Source of the DNA: Pelomyxa schiedti
Taxonomy: Eukaryota > Protista > Evosea
Reading direction: 5' to 3'
Assembly: GCA_020536535.1 (NCBI GenBank)
Contig: JAHLWZ010000830.1
Span: 30,854 to 94,853 of the forward strand
Length of the DNA: 64,000 nucleotides
The number at the start of each line of letters is the position of its first letter. Within the stretch, counting starts at the first letter, position 1. Of this stretch, positions 1 to 64,000 are shown piece by piece. Both the position numbers and the translations under genes were made by a program. Under the pieces are notes generated by a model that saw only the letters and a program-made list of their open reading frames with translations, searched no databases and was not told where the DNA came from.

Positions 1-446
1 CCAAAGCATCCTTATCTCTATTCTTCAGCAAAAATGTCAGTCCCTCCAACATCTTTTTTTTTTTTTTTTGTTCAAGGTTAGAGCCCAAAACGTTGAACCA
101 CAGAAGAAGAAAAGAAGTACATAAATAATAAAAACCCACTTTTCCACAATAAAGATAGAGGAAGTGAATTCACAGAAACCTTCTGCACAGTGATGTAATT
201 GTCACTGAGTTCCACAGCCACAGTATCGCTTAGAGCTAAAATTCCCTCCAATGTACACACACTCCACTCATTCACTTGTGCATTGGCTCCATAGGCCAAT
301 CCACTACCAGCCCCATAATTGCCGTTGCTGCCGGTGCTGCCGAGAACAACGACACCCAAAACGAGTGCGACTAGAACGAGCTTGCGTAATGATACAACAT
401 AAATACAGCGGCGGCAGGGACCACCGAAGGAGCCACCAGGTTGCAT
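1..446 (-). CDS. Secreted/membrane protein, 5' part only (runs off the left edge)
   Basis: ATG at 446, MQPGGSFGG...RKLVLVALVLGVVVLGS hydrophobic segment, probable donor after VQK (~180). No recognisable domain. Confidence 0.45.
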
Positions 447-864
447 TCTTTTTTTTCTTCCGTTCTTTTCCGTTGTTGTTTGCTGTTTGTTGGATTGGAG
501 CGAATCGGCCAATTTGGTTGTACACAGATGTTAGGGGAAGTAACTGTTTTCGGGTTAATCGATGGCTCTTCCTCTTGTGGAAGTGTTGAAGTGAAGCGAC
601 ATCATTTTGTTTCTCCGCCGTCAGATAACTTTGGGAAAGCCCACAGGCCAATTTGGGTGCCGGGAGCAGGCAACAGAAAAAGGAACCCGTTACAATGAGC
701 CGAAGTATGGGGATTGTCCTTCCTGCTCCCCTGGTCGGTGATGCCCCAGACTGCAATGCTGTAGGTTGTCATATGATAGGTTGTGGTGATGTGGGAACAG
801 TAAGTATCTCTAAGGAACAACTGCTGTGCCCTACCACCAATCAATATATTTGGTCTTCGACGAA

Positions 865-3757
865 ATGCTTGCTGCTGAGCAGGTGGCAGTGCCACCCCCA
901 GTGCAGTTGCCATTGACGCCACCCACAGTTGTTGCAACTGCCACTCCAACGAGCGACGCACAAGCGCGCTCCGACGGAGCCACTGCCTACGGCGGGAACG
1001 ACGACGGACCAGCAGCAACAGAGGAGCGCCCGTCCGACAACCAACGCGACGAGTTGCGGCAGTCCACGGGGCCGCCAGCGCCGCCGACCCCGATGCTTCT
1101 CGCGGCGCATTCTGAGCAGTCGCAGTACGCCGACGCGGCGCCGCAGATCGAGGCCGAGGGCGACGCAGCGGTGGCGGCTCGGCCGGAGGAGCTGGTGCCT
1201 GAAGGGGAGGTTCCAGCGGTGAACGGCGATGATGGGACGAATGTCGGTGGTGCGGACAGTCTGTACCCGCAACGTGAAGACGGTGACAATGATAATGATA
1301 ATGTCAATGACAATGACAATGGCAGTGCGAGTGACAGTAACGCGGGGAGCATTATGGGACAGCTCGAGGTGGGGCAGGCTGAGGAGGAGGAGGACGACTA
1401 CGACAACATCGTGGTCTACGACGACGACCCGGGGGCATCACTCATCACCCCCGCGGCGCACAGCATACCCGCAATAATCCAAAAGACCGCATTATGGGAA
1501 TCGCTGGACCTCGACCGCAGCGAAAGCGCAAAGTCGAGGGAAGAAAGCACATCCCGGGGCCGAATTTTTTGGAAGCAAACTGTTCTCAGGTGGGGGTGTG
1601 TTGTTCTCATAGCATTGGTTACGGCTGCTGTTTCATTTGCTCTGGATACAGGCTCGGGATGGCTGCGCAAATTAACAATGGAAATCCTCGCCAGAATCGG
1701 TGATGGGTCAACAAAGCAGCGGATTGGCTGTGGATTGGTCTATGTTGTGTTTGGAATCACCTACATTGGGGTCGCGGGTGTGATAGTGTTGCTGTTTGAC
1801 CCGACGATGCGGGGTGCTACCTCTGATGCTCTGTGCTACCTCAACGGCATCGTCGTGGAGAACACACTCAAGGTTAAGAAGCTGGTTGCACACAGTGTCG
1901 CCCTTCTGTTTGTCACAGCAAGTCCAATGTGTGTGGGAAAACAAGACCCGTCACTGGCAATAGGGGCCCAGATAGGATACGCATCCAGCAAAATTGGGAG
2001 TTTCCACAACTTCTTTGATGAATATGACGTTCGGGATATGGTGAGCCCTCATCAATTTCTTCTCCCGTCTCTTTACACTCTTATTCTTTCTTAATAGCTT
2101 CTCGCAGGTAAGTATTGGGCTTGGAGCAGGAGTGGCAACTTCATTTGGTGCCCCAGCTGGGGCCGTGCTCTTCACTCTTGAAAACGGATTTCACTTTACA
2201 ACAACCCTATTGCAACAGCTGCTATTATGCTGCATGCTTGCTTGTTTTGCCCTCAGCTTTTTACTTTCTGGTCACAAAGGAGGTCAGTTCTTAACGCTTA
2301 AAGACTATTTACAGACCCACACATAGATGAATGGGGTGCTTTTACAATGGACAGTCTTTGTCACTTCGGTCAGTTCACAAATTCAATATTCAACATCAAG
2401 CAATTGATTGCTTTTATGCTGATGGGTATCGTTGGGGGACTCCTTGGGGCCCTATTCAATTTTCTGCACTTGTTGACAATAAGATTCCGCAGAACTATTT
2501 TTAAGACCCCAAGAAAGAAGTTTTTCGAAATACTAGTTATCACATTGATGACAGGAATTATTGCTGTAGTAATGTCCTCCACGTGTGTTCGATTCCATCC
2601 CGATTACATTCTAAGATATCTCCAGGTTGTCAAATTGCGTTGAGTTGTCGTCCGAGTCTGAAGTTCCTGATGCCAACAATGTTGAACTTCAAACTATATT
2701 TTGCCCAACAGGGTACTACAATCAGATGGCGACTATGTTCATGAACAGCCAAGAGTCTGCTCTTCACTTTCTTCTTCACGAGAAGGAAGTAGTTGACAAA
2801 GGCTTACTGGCAGCATTTGCAGTCACTTATCTGGCACTGAGTGTCTACAGCATTGGCAGTGGAGTACCAAGTGGTTATTTCATGCCAACACTGCTACTTG
2901 GAGCTACAGTTGGAAGGTTAGTGGGCGAGATGGCCAAAACATCCCTATCGAAACTGGATATAGACCCCGGCATTATGGCATACATCGGGTCTGCAGCTGT
3001 CTTTGGTGGAGTCAGCAGAATGACAATATCTCTGGCAGTTATACTCAGCGAAGCAGTAAACCAAGCCACGTGGTCCCTCTTCCTCGCCATAGCACTTATA
3101 ATATCCCGTTGGATAGGAGATATGTTCAACCCCGGAATCGCCGCCATGGACTTCAAACTCACAGGACATCCAGTACTTCCCTGGAGTGCACCGCGGATGC
3201 TATACCGATACAGTGTAACTGATGCCATGCACTCTCCGGTTGTATCACTACCAAAGAGGGTCACTCCTCACCAAGTTCAGAGAATTCTGGACACGACAAC
3301 ACACAATGGATTCGCCGTAGTAGGCGATTGGAGAATAGAGGACATCGAGAAGGGAATGACACAGCCACTGTGCGGTGTAATCACCCGAAAACAACTGGAT
3401 TCACTCCTCAGAGCCCATCAATCACAATCACAGGAGTACATTGGCGAAGAAGCCGGCGACCAAGGCGACCCTGAACTTAGACAGTCAAATGACGGCATGA
3501 TTGACCTGGAACCTCATGCCAGGCACGTGATAACTGTGCCCAGCAGCGTGAGCTGTGCAAGAGCATTCAACATTTTCCGCAGCCTTGGGCTCAGGCACTT
3601 GATTGTTGTGGATGGGCACAGCCGGCCTGTGGGAATGATAACAAGAAAGGACTTGTTCTCCATCCACAGGGTTTTGGTCGCAAGAGAAAAACGGCTGCAG
3701 CACACATCAGTGAGTTCACGCATAAGGGCTGCACTATATGGAAGTACTGTGCACTAA
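865..3757 (+). CDS. CLC-family chloride channel/transporter (CLC-6/7-like) with two C-terminal CBS domains; multi-exon
   Basis: WESLD N-terminal motif, CYLNG, GVATSFGAPAGAVLF, GLLGALFN, GVPSGYFMP, GGVSRMTISLAVI, TTTHNGFAVV, FRSLGLRHLIVVD..PVGMITRKDL. Introns near 2041-2110, 2283-2335 and ~2583-2626. Start codon uncertain. Confidence 0.92.
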
Positions 3758-5319
3758 CACTAAAAATCTGGCTGGTTCCAGGTTGTTCTCTTATTATGAA
3801 AGCGAGAAAAAAAAAGGAACCATCAGACTTCCAGAAAAACGAAAAGGGAGAAACCGTTACGGTTACGGCCATTGTGGGTGGACGAGGGAGAGTCATTGAC
3901 CAATCTAGATTGTTTGTCTCCGAGATAATCAGCACCCAAGTTGTTGTTTTGGTTTTGTGGGATCCACAACCAACACACGACAAGTCACTGTGACTAGTTG
4001 TTTTCACTCTGTGGCTTTCTTGTTTTCCAGAAAAAGTTCAGTGTCCAAAATGGCTTTCCGGCCGACATGCACTCACGATCAGGTTTTGGTTTCGGTGCCC
4101 GTGACAGATGGAAGCCCCGGTATGCTGCCCTATTTATGTCACCAATAAGTGCCTGCTAGGATCCCTTAGGTAGCGCTCCAATCCTGAGACAAGGTCTACT
4201 CGGTGTCATGTCACTGATGATTTGAAATGATCTTCTCATCAGTGAGGATTGTGAAGAATTGTAGAACCCTCAGAGGTGACAAGGGATTATTGTCTCCTCG
4301 ATTTTCGAATTGTCTGGCTCCAAGGTTCTGTGACTCAAATATTACTTCGGCTGTCACACAAGTCACTGTACAGTGGAGCGAATGGAAACTAAGCTACTGT
4401 TCGGTTCAAATAACTCGCTTCAACCAACGATATATTCACTTTTGTGAAGGTGATACTGTACAATCTCTTCCGTCTCGACTCGACACCAATCGAGTGACAT
4501 TGCAAAGTGTTGGAATACACTTCAAGCATTTTTTTAATCTGTGTCAGATTCCCTTTTTTTTTTGATTAACGTGGTGCCGCCCGGCGCTCAGATGGTATCA
4601 TGCCGTCACAGAGTCTGATCAAGTGTGGCAGCCGTCTTGTTACATGCTGGAAGTTTCATATCATCGATTTTCAAGTCTTTTTGGATTTAAATGCTTCGTG
4701 ATTAACACGGTTTGTGGGCTACGCTTTTCCACCTTCCATTAGGACCTCCCGAAAACAACTGTGAATTGAATCAGTGAAAACAAACATAAGTTACAAGATA
4801 TACCTGTAGAAAGCCAGGCGCAGTTACAAGTTGAGATTGGGGATGAAGTCATTGCTCCCAATTAATTCAAGGTTGTTACTATGTTCCGCAAATATCCCAC
4901 TGAATAACTTTGAACACACAGCTGCACAAAAAGGTCAAACAACGCAATACACGAAGATTCCATACCACAAAGCACAAAGAAAAATCTCCAAAGAATGGCA
5001 ATTCGTCACATAGGTGGATTTTGGCACGGAATACGCTGCCACCAAGCCCTGCATAGAGGAAGAAATCAACCATAAACAAACACAAATTTTGCAGCAAATA
5101 CCACGGGTAAAATATGGCGGAATAAAATAATCAACAGACCGGAACGCTGTACTTTTCGTTATCGTCGCTCAGGATCGGTGGTCTGGTGTTTTTTTTAATC
5201 AGCCATATTATGAAACGATACGCGAAGTCCATAACACGAAATCAAACGGCCCAAAAACGATGGGAAGGTCAAAAAGTAACGGTTCAACTGTCACTACACC
5301 CACGGCGAAAAGTCAACTG

Positions 5320-5404
5320 CATCATAACAGTGTTAGGGGAAGAAAGGGAGGAAGAAGGAAAACAACCCCATGATCCATCATGAAATCGACTTCGAATTTT
5401 CCGC
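5320..5404 (+). repeat. 85-bp direct repeat, copy 1
   Basis: catcataacagtgttaggggaagaaagggaggaagaaggaaaacaaccccatgatccatcatgaaatcgacttcgaattttccgc recurs at 5706-5790 with one mismatch. Confidence 0.95.
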
Positions 5405-5705
5405 ACTTGTAGTAGTAGTAGTACCTAGTACCTGCATCATGACGGAACAACTTAACAACAACATGACTTGGCTTCTTTTCCGGTTTGTTAAATCACAATC
5501 TCATATTATTAATAATAACCATGACGGGGAGAGGGGAGGGTATAGTGTAAACATAACAACTCAAATACCATCATAACTGGCACAAAATCCATACCCATTC
5601 ACACCAGATCGCCAGAGAGTATAAATAAAACAAACCATAAGTCAACTGCACCTGCAAATTCAATCACGCTTATAAATGTAATGTAATTAAAACAACCATG
5701 ACTGA

Positions 5706-5790
5706 CATCATAACAGTGTTAGGGGAAGAAAGGGAGGAAGAAGGAAAACAACCCCATGATCCATCATGAAATCGACTTCGCATTTTCCGC
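5706..5790 (+). repeat. 85-bp direct repeat, copy 2
   Basis: Near-identical to 5320-5404. Confidence 0.95.
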
Positions 5791-7257
5791 TTCCCTTTTG
5801 CACATTAATTACGGTGGTAAACACCTTTTTACCTTTATTTCTTTTGTAGTGCCTCCTTTGTGTGCTCTTTTGCTTATTCACGTGGCCACAAAACAAAAGA
5901 AAAAAGGGAAAACGAAGGTGGTCTTTTGTCGTTGTTTGTTTGGTTGTTTTTTCTTAGTTGTAGGAACCCAGTCGATGGTCTTGTTTTTTTTAAAAAAAAT
6001 GCCGAAATGGTTCATAAATTTGCCTCCTAGCAAAAACAATACGATTTTATGCAACTGCGGCCAGATCTGTCTTTTAGAATTTTAGAACTTCAGCTCGCAG
6101 TGGTCTGAACAGAGGAAAAGTTTTGGCTGGGGTGTTTGGTGCTGGCAGCCCTCTTTCATTTGCCATGCCCATTCATTGAGAGAGTGTTATGATTGATGAA
6201 TGGATACCCTAAATCCATATGATCGCAGTGTATCGATGTAGCTGCACCCAAAAAAGCAGCATCCACACCAGACAGGATATTGACGAGTTCATCAATCTTT
6301 GAGTTGAGCAAAAAACAGTTGAATGGGATGTTTTTGGTGTCTATGTTTTTCCACCAATATTCTTGGGATGCATGGAAAGATTTCAATCATGAATTCGATA
6401 ATACACTGAATGAGACAACAGACAGAACACGCGAACAGTGGAGTGCCTTTCTGAAAGGAATGGTGTATTTAGCATGCATTTAACACACTGACAAAAGCTG
6501 TAATCACCTTCCAGGTCATCTGGTTCCAGGTGATACTGCTTGAACTGGGAGAGACGGGAACATAAAGCACTCCCAACTTAAGATTCATTAAGAATGTAGC
6601 CTAGCAGCTATTCTCCAGGAAGCCCACAAAAAAAAGTTGTGTGCTTGTAAAAATATGCGCCAGTACTTCCACTTTTGTGCGATTATTGTTCAACAGTAAA
6701 CTTTCACCACCCATAGCCGACAAACCCACACTCTTCCAAACAACAAAATCGAATACAGGTCCCCTTCAGTGATTGCCCTCGACGGTCAAGTTAAAGGCCC
6801 ATCACTGTGGTTGATCCTTTGTTCCATTAACCCATCACGTTCCCGAACCGTTGTTTCGTTGCATGTCTTTTTCTTCAGATTTCATCCAAGTCAAAGAAAG
6901 TCGTTGTGGGTGCCGGTACAAGAGCGGTCGTGCACCCGCCGATTAATATGATGACGATTGCACGTGTAATCGCGTGTTCCCACCACGATTATGGGAGGTG
7001 GTGCACACATGTCCCGCCGCTCTCACTACGAACAGAATGGGATGGACGGGCATCGGGGGAAACAAAAACCAACTCGGCAGGGGGGGTGGAGGAATTCAGT
7101 GATGGGATGGGGGCCCCTCGACGTTCGGGGCCGAGGGACATGACACTGACAAAACATATATGCGTGGCACATTCTCTGAAGTAAATGGCAACGTGCAGAC
7201 AAAATTTTCCCCAAATGCAAAACAACAAAAGAAAAAACCCAAGGCAACAAGGAGGAG

Positions 7258-8633
7258 ATGAACGCCACACTGGAACGAAGAACAAGAGTAGATCCCCGCG
7301 CTGTTTACGTATATGGTCTCCACAGGGACACGACAAAAGAGCAAGTCTCGAACGCGTTACAATGCTTGGGAACCGTAGATAGTTTGGGCAACATATCTGT
7401 GTACGTGGTTTATTTGATTTTGTCTCCTATCATGCACTGCATTGCGCCGCTTTTTGCAGTGGATTTCGCTTTTTCTCATTTCACACAACGAGATATAACT
7501 TACTGTACTTTAACCAAACACCACACAGACCGTTCCTCGTGACCACTCCAAAGCGTTCCTGCCAAGGGCATGGGCAGGTAGCGTACTGCTGGGCGTATTA
7601 CAATACCCCCTTGGAGGCTGCTCACGCAATCAATATGGGGAAGTTCACGTACCGCATATCTCCGCTTACGGGGGGATCTAGGTCGTGGGAGGCTTATATT
7701 CGAGCTCCCTTTGCAGAACATTTCGATAGTTGTCCAAATGCGGGTGCAGTTCCCAACCCGCAACCGGCACCACTACAGGCGTCTCACCGTCCCTTGAGCC
7801 AGCCGGTTCCTCCCACCTTCTCCAATACACCACCACCCTTCTTTACTGCGTTCCATCCTCATCCTCCTCCACTGTTCCCTGGGTTCTTCCCTCCTCAACC
7901 ACCCGCATTTCATGGGCCCTTACCTCAATTCCCATTTGCATCTGCCACATTCCCGCAGCAGCCTCCACCCAATAACTTCGCATTCTTCACTCCTGCGTGT
8001 GCTGGCATAGTTCCACCACATCCGCCTTCTCCAGCCCAACCCAGTTCATCTTCCACAGCACAGTGTGCATCCTTCGTACCTTCCACACCAGTTACTCCTC
8101 CTGTTGCTCCGTTTGTGTTCGCTCAATCATGTGCATCGCCCTCATTCCCCGCTGCAATGTCTTCAACCTCGTCATCTTGTTCCGCAGCTACATATGCAGA
8201 TGCCGCGTCAACCACGCCTCTGTCTGACCCTCCTTCTACTCAGCCGCCTAATGTAACAGCCGCGGCTACGGCTACGTCTACATCTCCGGCTCCCACTGTT
8301 GTTTTGGAAGAGCAAGAAGAAGATGAGGAACACAATGACCAGCAGTACGAAAGGAGCCGTGATGATGACCACGAGCAGGAGTATAATGATGATAACGCCG
8401 AGAATGAGGATGAGGACTCCGACGAGCAGCAGTTCATTGTAACTCGTGGCCAGTTGTTACAAGAATGGCAATATTTCTTTGAAGCTGGACGTGCCACTCA
8501 ATCTGCCATGAACACGGGCCTTTTTGAAAATAGACCTGAGTGGGGGAAGTTCAGGGTGGCTGAGACTGAGGAAGTAGTATTGAGCCAGGGAACCTCCACT
8601 ACCACCTCCCACAAGATGGACGAAATAGACTAA
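7258..8633 (+). CDS. RRM-domain protein with Pro/Phe-rich and acidic low-complexity tail
   Basis: RNP2-like AVYVYGLHRDTTKEQVSNALQCLGTV, intron ~7401-7529, RNP1-like AYCWAYYNTPLEAAHAI. Confidence 0.6.
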
Positions 8634-8815
8634 AAGACTTGCTGCAGGCAAACAAACAAAAATAAAGAGCAATCTTAGTGGGAATCATAAAAAAAGTTTC
8701 TTTTTGAGTACATTCTGAAGCAGTACGCCACACTTTGTTTTGTTTTGTTGTAAGTGCTTGGAATCCAGTTAGTTTTGACAAAGAGTCTTTGTCAAAGAGG
8801 CTCAAATTGAGCCAC

Positions 8816-10389
8816 TCAATTATGTCTTTTCCATTTGTTGGTGGTGGTGTCAAATGTAAATGTTGGGCGATGGTTCCTTGGTGGTTTGTTAGTCCACCAA
8901 ATGTAACTGTAGGTCTCCTTGTTTTCCTTCTTTGGTGCAGATGTGAGGTCCGCAAACATGGCCGCCCTGGTTGGGTGTGAGTTTATAAGAAAGAGCAATG
9001 TGGTGTCAACCTTTCTGAATCAATTTTGCCGTCACGGGTTTCCACTTGTTGTCTGAAGGCCTCAAGACCTTCACTGGACGCCTCTTTATAACACACGGCC
9101 ATGAACATATCCTTAATCAAACTCATCTGCTTCAACAGCAAAAATACACCACCAGATTGCTCTGCCAGCTCCCGGTAGAAAACGGCTGGTTCACTGGTCT
9201 TGGATTGTATGGCAAGAACACCATAGACTTTGATTCCCATAGTGACTAGCCTCTCAAGTTCTGTTCTCCAGTTAATATTCTCGGTGGTATAATGAGCTGG
9301 ATGGGGAGGAGAGTCTCCTATAACAACAAGAGCCCTGTTCGGGCTGTTCCAAGATAGCTTCTGTGCCTCTCTATGTATAGGTCAAACAGGAAATCTTACA
9401 AATTGTTACACTACCTGAGCATAAGTTCGTATGCCTCTGGAATATCATCACCACCTGTTGCTTTCACTTCATTCACCCATTTGCATAGAACGGTTGCATT
9501 ATTTGTGAGGTCAAGACTAGTGACAACGTATGTTGTGGCATCATCACCATAGTCACCAACAGCCATGACACTGAGGTAAATATGAGGAGGTTGAGGCAAT
9601 CAGTGGAATATCTCTTACCCAATTTTGATATTTGGTACATCAGCAATAAGTGCAGCCACCATTTTCGATAAATCAGCTCGGAGTTGTACAAGAACAGAGT
9701 ACATGCTCCCTGAGGAAAAAAGGTAAGGTTATCTGCAACTGAGTGGGGGGGGAAAAAAGAAGAAGAAGAAGAAACAAACCCGTTGTGTCGAAGGCAAACA
9801 CGACCTCAATGTCCTTTGAGGAAGCCGCGAAGGAGGAGACCAACTGGGCCTTGATGAACTCAGCATCCGGCTCAGGGGTGTGTGTAGCCGCGCTCGTTGT
9901 AGTTGTGGTGGAACTGGATGCAGAAGAAGTAGGTGTAGGCTTTCCTCCCTTTCCTCCCTTTCCACCCTTCTTTTTGCCCTTGCCTTTCCCTGGCATAACT
10001 TCCTCAGTGGCAGGGGCTTCGTGCGTAGCAGACTTCGAATACGAAGTAGTAGAAGTTGATGTAGACGTAGACGTAGTAGTTGTTGACGACGGAGGAGGAA
10101 TGGAAGCAGAGGGCTTCGCAGCCGGCGTCGTAGCGGTTGGCGTCGCTGCGACGGGAGTGGGAGATGTGGCCAGCGGCACGATGAGAACGAGGGTGGATTC
10201 CTTGACTACACCACATATGGCTAGAGTGGCGTCATCTGACAAGGTCTTGCCGGAAAAGAGCAGCTTTTGAGACGCTGTCGGCGCACCGGTTTTGTCCAAG
10301 ATCTTCTGCTTGAGGCTTGCCACCGTGTCAGAAGGATCTACCTCCATGGACAACGTGCTACCCATCAGTGTCTTTACGAAGATAAGCAT
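8816..10389 (-). CDS. Ubiquitin-like domain + von Willebrand A (vWA) domain protein; multi-exon
   Basis: MLIFVKTLMGSTLSMEVDPSDTVASLKQKI..QKLLFSGKTLSD..KESTLVL (Ubl, no C-terminal GG), T/S/P linker, VVFAFDTTG|SM (MIDAS), GGDDIPEAYELMLR, ALVVIGDSPPHP. Last exon ends KWKRHN*. Confidence 0.85.
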
Positions 10390-10682
10390 CTTTGCTGCTG
10401 CACCTCAAGTACCCTCTGTAACAGTGTCGATTTTTTATTTTTTTTATTCTGTTTTGTTTGTATTTCGCAACGATTCATCTGATTGGCATTCTCTTTCTTG
10501 GTCTGGAACAATTGGGTTTCAATGTGGCAAAGTCAACTCAGGAATCGAGTTGACTCGTCACGCCAAAGGCCATCAACAGTGGCGCAGGGCAGTAGTGTCA
10601 AAGAATTCGGTGGAGGTGGTTTGATGAAAAAGAAAGGATTTCCTCAGATCGCGTGAACCCTGCTTTTCGTAAAGTACCATCC

Positions 10683-13600
10683 ATGTACGCGTTCGGATCT
10701 CCGAGGGTGTTCGAGACAAATGCTGCAGAAGAAATCCTCTCTGTGCATCGCACGCGGCCCAGTGATCTTGTGTCTTCTTCCGCAGATCCGGCATTGGCGG
10801 CGTCACTTCCTGCCACGATCAATTTGATAGCACACGTATCGCGGAGTACTGTTGGTGTTTGGTCGGGCGGGAGGTACAGAGTTTTGTGCGGCACACTCGC
10901 TCCTACTACTTGGGCCAAGACCGGCAAATTTGCCAAGTTCACGTGGGGACCACAACCACTAGTGCCCTCTGACAACTTGTGCTTTGCTGTATCGGTGAGA
11001 TGTTATTTCTAGTTCATGTTCTATCTTGACACCCTTTATGAAGACCGAACTTGGATATATTCACATCTATAAACTGACTTTCAAATCCCGTCCTGAACAA
11101 TCTGTTTGTCAATTTACTTCGACTTCAAACCTTTCCAACAGCAAACAATGAATAAAAAAAAAAGGATATTGGAGAGTACATCACCCCCTTGCCTCCTCTT
11201 ATCACTTTTGGAGTTCCCACGACGCTTTACACTACGCACGGTCCCTACTCCAAGTAGATATTCTTTTATCCCATTTTTCTTTCCCCTCCTTTGAAAAATT
11301 CTAATTTTGCCACACTCCAGTCTTTTACAATTTCGTGACTCTCTTGTTGTAATTGGAAAAGACAACGTTTTGTCCACCTTTTCATGGAAGGGTACATTCA
11401 TTGGAGAAAAGAATTTAACCCCCCATATTGCCCTCTCTCCCGACCGATGGTGTGTTGACTTGATGTTCAAGTTGCATTTTTTACCACTTATTTTATGTAT
11501 GAAGTGCAGATTGTATCACTTTTTCCATGTCATCTTCCAATATGGGAGTATTTGGCTTTGTCACAGCCCAAGGATGTGTGTTGCTGATGAACTTTCCTCG
11601 TGTATGTGTTTGATGTATTAAATTTTCTTACTATTTCTCAATGTAACCAGTGGCCATGTACATCAGCAGAGGACCCAGTATGCATAGGTCTGAGCTGTTC
11701 GGATGCCACATGCCTTGCCTTTTCCTGTTCGTCACGATTGGTGGCTGTTGGGAGACAGAGGTGAATTCTCACTTATCCTCTTAATATATCTCAATTTTTT
11801 TCTCCCCACCTCATCCTTTACCTTCTGAAGTGGCCACGTGTCTTGCTTCTTGGTGCCACAGCAATCCAACTTTCTCCCAGAACATGTTTCCATTGAACCG
11901 TTATTCACAATAACCATGACTCCCTGGGGCGTATCACCCGCAGGTTCTATCACGCCGTACTTTTTTGCTTTGTTGTGTTCTGGGGGTAATTTATCTCTTT
12001 CTAGATACTGGTGCAGTGACAGCCTTGTGTTGGTCACATAAATGTGAAAGCCTGGCTGTTGCTTGGAGTACGAGAGGGATTTCCGTTTGGTCCCCACGTG
12101 GAAATAGATATATGTGTAGTTTTTCTCAAGCAAGGCAAGTGGTTCATATCCAAACCATCTTATTTTTGTCTAGTTTGGAAAACAACTTAGTAGACCCCCT
12201 GTTCCATGCTGGCGCAATAGCTCTTGTACACTATCTTTACTTCACATTTGAGGCTCACTTTGTTAAAAAAAAAAAAGGAATGGGACTCAAGCGGGTACTA
12301 TTTGATTGTCTGCTCGAAATCCAAACCACATGAACTCATACAGTTGCCTTTTGCTATTTTATCGATTTATACAAACCCAACATGGGTGGGTATAAACTAC
12401 TTTTTAGGGTTTTTTTTTAAATGACTCAACTATGATCTTCAAGCATTCCAGCCATGATGTAGTGCTTATTGGAGAAGACCGTTTATTGCTTCTTAAGTAC
12501 TCTGATTCACTTGGTAGCACAAGTTGGGTTCATCTACCGGTTAGTTGCCTCATTTGTATAACAGCAAACAAAAAGCCAACCAGTTTCTATTGTTAGATAC
12601 CACAGCTATATTTGCAGGACAATTGGCCTGTGGTGGTATGAATTTGTTTATACTCATTGAAGATAAATTAATTTGGGAAAGCATTCTGCAATGAATCGAA
12701 CAGGCACTCACATTGCTGTTGCTGGGAAGAATGGTGTAGCAATTTACCACTTCATTGGTAATCGGTGGAGACTGTTTGGTAATCAATCTGAGGTAAGTGT
12801 ACAATATTGTTGTATAAGGTCTAACAACTTCAGGAAAAGGATATCTCGAGCGTTGGATTATGTTGGTACAAAAGAGTCATAATCATTCTTTCACCAAACA
12901 GAAAAACTGGGAGTACTCAGGTTGGTTATTTAAGATTAGTACTCTTTTCCACTGATAATTTTTATTGCAGGTTCTGATGTATTCCTCTGATCACCTTTCT
13001 AATTCCAGTCGACTTCACGCTTCTGAACTTCCAAATAAACGGAAACCCGTTCTCTGTGACTGCAATGACAGTGACCTCGTCATATTTACAGAAGACAATT
13101 TCCTCTACCAATATCACATTTCCTGCACCACACAAGGAGAAAGTACTCCTGACACTCCTGATGTTCTCTGTGTTTCTCACTTATCCATTAGCAATGAAAG
13201 CCATCCAACTCACCAAGGCGTACCAAATATCAATGGCAGTAGTCCAAAGTCCGTATTCTCTTTGCCTTCTTTCTCCTGAATCGGAGTGTAGAATGTGTGT
13301 AGGCTTAACCCTCTCTGAAACAACAAGTTAAATTCCTGCAATCAGACACCCAGCCAAGCTCCTATTTCTACACCCACAGGGTAGCCTTGTATTTGTTGAT
13401 ATGTCAGAGGGGCAACGAGTATTAGTTCTCTCAAATCAATGCCTAAGTAAACTTCTTTTCCCACAGCAAGAACTGGCAACAGACGCTGTACAATTTTGGG
13501 TTTCGGAAACTCCATGCTTGAAGGGAATACCCCCAATGTTATGGACACAGGGTGCTGCCGGAATACAAGTATGTCTGATTATACTACAGCAAACTCATTG

Positions 13601-15102
13601 TACCAGTTGACCTATCCGTTTTCAAGTTCAAGCACACCAGCAAGTACTCGCGCTGTTTATGAGTTTGAACCTGAGCTGTGCCCAGTTGGCGTAATGCCTG
13701 ATACTGGTATTCTTCTAGCTGTCACACAACAATTCAAGCCACTTGTACCCCTGTCAACACCAAGTCTTCCCTTCTATGAGATTCATTCCAAAGTATATTT
13801 ATCCTCCGCACACTTTTTCGTAATTATTTTCTCTAGGCACAACCATTCCTCCACAATATCATTCGACACCTCATCAATATTGACTCGAGTATCGCGTTAT
13901 CTTTTGCCCAACAATTCCAACTTGCACCTCATTTCCCTCACACTCTCGAATTGTTGTTATTCTCAGTTCTGGTACTTATACCAAGTGAGGTTATCAATTA
14001 ACAGTCCAAAAGGAAAACTATTCCTTACATCAACAAAGTACATCTTCTCAAGGAGAATTGCAGAAAGCAATTCAGTTTCTATCAGCGTTCTCCTGCCTTC
14101 CAGGCAATTTTTGAGCCCCTCCTTTTTGGCTTTTTTTACTCATGTGCAACAGAAGTTCTTATGAGATGCGCTAGAAAAGTTGACGTTTCAACCTGGGATT
14201 GCCTTTTTTCTTCTATTCTTCCAGTGGAGATTTTTGAGGTCTATCATTTTTTTTTAGTGCCAACAATACCTGACTTTCCCAGCAATCTACTAGGAGCCAC
14301 AAATTTGAAACTGCTAGCTCGCTTCTTCAAGTTATACTCCACTTGAATGGTGAAGAACGATGCCTGGAATGTGGACTTAATCTTCTGGATTCACTAATAG
14401 TGCATAACAAACTCGATGCATGTTTCCTCCTGTTTGTCTTGCACTTATTGTTCGTAGTTGTTGGCTGATCTTCAGCGGTTCCTTGCTTTTAGTAAGCATT
14501 CAGAGAAGTCATTGAATATTGTTAACAATCATGCTCGCACACTTATTTTGAAGTTCAAGTTTAAGCAAGCCTGTGAGTTTGCTTCTTGCTTCGACATCCC
14601 GGTTAGAGCTTGGCTGGCACCAGAGATGTAGACGAGCCTTTTCTTTATCCTTCGTTCTCAATTGTCATATAGATCATGGAAAAGTGAGGACTTTTTCCAG
14701 GCTATCACACAACTGCACGTGCAGTATTCTCTGGAGAAGCCCACATCTATTCTTCCTCCGTGTGTCCTTGCGTCCATTCCGAAATCCTTGACTTCCTTGA
14801 AGTATTTTCCCGTTTCCCTTTCTTTATGCTCATCAGAGTTCATAGCACCATTCTTAATGAGCTCATTCGAGAAGGCTTGATGGAATGGGGTTTATCTATC
14901 TGTGTCATTCTGATGGATGTTGAAAGGATTCGGGAACTACTTTCCAAGTGCCCACAGATTTGGCCCCCCCTTTCTGAAGCTCTTCTTAATCTCAAAGCGT
15001 GTGTTGTTCCTTCTGTGTGCTCTTGAATTTAATCCATCTCTGTGTAGACAAGGCTACACAGAACTGCATGAAATTCTTGCTGCATCCCACACAAAAGAAT
15101 GA
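10683..15102 (+). CDS. RIC1: RIC1, RAB6A/Ypt6 GEF complex subunit; many introns
   Basis: MYAFGSPR start, YLQDNWPV, HIAVAGKNGVAIYHFIGNRWRLFGNQSE, FPHTLELLLF, CARKVDVSTWDCLF motifs typical of RIC1. Confidence 0.85.
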
Positions 15103-15286
15103 AGACCTTAAGACCAATTAAATGAACAATGTACAAATTGCAAAGCCAGCCAAATATCTAAATGTAGTTTCAAAAACCAGTGGCAACTTTTTTTTGCCCA
15201 TTTCTTTAAGACGAACAGAAAGAGAAAAAAAAAGTTTACAGAAATTTCTTATTTTCACCCACCACATGTACTAGTTACTGACATTG

Positions 15287-18200
15287 TTAGTGCTTCTTCT
15301 TGTTGCCCTTGTCGGACACAATTGTCTTTCCAGTCCTTTCCATTTCTATTGACTGGAACCCAGCCGACTCGGCAGTGATTTTGTCATCCTCAGGGTCATC
15401 AGGCGGTGGTGCGAACGAAATCTTCCCGCTGGCCGTGGCTCTCTTATGGGACATCAGATTCTTCTTATCCCCGGCCTTCTTTGCAGTTGCACGTGACGCG
15501 TCTCCTTCTTCGGCCGCGTCGTCTTCCACGTGGAGTGATGTCTTGTCAGTCTTCCCACCGGCACCCAGGAACATGTCATTGAGGGTGTTGACTATTTCGG
15601 CGAACGCCGGCCGGTTCGCGGCCGAAGCGTCCCAGCACTTGATCATGAGCTGAGAGTATTCGGCCGGGCAGTCCTCAGGAATTTTAGGCCGGATTCCTTT
15701 TTGCACGTTCTTTGGAATGTCCCAGCAAACCGTATCTGACCAGGCTTCTTCACGGGTCCACATCTCCCATAATACCAAGGAGTAGCTGTAGACATCCGCC
15801 TTTTTTTTGGTGAGTGTAACCAAGTGGCACCAGATTAATATTTATAAAATAGAAATCATATAGTCAGTGCATTGCACTTTTTTTGTTATTTGTTTGGTTT
15901 TGACGAGGGAGGGAGATCCAACCTTGGAATTATACATTTCTGCCCGAAGGAGTTCAGGAGCCTGACACAGGTGGTGAGTGTAAGTGAAGGCAAAGTGTTA
16001 CTAACCATATAAATTGGTGTTCCGACTCCATTTGTATACCGGAAAAGTTCATCTGTCAACAAGTGAGTTTTAGGTTTTTTTCGTTGTTTCTTTCAGTATT
16101 CAAAAAATTTCACCTGGATTCTGCACATTTCGAGCAGTTCCAAAATCTTAAAAAGGGGTTATAAGCAAAAAAAAAGTAAATGGGACTCTTAACCTGCTAA
16201 TTTACAACAAACAGATGATGTGGCATTTTTCGAGACCAAAAGGGCATTGGGGCACTTGAGATCACCTAAAAAGATATGTGAAAACAACAACATAGTTTTT
16301 ATAACCTACGATAAAGGATTTTTGAGGCATGCAAGTAAGCCATAGCATCAGCAATATTGGTGGCAAACCTCAGAATAAGAAGGTAGGGAATGTCAACATC
16401 GGATTCTAAGAATCTGGACAAACTTCCGTGCTCAACAAGTTCCGTACATACACACATCTTGCCTTTTTCAAGTAAGATGGGAATAGACCTATTTTTCCTC
16501 AAACAAACCTGGAACCAAAGAAGCACCAATAAACGCAACGATACAAGGGTGATGTAACTTGCGAAGCAAATCACATTCATCGAGGAAGTCTTGTTTCTCT
16601 CCCTCTTGAAGTCCTGCTTGGTGTTTTATAACTTTAACGGCAGCAAGCTGAGATCGGTAAACTCCACGGAATACAGCACTTTTTCCTTATTTAATAAAAA
16701 ATGAAGCGGTTTCAGAGAAAATACCCAAAAGCTCCTGCTGCAAGTGGATTTGGTTCAAGACGGATTTCATTGGGATCCAAACGGTCTGAAATGGCTCCCT
16801 CCAGTTTGAGTTGAAGGTATGTACTGACCAGAGTTTCTCCACCAGAGATTACTTCGAACTTAATTGGTAACTCGACATGCGTTGTGTACAACAAAGTTAC
16901 ATCCAAGGTGACAAGCATTTTCCCTTTGGGTGGAAGGTACCCAACTCCAGGACGAAGGGATACAGTCAACATATGCTCATGATTTGGAACATAGAATGTA
17001 TAATGAACACCCCTTCCAGTATTATTGATTATTTCAATAGAGTCAGTTCTCTTCTCGTTCACAGGGAATACGTCCTTGCCTGTCAGATCAAAATCCAGAA
17101 GAACTTTGCTTATAGCTATCCCAGCGCCTTCAAGTGCAGAATTGGATTCAGTTGCATTGAATGACACATCATGGTATTCTTCAGCATCCACAAATTCGGC
17201 GGGTGTATTAAGAGCTTCAAGTAGGCGACGTTTTCTCCGTTTCAAAAACATTATTCCAAGTGCTACCAACCCAGCAGCAGCAAGAACACCAATCAAACCA
17301 CACACTGTGGCAATTAGCGCAACAGCATAAGTGCTAAGTGGCAATTTAACTGTGTCATATGATATGACAAAACCACGGTTGGATGTAAGAGAACTAGCCG
17401 TCAGAACAAAAGTGAGCTTTTTCGCATCAACAGTGTGACCTTCAACCTCTCCAGAAACACCCAGATAAATTGACCTGGGATCCGTTTCATCATCAACATA
17501 ATACGAAACAGAATCTTGGCTTTGAAGATCAATCATATCAAAATTGAACTCAATTTGATCAAACTTTCCTGAAGGTTCAACTATCCAAGAACATGTTGCA
17601 CTGGACAAGTACCGTGTAGCTTGACCGTCAGGTACGTCGTTATCACTGGAAAAAGTGCCTGTGCCAGTCTCGAGTAAGGTTTCTGGATCACAGCCACGTG
17701 AACAGTCGTTCCAGTAGTGCGTGTCATCACATTGACAGACACCGTCAACACATTCGCCATGTCCCAAATCTTCATTGCAATCATTGCCACCCTCTGTGCA
17801 CGTAAAAGGGTACCCACACTGATCAAAATCAAGAATGATCAACTTGGTTTGGTACATGCAATCCGCCCAGAAGTCACTGCATATCACAAGATCCCACTCA
17901 CCAGGTGGCATAAATGTTTCTGTTGCTCCCGACCCCTCAACGTCTTTGTACAAGTTAAGTGGGTCAGTTGTCTCATCAGGGAGAGTTGTATCCCAAGTGT
18001 GAACGTATCGCCATTCTCTCGGATATGGCTCAGTTTCCAACCCAAACCAGTACCAGGCATAGGTCCCAGCATCAGGCTCATCCCAAAGAGTATTTCTGCA
18101 ACCAAACATCAGTACACCTACACAGCACTCATACAAAGACGAAAGTGTAGTGTAAATAAAAAAGAAAAGAAGAAGAAGAAGAAGAAAAGCTATTGGGACA

Positions 18201-18999
18201 TTTACTCCCAATGAGAAGAAAAAATAACATACGGGATGGTATAGTTGAAGATAATTGTATCCTGAGGGCAGAAAGCAGGGTGGCTCCACTTCAAGTTGCA
18301 CTCAGAGCCAACCCAATCACCATCACAAATGCACTGCCCCCTCAGAGCATCGCAGTACCCGTTCAGACAAGCATACTGGCAGCCATTGGGATAGCACCCC
18401 CACCTAAGATAGAACGTGACGACCTCCAGGGGCGTGTTCGTCCCGGAATCGGCGACGGCGATGGTCACGGCGACGGCGAAGTGGAACCTGTGGGACCCGA
18501 CGCACGAGACGGCGATGTCGAACGACTCTGGGGCCGACGGCACGGCGCCCGACGGCGCCAGCGTCGTGGACACGTCGGGCAGGTCGTACGACACGTCGCC
18601 GACGGTGTACGAGTTGTCGTTGATGACGATGACGTCGACCGAGGACGCGAAGGTGAGGCCGGCGGCGGTTGTTGCCGAGCCGTCGCAGTCGCCCCAGCAC
18701 CACGAGAGGGAGAGAGACGGCGTCTCGGCGTCGACGACGAGGTCGACGGTGCCGCTCTCGATGCCGGGGCGGAAGGCGTCCGCGACGACGCCTAGGGAGA
18801 CGATGGGGACGACGACGAAGACGGGCGTGTCGTGCGGCGTGTAGGTGTAGTTCTTGGGCAGGGTGCCGTTGACGTTGACCCCAGACGAGGCCGCCGACGC
18901 GCGGCCCGCGCAGAAGATCGCGGCGGCGGCGACGGCGAGTGAGACGAAGGCGGCGGAGGCGATCGGGCGAGGCGAAAACGAGGCGGGCCGGTTCGGCAT
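15287..18999 (-). CDS. Receptor-like TKL protein kinase: signal peptide, EGF-like repeats, CUB domain, TM helix, Ig/ASH-like juxtamembrane domain, kinase
   Basis: CLNGYCDALRGQCICDGDWVGSEC and GHGECVDGVCQCDDTHYWNDC (EGF), YLSSATCSWIV..RGFVISY (CUB), TM followed by KRRKRR, GAFG, AVK, YRDLKCPN, DFG, GTPIYM|APE, ADVYSYSLVLWEM, CWDASAANRPAF. Confidence 0.9.
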
Positions 19000-19202
19000 C
19001 TATCTTTGGTTGACCGGTTTTTTTTTGTTTTCTCTTTGTGTGTATCGATCGTAAAGGCGCGAGGGCCCCGGCTCTACGGGGTTATTTTTTTGTGTTTTTA
19101 CCTTCGTTCCTGTTTTGTCGTTGATTTTGTTGTGCGCTTCCCCGAAATGTTTTTTCTCCTTCCGTCGGGTGAACGTGAAACACTTAAAAACCGAGTGTTT
19201 CA

Positions 19203-22200
19203 ATGCCGTCGGCGACGTGCGTGTCGTTAATTGTCGTCGTGGTAGTGTGCGTGCTTTCGCGATTGGCGGCGGGATACCTAGAGAACTCTGCTGCGTTCCC
19301 ACAAGCAATTGTGGGTCTGTGGCCTGCCTCTTCTCCTCAGGCTCGCAACTCTGAGGCGAATCAGCAAGTTTTCGCTGTTGATTTCCGCGACGCACCTCTT
19401 CAGTCCCGATCGGCTTCTTTTGTTTCGGGAGGGAATGGCATCGAAAACATCACTTCCCTGCGTGCTCTTTGGAGGCGAGACAATATGGACACGTAGAGTT
19501 TTCCCTCTTGGTTTCTATGACGTTTTCAGTTCATTTCTATTGAAATGGGTTTTTTTTAAGTACTCCTGGATTCATACTTTCCTTCAAGATTGCTGAAGCA
19601 CTTTTTCCCTGGGGTTGCTGCAGATGATTTGGTGCTAAGAGATACGTCTCCTTGCTACATGTTTCTTGGTGAACAAGTCTGTGTTTACACACAATTCTAT
19701 CAGGGATATCCAACTATGGGTTTGAAATCAAAATCTTCTTACAAACGTGACTGAAATGTTTAATAACTCAAACAGGACATCAGTTGAAAGTTTCTTTTGA
19801 CTCTGAGGAGAGGATAACAAGGGCTTCTGGCACAATAATCTCAAAGCGGTTTGTTTTCCTTTCCCCACTAATACATACTTATTGTATAAAGCTCGAGGCT
19901 ACCGAGTGTTCCCTCTGATTCTTATAATAAAGCCTTGAATACTTGCCTAGCAATTGGGCATTTATGCCCTAATATGGCATCTGTTACAGGTTTGAGGGAT
20001 GTGGTTTTCCCTGACCAATGTTATTTTCACAGGAGCAAACATTGTAGTATATAGTTTTGATTCTGATCCTATGATACTAGCATGGAAAATATTATGTCGA
20101 AGACAGTATGTTTGCTTTTCCTAAAAAGACATCTTTTTACTTTTTCAGTTATTTCTATGTTGATTCTGCGAGTTCCAACCTCATCTCAGTTCACCCACAA
20201 CACAGGCACGCTGAAGAAAGGTTTTTTTGTCACTTTCCTATACTTTTAATAAGTTCACAGGTTTCTGTGGGTAGGTGATACTTTAGTGTGGAAGGAGGGA
20301 GATCCTGACTCAGGTGACCAAGATATTGAGGATTACCTCAATGCCACTTCCGCGTTTTATACAACCTTTGAAAATATGATTGGGTGGCTCTCGTTTGATG
20401 GGAAAGGTACCTTAGAATCCTCGTATTAGAACTTACCAGAACTTCTATTAAGACTCCCCACTCATTGCCCATATTCACTACCAAGATACCTTTGAGCAGA
20501 TATGCCCAAATGCGGCATACAATGGAGTAAATAATGAGTTTCTCTTCTGTAGTGGAATGACTTTTTGGGATGGTAACTTTTTTTTAAAACATCCATTTCT
20601 ATCAACTGTCCTTTAGTATCACTTCATGAGGAGGGGCATGCATTTACCCACTTTACCGATGACACTGGAATCTATGAAGACCCCTCTGCAATCAACGAAT
20701 CTTGGTCTGATATAAACGAAGAAGCTCTTGCAATAATGTGGAACATGCCATGTGCGATTGTCTTCATTGTACTAATATAATATAATATAATATAATATCA
20801 TTTAGGGACTCTGGGAATGCGTAGCAGCAACAGGTCATGTGTTTCAGACTCAACTCATCAACGCTGGATTACTTGGTTAGCTGTAGGTACCACGCCATCC
20901 AGCATAAAACTTTATTGAGCTAATAATTACAAGTCTCTGGCAGCCGAGACCTTTATAACCCTAATTGTACATATAATACTGCAGCAGCTAAGGACTGCCT
21001 TTGTTCCTTTGTGGACGCTTCCGAATCTCATGCAAATTCGGGTTTATTGATTCCTTTTTCCAGCTTCTTGACACTGTTCAGGTGTTGTAGGAATTGTATT
21101 TGCTATCACCTGTGACGGTGGGGAGTTGAATGGCGAGTATTTTCCTGGAATAGGAATACTGAAGGTGCCCCTATTTTACGTGTTTACTTTTTTTCTTTTA
21201 ACCTCACGAAAGACATGGTGGATATTTCTTACCTCAAAAATGAGTCACCAAACAGCCGATACTCGGTTTTATCAGCTGGCTGACTTTTTAGCTTTGGCTT
21301 GCCACGGACTCATTGGCAAAAAACTTGTTGACCATTTGGGTTATGAAACGGAGGAATCTATAACTTCAGATGACTGTGACACACTTGGTGAGTACCAGTG
21401 TGATACTTTTGTTCTAATATTTTTCCAGTTCGTCTCACTGATACTTTGGGCTTGAGGGAAACACCATGTCAGTATATGTCCATAAACCCGAATTCCTAAA
21501 TTGGTGCAGGTACATCATACCAGTACCTTCTTGCGTTCCCTCGGTATCTTCCTCTAACAGGGGGTAAATTCAATGTGGAAACAAGTAGTACACAGTGCGG
21601 GGCAACACAATACCTCAGTGTATCACTTCTTTTTTTTGACATGACGAATAATATTTCCACCCTCAGATTCATATTGGTTCTGAAACATGGGTTTTTTCTG
21701 GAACTCCTATTGCAACATCCACGTACACCCCATCATGGAGCTATTTGACACAGTTCACGCTCCCAGGTATTATAGGCTTCCTCTGTTTACAGTTCTCAAT
21801 CTTGACCAGGCTTGTCCATATTTGATTCGAATCGAGTAATATCTTACAACCTGAGTTGTGATGCGTCATTTACCATAACCCCTACGGATTCCCTGAATTC
21901 TCAAGGAAAAACAGTCACCAGGAAAATTGTTTTTTATGGTACCAGTCTCTGTCTCAAAGAAACCCTCTCAGAAGTTCCTTTAATAATTAACAACAAGAAA
22001 AGATCCCCCCTTTTTAACAGGCCTGTCACCCGTATCCGGAGTTGAAAATGATATAGTTGTTGTAACAGGAGACAAATTCCAACAGTTTTCTGGTCCCTGT
22101 GCTGGTCTAGTATTCTACTATTATTCATGCCTGTCTTGTACGTACCCATTTCTGTTTCGATTTTTTTCCAAATAATTTGTACAACATTTCAACAGGTAAA

Positions 22201-22419
22201 TTTGGAAGCACTATCACCGGCGCAGTGTTTATAGACAACAGCACAATTTTGTGCCAAGTGCCAGCTGGTGAAGGAGAGGTATCATTTGAAGTCAGCCTCA
22301 ATGCGCAAGATTTTACCGACTCTGGGCTAACTTTCACATACTCAAGCCCAGCACACACACTCCAAGCAACATCGTTTCTACTCACCGCGATCACCATTGC
22401 ACTGCTTATCACAATGTAA
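19203..22419 (+). CDS. Thermolysin-like M4 zinc metallopeptidase with signal peptide, FTP-type propeptide, C-terminal IPT/TIG domain and hydrophobic tail; many introns
   Basis: Signal MPSATCVSLIVVVVVCVLSRLAAG; YTQFYQGYPTMG (FTP-like, ~19685-19720); SFDGK..HIHY..NAAYNG; HEEGH at 20625-20639; SAINESWSDI (~20685-20714); HANSG (~21029); GGELNGEYFPGIGILK; CQVPAGEGEVSFEVSLNAQDF (IPT); C-terminal FLLTAITIALLITM. Confidence 0.85.
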
Positions 22420-22494
22420 AAAAAACCCAGAGAGTTTTTTTTTTGTTTTTGCAGGTAGGAAATAACACAATGGGTAATTTGTGGGTGTAGAGGA

Positions 22495-22873
22495 TTAGAG
22501 CCTAATGTGCCTGGACGCCATCCTCATGCTTACGTGGGTGTTTCTGGAGAACCTCGTCATGGGGGTACGGTGGGCTCTTGCTGCCATTCCGCGTGCCAAC
22601 CTGGCTTTACCCTTGAGACTCCATCGCCTCTGAGGCATTCGAGCCTGCCGGGTTGCGAAGCCTTTTGCGGACTGCCTCATAACCCTGGGTCGGATTTGAC
22701 GGGTCGCATGTCGGTCGAGGCGAGATTCAACCTGTGTGTTGTTAGGCAAAGTAAATTTACTAGAGCGAGTGAAGAAACAAAAAAAGGAGGTGCGTCGTTT
22801 GTTGTCTGGATGGTACCTCGGTAACAAGGAGTAGAACAATAACGACTAAGAGGAGAATATACAAAGCTTGCAT
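22495..22873 (-). CDS. Small secreted, highly cationic (Arg-rich) peptide precursor, 97 aa, 2 exons
   Basis: Exon 1 22873-22817 MQALYILLLVVIVLLLVTE; 85-nt phase-0 intron GTACCA..CTAAC..CAG (22816-22732); exon 2 22731-22495 VESRLDRHATRQIRPR...ASRHIRL*. Confidence 0.7.
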
Positions 22874-23635
22874 AGTCCAGGTTTCCTTCGCTTGTTGTGG
22901 TGTGTTTGCTTGTTTTTTTTTTTTTTTTTTTTTTTTTGTTTTGAACTTGTTGAGCTTTGTGCCTGTTTTCTGAAGCCATTTATAGGGCAACGCGTTATTG
23001 AGAAAGTTCTTTACAAAGAACAAATTTTACCCTCGGGGCAGCAGAAAACAGGTCCCAGAAACGACTTCCACCATCACTTATTGGACGTTTCAGTCAAAAA
23101 ACGGCATAATGAATGAAAAATAAAAACAACCAACAAAAAACAAGTTTATCCACTGGGCGCACCCAGTGCATTTCGTTTGATTTTGATGATAGTTTTCGTT
23201 TTTTGTTTGTGTGGCTGGTTTTTGACTGAAACGTCCAATAGTTGCAATCAACAAGTGCGGAAGTGCACACCACATCAACAACATCAACAGGACTTCCTGT
23301 GATCAACTGATCACCCCTTAGAAGAGAATGTCGGTTAACATTGGCATTAGAAGAGATCACAAGGAAGTCAGGCCTTCCAAATGGCAGATGGACTCGGGTG
23401 TGTGCAATTGTTCTCAACTGCAAAATGGAAAAACTCTAAGAGAAAACGTGCTGGCTGGTGCCCTCCAACAACATCCAGGTGTCGGAATCTTATCTCTAAG
23501 CAATTGCCCCTCTTGTGCCGGGGTATTTTTGGAGCATAAAAACTGTCGCTCTTACGCAAGAAACAAAAACAAACCAAGCCGCACAACCGACGTTACGCCT
23601 CCCATAGACAAACAACACCAAATAATACCGACAAC

Positions 23636-25102
23636 ATGCAACAACCAACACAGCCGCAACCCGGTATGATGGGACAACCAGGACAACCCGGCCAACCAGG
23701 GATGATGCCTACGCAGCCCGGTATGATGGGCCAGCCAGGACAACCAGGAATGATGGGACAACCGGGTATGATGCCGCAACAACCAGGACAACCTGGCCAA
23801 CCAGGGATGCTGCAGCCAGGGCAACCCGGCATGCAGCCCGGAATGATGGGACAGCCCGGGCAACCCGGCATGCAGCCGGGCCAACCAGGCCAGCCGGGTA
23901 TGCAACCAGGAATGATGGGACAACCAGGGATGCAGCCCGGGCAACCAGGAATGCAACCAGGACAGCCGGGTATGCAGCCAGGAATGATGGGACAGCCGGG
24001 TATGCAACCAGGAATGCAGCCCGGAATGATGGGACAGCCAGGACAACCGGGACAGCCGGGAATGCAGCCGGGACAACCAGGGATGCAGCCCGGAATGATG
24101 GGGCAGCCAGGACAACCGGGAATGCAGCCAGGGATGCAGCCGGGTCAAATGCAACCAGGAGCTCAACCAGGTCAACCCCAACCGGGCCAAATGCAGCCAG
24201 GAGCTCAACCAGGCCAACCAGGAATGCAACCAGGTCAGTCGGGAATGATGCAGCCCGGCCAAATGCAGCCCGGCCAAATGCAGCCCGGCCAAATGCAGCC
24301 CGGCCAAATGCAGCCCGGCCAAATGCAGCCCGGCCAAATGCAGCCTGGAATGCAACCCGGCCAAGTGCAACCAGGGATGCAACAGCCAGGACAGAAGCCA
24401 CCAACACCAGGGCAGCCTCAACCGGGAATGCAACAGCCAGGAATGCAACCCCAGCCTGGAATGCAGCAACCCGGAATGGGTGGTTCTGGTGTAGCTCTTC
24501 AGCTAGGAATGTCTCCACAGCCGGGAATGCAACCTGGAATGCAGCCATCTATGGGAGGCTCTGGAGTACCTCTTCAAACTGGATCTCAGCCGGGTATGGG
24601 AATGCAGCCAGGAATGGGGATGCAACCGGGCATGGGAATGCAGCCCGGTATGGGCATGCAGCCGGGAATGGGAATGCAGCCTGGTATGGGAATGCAACCC
24701 GGGATGGGGATGCAACCAGGTATGGGAATGCAACCAGGAATGGGAATGCAGCCTGGAATGAGCATGGGGATGCAGCCTGGTATGGGAATGCAACCTGGTA
24801 TGGGCATGCAACCAGGAATGGGAATGCAGCCTGGTATGGGGATGCAGCCGGGAATGGGAATGCAACCAGGAATGAGCATGGGGATGCAGCCGGGAATGGG
24901 AATGCAGCCTGGTATGGGAATGGGAATGGGCATGGGCATGCAGCCAGGAATGGGAATGCAACCCGGAATGGGAATGCCAGGCATGGGAATGCAACCAGGG
25001 ATGGGAATGCCAGGAATGGGAATGGGATACCCGCAAGGAGGACCGTATGTTCCTTTACTTTTCATGTTCAAACACTAACGTTGCCCCTCACAGATACTGG
25101 TG
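23636..25102 (+). CDS. Gln/Pro/Gly/Met-rich tandem-repeat low-complexity protein
   Basis: 480-codon ORF of [15 protein letters not shown] units with synonymous third-position variation. Terminal intron gtatgt(~25045)..cacag gives ...GGPYW*. An upstream exon (~23328-23522) is possible. Confidence 0.8.
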
Positions 25103-25308
25103 AGTTTGAAGAACGTAATTGTAGCCGGGAGTACATGTAACTTTCTTTTTCTTCTACAAACAAGTACATTTAAAAAAAAATTCAAAAAAAGCCAAAGGGC
25201 TTATTTTTTCACTTCTTTTTTTCTGGACAAAGTGCACCAGAAAATGTTAAGGTTCATCCAACTGATTCAATTGCCCTTCTTGTGGCTCAGTGGAATCTGC
25301 AAAACCAC

Positions 25309-27200
25309 TTAGTCATCGTCCTACAACAAACAAGTGGTTTGTGGGGAAAAAATCGATGGGAACGGGTAACCTTTTCTTTATCAGCAGCATGAGAAGTCAA
25401 AACTGAAGTAGATTCAGTAACTGACCGCGTGAATTTCTTGAGTGCCTGCATCCAAATTGCTCTCTGAATGGCTACCCCAATATACCACACTGGTGCAATC
25501 AGCCAATAGCGAACCGGTGCACGGCACGGGCAGGTAATTCCGATGCTGCTCATTTGAACAAATTCCAAGTCCAGGCAGTTGGTAAAGCCGAATTCTGACA
25601 TGGAAAATGACTGGGGGTATTTTAAGAAAGAAAACGTTGGGAATTGCAACACACCCTGAAGCATTCAGCAGCGGCCTCCGCCGGAGTTGCCAATGCCGCA
25701 CTTTCATCAATTACACGGGACTCTGGGGGTTTTGTGTGCATTTCCATCTCGTATCCAGGTGTATCCATATTGGATGGGTAAAATATGTGTGTGGAAATTC
25801 CATGAGGAGATAGTTCCATGTAGAGTGTCTCGGCAAGTCCGCGCAATGCGAACTTTGAGGCACTGTAATGAGCATAACCGGTGGCCCTAGCACTGTTTAA
25901 GTAGAAAAATAAATTTAGAACGGTTGTACCCCATGAGGCCCAGGCCAGAAGAGACCAAAAGTATTTGACCGCTATGCTGAGCAAGCATAGATGGAACACA
26001 AGCTGAAACAGCATTAAACGTTCCGAGGAAGTTCAAGTCTAACTCTGCAGATGCCTGATTGCGGGAAATCCGGCTGAAGTATTCTGGATGTGCCAGGCCT
26101 GCACTGCAGACAACGACATCCACTGATCCAAATGATGTTTGAGCCTGAGTAACTGCGTGTGTAACCTTCATTTGTTAGATTGGATTCTTGGGGGCGATGT
26201 AATTACCTGTTCAGGTCGAGTTACATCACATACGAAAAATTGGCATTGGCCACCTATAGTAACTTGAGTTTCCAACCTCTACGATCTAGACTTACCTTCT
26301 CCTTCAATTTCCTTCTGAACTGTGGATAAATGTGATTCACTGCGAGAAACTATGGTTACTCTTGCGTGCTGACGGGCAAATAATTTTCCCAGTTCTTTTC
26401 CAAGTCCGGTACCACCACCAGTAATAAAAACGTGCCTAAAGAAAGTGAGCAAGTGTGCCAAAGAGATGGAAGGTACTTATTTCCATATGTGCGTCTTTTA
26501 CAGAATAAACTACGTAGGTCTTCCCAAGGATAGAAAAAGGCTAGTGCAATAGCGCCATAGAGTGTTGCAACTAGGTACGCCACAACCCAAAGTGGTACAA
26601 TCAGGTTTGCAATGCACATTGCCTGTGGTACTACAATTAGCATAAAAGAGACGTACACAATATTGAAAAAGTTGAAGGTGGGAGATTGTCAGTGAAGAAG
26701 GAAGTGAGTGTGAATTTTGTAGGAATTAAAAGATGAGCACCCGCGTAAGATAATACAGTCTCTTCATTAATAGTTTGTATCTATAAATATATATGTGGGT
26801 CTATATATTTTCGCGTATGGGATAGGATAGGCTAGAATAGAACAGAACATCGTGCCTGAATCACACCAGTGAAAGAATCCCAGGGCCACGCAGTGAGCAC
26901 CCATAAGCTCAACCCGCCCACCACCAACTGCCAGCAGCACATCGCCGTCCACCACACCGCGCTGGCCACGAACCCCACGGGGCCGCTGGCCCTCGCCCCA
27001 AGCGCCATCCCCACGACGTAGACCCCGGCGCACCCGATCTGCACCAGCGACGCGGCCCGCACCGCCGCCTCCGCCCCCGGCTCCAGCGAGCCCCCGGCCG
27101 CAGCCGCCGACACCAGCGCCGCGATCGGCAGCCCCGCGCCGACGCACGCGAACACCGCCACCATGGCCACGCACAGCGTCTTGGTCACGACTCCTCCCAT
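25309..27200 (-). CDS. KDSR: 3-ketodihydrosphingosine reductase (KDSR/TSC10-like SDR) with a multi-TM N-terminal extension
   Basis: HVFITGGGTGLGKELG, DVVVCSAG, LNFLG, YSASKFALRGLAETLYMEL, YPSNMDTPGYEMEMHTKP. Confidence 0.82.
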
Positions 27201-27376
27201 GAGTACGGGGTGATGGTTGTAGCACCGGGTTGATTTTTTGGTTTAGTGTGAGGCCGCAACGGTTGGTTTTTTTTAGGGGTGATGGGTGAATGAGAGCTGG
27301 AAGTATGTACGTTTGATGTATTCAGTGCCATCAAATACAAGTTGGGGGGTTGGTTGGAGAGTGAGGTGGGGGGCAA

Positions 27377-30330
27377 TTAGGAGTTGCTGGTGCTTGTTGT
27401 GCTGCCGCCTAGTTCGTTGACCTGGTGAACCCAGCATGATGCCTGCTTGAGTTTGGTGACCCACTCGGTCTTCTGTGCGGGTGAGGAGCATGCTACACAG
27501 AACCCTGTTGGCAAATGTTAGGTGTGAATTTGGGAGGATTCGACGCACGTTTGTTGTCTGTTTGAAGCTGAAATGTCAGCTCGGATTGCTCGTTCACACT
27601 GCTGTGAATTAAGCTTGCACTATCAACAAATTTATACACGTCGTGTCCTCCTTAGTCACTTGTTGAGATATATTCAAGGAAGGAAAAGGGGGCTCACCGG
27701 TTTTGTTAAATATGAAGCTTTTTTTTGACACGGGGTGTGTTTCCACAATTATGTCGTTAAACAGAAAGAGATACCGCGGAATGAGCCCTTTCTCTTTCTT
27801 GAGCATTACAGCTCCCTGATTTGGGGGAAACATCAGTCTTTCCAAAAGCAAAGAAGGAATTAGGTGGCACCTGATGAAGAAAACGGCGTTGTGGTTGCAC
27901 AAGTGGCTTATCTGGTGCAACGGGATCCTTTCTTTTTTTAAGAAGAAATCATATTCAAGTGCACTGAATACCACGAATTTCCCTACTATCAGTTCTTCTA
28001 TATCTCTGACTTTCAGCATGGCTTCAGCATCTCTCTTCTGCACAAATGTTATCCTGGCGCTTTTTCACGGTTACAAAAGTGGAACCTTTTCATTGATGTG
28101 TGATGCCACACTTTTCATTTGCTCATAGCTTTCCGTGAGTTGTTGGTAATCCGACTGAGATTTATCAGCGTACTTGACGAGTTGTTCCAGGAGCATCACA
28201 TACCTTCAAAAACAGGTGAAACAGAAGTTAATTTTTAACTTGCTACCTCGGTATGCGCTGTACAGGAAGAATTAAAAACGAAAAGATATCCATCCCCGCC
28301 GTTTGTTGTTGTTTCTGCAAATGTTTATGCTTGGAAGAATTAAATTCAACTACTTGCAGCCAAGAGGCAAATTCTGGATTTTGTGAAAGGAGACCCATAG
28401 TGGTGCAGGCTCTTTCATAAGTGGAGACCCAAAGCGTATAAACCTTCAAGAAGGCGCACTGAAAAAAGGAAGGTAAGAATAAGTGGATTGGACTTGAGAC
28501 TTACAATCCCCATGAACACTGGACCAAGAGCAGGTGCTGTAGGACATTTAGCTACTGCTGAATTCAGTTGAGCCAAGAAAATCGTGTTGTAATTTTTGAT
28601 AATTTCGATTGTGGAAAATGTTTTGTAACAGTTAAGGGTGTTTCTTGGAAAAAAGGGGGAGAAAGGAAAGGATATGCTATGTGTCTCTTCAGGGCACATT
28701 GATTCTGGGAGAGACTTCATGGGTTTCAAAAAGACATTTAGAAGCACTTCCAAATTTTTCAAGTAAATGGTTTCTGTGTGGTACTGTTGGATTTTGAATT
28801 TCAAGTCTGGACAAACAGTGCTTCTACCAGTAGAAAGAAGTTCTTCGAACGCAGCCTCTTGACGAGATTTCCTCTTCCCTTCGTCAACTAATAAGTTAAC
28901 ATCTGGTTCTAGAAGAAGTGTTAGTTTTTTTTTTTTTTGGTGAAAAGTTATACCCTCAATCAGTGGTTCAGGTTCATCTTCAGCATCTGGTGCACATTTA
29001 GGCTCTGACTGGTCAGTTGTACGAGATCTTGAGGGCATCGGTTTTGGTGTGAAAACGTGTTTTGAAGTTGATTCATGCAATGGAGGTGGAGGTGTTAGTG
29101 CCGACCTGGAACTGGATCGGGAAGGTGGCACAGATGCTGTACGGGGCTTCCTTCTTGGCGCTGAAGCAGGGGGTATTTGTGCAGATAGTTGAGAACTAAT
29201 TAGGGGGTTTTGTGCTAAAGATTGTGATTTCCTTAGGATACTTCCTAGTCGAACCTTTTTTTTTTGTTTTTATTAATATCTTTTTGGGTATTTCGGGAAG
29301 TTTACATTGAAATTACTGGCAGTCTCGAGAGGAAGTGCTGAAAGCAAGTCTGTAACAAGTGTCACCAGTTCGCTAACAACAAGATCTCGCTCTTTGTCTT
29401 TCGTTTTAAGCGCTTGCATTTGTTGTTTATAGTTCCTTTTTTCCCAGAGTGAGATTCACTAGAATCAAAGTGAAAGATAGAGGCGTACTCGAAGGCAGGA
29501 GAACAATTGCTACAGACCACTGGTGTGTCAGAGGTAGCGGAAGTGGGCAGGTCAGATGGTTTCAAACCAAGACCACCACCAAATATACTTAAACAAGCAT
29601 TCAGCGCCATATCAAAACTCAAGTCCAAGGTCTCCAGTTTCTCGTGTTTTTTTGCCTTTTTATCAGGTTGGCCTGGAGTGGTTGATTCGTGATGTGTCGA
29701 TTGGGGTGTTGGAGGTTGTTCTATTGCTTTGTCTTGAGCAGCAGTGCTGTGCACTGGTGGAGCATAGAAATCTTTCAGATCCAGTATTGTAGGTGTTCCT
29801 GAAGTAGGATTGATACCAGTGGGTGACAATGCACCGCCAATTTCGCTGAGTCTTGCTCTACTGTGATGTGACGATCTATATGCCACAGTGTGACATTCCC
29901 TCGCGTGTGAAGTTGATTGTGTTTGCGTTTGTGTCTGAGGTGCCTGTGTTGGTGACTGCGTGTCCGCGGGATTATTGACATTGGTGTGTGTGGTACTGCT
30001 ACTCCTGTGATGGTGGTGGTGCTGGTGCTCCTTTTTCGGCGTCGACGTTCGCGTCGGCGTACTTTCCAGGCTCTGCTGGCCCGGAGAGTCCCTGCGAAGC
30101 GCCGCGGAAGGTGATGGCGAGGGAGTCTGCGACGGCGACTGCGACGGAGAGGAAGAGGACGCCCCAGTTGCGGGCGTGGCAAACGAAAGTGGGCTCCACG
30201 ACTTTCGCCTCCCGCGCTTGACGGCTGTGTCATCGTCCTTCTCGTGTAGTGTCGAGTTGGCCACAGGAGATCTGCCTGTGGTGTGGGTGGTTGTCGCTGT
30301 TGTCGCAGTTCCGCTGCTGTCGTCTCCCAT
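27377..30330 (-). CDS. DH-PH Rho guanine-nucleotide exchange factor with long S/T/P-rich N-terminus
   Basis: RQEAAFEELLST|ETIYLKNL, FLKVYTLW, SFLILPVQRIPR|YVMLLEQL, ASHINE (DH); RYLFLFNDII, CSSPAQKTEWVTKL (PH). Confidence 0.9.
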
Positions 30331-30726
30331 GGCTGCGCCCACACGTGAAACCAACAAAGTTTCAGTTCTTTCCTTTCAGATCGTGGGTTCCCTTCTTTCG
30401 TGGAAAAACCTGAAACTGTTTCAGATTCGAGTGCAACACAAACAAAACCATCAAAAACGGTTTGGAAAAAAACGTCGATATGCATGACAACACTAAGTTT
30501 ATGTCTCCATGTGCGCGGTAGGTCTCTTGTTACTCTCATTCTTTCAGTTCTCTCTAGTGGGCGTCCTCGTTCTTTTGGTTGCAACAGTGGGTGTGTTCTA
30601 TTCTAAAGTCTCCCTGCCCCACACGGCCATTCATTGAATGAACAAAACACTTATTATGTTATGAACACCAAATTGAAATGAACTCCCAAAAAAATCATAA
30701 GCACATGTATTTTGTTTTATTTCTGT

Positions 30727-30873
30727 ATTCCAGCCAAGTTAGAGAACCCTAAGGGAGAAAAAAAGAAAAAATGAGTTACTGTGTTAAGGTGCATGAAGGA
30801 AAAAATTAGGGAATATAAGAGCCCCTTTCAATTCCCTATATCAATAATAATAATTTTCAGCTTAATTGAATCG
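30727..30873 (+). repeat. ~140-bp dispersed repeat, copy 1
   Basis: attccagccaagttagagaaccctaagggag...caattccctatatcaataataataattttcagcttaattgaatcg matches 36336-36473. Confidence 0.93.
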
Positions 30874-30880
30874 GTATCTA

Positions 30881-33390
30881 CTACTGGTTCTTGTGTGGTG
30901 TGATTGATGATGCTAATGGTGTGAATGTGGGTGCAGAGTCCTCAGGGTTATCTAGCCCCACTATTGTTTGCTTTTTCTTCTGCTGTACTGGGTGTGGATG
31001 TTGCTTTTTGTATTCTTGCCATCTTTGGAGCACCGGCTTCCTCCAGTGGGTTCGACCTGGACAACTTTTTTTTTTGTGCCAAAGGGGTCAGGGTATCGGA
31101 GCCCCTTTTTCGTGCCGGCTGTGTTTGGTGTGAATGAATTAATGAAATTAGAGTTGGCGGGAGAAGTGGAAAACTGGGGGAGTATTTTTACAAACCGGCA
31201 GGGAGGAGTTCTGTTGCGGCATGGAAGTGATAAGGAATTTCGATTTTGGCAGAACCGGGGCTGCTCCTGGTGCCTTCGACTGCTCCGGGAGTGGTGGTGC
31301 CAGCGATGACAATACTTCATTTGTTGGTAAAGGGTTCGTGGGTAATGGTGATGAGAGACACCTTGGTGGAGGTTGCGTTTTGAGAGGTGTGAGGAGTGTA
31401 GGTACTCGGTGAAGCTTGGTGTTTTCACTTCTTCAGATGGCTCTTGCTTGGTTGTGCCAACTTTCCTTCCTGGGCCACTTTAGCAGTAGGTTGAAGCATT
31501 ACACCTTGGATACCCAGCGATATGATGGTTCATCTCAGACCAGATCCTCAGATTCATGTGTGTCATCTCTGGAGGCCTTTGGAACAACCCAAACGAGGGG
31601 ATAGATATCAAACCCTTTTTTCTTTTGTTAAAGGTGAAGATTGTAGTTTTCTTTTAGAGGTCTCGGCCTCTTTTGATGGCGTACGAGAATGAAGCAGTGT
31701 CCCTGGTTGAGAGGTTGTCAGAACTTGGGTAGGTTCTCTTTGTTCTGCCTTCTGTATTTAGGTCGTGGCAGGAATGTCCGAAAGGGAAATCCTTTATTAA
31801 CCCTTAAGCCATTTCACAATATTCACTGCCACAGTGAAATGAGCGATTTGGGCTACAGGGTTCTCAAGACACATTTGACCCACAGTTTGATTTCTCTCCA
31901 CAGCAAAAATAGAAATAAGCTATACTACAAGTCCCTAACTGACTGAGGGCGGCTCGCCATCAGACTCAGTCTCCTTTATAAACAGGGCCATCATCAGGGC
32001 ACGGTACAATATTCTCAATCTCAATGAGGTGGGTTTCTTCTGCTCTCTTATTTTTGCGGCGAACTACAAGCCACATGGTGGCACCAATTCCGCCAAATAC
32101 AATCACCAGTCCCGCGCAGATAATACACCATAATTCTATGCTGGGTTTACAGCCCTGAGAGGGAAGAATTGCAGTGTGTTATGGAATTGAGGAAAGTCGA
32201 TGTTGGTTGGAATACACACAGCACTTCCTTCAGAAGAGGTCACCATGTTTCCACATACTGAGCAACTAGTACACCCAGATGCACTTGAATAATTGCCTGG
32301 AGGGTGAAGCCCGTTGGAATTTGGTTAAAGATGAATGCATACCAGATGCACAAGCAGTACAGTCTACAGAACCATTCTTAGGTGAATAGTAACCGGGATT
32401 GCAATCAACACAGGAAGGGTACCTTGGGAACATTGTTAAAGGAAATTTGGGGGAAAGCTGCTGCTTACGTCACATCTGAATAAGTCCCAGGAGGACAAGC
32501 CTCACAGTAGAGATATCCTGTTTCTATCTCATTTGAATATATTCCCGCGTAGCAAGTAAAGCAACCGGCTTGTCCCTTGTATCTATGTCAATCATTTGTT
32601 ATTTGGCAAATATCGAATGTTGTTGGACTTACATGTCTGATGTTGCTAGCCAAGGAAACCACATAATTTGAGGTTGAACGAACATTGAGTCCTATTCGCA
32701 TGCGGAATGGTAACTTTGAAAATGAACTGTGCACTGTGAAAGCAGTTGCATCTGACAGAGGCCTCCTACAAAAGCTTCTCAATGAAAACATATTGTAAAA
32801 TCCTTGGTATTTGTGAGAAGTGAGGGGCATTTATTACCGTTTAAGATTTTTCACAGCTTCGGAAGTTCAGTGATTCCAAACATGAGCCGCCAAATATAAT
32901 ACGTCCGCTCAGTTTGAAGAATTTGACTTCAATCATCTGGCACTCTTTTTCATCATAAGTGAGTTCCGATGCCGATCAACTTTACAACCTGTATATCAAT
33001 TAGCACTTCCGTTATAGATGAGCCTGAACAAAACACATCCTGCCTGCTGCTCCTTATGTTGGGCAGGCACTTTGCGTAGTCCAAACCGGCCTGGTACCCC
33101 CACGTAGTAGCGACACCAGCGGATGTAGCTGAGCGGCACCACACAAGAGCCAGACGGCAACAGGCGAACTGTTGGTACCAAAGGGCCTGCTGTGCTTGAC
33201 GTATATACGTACGAGGGGGGAGACGTCGCGGCGGTGCTGGTTGTGGTCGTGGTCGTGGTCGTCGACGCCGTCGTGCCGCGGTACCGGTGTGCGCGGGGGC
33301 GGGGGTCGGACCCCGAGCGGCGGGCCGAGCGGTGCGCGCCGTCCTGTGTTTGCCTTGTCTACAGGACGCTTCACGCTTTGTTGTTCCACT
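30881..33390 (-). CDS. Single-pass membrane protein with Cys-rich (GCC2/3, ephrin-receptor-like) repeats and Pro/Ser-rich tail
   Basis: Spliced exons CFTCYAGIYS..CEACPPGTYSD, CVDCNPGYYSPKNGSVDCTAC, CTSCSVC; TM LWCIICAGLVIVFGGIGATMWLVV followed by RRKNKR. 5' end uncertain. Confidence 0.6.
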
Positions 33391-33580
33391 TCTTTTGTTA
33401 GTAGATGTGATCAACCGGCAGACCTTAAATAAGACACGGTTCCCTGACAAGTCTGTCTTTGGATCATTGACTTCTTTTTTTTTTTGTCTAGAGACAAAAA
33501 AAAAAACCTGCCTCATCAACCAAGCCAACAAGACCACACAACAACAAACCGAGATCCAGAAGGCAAAAGAGAGGAGACAA

Positions 33581-36202
33581 ATGGCAACACGGACTACTGA
33601 GGAGGAGAAGGAATGCGCATCGGCCGTATCTGCAGCGTCAACGTCGACGTCCGCAGCAGCACCTGATCCACAAGTCCCGACGACTACCGCGCCTGCGTTG
33701 TCGTCTTCTTCTTCTTCGTCGTCGTCTGCGTGGCAGTGTGGAGGAATGGCACTGTCGAGATCGTACCCAACGCGGCCAGGCGACGAGTGACACCGTCCGT
33801 GGTGGCCTTCACCGACGAAGAAGTGCTCGTCGTCGACGCTGCACTTGCCCAGATTAACAGCAACCCACAGGACACTTTTCGACATGAAGCGCCTTATGGG
33901 CCAAAAGTACGAGGACCTGGCTAAGGGCGACGTTGCCCACTGGCTCTTCGGAGTCAAACATTCACCGAAGAATGTGGCGGTGGTGGAAGTGCACAGGAAA
34001 AACATGGCCAGGGACCACCTGCCCGAGTTTATATCAGGGTTGCTCCTGGCCGAACTGAGGAGAGATGCGGAAAAATTCCTTGGCCAGCCAGTTAGAGACG
34101 TGGTAATAACATACGTGTAATTCTTGCCTCTTCTTTGTTACTTAGTTATTTTTATTTTCATTTTTAACTTGCGTGTACTTCTTGTGAAATGGATGTTGAC
34201 TACAAAAAACAATATCTCACAACAGTCAAAAAGGGTCCCAGCTTATTTTTCTGAAGTTCAAAGGGAAGCCACTCGGAACGCAGCGGTTATTGCCGGCCTC
34301 AACCCACAGCGACTTATAAAACTGCCGCGGCACTGGGTTATAGCATCGATCCGAAGCAGAAAAAGGGCAACTTGCTTGTTTTTGATCTTGGAGGGGGAAC
34401 CTTCGACGTAAGTGTTGTGGAGTCAACAGAGGAGGGAACTCTTTTTGTCAATGCCACGTGCAGCAACTCTCACCTCGGTGGCCAAGATTTCACCAGAAGA
34501 ATTGTGGATTTTCTCTTGAAGGACATCCTCCAACGATTTGGCAAAGACCTCACGAATGACTACAGAGCTCGTGGCTTGCTACACGCTGCTTGTGAGCGTG
34601 CCAAAGTTTTGTTATCCTCTGAGGACCAGACTTGCATTGAAATTTTCGAAATGTTTGAAGGCACCCCTTCTTACACAAGGCTCTTAACAAGGGGGGAGTT
34701 TGAGGACCTCAACATGAACCTGTTCATTTCCACCTTGCACCCCATTGATGTTGCTTTGAAGTATGCTAAGCTTACCATGGATGAGGCCCTGGGAGATGAT
34801 GTCAAATAGTTGAATTTCATCAAGGGTATGATCTCTGGATCCGGTAAGGATGGCAGCCTGTATCACCACACCACGAGCCAAACCCAGACGAGGCCGTGGC
34901 TCACGGTGCGGCGATACAGGCTGCCATCCTTACCAGATCCAGAGATCATACCCTTGATGAAATTCAACTATTTGACGTAGTCTCCCAGGGCCTCGGCTAT
35001 GTGCTGCAGGGAGGGGAAGTGGAATATGTAATCGAACCATGCACAAGTACGCCATGCGATGGACACAGCCAAGCAACTGCTCCAACAAGGTACGGTGGAG
35101 ATATCATATTCAATGTGGTCAAGGGGCACAGGAAAATAGTGAATCAATGTGCTCATCTTGGAGAGTTTATTCTTAGAGTAGGACCCAATCAACCCATCAT
35201 CAACGTAACTTTCGCAGTTGACCACAGTGGATTGCTAGAAGTGAGTGCTGAATGCAAGGGGGAGAAGGGGACAGTGAGCAACAAAATAAGAGTGGACAAG
35301 CCAGTAACCGGTCTCACACGAGAGCAAGTGGACGTGTTGCAGCGGGAGGCACAAGAGATGGTGGCACTGGACAGCACAAACCTTCGCTTGCAACAAGCCG
35401 CCCGGGTAGTGCTTGAGGAGCATGTCAGGACACTCCAGGAGATTACTTTGAGGAACCTTGTGCATGACGAAGTTTCCAAAGCCAAAGTATGTTGGCTCTT
35501 TTTTTAACTTTTACACTAACCTCTATCACTAGATCAAGGGACTCTGCGACAAAACTCTCTCCTGGATCAGCAGAAATCAGAGCGCCACAACGGAAGCCTA
35601 TGAAGACAAACTAGAGGTCATGAACTCAAAGGAGGAGAGTATCCGCCTTCATGCAAGGTCTCGGGTGCTTGAGTACATCACAGATATACGACGGAATCTG
35701 AGGGAATCCACCGACCAGGCATGCTACTACACCTTGTGTGACTGTTTTGTCCTCTCCCTTGCTCCGCTTCTTTCGTTTTGTTTTCTGGCTCTTTGGCACT
35801 AACCACTAACCACTAACCACAAACATCACAGTTCCGCATTTGCAATGAGATTGAAGACTGGATCGGCAGCCACCCTAATGCTACAATACTAGAGTACGAA
35901 GCCACGTCCAATGCCAGTGCGAGTGCCGGTGCCAGTGCCGGTCCCAATGCCAATTGGGCCACCACCGCAACTATGCCACCCGTGCAGGTGCAGATGACCG
36001 ACGAAGCTGCACCCCCCTATTCCTCGTCTTCAGACGCCGCAGCATCCTCAACAACAACATCTACAACTCCCACTACCAGGTCGTCTTCCCCAACAACAAA
36101 CGCAACAACAACAGCAGCAACAGGCGGCAGCAACAAGGAGTGATTGGTTGCCCACCATTTAAAAAAAAAACCCATCCCATGAGTTCCCAAGCCCATTTTT
36201 AA
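33581..36202 (+). pseudogene. Hsp70 pseudogene (frameshifts, deletions, internal inversion)
   Basis: CVAVWRNGTVEIVPN..TPSVVAFTD, FDMKRLMG, VPAYF, TAAALGY, VFDLGGGTFDVS, HLGGQDF, NPDEAVAHGAAIQAAIL. GIDLGTT is missing, frameshifts occur at ~33880 and ~34320, and there is a stop at ~34808. Confidence 0.88.
34783..34994. repeat. Inverted repeat: 98-bp arms (34783-34880 / 34897-34994) with 16-nt spacer
   Basis: The reverse complement of arm 1 matches arm 2 with about 8 mismatches. Confidence 0.95.
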
Positions 36203-36335
36203 GACTTTAAAAAAAGAAGACCCAACTTGGATAAGTTGTTCATTTATTTTTTTACGTTACAGAAAACAGAGTCCAGGACGGCCTCTGTTGTTGGTTTTGC
36301 TGTGTTGTTTTGTTGGACTTGTGGTCTGTGTGGTG

Positions 36336-36473
36336 ATTCCAGCCAAGTTAGGGAACCCTAAGGGAGAAAAAATGAGTTACTGTGTTAAGGTGCATGAAGG
36401 AAAAATTATGGAATGTAGGAGCCCATTTCAATTCCCTATATCAACAATAATAATTTTCAGCTTCATTGAATCG
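36336..36473 (+). repeat. ~140-bp dispersed repeat, copy 2
   Basis: Matches 30727-30873 with a few substitutions and indels. Confidence 0.93.
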
Positions 36474-37483
36474 TTTGGGTACCTCCTCATTTCAATTGGA
36501 TGGATTCCCAGAAACATTGTCCGATCTGATTCGTGATGATGATGCGCTTTCACCAGATGAGGTCTCTGTAGCTGGTGTGAGGGGATTGTGAGGCTGTTGC
36601 AGTCCGAGGTAACGATATGTTGGGGAGATTGTTGGATGGTTGCTGCTGTTGTGAGGTTGGTGGTTGTGTGGGAAGACACGGGGTGAGAGAGTGGATGTGA
36701 GCTTGCTTTTTGCGTTGTGGTTTTCCTCTGCTGTTGTTGCTTCTGTTCCTGTGTGAGTTCAGTTACACGCCATGGATGGAAGGGGACTTCTGTTTTGTAG
36801 ATAACAGTAGGGAGCACAAGTTGACCTTGTAGCGCCTAAAGGAGTGTTATTTACAGAAGTATTTGCATTGGTTAAGATAACCGAGGATGGAGACGGTCGA
36901 TCATATTCTAGTGGGAGATTCCGTATCACCATAAATCTGCACTCGTTGTATTCTTCAAGGCAGTATGCAAATAGATCTTCATCAAAAATCACTCCTACTT
37001 CTTTACACGCTTCCTTACAGCTAGAATTCCAGAAATAATTTCCTGCCCAAGAGCGTGAAAATAGATCGGAGCTATAGATTCGACACAAGTCACCATATGA
37101 ATAAGCAGGGAACTCTAGAGTCAGCAAAGCCACGGAGAGTCTACTTATATGCTTTCTTGACTCCAGCAAAAAATGTTCGTAATCAATTCAGTTGTGGTGT
37201 TCTGGCATGACTCGAGGTCGTAGTTGCTTGTAAGAAAACTCTAAGAAGAGGAGCCTCCTTCAAACCATTAGATACGATGGTACACATGACATTATTTGAA
37301 TCAGAAAGGACTCATCCAATCCACATGCACAGTAGTTTTAACTTGAGAGTCAGGAAAACCCTGTGGCTGCAGCACCGCGGCCAAGAGTACGGCACGGCAC
37401 CTCCCATAAGTATTGCATACAAGTCTCGGATACGTGGCACCATCTGGGCAATTGTCTCGTTGTGAATTGCGCAGCGTGGACAA
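36428..37483 (-). CDS. Hypothetical multi-exon protein
   Basis: Coding-like exons (SFLTSNYDLESC..FPAYSYGDLCRIYSSDLFSRSWAGNYFW..) separated by GT-AG introns. No family recognised. Confidence 0.4.
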
Positions 37484-37691
37484 GCGGTCCCCTGGGCGCC
37501 TTTCGGTTGTCCTGCTGTTTGTCTTTTTTTATGCTTTCAGCGAAACTTCGAAAAAACCGTTTTTTCAAAAGCCGTGATGGGACAGCATTCCCCTGCGTTG
37601 GGCATTCTTAAGTGACCATCGACAGCGACCATAAAAATCATAAAAATAAAGACCACCAAAGGATATTACTGCGTGAGATAAGACTGTTGAA

Positions 37692-40311
37692 ATGTTACTC
37701 CTTTGTGTGGTTGTTGTACTGCTGTTGCTTACCTCGGTGTCACTGGGTGCTATGATGGACATGTGCGCACCCCCTCCGGCGCCGACTGGTCAAATATGCC
37801 CTCAGCCAATTACTTCTCTAAGACCTGACTACTCCAATCCCTTCTACGGTATATATGACAAGTCACATTCTTGCCTAATATCTTGTAGAACTGCCAATAC
37901 CAGTTGTTGCTAAACCTGTTTGCCGTGGAAGATATGAAATCTCGGTCGTGGAATGCTCCCAGCAAATTCACCTCGGTATAGTAAGATATAATCCACGTAC
38001 ACGTACTCACCAGATACAAGATTTACAGGGAAAGACTCCACTATTTTGCTATGACGGCCTTTACCCCGGACCAACAATCGAAGCAATTGTCGGAGAGAAG
38101 ATTGAAATACAAGTAAATCTCCGCATGAGCTGAATTTTTTTCCCCTTACGTTGAATGCAGTTCAATAACAAGCTTCCAATCAGTATTGTTCCTCTTCACA
38201 CGGCTGTTTTGAAATGACTCTTTCCCAGACCACATCTTACCTGTTGATGTTACTATTCATGGAGCCTGTGACGTGCCAGAAGTCAGGTACCGAGTGAAAG
38301 TTGTGTCTTTTTTACGACGAGTTTTGTTTGATCTTCCTAAGAATTATTACCCATCTTCATGGTGGCCATACCCTTCCTCAGTACGATGGCTATCCAGAAG
38401 GTATTCCTTTAAACACAATTAGTTGCCGTCTTATGCATCACAGATTGGTATCCCCATGGATATTCTAAGACCCACACATTCTACAAGTTGTGTTAACCAA
38501 TTTTGATTTTCTTCCCTGTTCTGACTCCCTCTAGCGATCAACCTCCAACCACTCTTTGGTATCATGATCATGCACTTGGTATCACACGCTTAAATGTATA
38601 TGCTGGCCTTGCCGCATTCTATATTTTGAGGGAAAGAAACGAACCCTCACTTCTCCTTCCACACCATCAATATGAAGTCCCCCTGGTTCGTATTTCCTAT
38701 TCAATAATTGGGTGTAGCTCAGCAACGTTCAGGTCATACAAGATAGATCCTTCTATGAAAGTGGGGTTTTGGTGGGTTTCTTCTGATACTTGTATTTTGA
38801 GTCTGACTCTGTGAAGTTCTATCCCTACGGACCAGTACCACCAGATGTCAATTGTCCATATACAACCACGGAAGGGACTACTATTTGGCCTTCTGGGGTA
38901 CCTGAGTTCTTTGGCAATACTATCCTTGTTAATGGGAAAGCCTGGCCTTTTATGAGTACGTGCATGTTTAACAGCACTTCTACCTCTTTTTTTTAAATGG
39001 AATTTTGTCAGATGTAGAGTCTCGTTTGTACCGCTTCAGACTTCTCAATGGTTGTGACTCTCGAAGGTAGTAAACTCTCTTCAACACAAACTCTCACTAA
39101 CAGGGGTAGTTTGATTTTAAAGCTCTCCTATGGCAATTCATATCTTCCCATCAATGTCATCGGAAGGTTTGATAGTCATATTTCTTGCCCAACTAAAACA
39201 CACTCAGTGATCAAGGGTTCTTAACCCACCCAGTTGCCGTTCAAGAACTGCTAATGGGCCCTTCTGAAAGGTTTGCTCTATCCAGTCATGTTTAGCTACT
39301 AATTCCTGTAGATATGATATATTGGTTGACTTTTCTGATCTCCCTGTCGGAAGCGAAATTCTGCTAAAAAATATAGGTACTGAAATTATTTCTAAATTCC
39401 CCTTATGCGTTACCAGGACCGGATGGGCCGTTGATGAAACTTGGTATCACATCTTCCTTTCATTATGTGACTTCCACAAAAAAAAAGATATGGTAGAGGC
39501 AGCTGATACAGCCACCACTGGCCAGGTTGTGCCAATTTGCATTATTCTCAGGGAAACTGAAATACACAAAGGTGATGCTGTTTAAAGTCACCGCCCCCGC
39601 GAAAGATTCTTCACGATCAAAAATACCAACGCAATTGGATTCTCCACCCATTCCAACTGCGGTAACAAACACCCGGCGTGTGGAGTTATTTGAGTCGCAG
39701 GACATGTATTTTGCTTCTCATGATGCCTTAACTGATCATCTTCATTAGGTATGGCCGACTTAAATTGATGCTTGGACCCGAAGGATCCCCCATGAATTGG
39801 GATGGTTATTTCCTCCCATTGGACTTACAAGCAAGTGACGTTTTCTAGATCCCATTACTGAAAACCCAGAGCTAGGCAGTGTCGAAAAGTGGCAAATCAT
39901 TAATACAACCCCAGACACTCATCCTATACATTTGCATCTCGTAAGGGTATGACACTACAGACTTTCCTTGATTTTAACTCGTTAAGTTCTTCATAACCGG
40001 ATTTACAACGTTGGACGGAACTCCACTTCCCCAGTTTCTTTTAGACCACCAACGAGGCCCCAAGGTGTGTAACACAACTCACGATTTCCCCAAAAATCCA
40101 ATTCCCATAGGATGTTGTGATGGTGCCTCCCCAGACAGTGGCCAGTGTTGTAGCACAGTTTGACATTCTGGGCAGATACGTCTGGCACTGCGTATGTTCA
40201 TGCTCAGGGTTTCTCCTATTTCTAAACAGCTTACAGCACATTTTGGAACATGAAGACAACGAAATGATGCGCCCCTTCGATGTAATTAAAGTGCCTGAGG
40301 AACTTCTATAG
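37692..40311 (+). CDS. Secreted multicopper oxidase, CotA/bilirubin oxidase/LPR1 type; many introns
   Basis: Signal peptide; YPGPTIEA; HLHGG (38352); WYHDHALGITRLNVYAGL (38558); PEFFGNTILVNGKAWP; HPIHLHL (39920); YVWHC|HILEHEDNEMMRPF. All four copper-binding motifs are present. Confidence 0.93.
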
Positions 40312-40525
40312 AAAGACCCCTTTTTTTCACAAATTCTATTCCACCCACCACAAACAAGTGGCTCTGCTGCACCTGTACTTGTTGTGAATCCAATTTTGAA
40401 ATGATGAACCTGTGCTGTGTTATAACATGTATTATTGTGGAAATAGGGAATTTACATAGTTTTCGCTTCGACCTTAACATTGTATTTGCGGAGCTTATAA
40501 AGAGAAAAAAAAAGAAAAATTCTCT

Positions 40526-43500
40526 TCAACCCCTTCCGGGAGTTCTTTTCATTTCTAGTTGGTGTTTTCGTTCCATACGACTCGCTCTGGGTGCAGAAGT
40601 GCCTGTGTTTGGTGCTGTAGAAGCGGTGGTACTTGATGGTGACATGCCAAGTAAGGACTGTGTTGGTGTTGGGGAGGACAACAGGTCCACCACAGAGGTT
40701 CTGTTTGTAGATGCGGATGTGGCTGTGAATGTTGATGTGGGCACTGTGGCCACTGGTGCTGCTTTGTCTTGGGTTACATCAAAGTCATCCCACCCACTCC
40801 CGCTCCAGTCATCACCGCCACCAATGTCAATTAGCGAGGTGGTTGCTGGTTTCGGTGGAGTGACTGTCGTAGTTGTTGCTGGAGGAGGGGTGTAGGTGTT
40901 TTTGGTTGTGCTGGTGCTGCTGTGTGCGGTTTGGTTTAGTATCATTGCACCGTACATTTCTGTCAGTGACTTGGGCGACGATATGGCTGCTGAATGAATT
41001 GGTGTAGCTTGGGTTGCTGGTTGTGGTTGCTGGCGTGTTGGCTGTGGTTGAGGCTGTGCTGGAGGTTGTGGTTGTGATTGCGGTTTTATTATTTGAGTCT
41101 GAAGGTTCTGTGGAGCTGATGGGGGCTTTGGAAGCGATACTGATTCAAAGTCATCAAACTCTTCATCTGTCAAATATGAAATGGAAAAATTGGACGTACA
41201 AGGCATACCCCACCCAGAATTCTGCAAAAAGTGTCAAAAAAGAAAAGAAATGAGGAAAATAAGAAAATAATACTTGGTCAGATGAAGAGGCAACGGGCTC
41301 TTCAGGCGGGATGTATCTCTGTGACCCAACAGGTGCTTTGGAGGGTGTGGTATCCAATTTTTGTGTTGAGGTGGATGTTGTTGATTGCGTGGCAGGTTGA
41401 TTTGAAGTTGGAGCACTGGTGCCTGAAGCAGCAGTACCACTCTCGGTTGCAGAGTACACAATCTGAACCAAATTAAATCCAGGTGATAATTCAAATGGAG
41501 GTCTTACTTTTTTGGAGAGGGACAAGGCCCAAGATAAAACACCGGAGCCATCAGTGGGCTCTGAAGTTGCATTAGATGCACCATTAGCCTTGCCCTCAAC
41601 CTTAATTTCTAAGTTTACTTCAAATTCAAGTGCAACATACATTTTGAGCCTCAAGGGCTTTTTGAAGTGCAGAGAGGAACAACGAGATGCATCGCATCGC
41701 TTCATCTCTCACCTTTCTGTATTTGTAATTATCTAGAAAAAAGGAAATTTTTTGCAGGTGGTTTTCACAAACTTTTCGTTGTCTACAAGTAAGGGAGAGA
41801 CGGCGGGAATAATGTGAGTTGCAATTTCATTTGGTGCATAGAAGTCTTTTGTAGCTGGAATTTCCCAAAGTAAGCCCAATATTGCAGGAAATTATAAAGG
41901 GAGTGTTATGACCTGAGAAGGCTGAAATCCCAGCCATTCGTGCTGGGGGGAAGGGATCGTGCAGTGGACGAGAAAATGCTGCAACAAGGACTTTTTTCCG
42001 TGTCTACATATAAGTAAATCCATGTTGAAAAACCAATTCCACGTGAGATACCGCCTCGGAGAGGTGTGAAGCAATTCTCCCAAGACATATTGTTGTATTT
42101 GTTCGAATACAAGGTTCCGGATCAAGCTGCAGTTTTGCAAAATATCGTAAAATTTCTGTGTTCACTGTGCGCTCTCCAAGCTGGAGAATTGAACACCTTT
42201 GTTAGAAATATCAGACAGGAAAATAGGTGGTACCTTGGGGACAAAGAAGAGCATTGCCCGGACAGTTGCTTCACGGAGGGCTGGTACAGGATCAAGAAAC
42301 CAAGTACTCTGTTTCGGCTGTCAATGAAAATAACTTTAGGAATAATACTTACCACTTGTGGGAAAATTTGATCACTGATCATCGTTGGAGATAAATGTTC
42401 AATGAAAGACTCCAAATTCTCAAGTAAATTTAGCCGCACAGTCCTGGAATTACGGATTAAAGGATGCAAATAAAACAACAGGAAATACTTGTCTGAAGAG
42501 GAAAACCACTTAACTACGTTTGGTGTGATCTGCAAAGGACTTGAAAAGTTGGAAAAGAGAGGAAAAAAATAACATTTAGAGAATACTCAGCCTGGGGTAG
42601 TCGTTTGGCAATTTTGAGAAGTGGGCCGAGAACCTTGGCTGTGACTGGGGTTTTGCATTAAGATCATTAAATGGGAAAATCAATCTAATTTAATTTTCAA
42701 CCTGGCCCGTAAAGTTGCAAATCAACAGCGTTCACCAGGTGAGGGAGAACTTTATAGAGGCAAACGTTGGTGGGTAAGTCGTCGACTGTTTTCATTAGTT
42801 TTCTATCAATAATCAGACTTGAGCCAAGTGAAGGAAATGGGTGTACTTGAAAAATGCTTCTCTCTCAGAGGGGTCTTTTAGGGTGATGCCCTCAATGAAC
42901 TGGAGTGTCTCGATATAGGGATTGGAAAAGAATTCGCTTTCCAAAAGCTTGATGGGTCTCAAACGCATTTTGTTGTGGTTGCAGCACAACAAAGCATGAG
43001 GATCAGCCAGGGCCTTTTTTCACTGATAAATGTTTACGAACTCTGAGTTCATTGAAAATGAACTGTGTAGTATGTATGTAATAGAAGAATGGGAATTACA
43101 GGTGGGATTCTTCCAGAAAAAATTGAAGTGATCATGAGGGCTGCAAGTCGTGAGATAAAGGCTACCACTAATAACAAGGAAGATACCTAACATCCACCCA
43201 TCAATGGACCAGGGATAGCCTTGCTTGATTTCGTCAATGTTGTTAATTTCTGGTGGTCGAGGTTCTGATATCTTAAATTGTTTAATGGGATTTGGGTTTC
43301 AGTGACATACCTTCTCAAAAGTGGCAGCAGTTACACCGTCAAGCTCAGTGACATATTCTAGTCCACCAAGTTTCCAATCTCCCGATTTAGTAACAAATAT
43401 TGAGTCTATTCTAACATTGGCGTGCACTAATCTCGATTCATGCAAGAAATCTAGAGCTTTCTAAAGACGGCAAAGGGAACGGACATACAGCTAGATTAGC

Positions 43501-44171
43501 AAAAAAAAAAAATATTAAATAAAAAAGGGGGAATCCTACGATAATTTGCGCCAATCCCCAGGCAATGGAATCCGGGAACTTCAGAATCTCAGGCAATGCA
43601 ACTTCAAGAGGTACTACCTAACACACAAACATTGTTATAAGCACTCAATATTAGTATTTATAATATTAATCAATAAGATGTTGTTTGTGAGAGTGTATTT
43701 TCCACACGGTGCTGTGATGGTAAATGGGAACAAACCGCTTCAGTTGCCAGAGAGATGCTCCCAGAAGCTTCACTACTGTCAACGTGTGTGAGCACACAGG
43801 GATGCCTCAGAACCCTGCATCGTTTCAGGGCGTTCCGCGCCAGTGCCTCGCTGCGTGGCGTGTTGTGCTTGCGCCCATCAAAAACAAACACTGATGCCTG
43901 ACTCCCATCATCCTATGAGAAAAGAGGGAGCCACAGAAAAACGGCCAGCACAAGATGGAAACATGGGGTGTTAGTACATATAACAACGCACGGAACGTTC
44001 CGGGGCATTGGTGCGCGCTTTTTTGCGTAGATCTCGACGTAAGAGTAGTACCTTGCGTGACGCGCGGAACAACGACCACACAGACTTGCCCTCATACTGT
44101 GGGACAGATTCAAACAAATTGTAGTTGAACGCAGACTGTGAACCACCCCACAACTTCGTCAGGAACTGCAT
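40526..44171 (-). CDS. SCYL1: SCY1-like pseudokinase with HEAT repeats (SCYL1/NTKL)
   Basis: ARNALKRCRVLRHP, FLHESRLVHANVRIDSIFVTKSGDWKLGG, HEAT region (VRLNLLENLESFIEHL..DQIFPQV), low-complexity tail with GWDDFD. Confidence 0.88.
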
Positions 44172-44484
44172 TATTTTACAGTTTTTAGTCTGGGTTGTGA
44201 TGAGATTCGAAGAAAACACGTTGAGCAAGTTTGTTTTGTTGAGATGGAGGCAGACACGTTGCGGGTTGTCTTTTCGTTTTTGAAGTGCAGGGACTTAATG
44301 ACTGCCTGCTTTGTGTGCAAAAAGGTCCGTCTCTTCTTCTCCCCAGCAACTTCTGCTTCTTCTTTTTTTTTTTTTTTTGAAGCTTTCAGTTGCGCGTAGA
44401 CGTATTAGTGGCATCAAATGTGAAATGTGAGAACACACCATAGTAACACTTCTGACACATCAGTGGAGAAATGTTGTCAAAGCA

Positions 44485-45652
44485 ATGCACACAGGACCAC
44501 TTGTGCCATGTGTGTGCTGTCCATGTCCCTCATTGACCTCTCTTGGAGCCCTGCTGTCCAAGATGAGGAGCCACACGTTTTATCACTTCACATATCAGTG
44601 GAATGCAACAAGGGTTCCAGTGACTGAAGAGGAGATGCACGGGCATGTGTGCTGTTGCAGTGCGGAGGTGATGCCGACAGAATGGTTTGTTGCTCAACAT
44701 GCTCCAGAGAAACTTGTGTGTGACAAACTCAAATCAAGAAAGAGAACCTTCTTCAGCCTTCCTGGGAAACCGCACTTCGAGTTCAGGTTAGAACCTGAAC
44801 TACTTGCGGTGCTTGTTGCCAACCAACTAGTTTAATGATATTCTTTAGGATTGTGTCAGTTGGTTTGGATGCCGCCGGCAGAACAACAAGCTTGTATCTC
44901 TTGAAGGTGAACACGAAACTTCAGATTTTTTTTTTGCTAATTGATAGCTTCATGAATTTGTTAGCACCATTCCTACTGTGGGATTCAACGTTGAAACTAT
45001 TCCTTGGAGAATCGGGAAAAACAAATGTGAACTGGTGATTTGGGGTATCAGTTCCCCTTTGCCAATTCATGTTATCAAACGACCAAAATAGAAGTAGGAG
45101 GACAAGAGAAAATTCGTGCAATATGGAAACATTATATTCCCTGTGATGGAGTTATATTCACTGTTTCGAGCTGTGAATTGGAAAGGTACGAATTACCCTA
45201 CACCCTAGTTTGAGTTGTGAACAAGGATTGCACAGAATTTTTGAAGCTCGAGATGCACTACACAACTTTGTGCAACTTGTCGCAGCAAAACGTGTTGCTC
45301 CGGTCTTGATTTTTGGTACCAAAATCCTTCCTCCTCCCCAATTCTCACTCAACTTTGATTCGACATTTAATAAATAAACTGTGCAGCATCGAAGCAGGAC
45401 CTCCCAATTTGCATGACAGTACCCGAAATTGCAGTTGCGCTGGATATGCATGCACTGACCTGTTCTGCATGGAGGGTTCAAGGGTACTCACGCACGACTG
45501 TTGATGGCACTCTCCAGCAACTTTCACGCGGCATTGATTGGCTTGTGCGGCAACTTGTGATGCAGGCTGTGGACTCAAAATGGGGAAAAGTCAACATCAA
45601 CAAAGGAACTTCAACAATCCCTTTCCCACATGAACCCGACGAGGCTGAATAA
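44485..45652 (+). CDS. Divergent Arf/Arl-family small GTPase with N-terminal Cys/His-rich extension
   Basis: VGLDAAGRTT, IPTVGFNVETI, W|EVGGQEKIRAIWKHY, LIF|ASKQDL, CSA, GIDWL. Confidence 0.8.
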
Positions 45653-47115
45653 TAATTTTGGGTCTTCGGATATGTCATGTGATGCGCCTCATGGGCTGGC
45701 AAGTACTAGGTGGATTCCTAGTACTTGGATATCGTAAATGGGAGGGGTGTTTTTCTGTTATGTCAAGGATTTCGTAGGTATTCGAATCCACTTGGTATCA
45801 AATTGCGTTTTTTGAGGTATTCATTTGCGCTTTTCTAGTGACTTGTATGTTAACACGTGGTGACAAAAACAGGAATAATTGTACTTTAGTTACGGGGAGA
45901 AAGAAAAACCGCAAACAGGGAAAAAACACGCGTTGTTAAGGCTGGTTTGGTTTTAGTCTCTAGTCGTGTTTTTTTGTCTTTTACCTGTGCGAGATATTGT
46001 TGCAACTCCGGCAGAGGCTAACCAACTCACACATTTTTTGCAACTCCAGCAGTCACATAATTAAACCAGGCACAAATGGATCTGGCTGGATGTGGTGGCG
46101 ATGATGTGACGTGGGGGGTGGTGTGGTGCGGTTGTTGCTGTCGCTGTTGCGACGCACACAGTCCAACGGCGTGAGATCGTTCGCGGTGGTTGCGTAACTG
46201 ATTACGCCATTGGCTGGTTGTGGTGTTGGACATTGTTGAGCGTGGAGATCCGCCGTGGGTTTTGGTTGGCGACGAGGCTGCAGCTGCCGAAGTGCGGATT
46301 TGTTTGTTTATTTCGGCACTCGTCACAGTTGTGGCCGTGGGATCGCGTGTCTTGGGGAATTGACATTCCAACATGACTGTATTGCTGCGACGGAGTTGAG
46401 TCACATGAGTGGAGGAAATATGCCAGTATCGTGGGGCTGTGTGCATTTTTCCATGCTGTTGGAATTCTCCATGGTAATCTCTCTTGCACGTCTCATTCTT
46501 TTATGGTCACTTTGTTGGCAGTTGTGTTGGTGACCTTGAGCACATCCGCTGTCGATACATCCAACCGAAACCGTTTTTGATGATTGAACGAACTAATCAG
46601 AAAAACATCACACAGAACAACAGGATAAAATCCCAACTTGGATGAAGTCCCATCTGATGTGATCACACCAGGCCATCATCAACTGAGGGGACCAGAATTC
46701 CGCGAGTACCTACCACTACCACCGCAAGAAAAACATCATCGACGGTATTATGCCCATACTTTTGGCAATGAGAATAATACGTAGTATAATAGGCGAGAAC
46801 TCTTGTGAGTGGCCATCATTGTGTGCATTGAGACAGGAGGTTTTGCAGTGCCATCTCTTGTCCTTTGCACAAAAAAAATTCATTTCCACCAGAAAAGCTC
46901 CTCTCCGGAGACAAATGTGTGCCTGTAGAACACTAACTAATATAGGAGGGGATAATTTTGGGTATTCAAGCTGCTGCGTTTTATCTTGGCAGCAAAGATT
47001 CCCCCTTTTTTGAGTGAAAAAAAAATCACTGCAGAAGTGACTGTGTAAAAGCTATTGAAAGTGAATGTGTGGAGGTGTGTTTGTCTCTGCACAGCACTAT
47101 TGGCATCAGACTTGC

Positions 47116-50100
47116 TCAGAATCTGGGTCTTTTATGTGGTGGGTTCATGGGTCGGCCTCTCCCTCTGGCTCCTCCTCTTGCTGACATTGGTCTATTATTG
47201 GGTGTGTGCAGTGCTGTTTTTGGCTTCTTCGCAGGAGCTGCTGGATTGGTTTCGGAAGAGAATTCTGATGCAAAATCGCTTGCTTTGGCTCCGAATGCTT
47301 GAATTGTTGGTTTGTGTGGTCTGTAGATTTTTCCGCCACTGCCCTTGGTGCCGGGTCTACTCACCTGGGAAATGAATGGAGGATAAGCTTATTGAGTGGA
47401 TTAGTTTTGTTGTGTTTTGTGTTGTGTTACCGCATCAGTTGGGGACTCCCGCAGCCCGAAGCTTTTGGCCACATGCCCAAGGTGAAGGTTTCTTACGGAA
47501 AATATTGTCCTACTTTCTCCGCTATGTGTGGAGTAAGCTCCCAGGAATGACTTGTAGGCTTCCTTGCCAAGTTCGTGCAACTGATTTCAATCAGATGACG
47601 TTTTGGTAAATGTACTGACGGGAAGGAACATACTGCCTCGTGAGAATTGACAAGTTCCTCGATGTTTCGTTGTGTTTCCCACTCTAGGTAATGTAAAAAA
47701 AGTTATAAAATTCCAATGACAAGAAGGACAACTGACTGGGGTCATTGCGTGGGTTGAGTCTTGGCATCTGCCTTGCTAAATCGTTGGGGTATATTTCGTG
47801 GAGATTGATCTTGGTGGTGAAGGTAAATCAAGCTTAGACGGAAACTTATACGATACCCCCATCTGTGTCAGTGGTTGAGTGTAGACTCTTTCCTGGAAGA
47901 GAAGGAAGAGCAATGCGTCACCACTGTTGCCGATTCTAGCAGTACGACCAACTCGATGAACATATTCATCCGTGTCACCTGGAGGATCGTATTGGCATAT
48001 CCAATGAATTCCTGGCAGATCTATCCCTCGGGAAGCTGCATGAAACCGAGAATATAGTTAGAACTGGCACTTACGTGAAAGAAGAAGAGGAAACACACCA
48101 ACATCAGTGCAGAGGATGACTGCCGAGGAGCAAGTTTTAAATTTGGCAAAGCTTTCAGCTCTCTCAATTTGACTGAGGTCACCATGAAGTTTGAATATGG
48201 GGCTTGTAATTAAACGCTCCTGTGTTGCTGTTGAATAAACTGAATTAGCACAATGAATGTGGTCCATTTGGGTACGTACACGGAAAAAGTAAGTGAGAGA
48301 ATAGTACATAATGAAATTCCACTGAGTCAATTGTGGAAAAGAAAATTATAACTTTTTCACTGTGAGCAACAGTTAGCTAACAAGTGGTTTGGTGGTTGAT
48401 ATAAACCTTCTGTGACAGTATAGGAATGCAGTGAGAATGGCCAATCGTTCCTTTGTATCACACTAACAAACATTACTTGTATTAAGTGTAGTCATCATAT
48501 GCATACCACAAGGTAATGGTTGTTTAATGTTTCGGGCAGAGCGATAGTTTCTTCTTTCTCATCCTGAAGAGATCCTTCTCCTGCTTCAGTAATGAACATG
48601 GGATCATGGAGACTCATATACGCCAGTCTTTGGACCTGAAGTTTACCAGTTAAAATGAAATGAAACTCAAAAGACGAAAGAGACTTTTTTCCCAAGAGTT
48701 GCAGACGCAAGAACGGTCTGGCGGGGTTCTCTTGCTTGCTTTTCCAGTGCTGAGATTATTTGCATTATAGACTTCTCAAAGCCCATATCAAGTAATCTGA
48801 GATTGTTAATACTACTTCCAGAAATGTTTATGTACCTGTCAGCTTCATCAAGTGCAAGCCAGTGCACACGATCTAGCTTCAACGCTTTTGTTGTATTAAT
48901 GTGGTCAATAAGTCGGCCTAAATTATGGATGTAAGACAAAAATCGAAAAAAAAGGATAGATGAGGAAATAAACCCGGTGTTGCAATTAATATGTTGACTC
49001 CTTTGAAGAGTTAGAGAAGAAGAAACGAGGAAAGAGTTGAAGTTACCTTTGCGTAAGGACGCTTTTTCACTCTTTTTCTTCTGCCCACCAGTAAGTACCC
49101 CAGGAATAATACTGTGGGGGAAAAAAAGTCAATTTCATGAAAATACAATGCATATCTAAAACTGACTTGATAAATGCGTGCAATGTCTGTTGAACAACGC
49201 CATATGTCTGTAAAGTTAGTTCCCGAGTGGGTGTCAGGAAGATGGCTGCAGTTGAAGTCAAAGTTGGAAGGTGAACTGAGTGTTGTACCATATAAGCCAT
49301 CTGCTCGAGAAACGGGTTCAGGGTAACTGCCAAGCATTTGAACAATGGGTACGACGTAGGCAAGTGTCTTTCCCGAGCCAGTCTCTGCCTTGATTAAGCT
49401 TTTATAAAGCTACATCAGATCTTATGTTAGATATAGGTTTTGAGTGTTATACATACACATCTCGTTTGCTCAACATAGCAGGTATTGCATGTTGCTGGAT
49501 TTTGGTCATCCGGGTTGCATTAAGTTTATCTCAACTTGAGTTCAGCAAAGAATATGAAAAAAAAAAAACAGCAAAAAACGTGACTCTTACCTTGCAGTAT
49601 GCCAACAAGGTAAGAGTTAAGACTGAGCTCAGCAAATGTCATAGTGGAAAACACCTTGCTCTCAGTGTTGCTAGAAGTGGCACTGGGAGGAGGTGGAGGT
49701 GGATTGGTGTCAAAGTGGAGATCAATTTCAGGATTGGTACGACTAGTAGTCATAGGACTACTTTTGACAGGAGGCTCAGAGACTTTATTTGCACCAAACG
49801 AGAAGGAAAAGCCAACACTTGGTGGAACTGAAGAACCACCAACAGTCACAGGTTTTGAAGGTAACCCGTATTTCTCGCGAGCCGAAACGGCTGCCTTTTT
49901 CTCTGCAGGTTTGAGCACGAGCCCCTTTGCAGTTGCCTTCTCAACCTTGACTCTGTTGTTTTCATCATACTCCTCCCCCTCCCCATTCTCATTCTCATTT
50001 TCATTTTCATTTTCATTTTCATTTTCATCGTCATTCTCGTCCTCTTCCTCCTCCTCGTCCTCGTCCCCTTCCTCGTTCTCATTCTCATTCTCATCGTCGT

Positions 50101-50770
50101 CGTCATCGTCATTCTCGTCTTCATCCTCTTCATCTTCCTCGTCCTCGGCAGGCTTGGGCACCGGTGGGGGCGGTTCCACCCGAACCGGAGGTCGCCAAGC
50201 CGCGGGCGTCCGCGTAGGCACAGGCGCAGGGGCGGCAACAGCAGGTGCGGGTGTTGTTGTCTTTGGCGTCGGCTTCTTAGGCGGAGGCGGAGGCGGCGGC
50301 CTCTGCGTGGTACTCGGCATCGGCTTAGCAGGGGGTGCCAGTGGCGGGGGCGCGGCGCGGAGCTGCGGCCGCCAAGGCGCCGAAGCCGACCACTGTGGCG
50401 ACGGCCGGGGGGGCTGCCGCTGCCAGGCCGCCGGCTGCGTCGACACAGGAGGCGGCGGCGGCGGCGGGGGTGTCCGTGCTTGTCCTCGTTGTTGCCAAGG
50501 TGTTGGGGTCGGGGTAAACTGAGGTCGGGGCGGTCCCCGTAATGGCGGGGGAGGCGGCGGCCGCGCGGGAGCTGTGGGTGGGGCCGCTGCTGTAGCTGGT
50601 GTTGGTGCCTTGGCAGCAGCGAGGGCGGGCTTCGGCTCGGATGGGGCGGTTGTGTTGCTGTCGTCGTCGTCGCTGCCTTGGTCGGGGTAGAAGGAGAATT
50701 TGTCGTCCTCGTCGAAACGTTTCCTCCTTTTCCTATTCGCGCGCTCGCCGTCGGCACTGCCCTTGCCCAT
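47116..50770 (-). CDS. DDX31: DEAD-box RNA helicase DDX31/Dbp7 with Pro-rich and acidic N-terminus
   Basis: TFAELSL Q-motif, [77 protein letters not shown]. Confidence 0.9.
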
Positions 50771-51132
50771 CGCCAATCGGTAATTAAACGAAATGCAACT
50801 GCCAGTAGATCGGTCGGCTTGAGTGAGAGCTCCTGCGGCTGATCCCTCGACTTGAACATGAAGCAACATTATTCTTTGTGTGGCTAATCCCACTCTTCCT
50901 CTGAGGGTCCCCTGTAATCCCGGAGTTAACCCCTTCCTTCAGTGAGAAAATCTCAAGCGAAATTGACCCCTTGATGAGCGACAGCAACACACATGCACCC
51001 TGCGGTTGGTGATTTTTTTCCCCCCTCTCATACGTGAGCTTCTGAAGCACCGCAGACGACCAGGAGGAGGAATCCACGGCACTTGGCATCATTCGGATTT
51101 TCTCTGAGGAGTCGTACGCCCAGGCCCACAGC

Positions 51133-52125
51133 GTGTGCGCCAGAATCCTGGGGATTACTGGGCATTGCGAGGACACAACGAGCAGGCTGGGCCCTCTGGC
51201 TTGCGTGGTGATTCGGTTCATATTCCCAACACACCCTGAGATGTTTCATGGTGCTGCAACTGATGGGGGTCACGTGTTGCTGCCGTGGTTTTTCGACAGG
51301 TCCCTGGCCTGGGCCCGCTCGTATCCCGCTGAATCGCATTCGTTCGTTCGTCGTGTGCTTCTAAAAGTATGCAACTGTGGAGAAGAGTCTGAAAGTGGAG
51401 GCACAGTCGAATGTGACGAAGGAGACTCGAAAACAGAATCGGAACCAGAATCAGAGCCTGGGACAGGGAATAAAGAATCATTTCCGGATGCGATGATATC
51501 ATGTGCTCACTTCCTGTATGGATTCATGCACCAAACCGGAATCGGTGTTCCCACGGACTTCAACGTGGCCCTCCACCACTTCCGGAATTCCACCACGCCT
51601 CCCATAAGCCGGCTAGCACAGTACTGCATCGCCCGCGACTACTTCACCGGCGAGGGCGTCTACCGCGACCTCCGCGCAGCCATGGACATTTTATGGCCAC
51701 TCGCAGAGCGCGGCAGCCCAATGGCATGGCGCTCCCTCGGCCTCATATACCAGAGCGGGAGGCTTGGGGCCAAGGACCTGGCCAAGTCCTTTGAGTGCCA
51801 CTTCACCTCGGCCAAGAAATGGGGCTGGGCCAGTGCTCAGAACGACGTGGGGATTGCATACAAGCGGGGGTGGACTGGGCCCCCGGACCACAGGCAGGCC
51901 CTCGCTTGGTTCTACCTCGCTGCCGAGCAGGGGCTGGACACGGGGCACTACAACATCGGGCTGTATCGCGAGACTGGGACCAAGGACGGGACCGTGCAGA
52001 GGGACCTGAGGGAGTCTGTGAGGTGGATGAGGCTCGCGGACAGTCAGGGATACCAGCCTGCTACAAGCAGAGTCCACTCTGCCCAGCACCCTTCAAGGCG
52101 GCACCAAGCCAGGGCATACCTGTAA
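51133..52125 (+). CDS. Sel1-like repeat protein
   Basis: AQYCIARDYFTGEGVYRD, AWRSLGLIYQSG, AQNDVGIAYKRG, GHYNIGLYRETG..RDLRESVRWMRLADSQG. Start uncertain (first ATG at 51241). Confidence 0.85.
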   Translation: MCARILGITGHCEDTTSRLGPLACVVIRFIFPTHPEMFHGAATDGGHVLLPWFFDRSLAWARSYPAESHSFVRRVLLKVCNCGEESESGGTVECDEGDSKTESEPESEPGTGNKESFPDAMISCAHFLYGFMHQTGIGVPTDFNVALHHFRNSTTPPISRLAQYCIARDYFTGEGVYRDLRAAMDILWPLAERGSPMAWRSLGLIYQSGRLGAKDLAKSFECHFTSAKKWGWASAQNDVGIAYKRGWTGPPDHRQALAWFYLAAEQGLDTGHYNIGLYRETGTKDGTVQRDLRESVRWMRLADSQGYQPATSRVHSAQHPSRRHQARAYL

Positions 52126-52156
52126 ACTTTTTTGTAACCAGTTCACAAGGACTTTT

Positions 52157-55014
52157 TTGTACCCTTTCGTGTTCGAGCGGGCATGTCGAGCTCGTCCGAC
52201 GAGGAGGAAGGAATCGATGTGGAGGCATGGACCAAGGTCATGGCAAGGCCGGCACAGTACCATCGATTTCGGCAGACCTGAGCCCACCGGCCGCGTCACC
52301 TCCACGGGCTGCTTTGCCACCGTAGAGAACGACAGGCAGGACGACGTCGGCGGCGGCTGCGGCACCGGGGACGGCCGCCTCTTCTACACCGGGCGCCTGG
52401 TGCAGGACAAGCGCGACGGCCAAGGGCGCGCCATGTGGCGGGCGCGGGGCGACACGTACGACGGCGAGTGGCGCGACGGGCAGAAGCACGGCCGCGGGAC
52501 CTACAGGTGGGCCAGCGGCAAGTCCTACGCGGGCGAGTGGCACGGCGGCCAGGGCGACGGCTGGGGCGTCGTGACGCAGCCGGGGCGCGGCTGGTACGAG
52601 GGGCTGTGCCGCGGCAACCGCAGGAGGCGCGGCGCCTGGCACGCCTACAGCGGCGCCGACGTGTGGGACGGCGACTGGGCCTGGGACGAATCCCGCAAGT
52701 ACTACCTGCAGGGGTGGGGAGTGCACAGGAGGAAGCAGCAGCAGCGGCGGCGGCAGCAAGGGGGGGAGGGAGGGCCCCGCGGCGCCAAAGGAGGGGGCCC
52801 CGCGGAGATGGAGACTGTGTACGAGGGGGAGTGGGAGGAGAACCTGATGCACGGCCGCGGGACGTGGAGGTCATTGGAGACGGGCGAGTTGTACTGTGGG
52901 GAGTTTGCCCGTGGATTGAAGAGCGGAACGGGGAGGATGCTGTTTGGTGGCGATGATGGAGGAAGCTACATTGGAGAGTGGAAGAATGACACGCTGCATG
53001 GGAGTGGGGTACGGCTGTGGTCGAATGGAGACAGGTACGAGGGGCAGTGGGATAGCGGGAAGGAGCACGGGAGAGGGACTAAGAGGTGGGCCGGGGACGG
53101 CTCTTCATTCACCGGGGTGTGGAGCATGGGAGCCCCGAGCAAAGGAGTGATGAAATGGCCCAATGGTGACAAGTTCACCGGGTCATTCACCCTAGTCGAG
53201 CAGCAACAAGGGGGTGGGTTTGGGTTCCGCGGTGAGGGCGTTTTGGAGCTCTCGCTGTCCTCGGCCTTTTCTCTCATAGGTTCTCCTTCACCGGAATCAA
53301 AGCAGTTCCAGTTCAAGGGAATTCTGCACAACAACAAATTCCAGAGTGCTGACGGTTGTACATCAAATGGGATCCTCATTGCCGCATCTGGGCCATAGAC
53401 AATTGATGCAGGTCCACTTTCCAAACACTTTTCTATCATGCAAATCAAAAGTAGCAAGTGAAATCAGCACAGATAAAAGAGCTGGAAATTGAGAGAAGTA
53501 ATTGGAACATTGAAAAGCGTCAATTTCAAGAAAAATTGGCCTTTGCTAATGCTCAAATTCAGGCAGTCCCCTATTCAATTTTGTTCGGCTCCCTCTTTCA
53601 CAAACAATTACTGAACAACGAAGGTATTAAAAGATGAAAACAAAAATATGCAAGAAAAACACGAAGAGGAACTTGTCAACCTAAACCAAAAACTTCCCAA
53701 ACAAGAAGGGGAAGGAGGTCCTTATTTTGAAAATAATGACGGCCAATATTAACCAAATACCAGAAACCATGGGGGAACTTGGCAGAGCACTCACATTTAC
53801 AACTCAGTTTCAATCCCAGTTGAAAAAAGCAGCACAGGAGTTGATTTTAGTTCAAGGGTCGATGTCAAACACGAAACAACTCCTACAGCAAGTTACAGGC
53901 AAGAATCAGGAACTCGAAATTCACTTGAGAGACCTGACAACTCTGAGGGAAACTCTTGGTAAGGAAGTTGAGGAATCAGACATGAAGTGCAAGGAGATCC
54001 TTGGGCAGACACTATCAGTGAACAGTAGTGAGTCGGAGATACAACAGTGCTCCAGGAACATCTCAGCCCTTACAAAAAAAGTTCTGGGAGTTAAACCACA
54101 CGCCACTGATGGCGTAAGAATTCCATAGAAAGGTAACCTCTACTATTCAAGCTCTCTTCTAAAACGCACAGATGTCGGCAACTTATTGGTTATGAAACCT
54201 TGGTGTTCACATCAAATCCAGCAACAGCAAATTGCCACAGTCCCAGCCCGGTTTCAATTATTATTGAGAGAACTGTCAGAATCCCTGCTTCAGTTACAAG
54301 GAGTGCGGTTCGATAAGGTCACACAAACTGCTGATGAGCACATGGTCTTACACAAAGAATACCTCTCGCAAGTCACACTGGGTGAAAACCTCCACAAGGA
54401 GATCGAGGAGCTTCTCACTGCGTGCCAGGAGCTCAACAAAGAATACCACGAGAAATACATGCTGAAGCGAGGTCTGGATGGTGACGAGCAGTTCATGTCC
54501 CACCCTGATGTCTGGTCAAACCTATCTGAGCTTCTGCCCCACGCACAACAATCGGCCATGGATGTTATGTGTGCCAAGGCCACCTCTGCTGCAGAATCCC
54601 TTTCCTCCTTCCTGTCAACATCATCCACAACACCATTTCCCACGATATCAACAGCTTCCACCCCAGGCTCAACTCCTTTCTGCGGCAACCACGAAGACCA
54701 TGTCATAGCCACTCTCCCAGGTTGCACAATGACAACAGTAATTTGTGGTGATCAGAGTTCCGGTACTTATAGTAGTATCAGTGAAAGCATCAGTATTAGC
54801 ACTACAACAACCAGTAGCATTGAGTGTATTGTGTGTGATGAGAGGACACGCAACATTCGATTCCATCCTTGTGGGCACGGTGTCTGCTGCTCTGAGGTAT
54901 ATCCCTTCATGTATCTCCCAACAAATGTTAACATCAACACAGTGTGCCATGAATGTGAGGAAGTGCCCGTTTTGCCGTTCACCAATCCTCCAAAAACAAA
55001 AACTCTTCTTGTAA
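52157..55014 (+). CDS. MORN-repeat / coiled-coil / C-terminal RING (C3HC4) protein
   Basis: Many YxGxWxxxxxHGxG repeats, coiled-coil exons at 53.46-54.5 kb, CIVCDERTRNIRFHPCGHGVCCSE|CAMNVRKCPFCR. 5' end uncertain. Confidence 0.85.
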
Positions 55015-55135
55015 GAACTCCAAAGGAATGGAAAAGATGGACAGGGAATAACGTTTTCGTTTTAGACTGTCAATAGAAACAGAAGTGTGGAGTTTGTTCA
55101 CAAGTTTTGTACAGTGAAAAGAAGTGAAGGTTCTC

Positions 55136-55655
55136 CTAGTTGCTGTTCCATTGGTGGGCACATTTCTTGCATCTGTAGTAGATGGTAGCCGGCTCATCGG
55201 CGCTTCGTGTCTGCATCTCCCAGCAATTGGCTTCCCTGTGCCCACACCTCTCACATGTAACTGTATTGCTTGTTATTATTTGTTATGCAGGTTTTTGTGA
55301 ACTAGTATTATTTACTACGTAGTGTTAGAAGTATTAGTAGTAGCAGTCCAACTTGGGGGAAAAAAAAAAGGCCAATGTGATAGTGCCGTAACTTCAATTT
55401 ATTACTGAGACTAAACTTAAAATAATAATACGCGGAACGGTTAAATTCGTGCGTACTTTCACAGGACGACGTATTGCCCTCCACATTGGCGATGGTAAAA
55501 ATTGGGTCGAGCTTTTTCCTCTTCAGAGTCAGCGCGGCGCTCAACTTGGCACCCTGAGGCAGCATGAAAACGCAGCTGCACGTAGGGCAGAAATTCCTCA
55601 ACGGCGACGTAGTTGCGTCGATCCTAAGCAAGTTGCCGCAGAATCCGCAAAACAT
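55136..55655 (-). CDS. POLR3K: RNA polymerase III subunit RPC11 (C11), 2 exons
   Basis: MFCGFCGNLL..FCPTC zinc ribbon; second exon TCERCGHREA..MQTRSADEPATIYYRCKKCAHQW. Confidence 0.88.
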
Positions 55656-56549
55656 GATTGCCGATACAGCCGATGTTCCGTGCGTTTGTACGTCAAGTAG
55701 CACCACAATGTGTACCGCCGACTAGATCTTGGTTTGTTGTCGTCTTGTCCGCTCACACTACCGGATACTCGCCAGGATTATTTTTTTTAAAAACACAAAA
55801 CAACAGGAACATCTCTTCATCTTCCTGGCCAAGTAAGCGAGGTGGTCCAAAAGCAACACAAAAAGTGTGACTGAGGAGTCCTGTGTGAAGTAGTTCGGAA
55901 CAGCGGCCCTCCTTCCCCAAAAGAGCCAGGGATGCATTGCTGTGTCCTGGGTGGCTTGCTTGTGTCCCACACACTGTAGTTATTCATTCCTATGCGAAAA
56001 AGACAGAACTGTTACTTGTTCTTGTTAGTGGTTATACGATCCAGTAGGCATCCCTCTTCGCCAAGAATGGCAGAATATGTGGCGCCCTGCCTGTTCCCTC
56101 CTCAATTGCCCTGGGCAGATCCCAGCCAGTGCTTTATTTGACACAGAAATGAGCACCATCCTGATTCGTCATAACTGCAATGCGACCAGCGTCTTGGATT
56201 TGATGAACATGTTGGCACAATATCCACAACGACAATCTCAAATGGTGTCGGTGGCGCACAGAGAGGTACCAGCACCGCCGGCGCAACTGGGGATGATTGC
56301 GTGTTGCTGCTGAGGAGTTGGTGTGTTGGGGAGCCATCAACATTCGTTCACCATTCAATGAATGGTCGGTTTCATGCACCAATAGGCTTTGAAGTTCTCC
56401 CTCATTTGTTCCTTCAAAATTTTTCACTCCCTTGCACTCGGGCCCGGCCGACCTCAGCACCAACTTGGGCGGACACCACGCGAACGCGAACACAACGGGC
56501 CCGGAAAGAAAATTCCCTTTTCTTTTTTTTCGGTTTCGGTAATCAATCC

Positions 56550-58893
56550 ATGAGCGACGACGAAGAGACACCGGCAGACGCGGCCAATAAAATTTACAGA
56601 ATAAAGGAAGGTAGGAACGACTTTCTGACTTTCTTTTTCATGTTGACCTTTTTGTGTTTGCCTTTGTAAGGACTTAGGTTCGTCTTGCCTTACCCAAGGA
56701 ACTTTCACATTAACACGCCGTCACGAACTAAATGGCAAGGGGAACTTATAGACCTCGTTCTACGGCATCTTCGTTCCGCACACTTTGACCCAAATTTCGC
56801 TGTGAGATACCAATGATTGTGTTGACTGAACTGCAGCTTACATATTGTCCCCTCTCTCTGTGAAAATAGGAATTTTTACTTGACCATGGTCTTGTCACAG
56901 TTGATGGGAAACCAAAGTCAGCACGATATCATCCAAAGCCAGGACAACACGTTGTCGTCCAGTTGGTGGCCAGAGATTTTATTTCTTCTCTCTTACATGA
57001 AGAAGGATGCACTGGCATGAGCCACCAGTGGTAGCATGTTTGCCATCCATAATTTCTGAGAATGATGACTTTTATGTTATTTACAAACCAGCATCCATAC
57101 CTGTATGTACACTTTCACCCTTAAATTCATAACATAAAATTCAAGCATTAAATAACTCTGGTGAAGGTACATGGTGATCGTCAGCATAGATTCAACACCA
57201 TCTTTGAGATACTTAGACGGTGCCTTAAAATACCCAGAATCTACTGTACGCAGTTACCTCAGTACACTTTAGTTTCTTAGTTATGATGCAGTAACAAATA
57301 GGCTGGATCGGCTGACATCGGGAATTATGATTGTGTGTAAATCCGTGGAATCTACCAGGAAAATTTCTTCCCTTCTTGCACAACGCCGTTTACAAAAAAC
57401 GTACTTAGCCAGAGTAAAAGGACATTTTAGTGAGTAAGTTCCAGTACTAACCCAGTTTACAATACCAACATAAGGATGTAGGGACTTGATTAGAGTAGAT
57501 AAGAAGATAGCCCCAGGTGCCCGCGGGCGAGTTACAGACTCACCTAAAGGAAAGCCATCTGTCACATATTTCAAGCTTTTGAGGTACTGTCCTCACACTA
57601 AAACAAGCTTGGTGCAGTGTCTACCAAAAACTGGACGCACACACCAAATTAGAATTCACCTGAAGTACATAGGCATTCTGCATATATCTTCTTTTTGAAT
57701 GATTTTAACTTCGACAAGGACACCCAATTGCCAATGACAAGTTATATGGAGGCGATGGCTTTTTTAAGTACTTGGCACATGACTGTGGACCAAAGATTAC
57801 ATTGATAGATTTTGAGGTAGTGGAAGAGGAAGAGAATGAGGAAGTTACTGACGAAGAACATGGAAACAATGGCCAGATTGAAGCGGAGGAGCAAGAAGAA
57901 GAGCACGAGGACCAGAGACGTGAAGAAGACCGAGAAGAGGAAGAAACACAGGAAGTGGAAGACGGCGAGGAGCCAGAGGCAAGTAAAGACCCCGATGCCC
58001 AAGACGATGATGGGGACGAAGAAGCCGAGAAGTCATCAGATGCAGATGAAGAAGACAACAGTGAGGCATCCGGTGTGGATGACGAAAGATCGGGGGATGT
58101 GGCCGAGGACAGTGACGACAGCGAACAGTCAGATGAAAGTGGAGTTGAAGATGCGGAAGCACAAGAGGAAGAGGAAGAGGAAGAGGAAGAGGAAGAGGAA
58201 GAGGAAGAGGAAGAGGAAGAGGAAGAGGAAGAGGAAGAGGAAGAGGAAGAGGAAGAGGAGAACGAAGAGGATAGACAGGGAGAGGAGGAAGTAGCGCGAG
58301 AGGAACAGGAAGAGGATGAAAATGAACATGAAGAGGAACAGGAATGCGAAGAGGAAACGGACAAGGATGGAAATGAACAGGATGGAGATGAGGACGAACC
58401 TCAACAGGATGAGGAACAGGAAGAAGAAGAAAAGGAAGAGACGGAAGGGAGGAAACAGGATGAGGAAGAAATAGAGGAACCAGAAGAGGAAGAGGAAGAG
58501 GAAGCTGAGGAAGAGGAAGCTGCGGAAGCGGAAGAGGAAGCGGAAGAGGAAGAGGAAGAGGAAGAGGAAGAGGAAGAGGAAGAGGAAGAGGAAGAGGAAG
58601 AGGAAGAGGAAGAGGAAGCGGAAGCGGAAGCGGAAGCGGAAGCGGAAGCGGAAGCGGAAGCGGAAGCGGAAGCGGAAGAGGAGGAAGAGGAAGAGGAAGA
58701 AGAAGAGGAAGAGGAAGAGGAAGAGGAGGAAGCGGAAGAAGATAGTGGGGATTGCATGACACCATGCCCCTTGTGTTCATACCCACCCCCACTGGATGCA
58801 CCACCAGGTGGTGGAATATTCCTACACGCGGCGCGGTACGCTCACCCAGACCACTGGACTTTCACCACCCCAACATGGCCATATTGGGTCTGA
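56550..58893 (+). CDS. RluA-family pseudouridine synthase (RPUSD2/Pus9-like) with ~300-aa acidic insertion
   Basis: GLRFVLPY, HWHEPPV, KPASIP|VH, NRLDRLTSG (catalytic Asp), KTYLARVKG, TGRTHQIRIHLKYIG|HPIANDKLYG, IFLHAARY. Confidence 0.9.
58165..58736 (+). repeat. (GAGGAA)n and (GCGGAA)n coding microsatellites (poly-E, poly-EA)
   Basis: GAGGAA runs at ~58165-58257, ~58546-58617 and ~58681-58725; GCGGAA run at ~58618-58677. Confidence 0.95.
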
Positions 58894-59261
58894 GGACATT
58901 TCATCCAGTCCCGGCACCCTCAGCCAGGTAACTATGTACAGGACCTGTTCTAGTCACATCAAGGAAGAACAGTGTTAATTGTGTTACGTGGATAGCAATG
59001 TCCCCAATGCCCTTTGTTGTTCACACATACCTATGCATGTCTTTTTTGTGGATCAGTTATCCACTTATGTCCGCCCGAAATCCACCTAGGAACCTACCCT
59101 TGATGTTTTCTGCAACTTTGAGTTTTTCCCCTAACGAACATACGGAAAAAGCGAAACTACGCAGCCCCATCTTGGTTTTTATCAACCATAAGCTCGCCAA
59201 GCAATTCCGGATTCTAGCGCAACACATCTATTTTTCCTTCTATTCCGGAACGACACACAGA

Positions 59262-62200
59262 ATGTCAGCCTCACGCACCCCTTCGCCTTCACCATCACCG
59301 ACGTCCTGTTCACTCCCTGATCTACCACAAGTGGAAGAACAGCTGCGGCAGAACCGGCACCAAGTTGGATGCCTCCGTCGACGGTCTGCGGACGCGGCAA
59401 CTCTCGCTGCTACCCTGGTGGAAAGAGACAGGGTGGTTCAGCAACCTCTTCAGCAGATGGGTTCGTGTTGCGAGACACGAAGTGATTATGGGTCTGGTTC
59501 CCTTGGGCGGACTCGCAGCTGTTCGTTGTTGGATTTAACACAGCCTTGTGTGACACCACGTGGAAACGTCAAGTTTGTGACAAAAAACGAAAAAAAAAAA
59601 CCTTTGCAAATGCAAGAGCCCCACGAAAAATTAAAACAACAACCAACAACAAAGGAACTTCATACAAAAAAAAAAAGCTAAAACACTTTTACTTGTGCAG
59701 ACAGTGGGATGAGGATCAGGATGAGAATGATGATAGTTTTGAGGCTGTATTTGCGCTGATCCAAACTGGGGAACAACAAAAAGCCCTGGAGGCCCTGGAT
59801 GACTTGCTAGCCTCTGTGCCTTCTAGCCACCCAAGGGGCTTGTTTTTAAAAGCAGAGATACTGCACTCTTTGGGCAAGAATTCTGAGACCATTCAGTGCT
59901 TGGACACTTTCCTGTCAATTTCTCATATGAAAACTTTGTATCCTCAGGCACTTGTCATGAAGGCCCAGGCATTACATAACTTAGGGAGGTATGCAGAAGC
60001 CAATACCTGCTTCAGCCAATATCTGGTTCATTTTCCAGATGACACAGCAGTATTAAGTGCGAAGGGACTTGCACTTTTTGAAATGGGTGATCCTGAGTCT
60101 GCCATCTTGAGCTATGACGCTACTTTGGCAATCTCTCCTGTATGTAATTCTACTTTTGACCAAGTTGACACTTCTGACAGGGGGATTTGTGTGCCTTGGT
60201 GAATAGAGGAATTGCCCTAAGGTCTACTGGCAACCACACCGAAGCCATTGCTTCTTTTGAGGCAGCTCTGAGGAGTTGCCCTAATCATCCAGACATTCTC
60301 ACACACAAAGGAATTGAGTTATTTCTTCTGGGAAAACATGAAGCAGCCCTGGAATGTTATGAGGCATCCTTATTAACATGTCCAAACAACCCCAGAGTGC
60401 TTACAAATAAAGGAGCTGCACTGTACCATTTAGGGAGGCATTCCGATGCAATCCAGTGTTACAATGCTGTTCTGGAAGTGTGCCCAGACGATCACTTTGC
60501 TCTGAATAACAAAGGAAGTTCTCTGAGCGAATTGGGTTTATTTGAAGAAGCCACTAAATGCTATGATGCCGCTCTACAAGTGTGTCCAAACGATAGTGGT
60601 TCCCTTGATAACAAAGGGGTCGCACTTGATGCACTTGGATACAGCACTGAGGCCATAAAATGTTTTGAATTAGCTTTGGTCACTGAAAAACCTGCCAAAA
60701 CTTCGAAGATTATGTATCACAAAGGAATTGCTCTATATCATGCTGGACTGTTTTCTAAAGCAGTAAGGCATTTCCAGATCTCCATGGAAGCTGCAGCCAA
60801 TACCTCAGATGAACTACTGCCAAGTAGTATTGCCAAAGTAAATTCAATGATTGCTCTATACAATCTAGGTACAGCCAGCACTCCAAACTGTAAGCAGGTA
60901 TGTCACTCTTCTGGCTTTCATTGTTCTTACCTCTGCAGATTATCCAAGACACTCTTGGTTTTACGGTTATGCCCAGCAATTCTTGGGAACTTACAGATGT
61001 ATCACTTCTAGAGCCACAAAATGACACTGGAAGGTATTTGGAAAAATTCAGCCAGAAACAGTCTAAATTATGAAGGTCTGATGCATCACGGAAGATTCAA
61101 GGAAAGCCAATTCCCGCTACCTGCTTCAAGAAAGCACCTTTTCATTTGCCAAATGAAGAATACTTATTATCCCAACTGCATCATGGCAACGTTTTACAAG
61201 TTGACGGTTTTTATCTATCTCTTTGTATTTTCCCTCATAGAGACTAGGTACAACACAAATTGGGAGTGAATTATATATTGTAACTGAACGGACATCTTTA
61301 TCCCTGTATGAACTTGTGAAATCGAAGTCACCCCCTCTTTTAACCCTACTTCAAATAGCCTGGGTACACACTATTTTTGACAACCTTTATGTAGATGTGT
61401 TAACATTATCTAGGGAATTGCCAAGGGAATGGAACATCTTGCAAGATTTAACATATTTTATGGGTATTTTTTCATGTGTTACATTTAACCGCTCACACAT
61501 CTCTAGAACATTGAACTGTAGCAATATCTACTTTTCTTCAAAAGAGAATCTTTGCCCGAAGGTATTTGAACTGTGAAATTGTGCTGAAGCTAACATTGAT
61601 CTGTAGTTAGGCGATATCCCTTTATGACTCCAAAGCAGATTTCCTTTTTTTCCTTACATCACCTTTAAATATTGGACTTGGTCGGCTATTTGGAATTTCT
61701 CTTGAGCAGGTTAAGGCACAGGAATGGATGTCTTGCGCTCCGGAGTACCTGCGCAATCCTCTTCTGCCTAGACTTGAGAGCGACCGTTGGAGGTAATTCT
61801 ATTATCAATTGTTTATTTTTCACTGTGAATCAGTTATGGGATGGTTCTTTGGGAGGTTATTAACCTTGTCTATTTTTTATTCCTTAATTGTACTTGTAGA
61901 TGTGGAGTAACTGCAATACACCATATCACGACCATCACATTTCCTCTCCATGTGAATTGTGTGATTTTCTGGAAAGTGGGAACCGATTGAAGATAAACTC
62001 TAACTGGCTGCAACAAATACAACAGATTATCAAAGAGGTCAAACTCCACTATAGCAACTTAAATCACTCACTGTTTAAGATAGTGTTGGGACGCAAACCC
62101 ATTCTGCAGGTATCCTTTAGTTTATCTTTGGTAAGGTAATCAATCTTCCAAAGGCCACCGTTTAGTCGTATTCAACACGACCTTGGTTGGGTTGTAAGTA

Positions 62201-62871
62201 CCACTAAGCAAACCTCTTCTACTGGCACATCAAGTCTCCCTGAAGGCCTTGGTGATACGAAACAGGCAGAGAAACCTTCTTTTGAAGCTCATACCTCAGA
62301 GACACAAGAGCCTGAATCAAGAGAAATCACTCCGGCAAGTTGTTCCGAGCCCTCTCCTGGCTCCCAAAATCCCACTGAACAACCCCGTCCATGTGGAACT
62401 CCTTCAGTACCTCCGATTCCTAATTGTGTTGAAGTGGCAAGAAACACCGCCGAAGTTCTACCGTCTGTCTCGCAGCTTTATAGAGAAATAGGTGCTCCCC
62501 AGAATTTCCCTAATAACTATATCCAACGAAAACAAGCAATGAAGATGTTGGAAACTGCTGGATCAAAGGAATGCACACAACCAGATAACCACAAAAGAGT
62601 AGCCAGCCGATTGCACTTGCTCGTTGTTGCACAGCAAATTGTTTTAACTTTGGTTCTGCTGTTAATGCTTATCTTTGGGTCACCCAAAGCAGTCACTGTT
62701 GGTTGTGTCACTCTACTCCTAATGTACACTTCTTCACACCCAAATAAATTAATCACTAACCTGAAAAAGGACCCAACTGTTCTTTCTGTCAGTGTTTTAC
62801 TCCAAAAACCGGGAGAAGGATGCACACAAACACATGTAACACCTGTAAACCCTATGTTTTTTATACTGTGA
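59262..62871 (+). CDS. TPR-repeat protein with TKL-type pseudokinase domain and C-terminal hydrophobic segment; may extend to ~63683
   Basis: About nine TPRs (NKGAALYHLGRHSDAIQCYNAVLEVCP etc.); kinase fold HPNCI, CAPEYL, SDRWS|YGMVLWE|MW, CWDANPFC|RPPF; catalytic loop reads FYG|TLNCSN and the DFG position reads DIP. Confidence 0.8.
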
Positions 62872-63811
62872 AATATACCAAACCTGTGCAGTTTGTTGGC
62901 CCCGCCAATTTATCTCCTCAAACTACAATAGGCTCCTCATACCAGAAAACAAACAGGTTTTCCAACTATCCAAACAAAAAAGAGGTGATGATTGTGAGAT
63001 GTGCAACCCCAACAGACCCCTGTTCGGACTCAGTGGACCCACTACTGAACTTTGGGAAATGGCTCCTTCAATCTTTCACCCCGCCTAGGCCGGAACCAAG
63101 TGCACAAAGGCACCTTTTTTCGACCTAGAGGAGCCAAAGATTAACTGAACCACAATTAGCTCGCAGGGAGCGCAGTAGCAGATCCAGAGTCCAAACATTT
63201 GAGTGGAGCCCGTGGAGGAAAATCAACCCCCCAAATTATCGAAGAATCGGCAAGCCGGGGGGTAGAAATCGAGGTAATAAACTGGTTTTTGGGAGAAACA
63301 TGTTTTTCTTTGTTGTTGGGATTCCAACAATCAACTTCCACATCGTTGTTAAAACGTAATTTCGAAGTAGCACACCTCATGTGCATCAACCTCCGGAAAA
63401 AGTTCCGGAGCAATCTCTGTTAAACCCTAAAATTTTCTCCCAAAGCGCATTGTGGGAAAGTACATTGTGTTTGGAAAATGGGTACGAGGAGCAAATACAG
63501 ACTGTGACAGTGCCTGAGCCCTTGCAGATTGAGCAAATCCCATCAGGTCCTGCTCCTAAAAAATCAAAAAGAGGTTCCACCCGGTGCTTAATTCACACTG
63601 AACCCACTCAACCCACAAAGACACTCCCAACAATTTCACAAAACACCACCCCCGAAACAGCATCACACGTTCCTGGCACATAAACCACCCAGAAGCACAA
63701 CCACCACTGGACAAGCGCTAGTTCGACTTAAAACCCCGTTTTTTTTACCCCAAGTTTGCCGCACCCCAACTTATCGCGGAGCACAAACTAAGTTGGTTCC
63801 GAAACAAAGGT

Positions 63812-63900
63812 GCGGACGAATATTCGTACTTCGAATAAATTCGATTTTTTTTGACTATTCGTCGAATGTCGAATGCCTCGTACTATTTGGTATTCGGTTC
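63812..63900. repeat. Cluster of CGAAT/ATTCG motifs, possible DNA-transposon subterminal remnant
   Basis: acgaatattcgt palindrome, ttcgaata, aattcga, tattcgtcgaatgtcgaat, tattcgg within 90 bp. Confidence 0.4.
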
Positions 63901-64000
63901 TTTTGTTGTTGTACGTGGGAAAGTGTCTGCCCACACTATTGGTGGGGGTAGATACAATTAATAGTTGCCTACATAAAGTGTTTGTACCTTGCGTGCCCCG

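Follow-up and report, generated by a model that had tools for sequence, protein, structure and literature searches.

A spliced minus-strand gene of Pelomyxa schiedti predicted to encode an exported, arginine-rich and cysteine-free peptide

Results

A two-exon gene on the minus strand

In the window, by which we mean the whole 64,000-nucleotide stretch of P. schiedti DNA that was analysed, a small gene with two coding exons is transcribed from the minus strand and spliced (Table 1). A preliminary description of the same DNA had proposed it as a gene missed by the list of open reading frames and interrupted by a phase-0 intron of 85 nt, and the strand, the intron and its splice sites all proved exact to the base. 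The mechanical list contains the two unspliced pieces alone (22495-22839 and 22760-23023), and the unspliced frame reaches a stop codon within the intron. RNA contigs from two single-cell runs, X1 and X2, omit precisely these 85 nt, joining 22731 to 22817, and are 100% identical to the genome elsewhere in the gene; inspection of RNA across the 22816/22732 junction, recommended in the preliminary description, was thus positive in two runs. As reported by the placement, the junction reads 22729->22815 with CT..AC on the plus strand; moving the cut by +2 puts the exon ends at 22817 and 22731, and the intron, read from the minus strand, is then of the GT..AG type.

The RNA data comprised four single-cell runs (X1-X4) from one sample of one study, labelled 'protist metagenome', and were examined as assembled contigs placed on window positions 19200-23650. 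In such contigs, derived from one sample, strand is taken from intron polarity, and transcript ends and expression level are not readable from them. Smart-seq2 and Nextera single-cell transcriptomes were produced in the P. schiedti genome project (PMC8887013), and sequences of the Nextera adapter and the template-switch oligonucleotide are present here as loose contig ends. Since the locus is single copy and intron-bearing in the assembly of 52,367,397 bases (5337 contigs), the joined, intron-less form must be RNA and not genomic DNA. In the neighbouring plus-strand gene, the same runs confirmed 13 introns, all GT..AG and 40-66 nt long, and the RNA data can therefore be regarded as valid; the GTACC donor found in our gene occurs in 3 of those 13 introns.

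Over the gene, RNA contigs span 22425-22883 at 100% identity, the X1 contig extending to 22883, where it passes into Nextera adapter. RNA coverage in the contigs of the four runs is zero between 22925 and 23520, and a T/A run at 22898-22950 was skipped in placement. Contig assembly halts at a run of 25 A residues 40 nt ahead of the ATG. The stretch containing this run and a TATAAA box is likely to be the promoter or 5' leader of the gene, as judged from its sequence; A-rich tracts and TATA-like boxes are found also upstream of the paralogues described below. Contig word depth was 120-370 over this gene vs 4-13 for the neighbour, which hints at high expression of the arginine-rich peptide gene and no more, as contig depth cannot rank genes.

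Table 1. Parts of the arginine-rich peptide gene, in window coordinates
Feature	Position	Strand	Remarks
Upstream region with A25 run (22913-22937) and TATAAA (22979-22984)	22913-22984	-	sequence only
5' UTR, minimum extent	22874-22883	-	RNA-backed; real start lies more upstream, at most at about 22950
Start codon ATG	22873-22871	-	first ATG within the RNA-supported span
Exon 1, coding	22817-22873	-	19 codons, hydrophobic leader; apolar run, residues 3-17
Intron	22732-22816	-	85 nt, phase 0; GTACCA donor, CTAAC, CAG acceptor
Exon 2, coding	22495-22731	-	78 codons (22731-22498) and TAA (22497-22495); contigs from 4 of 4 runs
Predicted mature peptide	22498-22722	-	75 residues; cleavage after V-E-S predicted
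Two degenerate 17-residue repeats, each xATRQxR...KG	22609-22710	-	9 of 17 residues identical
3' UTR, RNA-backed extent	22425-22494	-	X2 contig to 22425, X3 to 22446, X4 to 22472

Several features of the neighbourhood deserve separate mention. A convergent plus-strand gene for an M4 protease has its stop codon at 22417-22419, a few bases from the RNA end at 22425, and the 3' UTRs of the two genes may overlap. Two splice forms of one intron of the protease gene were seen at 21937-22005 (plus strand): X1 and X2 join 21937->22002 (GT..AG), and X3 joins 21938->22005, which reads GT..AT, with three other letters between. On the other side, an RNA-silent spacer separates our gene from a divergent gene for a QPGM-repeat protein and contains, at 23079-23240, an imperfect palindrome with 79-nt arms (72% complementary) and a 4-nt loop. 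For the QPGM-repeat gene (23612-25078, plus strand; ATG at 23636), the 5' end of the mRNA is indicated at 23612 by a loose contig end of template-switch oligonucleotide; the gene's product of 480 aa consists almost wholly of Q/P/G/M repeats (Pfam Pericardin_rpt, E=1.4e-22).

Coding capacity and homology searches

The spliced RNA of 374 nt contains a single long reading frame, which has 97 codons, opens at the first AUG and occupies 79% of the molecule; an ATG-to-stop frame of at least 97 codons was present in 0.78% of 5000 dinucleotide shuffles of this RNA. The echo HATRQIR/FATRQAR, pointed out in the preliminary description, turned out to belong to a 17-residue repeat whose identity (9/17) was matched by 7 of 2000 composition shuffles. 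At the DNA level the two units share 20 of 51 nt, and seven of the nine shared residues are specified by different codons. Retention of the repeat in amino acids and not in nucleotides suggests selection on the peptide. The codon-usage likelihood was uninformative, codon usage in this genome being nearly flat, and the gene's frame scored no better than one antisense frame. We consider it very probable that the locus is a real protein-coding gene. A recount of the 75 residues past V-E-S returned the composition given earlier, namely 19 Arg, 3 Lys, 4 His, 1 Asp and 0 Cys, with a net charge of ~+21.

Exon 2 served as the query in the searches, and the joined two-exon product was used for the composition counts and the ORF-length statistic only. 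No match to exon 2 was found in a word-indexed set of 5.8 billion proteins, in Pfam, in the ESM Atlas or in JGI metagenome contigs, and PDB sequences contained no homologue (best E=0.31). The sole match in a representative set of 1.84 billion proteins, P0001 (563 aa), was rejected as repeat inflation, this being a translation of tandem repeats that matched in 10 stretches. Within the P. schiedti genome, exon 2 recovered itself alone, both as DNA and as protein. Homologues outside P. schiedti, which a conservation test across species would require, were found in none of the searched collections.

The preliminary description had named a match to a structured non-coding RNA or a transposon as evidence against its proposal. 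None emerged: Rfam gave nothing at the gathering threshold, its single sub-threshold match (SAM-IV, 22.3 of 38 bits) being a chance one, and the locus occurs once in the genome. Three other candidates were discarded. A gene on the plus strand, suggested by an antisense reading frame of 105 aa (22507-22824), would require a CT..AC intron; no Pfam match speaks for L34 or another small ribosomal protein; and against a snoRNA hosted by the intron stand the lack of box motifs when its sequence was read and the lack of any Rfam match.

A family of five genes sharing a leader cassette

The gene had been presented as a lone one. Instead, it seems to be the most divergent of five paralogues restricted, as far as known, to P. 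schiedti. The leader pattern M-x-x-[LI]-Y-[IV]-L-x-L-V has four matches in the genome (this gene and the relatives C1619, C476 and C277) vs none in the control, and one mismatch or a related pattern adds a fifth gene, C320, together with a redundant fragment, C4921. With one mismatch allowed, 16 matches were observed vs 10 in the control; pattern matches in C866, C173 and C315 were inspected and rejected as non-members, and the remaining one-mismatch matches, uninspected, were taken as noise from the control count. In C320 the leader exon occurs twice, flanking a run of N (L014 1501-1800), with a further copy at the terminus of the 543-base contig C4921 (L023 459-543). These copies most likely reflect redundancy of the assembly and not extra genes.

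RNA evidence concerns the locus in the window, and the four relatives, with products of 107 (C476), 97 (C277), 101 (C1619) and 117 (C320) aa, were read from genome sequence. All five genes, which lie on five contigs and have A/C-rich 5' UTRs, consist of two coding exons, with 18-19 leader codons, an apolar run of 14-15 residues, and a phase-0 intron with a GTA donor, placed after codon 19 in our gene and, identically, in C320, and after codon 18 in C476, C277 and C1619. The second exon of family members begins with (E)V-D/E-A/S-R (A-D-A-R-L in C1619), so that the junction has the form V/A-D/E-A/S followed by R: V-E-S-R in our gene, and V-D-A-R, V-D-A-S-R and A-D-A-R in the relatives. All five bodies are Cys-free, have 78-98 residues and a net charge of +9 to +24, and each is built from a repeat peculiar to it, at offsets of 11-20 residues. 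Their composition ranges from Arg-rich to Lys/Trp/His-rich. The leader peptide is held in the four paralogues despite 2-5 synonymous changes per pair.

Two of the relatives, C476 and C1619, are segmental duplicates as judged from their alignment: the end of the 5' UTR, the leader exon, the TTGTCAATAAA element of the 3' UTR and a downstream primase gene align well, and the bodies are unalignable. Conserved flanks combined with unalignable bodies point to a conserved export cassette joined to bodies of very fast turnover. The downstream gene in both cases is a paralogue of the DNA primase large subunit (Pfam PF04104, E=3.3e-8), located at L003 1812-2699 (plus strand) for C1619 and at L008 ~770-1100 (minus strand) for C476. 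Searches of the P. schiedti genome with three other family bodies each recovered the query alone, no homologue of the C320 body was found, and the strict leader pattern had no match in metagenome contigs. By these searches, the family is known only from P. schiedti.

A separate problem is the membership of our gene in this family. Its leader, with Ala in place of Pro at position 3, shares 6-8 of 18 residues with the relatives vs 13-15 common within the trio of C476, C277 and C1619, and the gene's intron is the longest (85 nt vs 40-64). As nucleotide-level similarity of its leader to the relatives is not significant, with noisy segment-wise identity, the assignment rests on the protein pattern, the gene layout and one match with E=0.001. 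The score of leader residue order was reached in 0 of 20000 shuffles. The body aligns with that of C320 in BLASTP (E=0.001, 26% over 61 ungapped residues) and, with E=0.5, shares a collinear start with that of C476, both having V-x-x-R at residues 1-4 and RQI at 11-13; no alignment was obtained with C277. Motifs of the RQ type occur as ATRQ in our gene and C277, and as TARQ/SRQ in C320. Searches started from the other bodies never recovered ours. On this sequence evidence, we regard it as highly likely that the gene is a member of the five-gene family, and its most divergent one.

Predicted export and properties of the peptide

With Val at -3 and Ser at -1, the site conforms to the signal-peptidase rule, and V/A-x-A/S is retained there in the paralogues. 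At 15 residues, the apolar run has a length typical of cleaved signals and would be short if it had to span a membrane. Acidic residues number three in the whole protein, and all of them fall within seven positions after this run. A basic n-region is missing from the leader, which appears to be normal in this organism, because the leader of the neighbouring M4 protease, a secretory-type protein, is likewise devoid of one. Cleavage after V-E-S had been proposed in the preliminary description, and conservation of the junction behind the apolar run in four paralogues strengthens that part of the proposal; export itself keeps the status of a prediction. From these rule-based features, export of the 75-residue peptide and its cleavage after V-E-S are predicted with reasonable confidence.

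No signal of an amphipathic helix rose above shuffles (maximum helical hydrophobic moment of 0.69 vs 0.56+-0.10, p about 0.11-0.12), and a single-sequence AF2 model, with a mean pLDDT of 64.5, contained three short helices and no compact fold. Amphipathicity is not obligatory for non-lytic peptides rich in Arg or Pro. Because neither an amphipathic signal nor a confident fold was obtained, a mode of action based on polyanion binding would fit the modelled peptide better than that of a classic pore-forming helix.

Discussion

The reading that we favour, and to which we would give an even chance of being correct, is that the gene encodes a secreted, largely unstructured polycation which, like host-defence peptides, attaches to nucleic acids or to the polyanionic surfaces of microbes. 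In the proposed mechanism, the apolar leader would bring the nascent chain into the endoplasmic reticulum, and the acidic residues just past it would hold the N-in/C-out orientation. Signal peptidase would then cut past V-E-S, releasing a Cys-free, largely unstructured peptide of 75 residues and a charge of ~+21, which would follow the secretory or endolysosomal route. Electrostatic binding to bacterial or archaeal envelopes and to nucleic acids might make it a non-amphipathic, Arg-rich peptide of the host-defence type, directed at prey or at resident microbes. Of the criteria for cationic host-defence peptides, small size and net positive charge are found here (75 residues, 19 R + 3 K - 1 D), and amphipathicity is absent. 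P. schiedti is probably bacterivorous, it houses Ca. Vesiculincola in vacuoles and Ca. Syntrophus in the cytosol, in addition to a methanogen, and its survival depends on these bacterial and archaeal partners (PMC10579272). Thus, targets that can be reached by the secretory route exist. By analogy, a microbe-directed function may be put forward as a candidate role of the arginine-rich peptide, though a tentative one.

Among alternative explanations, the one that survives best, although we consider it unlikely, also assumes export, with the product acting not as a weapon but as a coat protein or a protein condensing polyanions in secretory-vesicle contents, the glycocalyx, the cyst wall, polyphosphate or extracellular DNA. 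The diversity of the family would then result from drift of low-complexity repeats. Extreme hydrophilic charge with neither amphipathicity nor a fold would suit such a protein, a tandem repeat peculiar to every family body is what slippage-driven drift predicts, and the hint from contig depth would agree with a bulk component. However, complete replacement of the body between recent segmental duplicates whose flanks are kept resembles diversifying pressure more than neutral drift, and a structural role usually fixes composition or the type of repeat, whereas these bodies vary from Arg-rich to Lys/Trp/His-rich.

It might also be assumed that the leader is an uncleaved signal anchor, in which case the product would be a small single-pass membrane protein whose cytosolic Arg-rich tail binds RNA, ribosomes or acidic lipids. 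The positive-inside rule would favour a cytosolic tail, as basic residues are missing ahead of the apolar run and the positive charge after it is huge, and the TRQAR...RRW segment is reminiscent of arginine-rich RNA-binding motifs. Nevertheless, the apolar run throughout the family is short for a membrane span, the first 15 residues past it are about neutral, and the two or three acidic residues together with small residues at -3 and -1, conserved in the family right after the run, make up the layout of a cleaved signal rather than that of a stop-transfer anchor. We therefore find the signal anchor quite improbable. Least credible of all, to the point of being nearly negligible, is a spliced non-coding RNA with the reading frame as an untranslated by-product: the lack of homologues and of protein-level evidence and a codon score not exceeding that of one antisense frame would permit it, but it has to face a reading frame of improbable length (p=0.008) that opens with the first AUG and takes up most of the RNA, a phase-0 intron that keeps the frame, a leader peptide preserved in the paralogues through synonymous changes, an internal repeat kept in amino acids and not in nucleotides, and no Rfam family.

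If the product is indeed a secreted polycation, its closest counterparts should be sought among host-defence peptides. Known amoebal antibacterial effectors are folded and disulfide-bonded, as are the saposin-like pore formers and lysozymes. Amoebapores and other saposin-like proteins resemble the P. schiedti peptide, whose export is predicted, in being small secreted or vesicular proteins of amoebae thought to target bacteria; unlike them, it has none of the six cysteines that the saposin fold requires. A saposin-like or amoebapore identity was rejected on this ground and on the lack of a Pfam or PDB match. In gene architecture, a parallel is offered by amphibian genes of the preprodermaseptin type, in which a conserved 'secretory cassette' exon is followed by a hypervariable one that encodes the mature peptide. 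Precursors in frogs possess an acidic propiece and are processed at a Lys-Arg site to give amphipathic helices 10-50 residues long, whereas in the P. schiedti gene there is no acidic propiece, no Lys-Arg site and no amphipathicity.

Legume NCR peptides have a conserved signal and a divergent mature part, and together with the aphid BCR peptides they form expanded families in which a conserved signal peptide precedes short, divergent, cationic mature parts delivered by the secretory route (PMC12176269). Their hosts, like P. schiedti, harbour intracellular prokaryotes. The differences are substantial: NCR and BCR peptides have 4-6 conserved cysteines in 35-55 residues, the P. schiedti peptide has none in 75 and bears no sequence relation to them, and symbiont targeting, seen for NCR/BCR, is hypothetical here (PMC12176269). 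Antimicrobial peptide families of Hydra are likewise fast-evolving and genus-restricted, with very abundant mRNA, and the arminins and periculins share with the present family restricted, fast-evolving paralogues, a strongly cationic part and a signal peptide, the latter being predicted in our case (PMC10945409). The hint from contig depth at our locus would recall the mRNA abundance seen in Hydra. The Hydra peptides differ in the bipartite anionic/cationic precursor, in frequent Cys patterns and in tandem gene clusters; in P. schiedti the acidic residues after the leader number just three, and each of the five genes is on a contig of its own. The kind of family, secreted and cationic with a conserved signal and a variable body, is thus known in animals and plants. 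We found no description of it for amoebae, nor of a Cys-free Arg-rich form, and a literature search returned no paper connecting Pelomyxa with antimicrobial peptides.

The combination of a conserved export cassette with fast-turnover bodies fits the design of host-defence peptides, and a family of linear, Cys-free polycations would carry this design, as seen in animals and plants, into an amoebozoan. The case also illustrates how small spliced genes slip past ORF-based views; both exon 2 and the C320 body are absent from the large protein collections searched. A bolder extension, which seems distinctly unlikely, is that the five peptides manage the obligate prokaryotic consortium: sent by the secretory pathway into the Ca. 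Vesiculincola vacuoles, or to other cells that are resident or have been ingested, they would hold these microbes in check or reprogramme them. If true, this would mean symbiont control resembling that by NCR and BCR peptides, evolved independently in Amoebozoa and based on Cys-free, Arg-rich chemistry. Since P. schiedti depends on its partners, the peptides may serve as concrete, synthesisable candidates for the control of intracellular prokaryotes by a protist.
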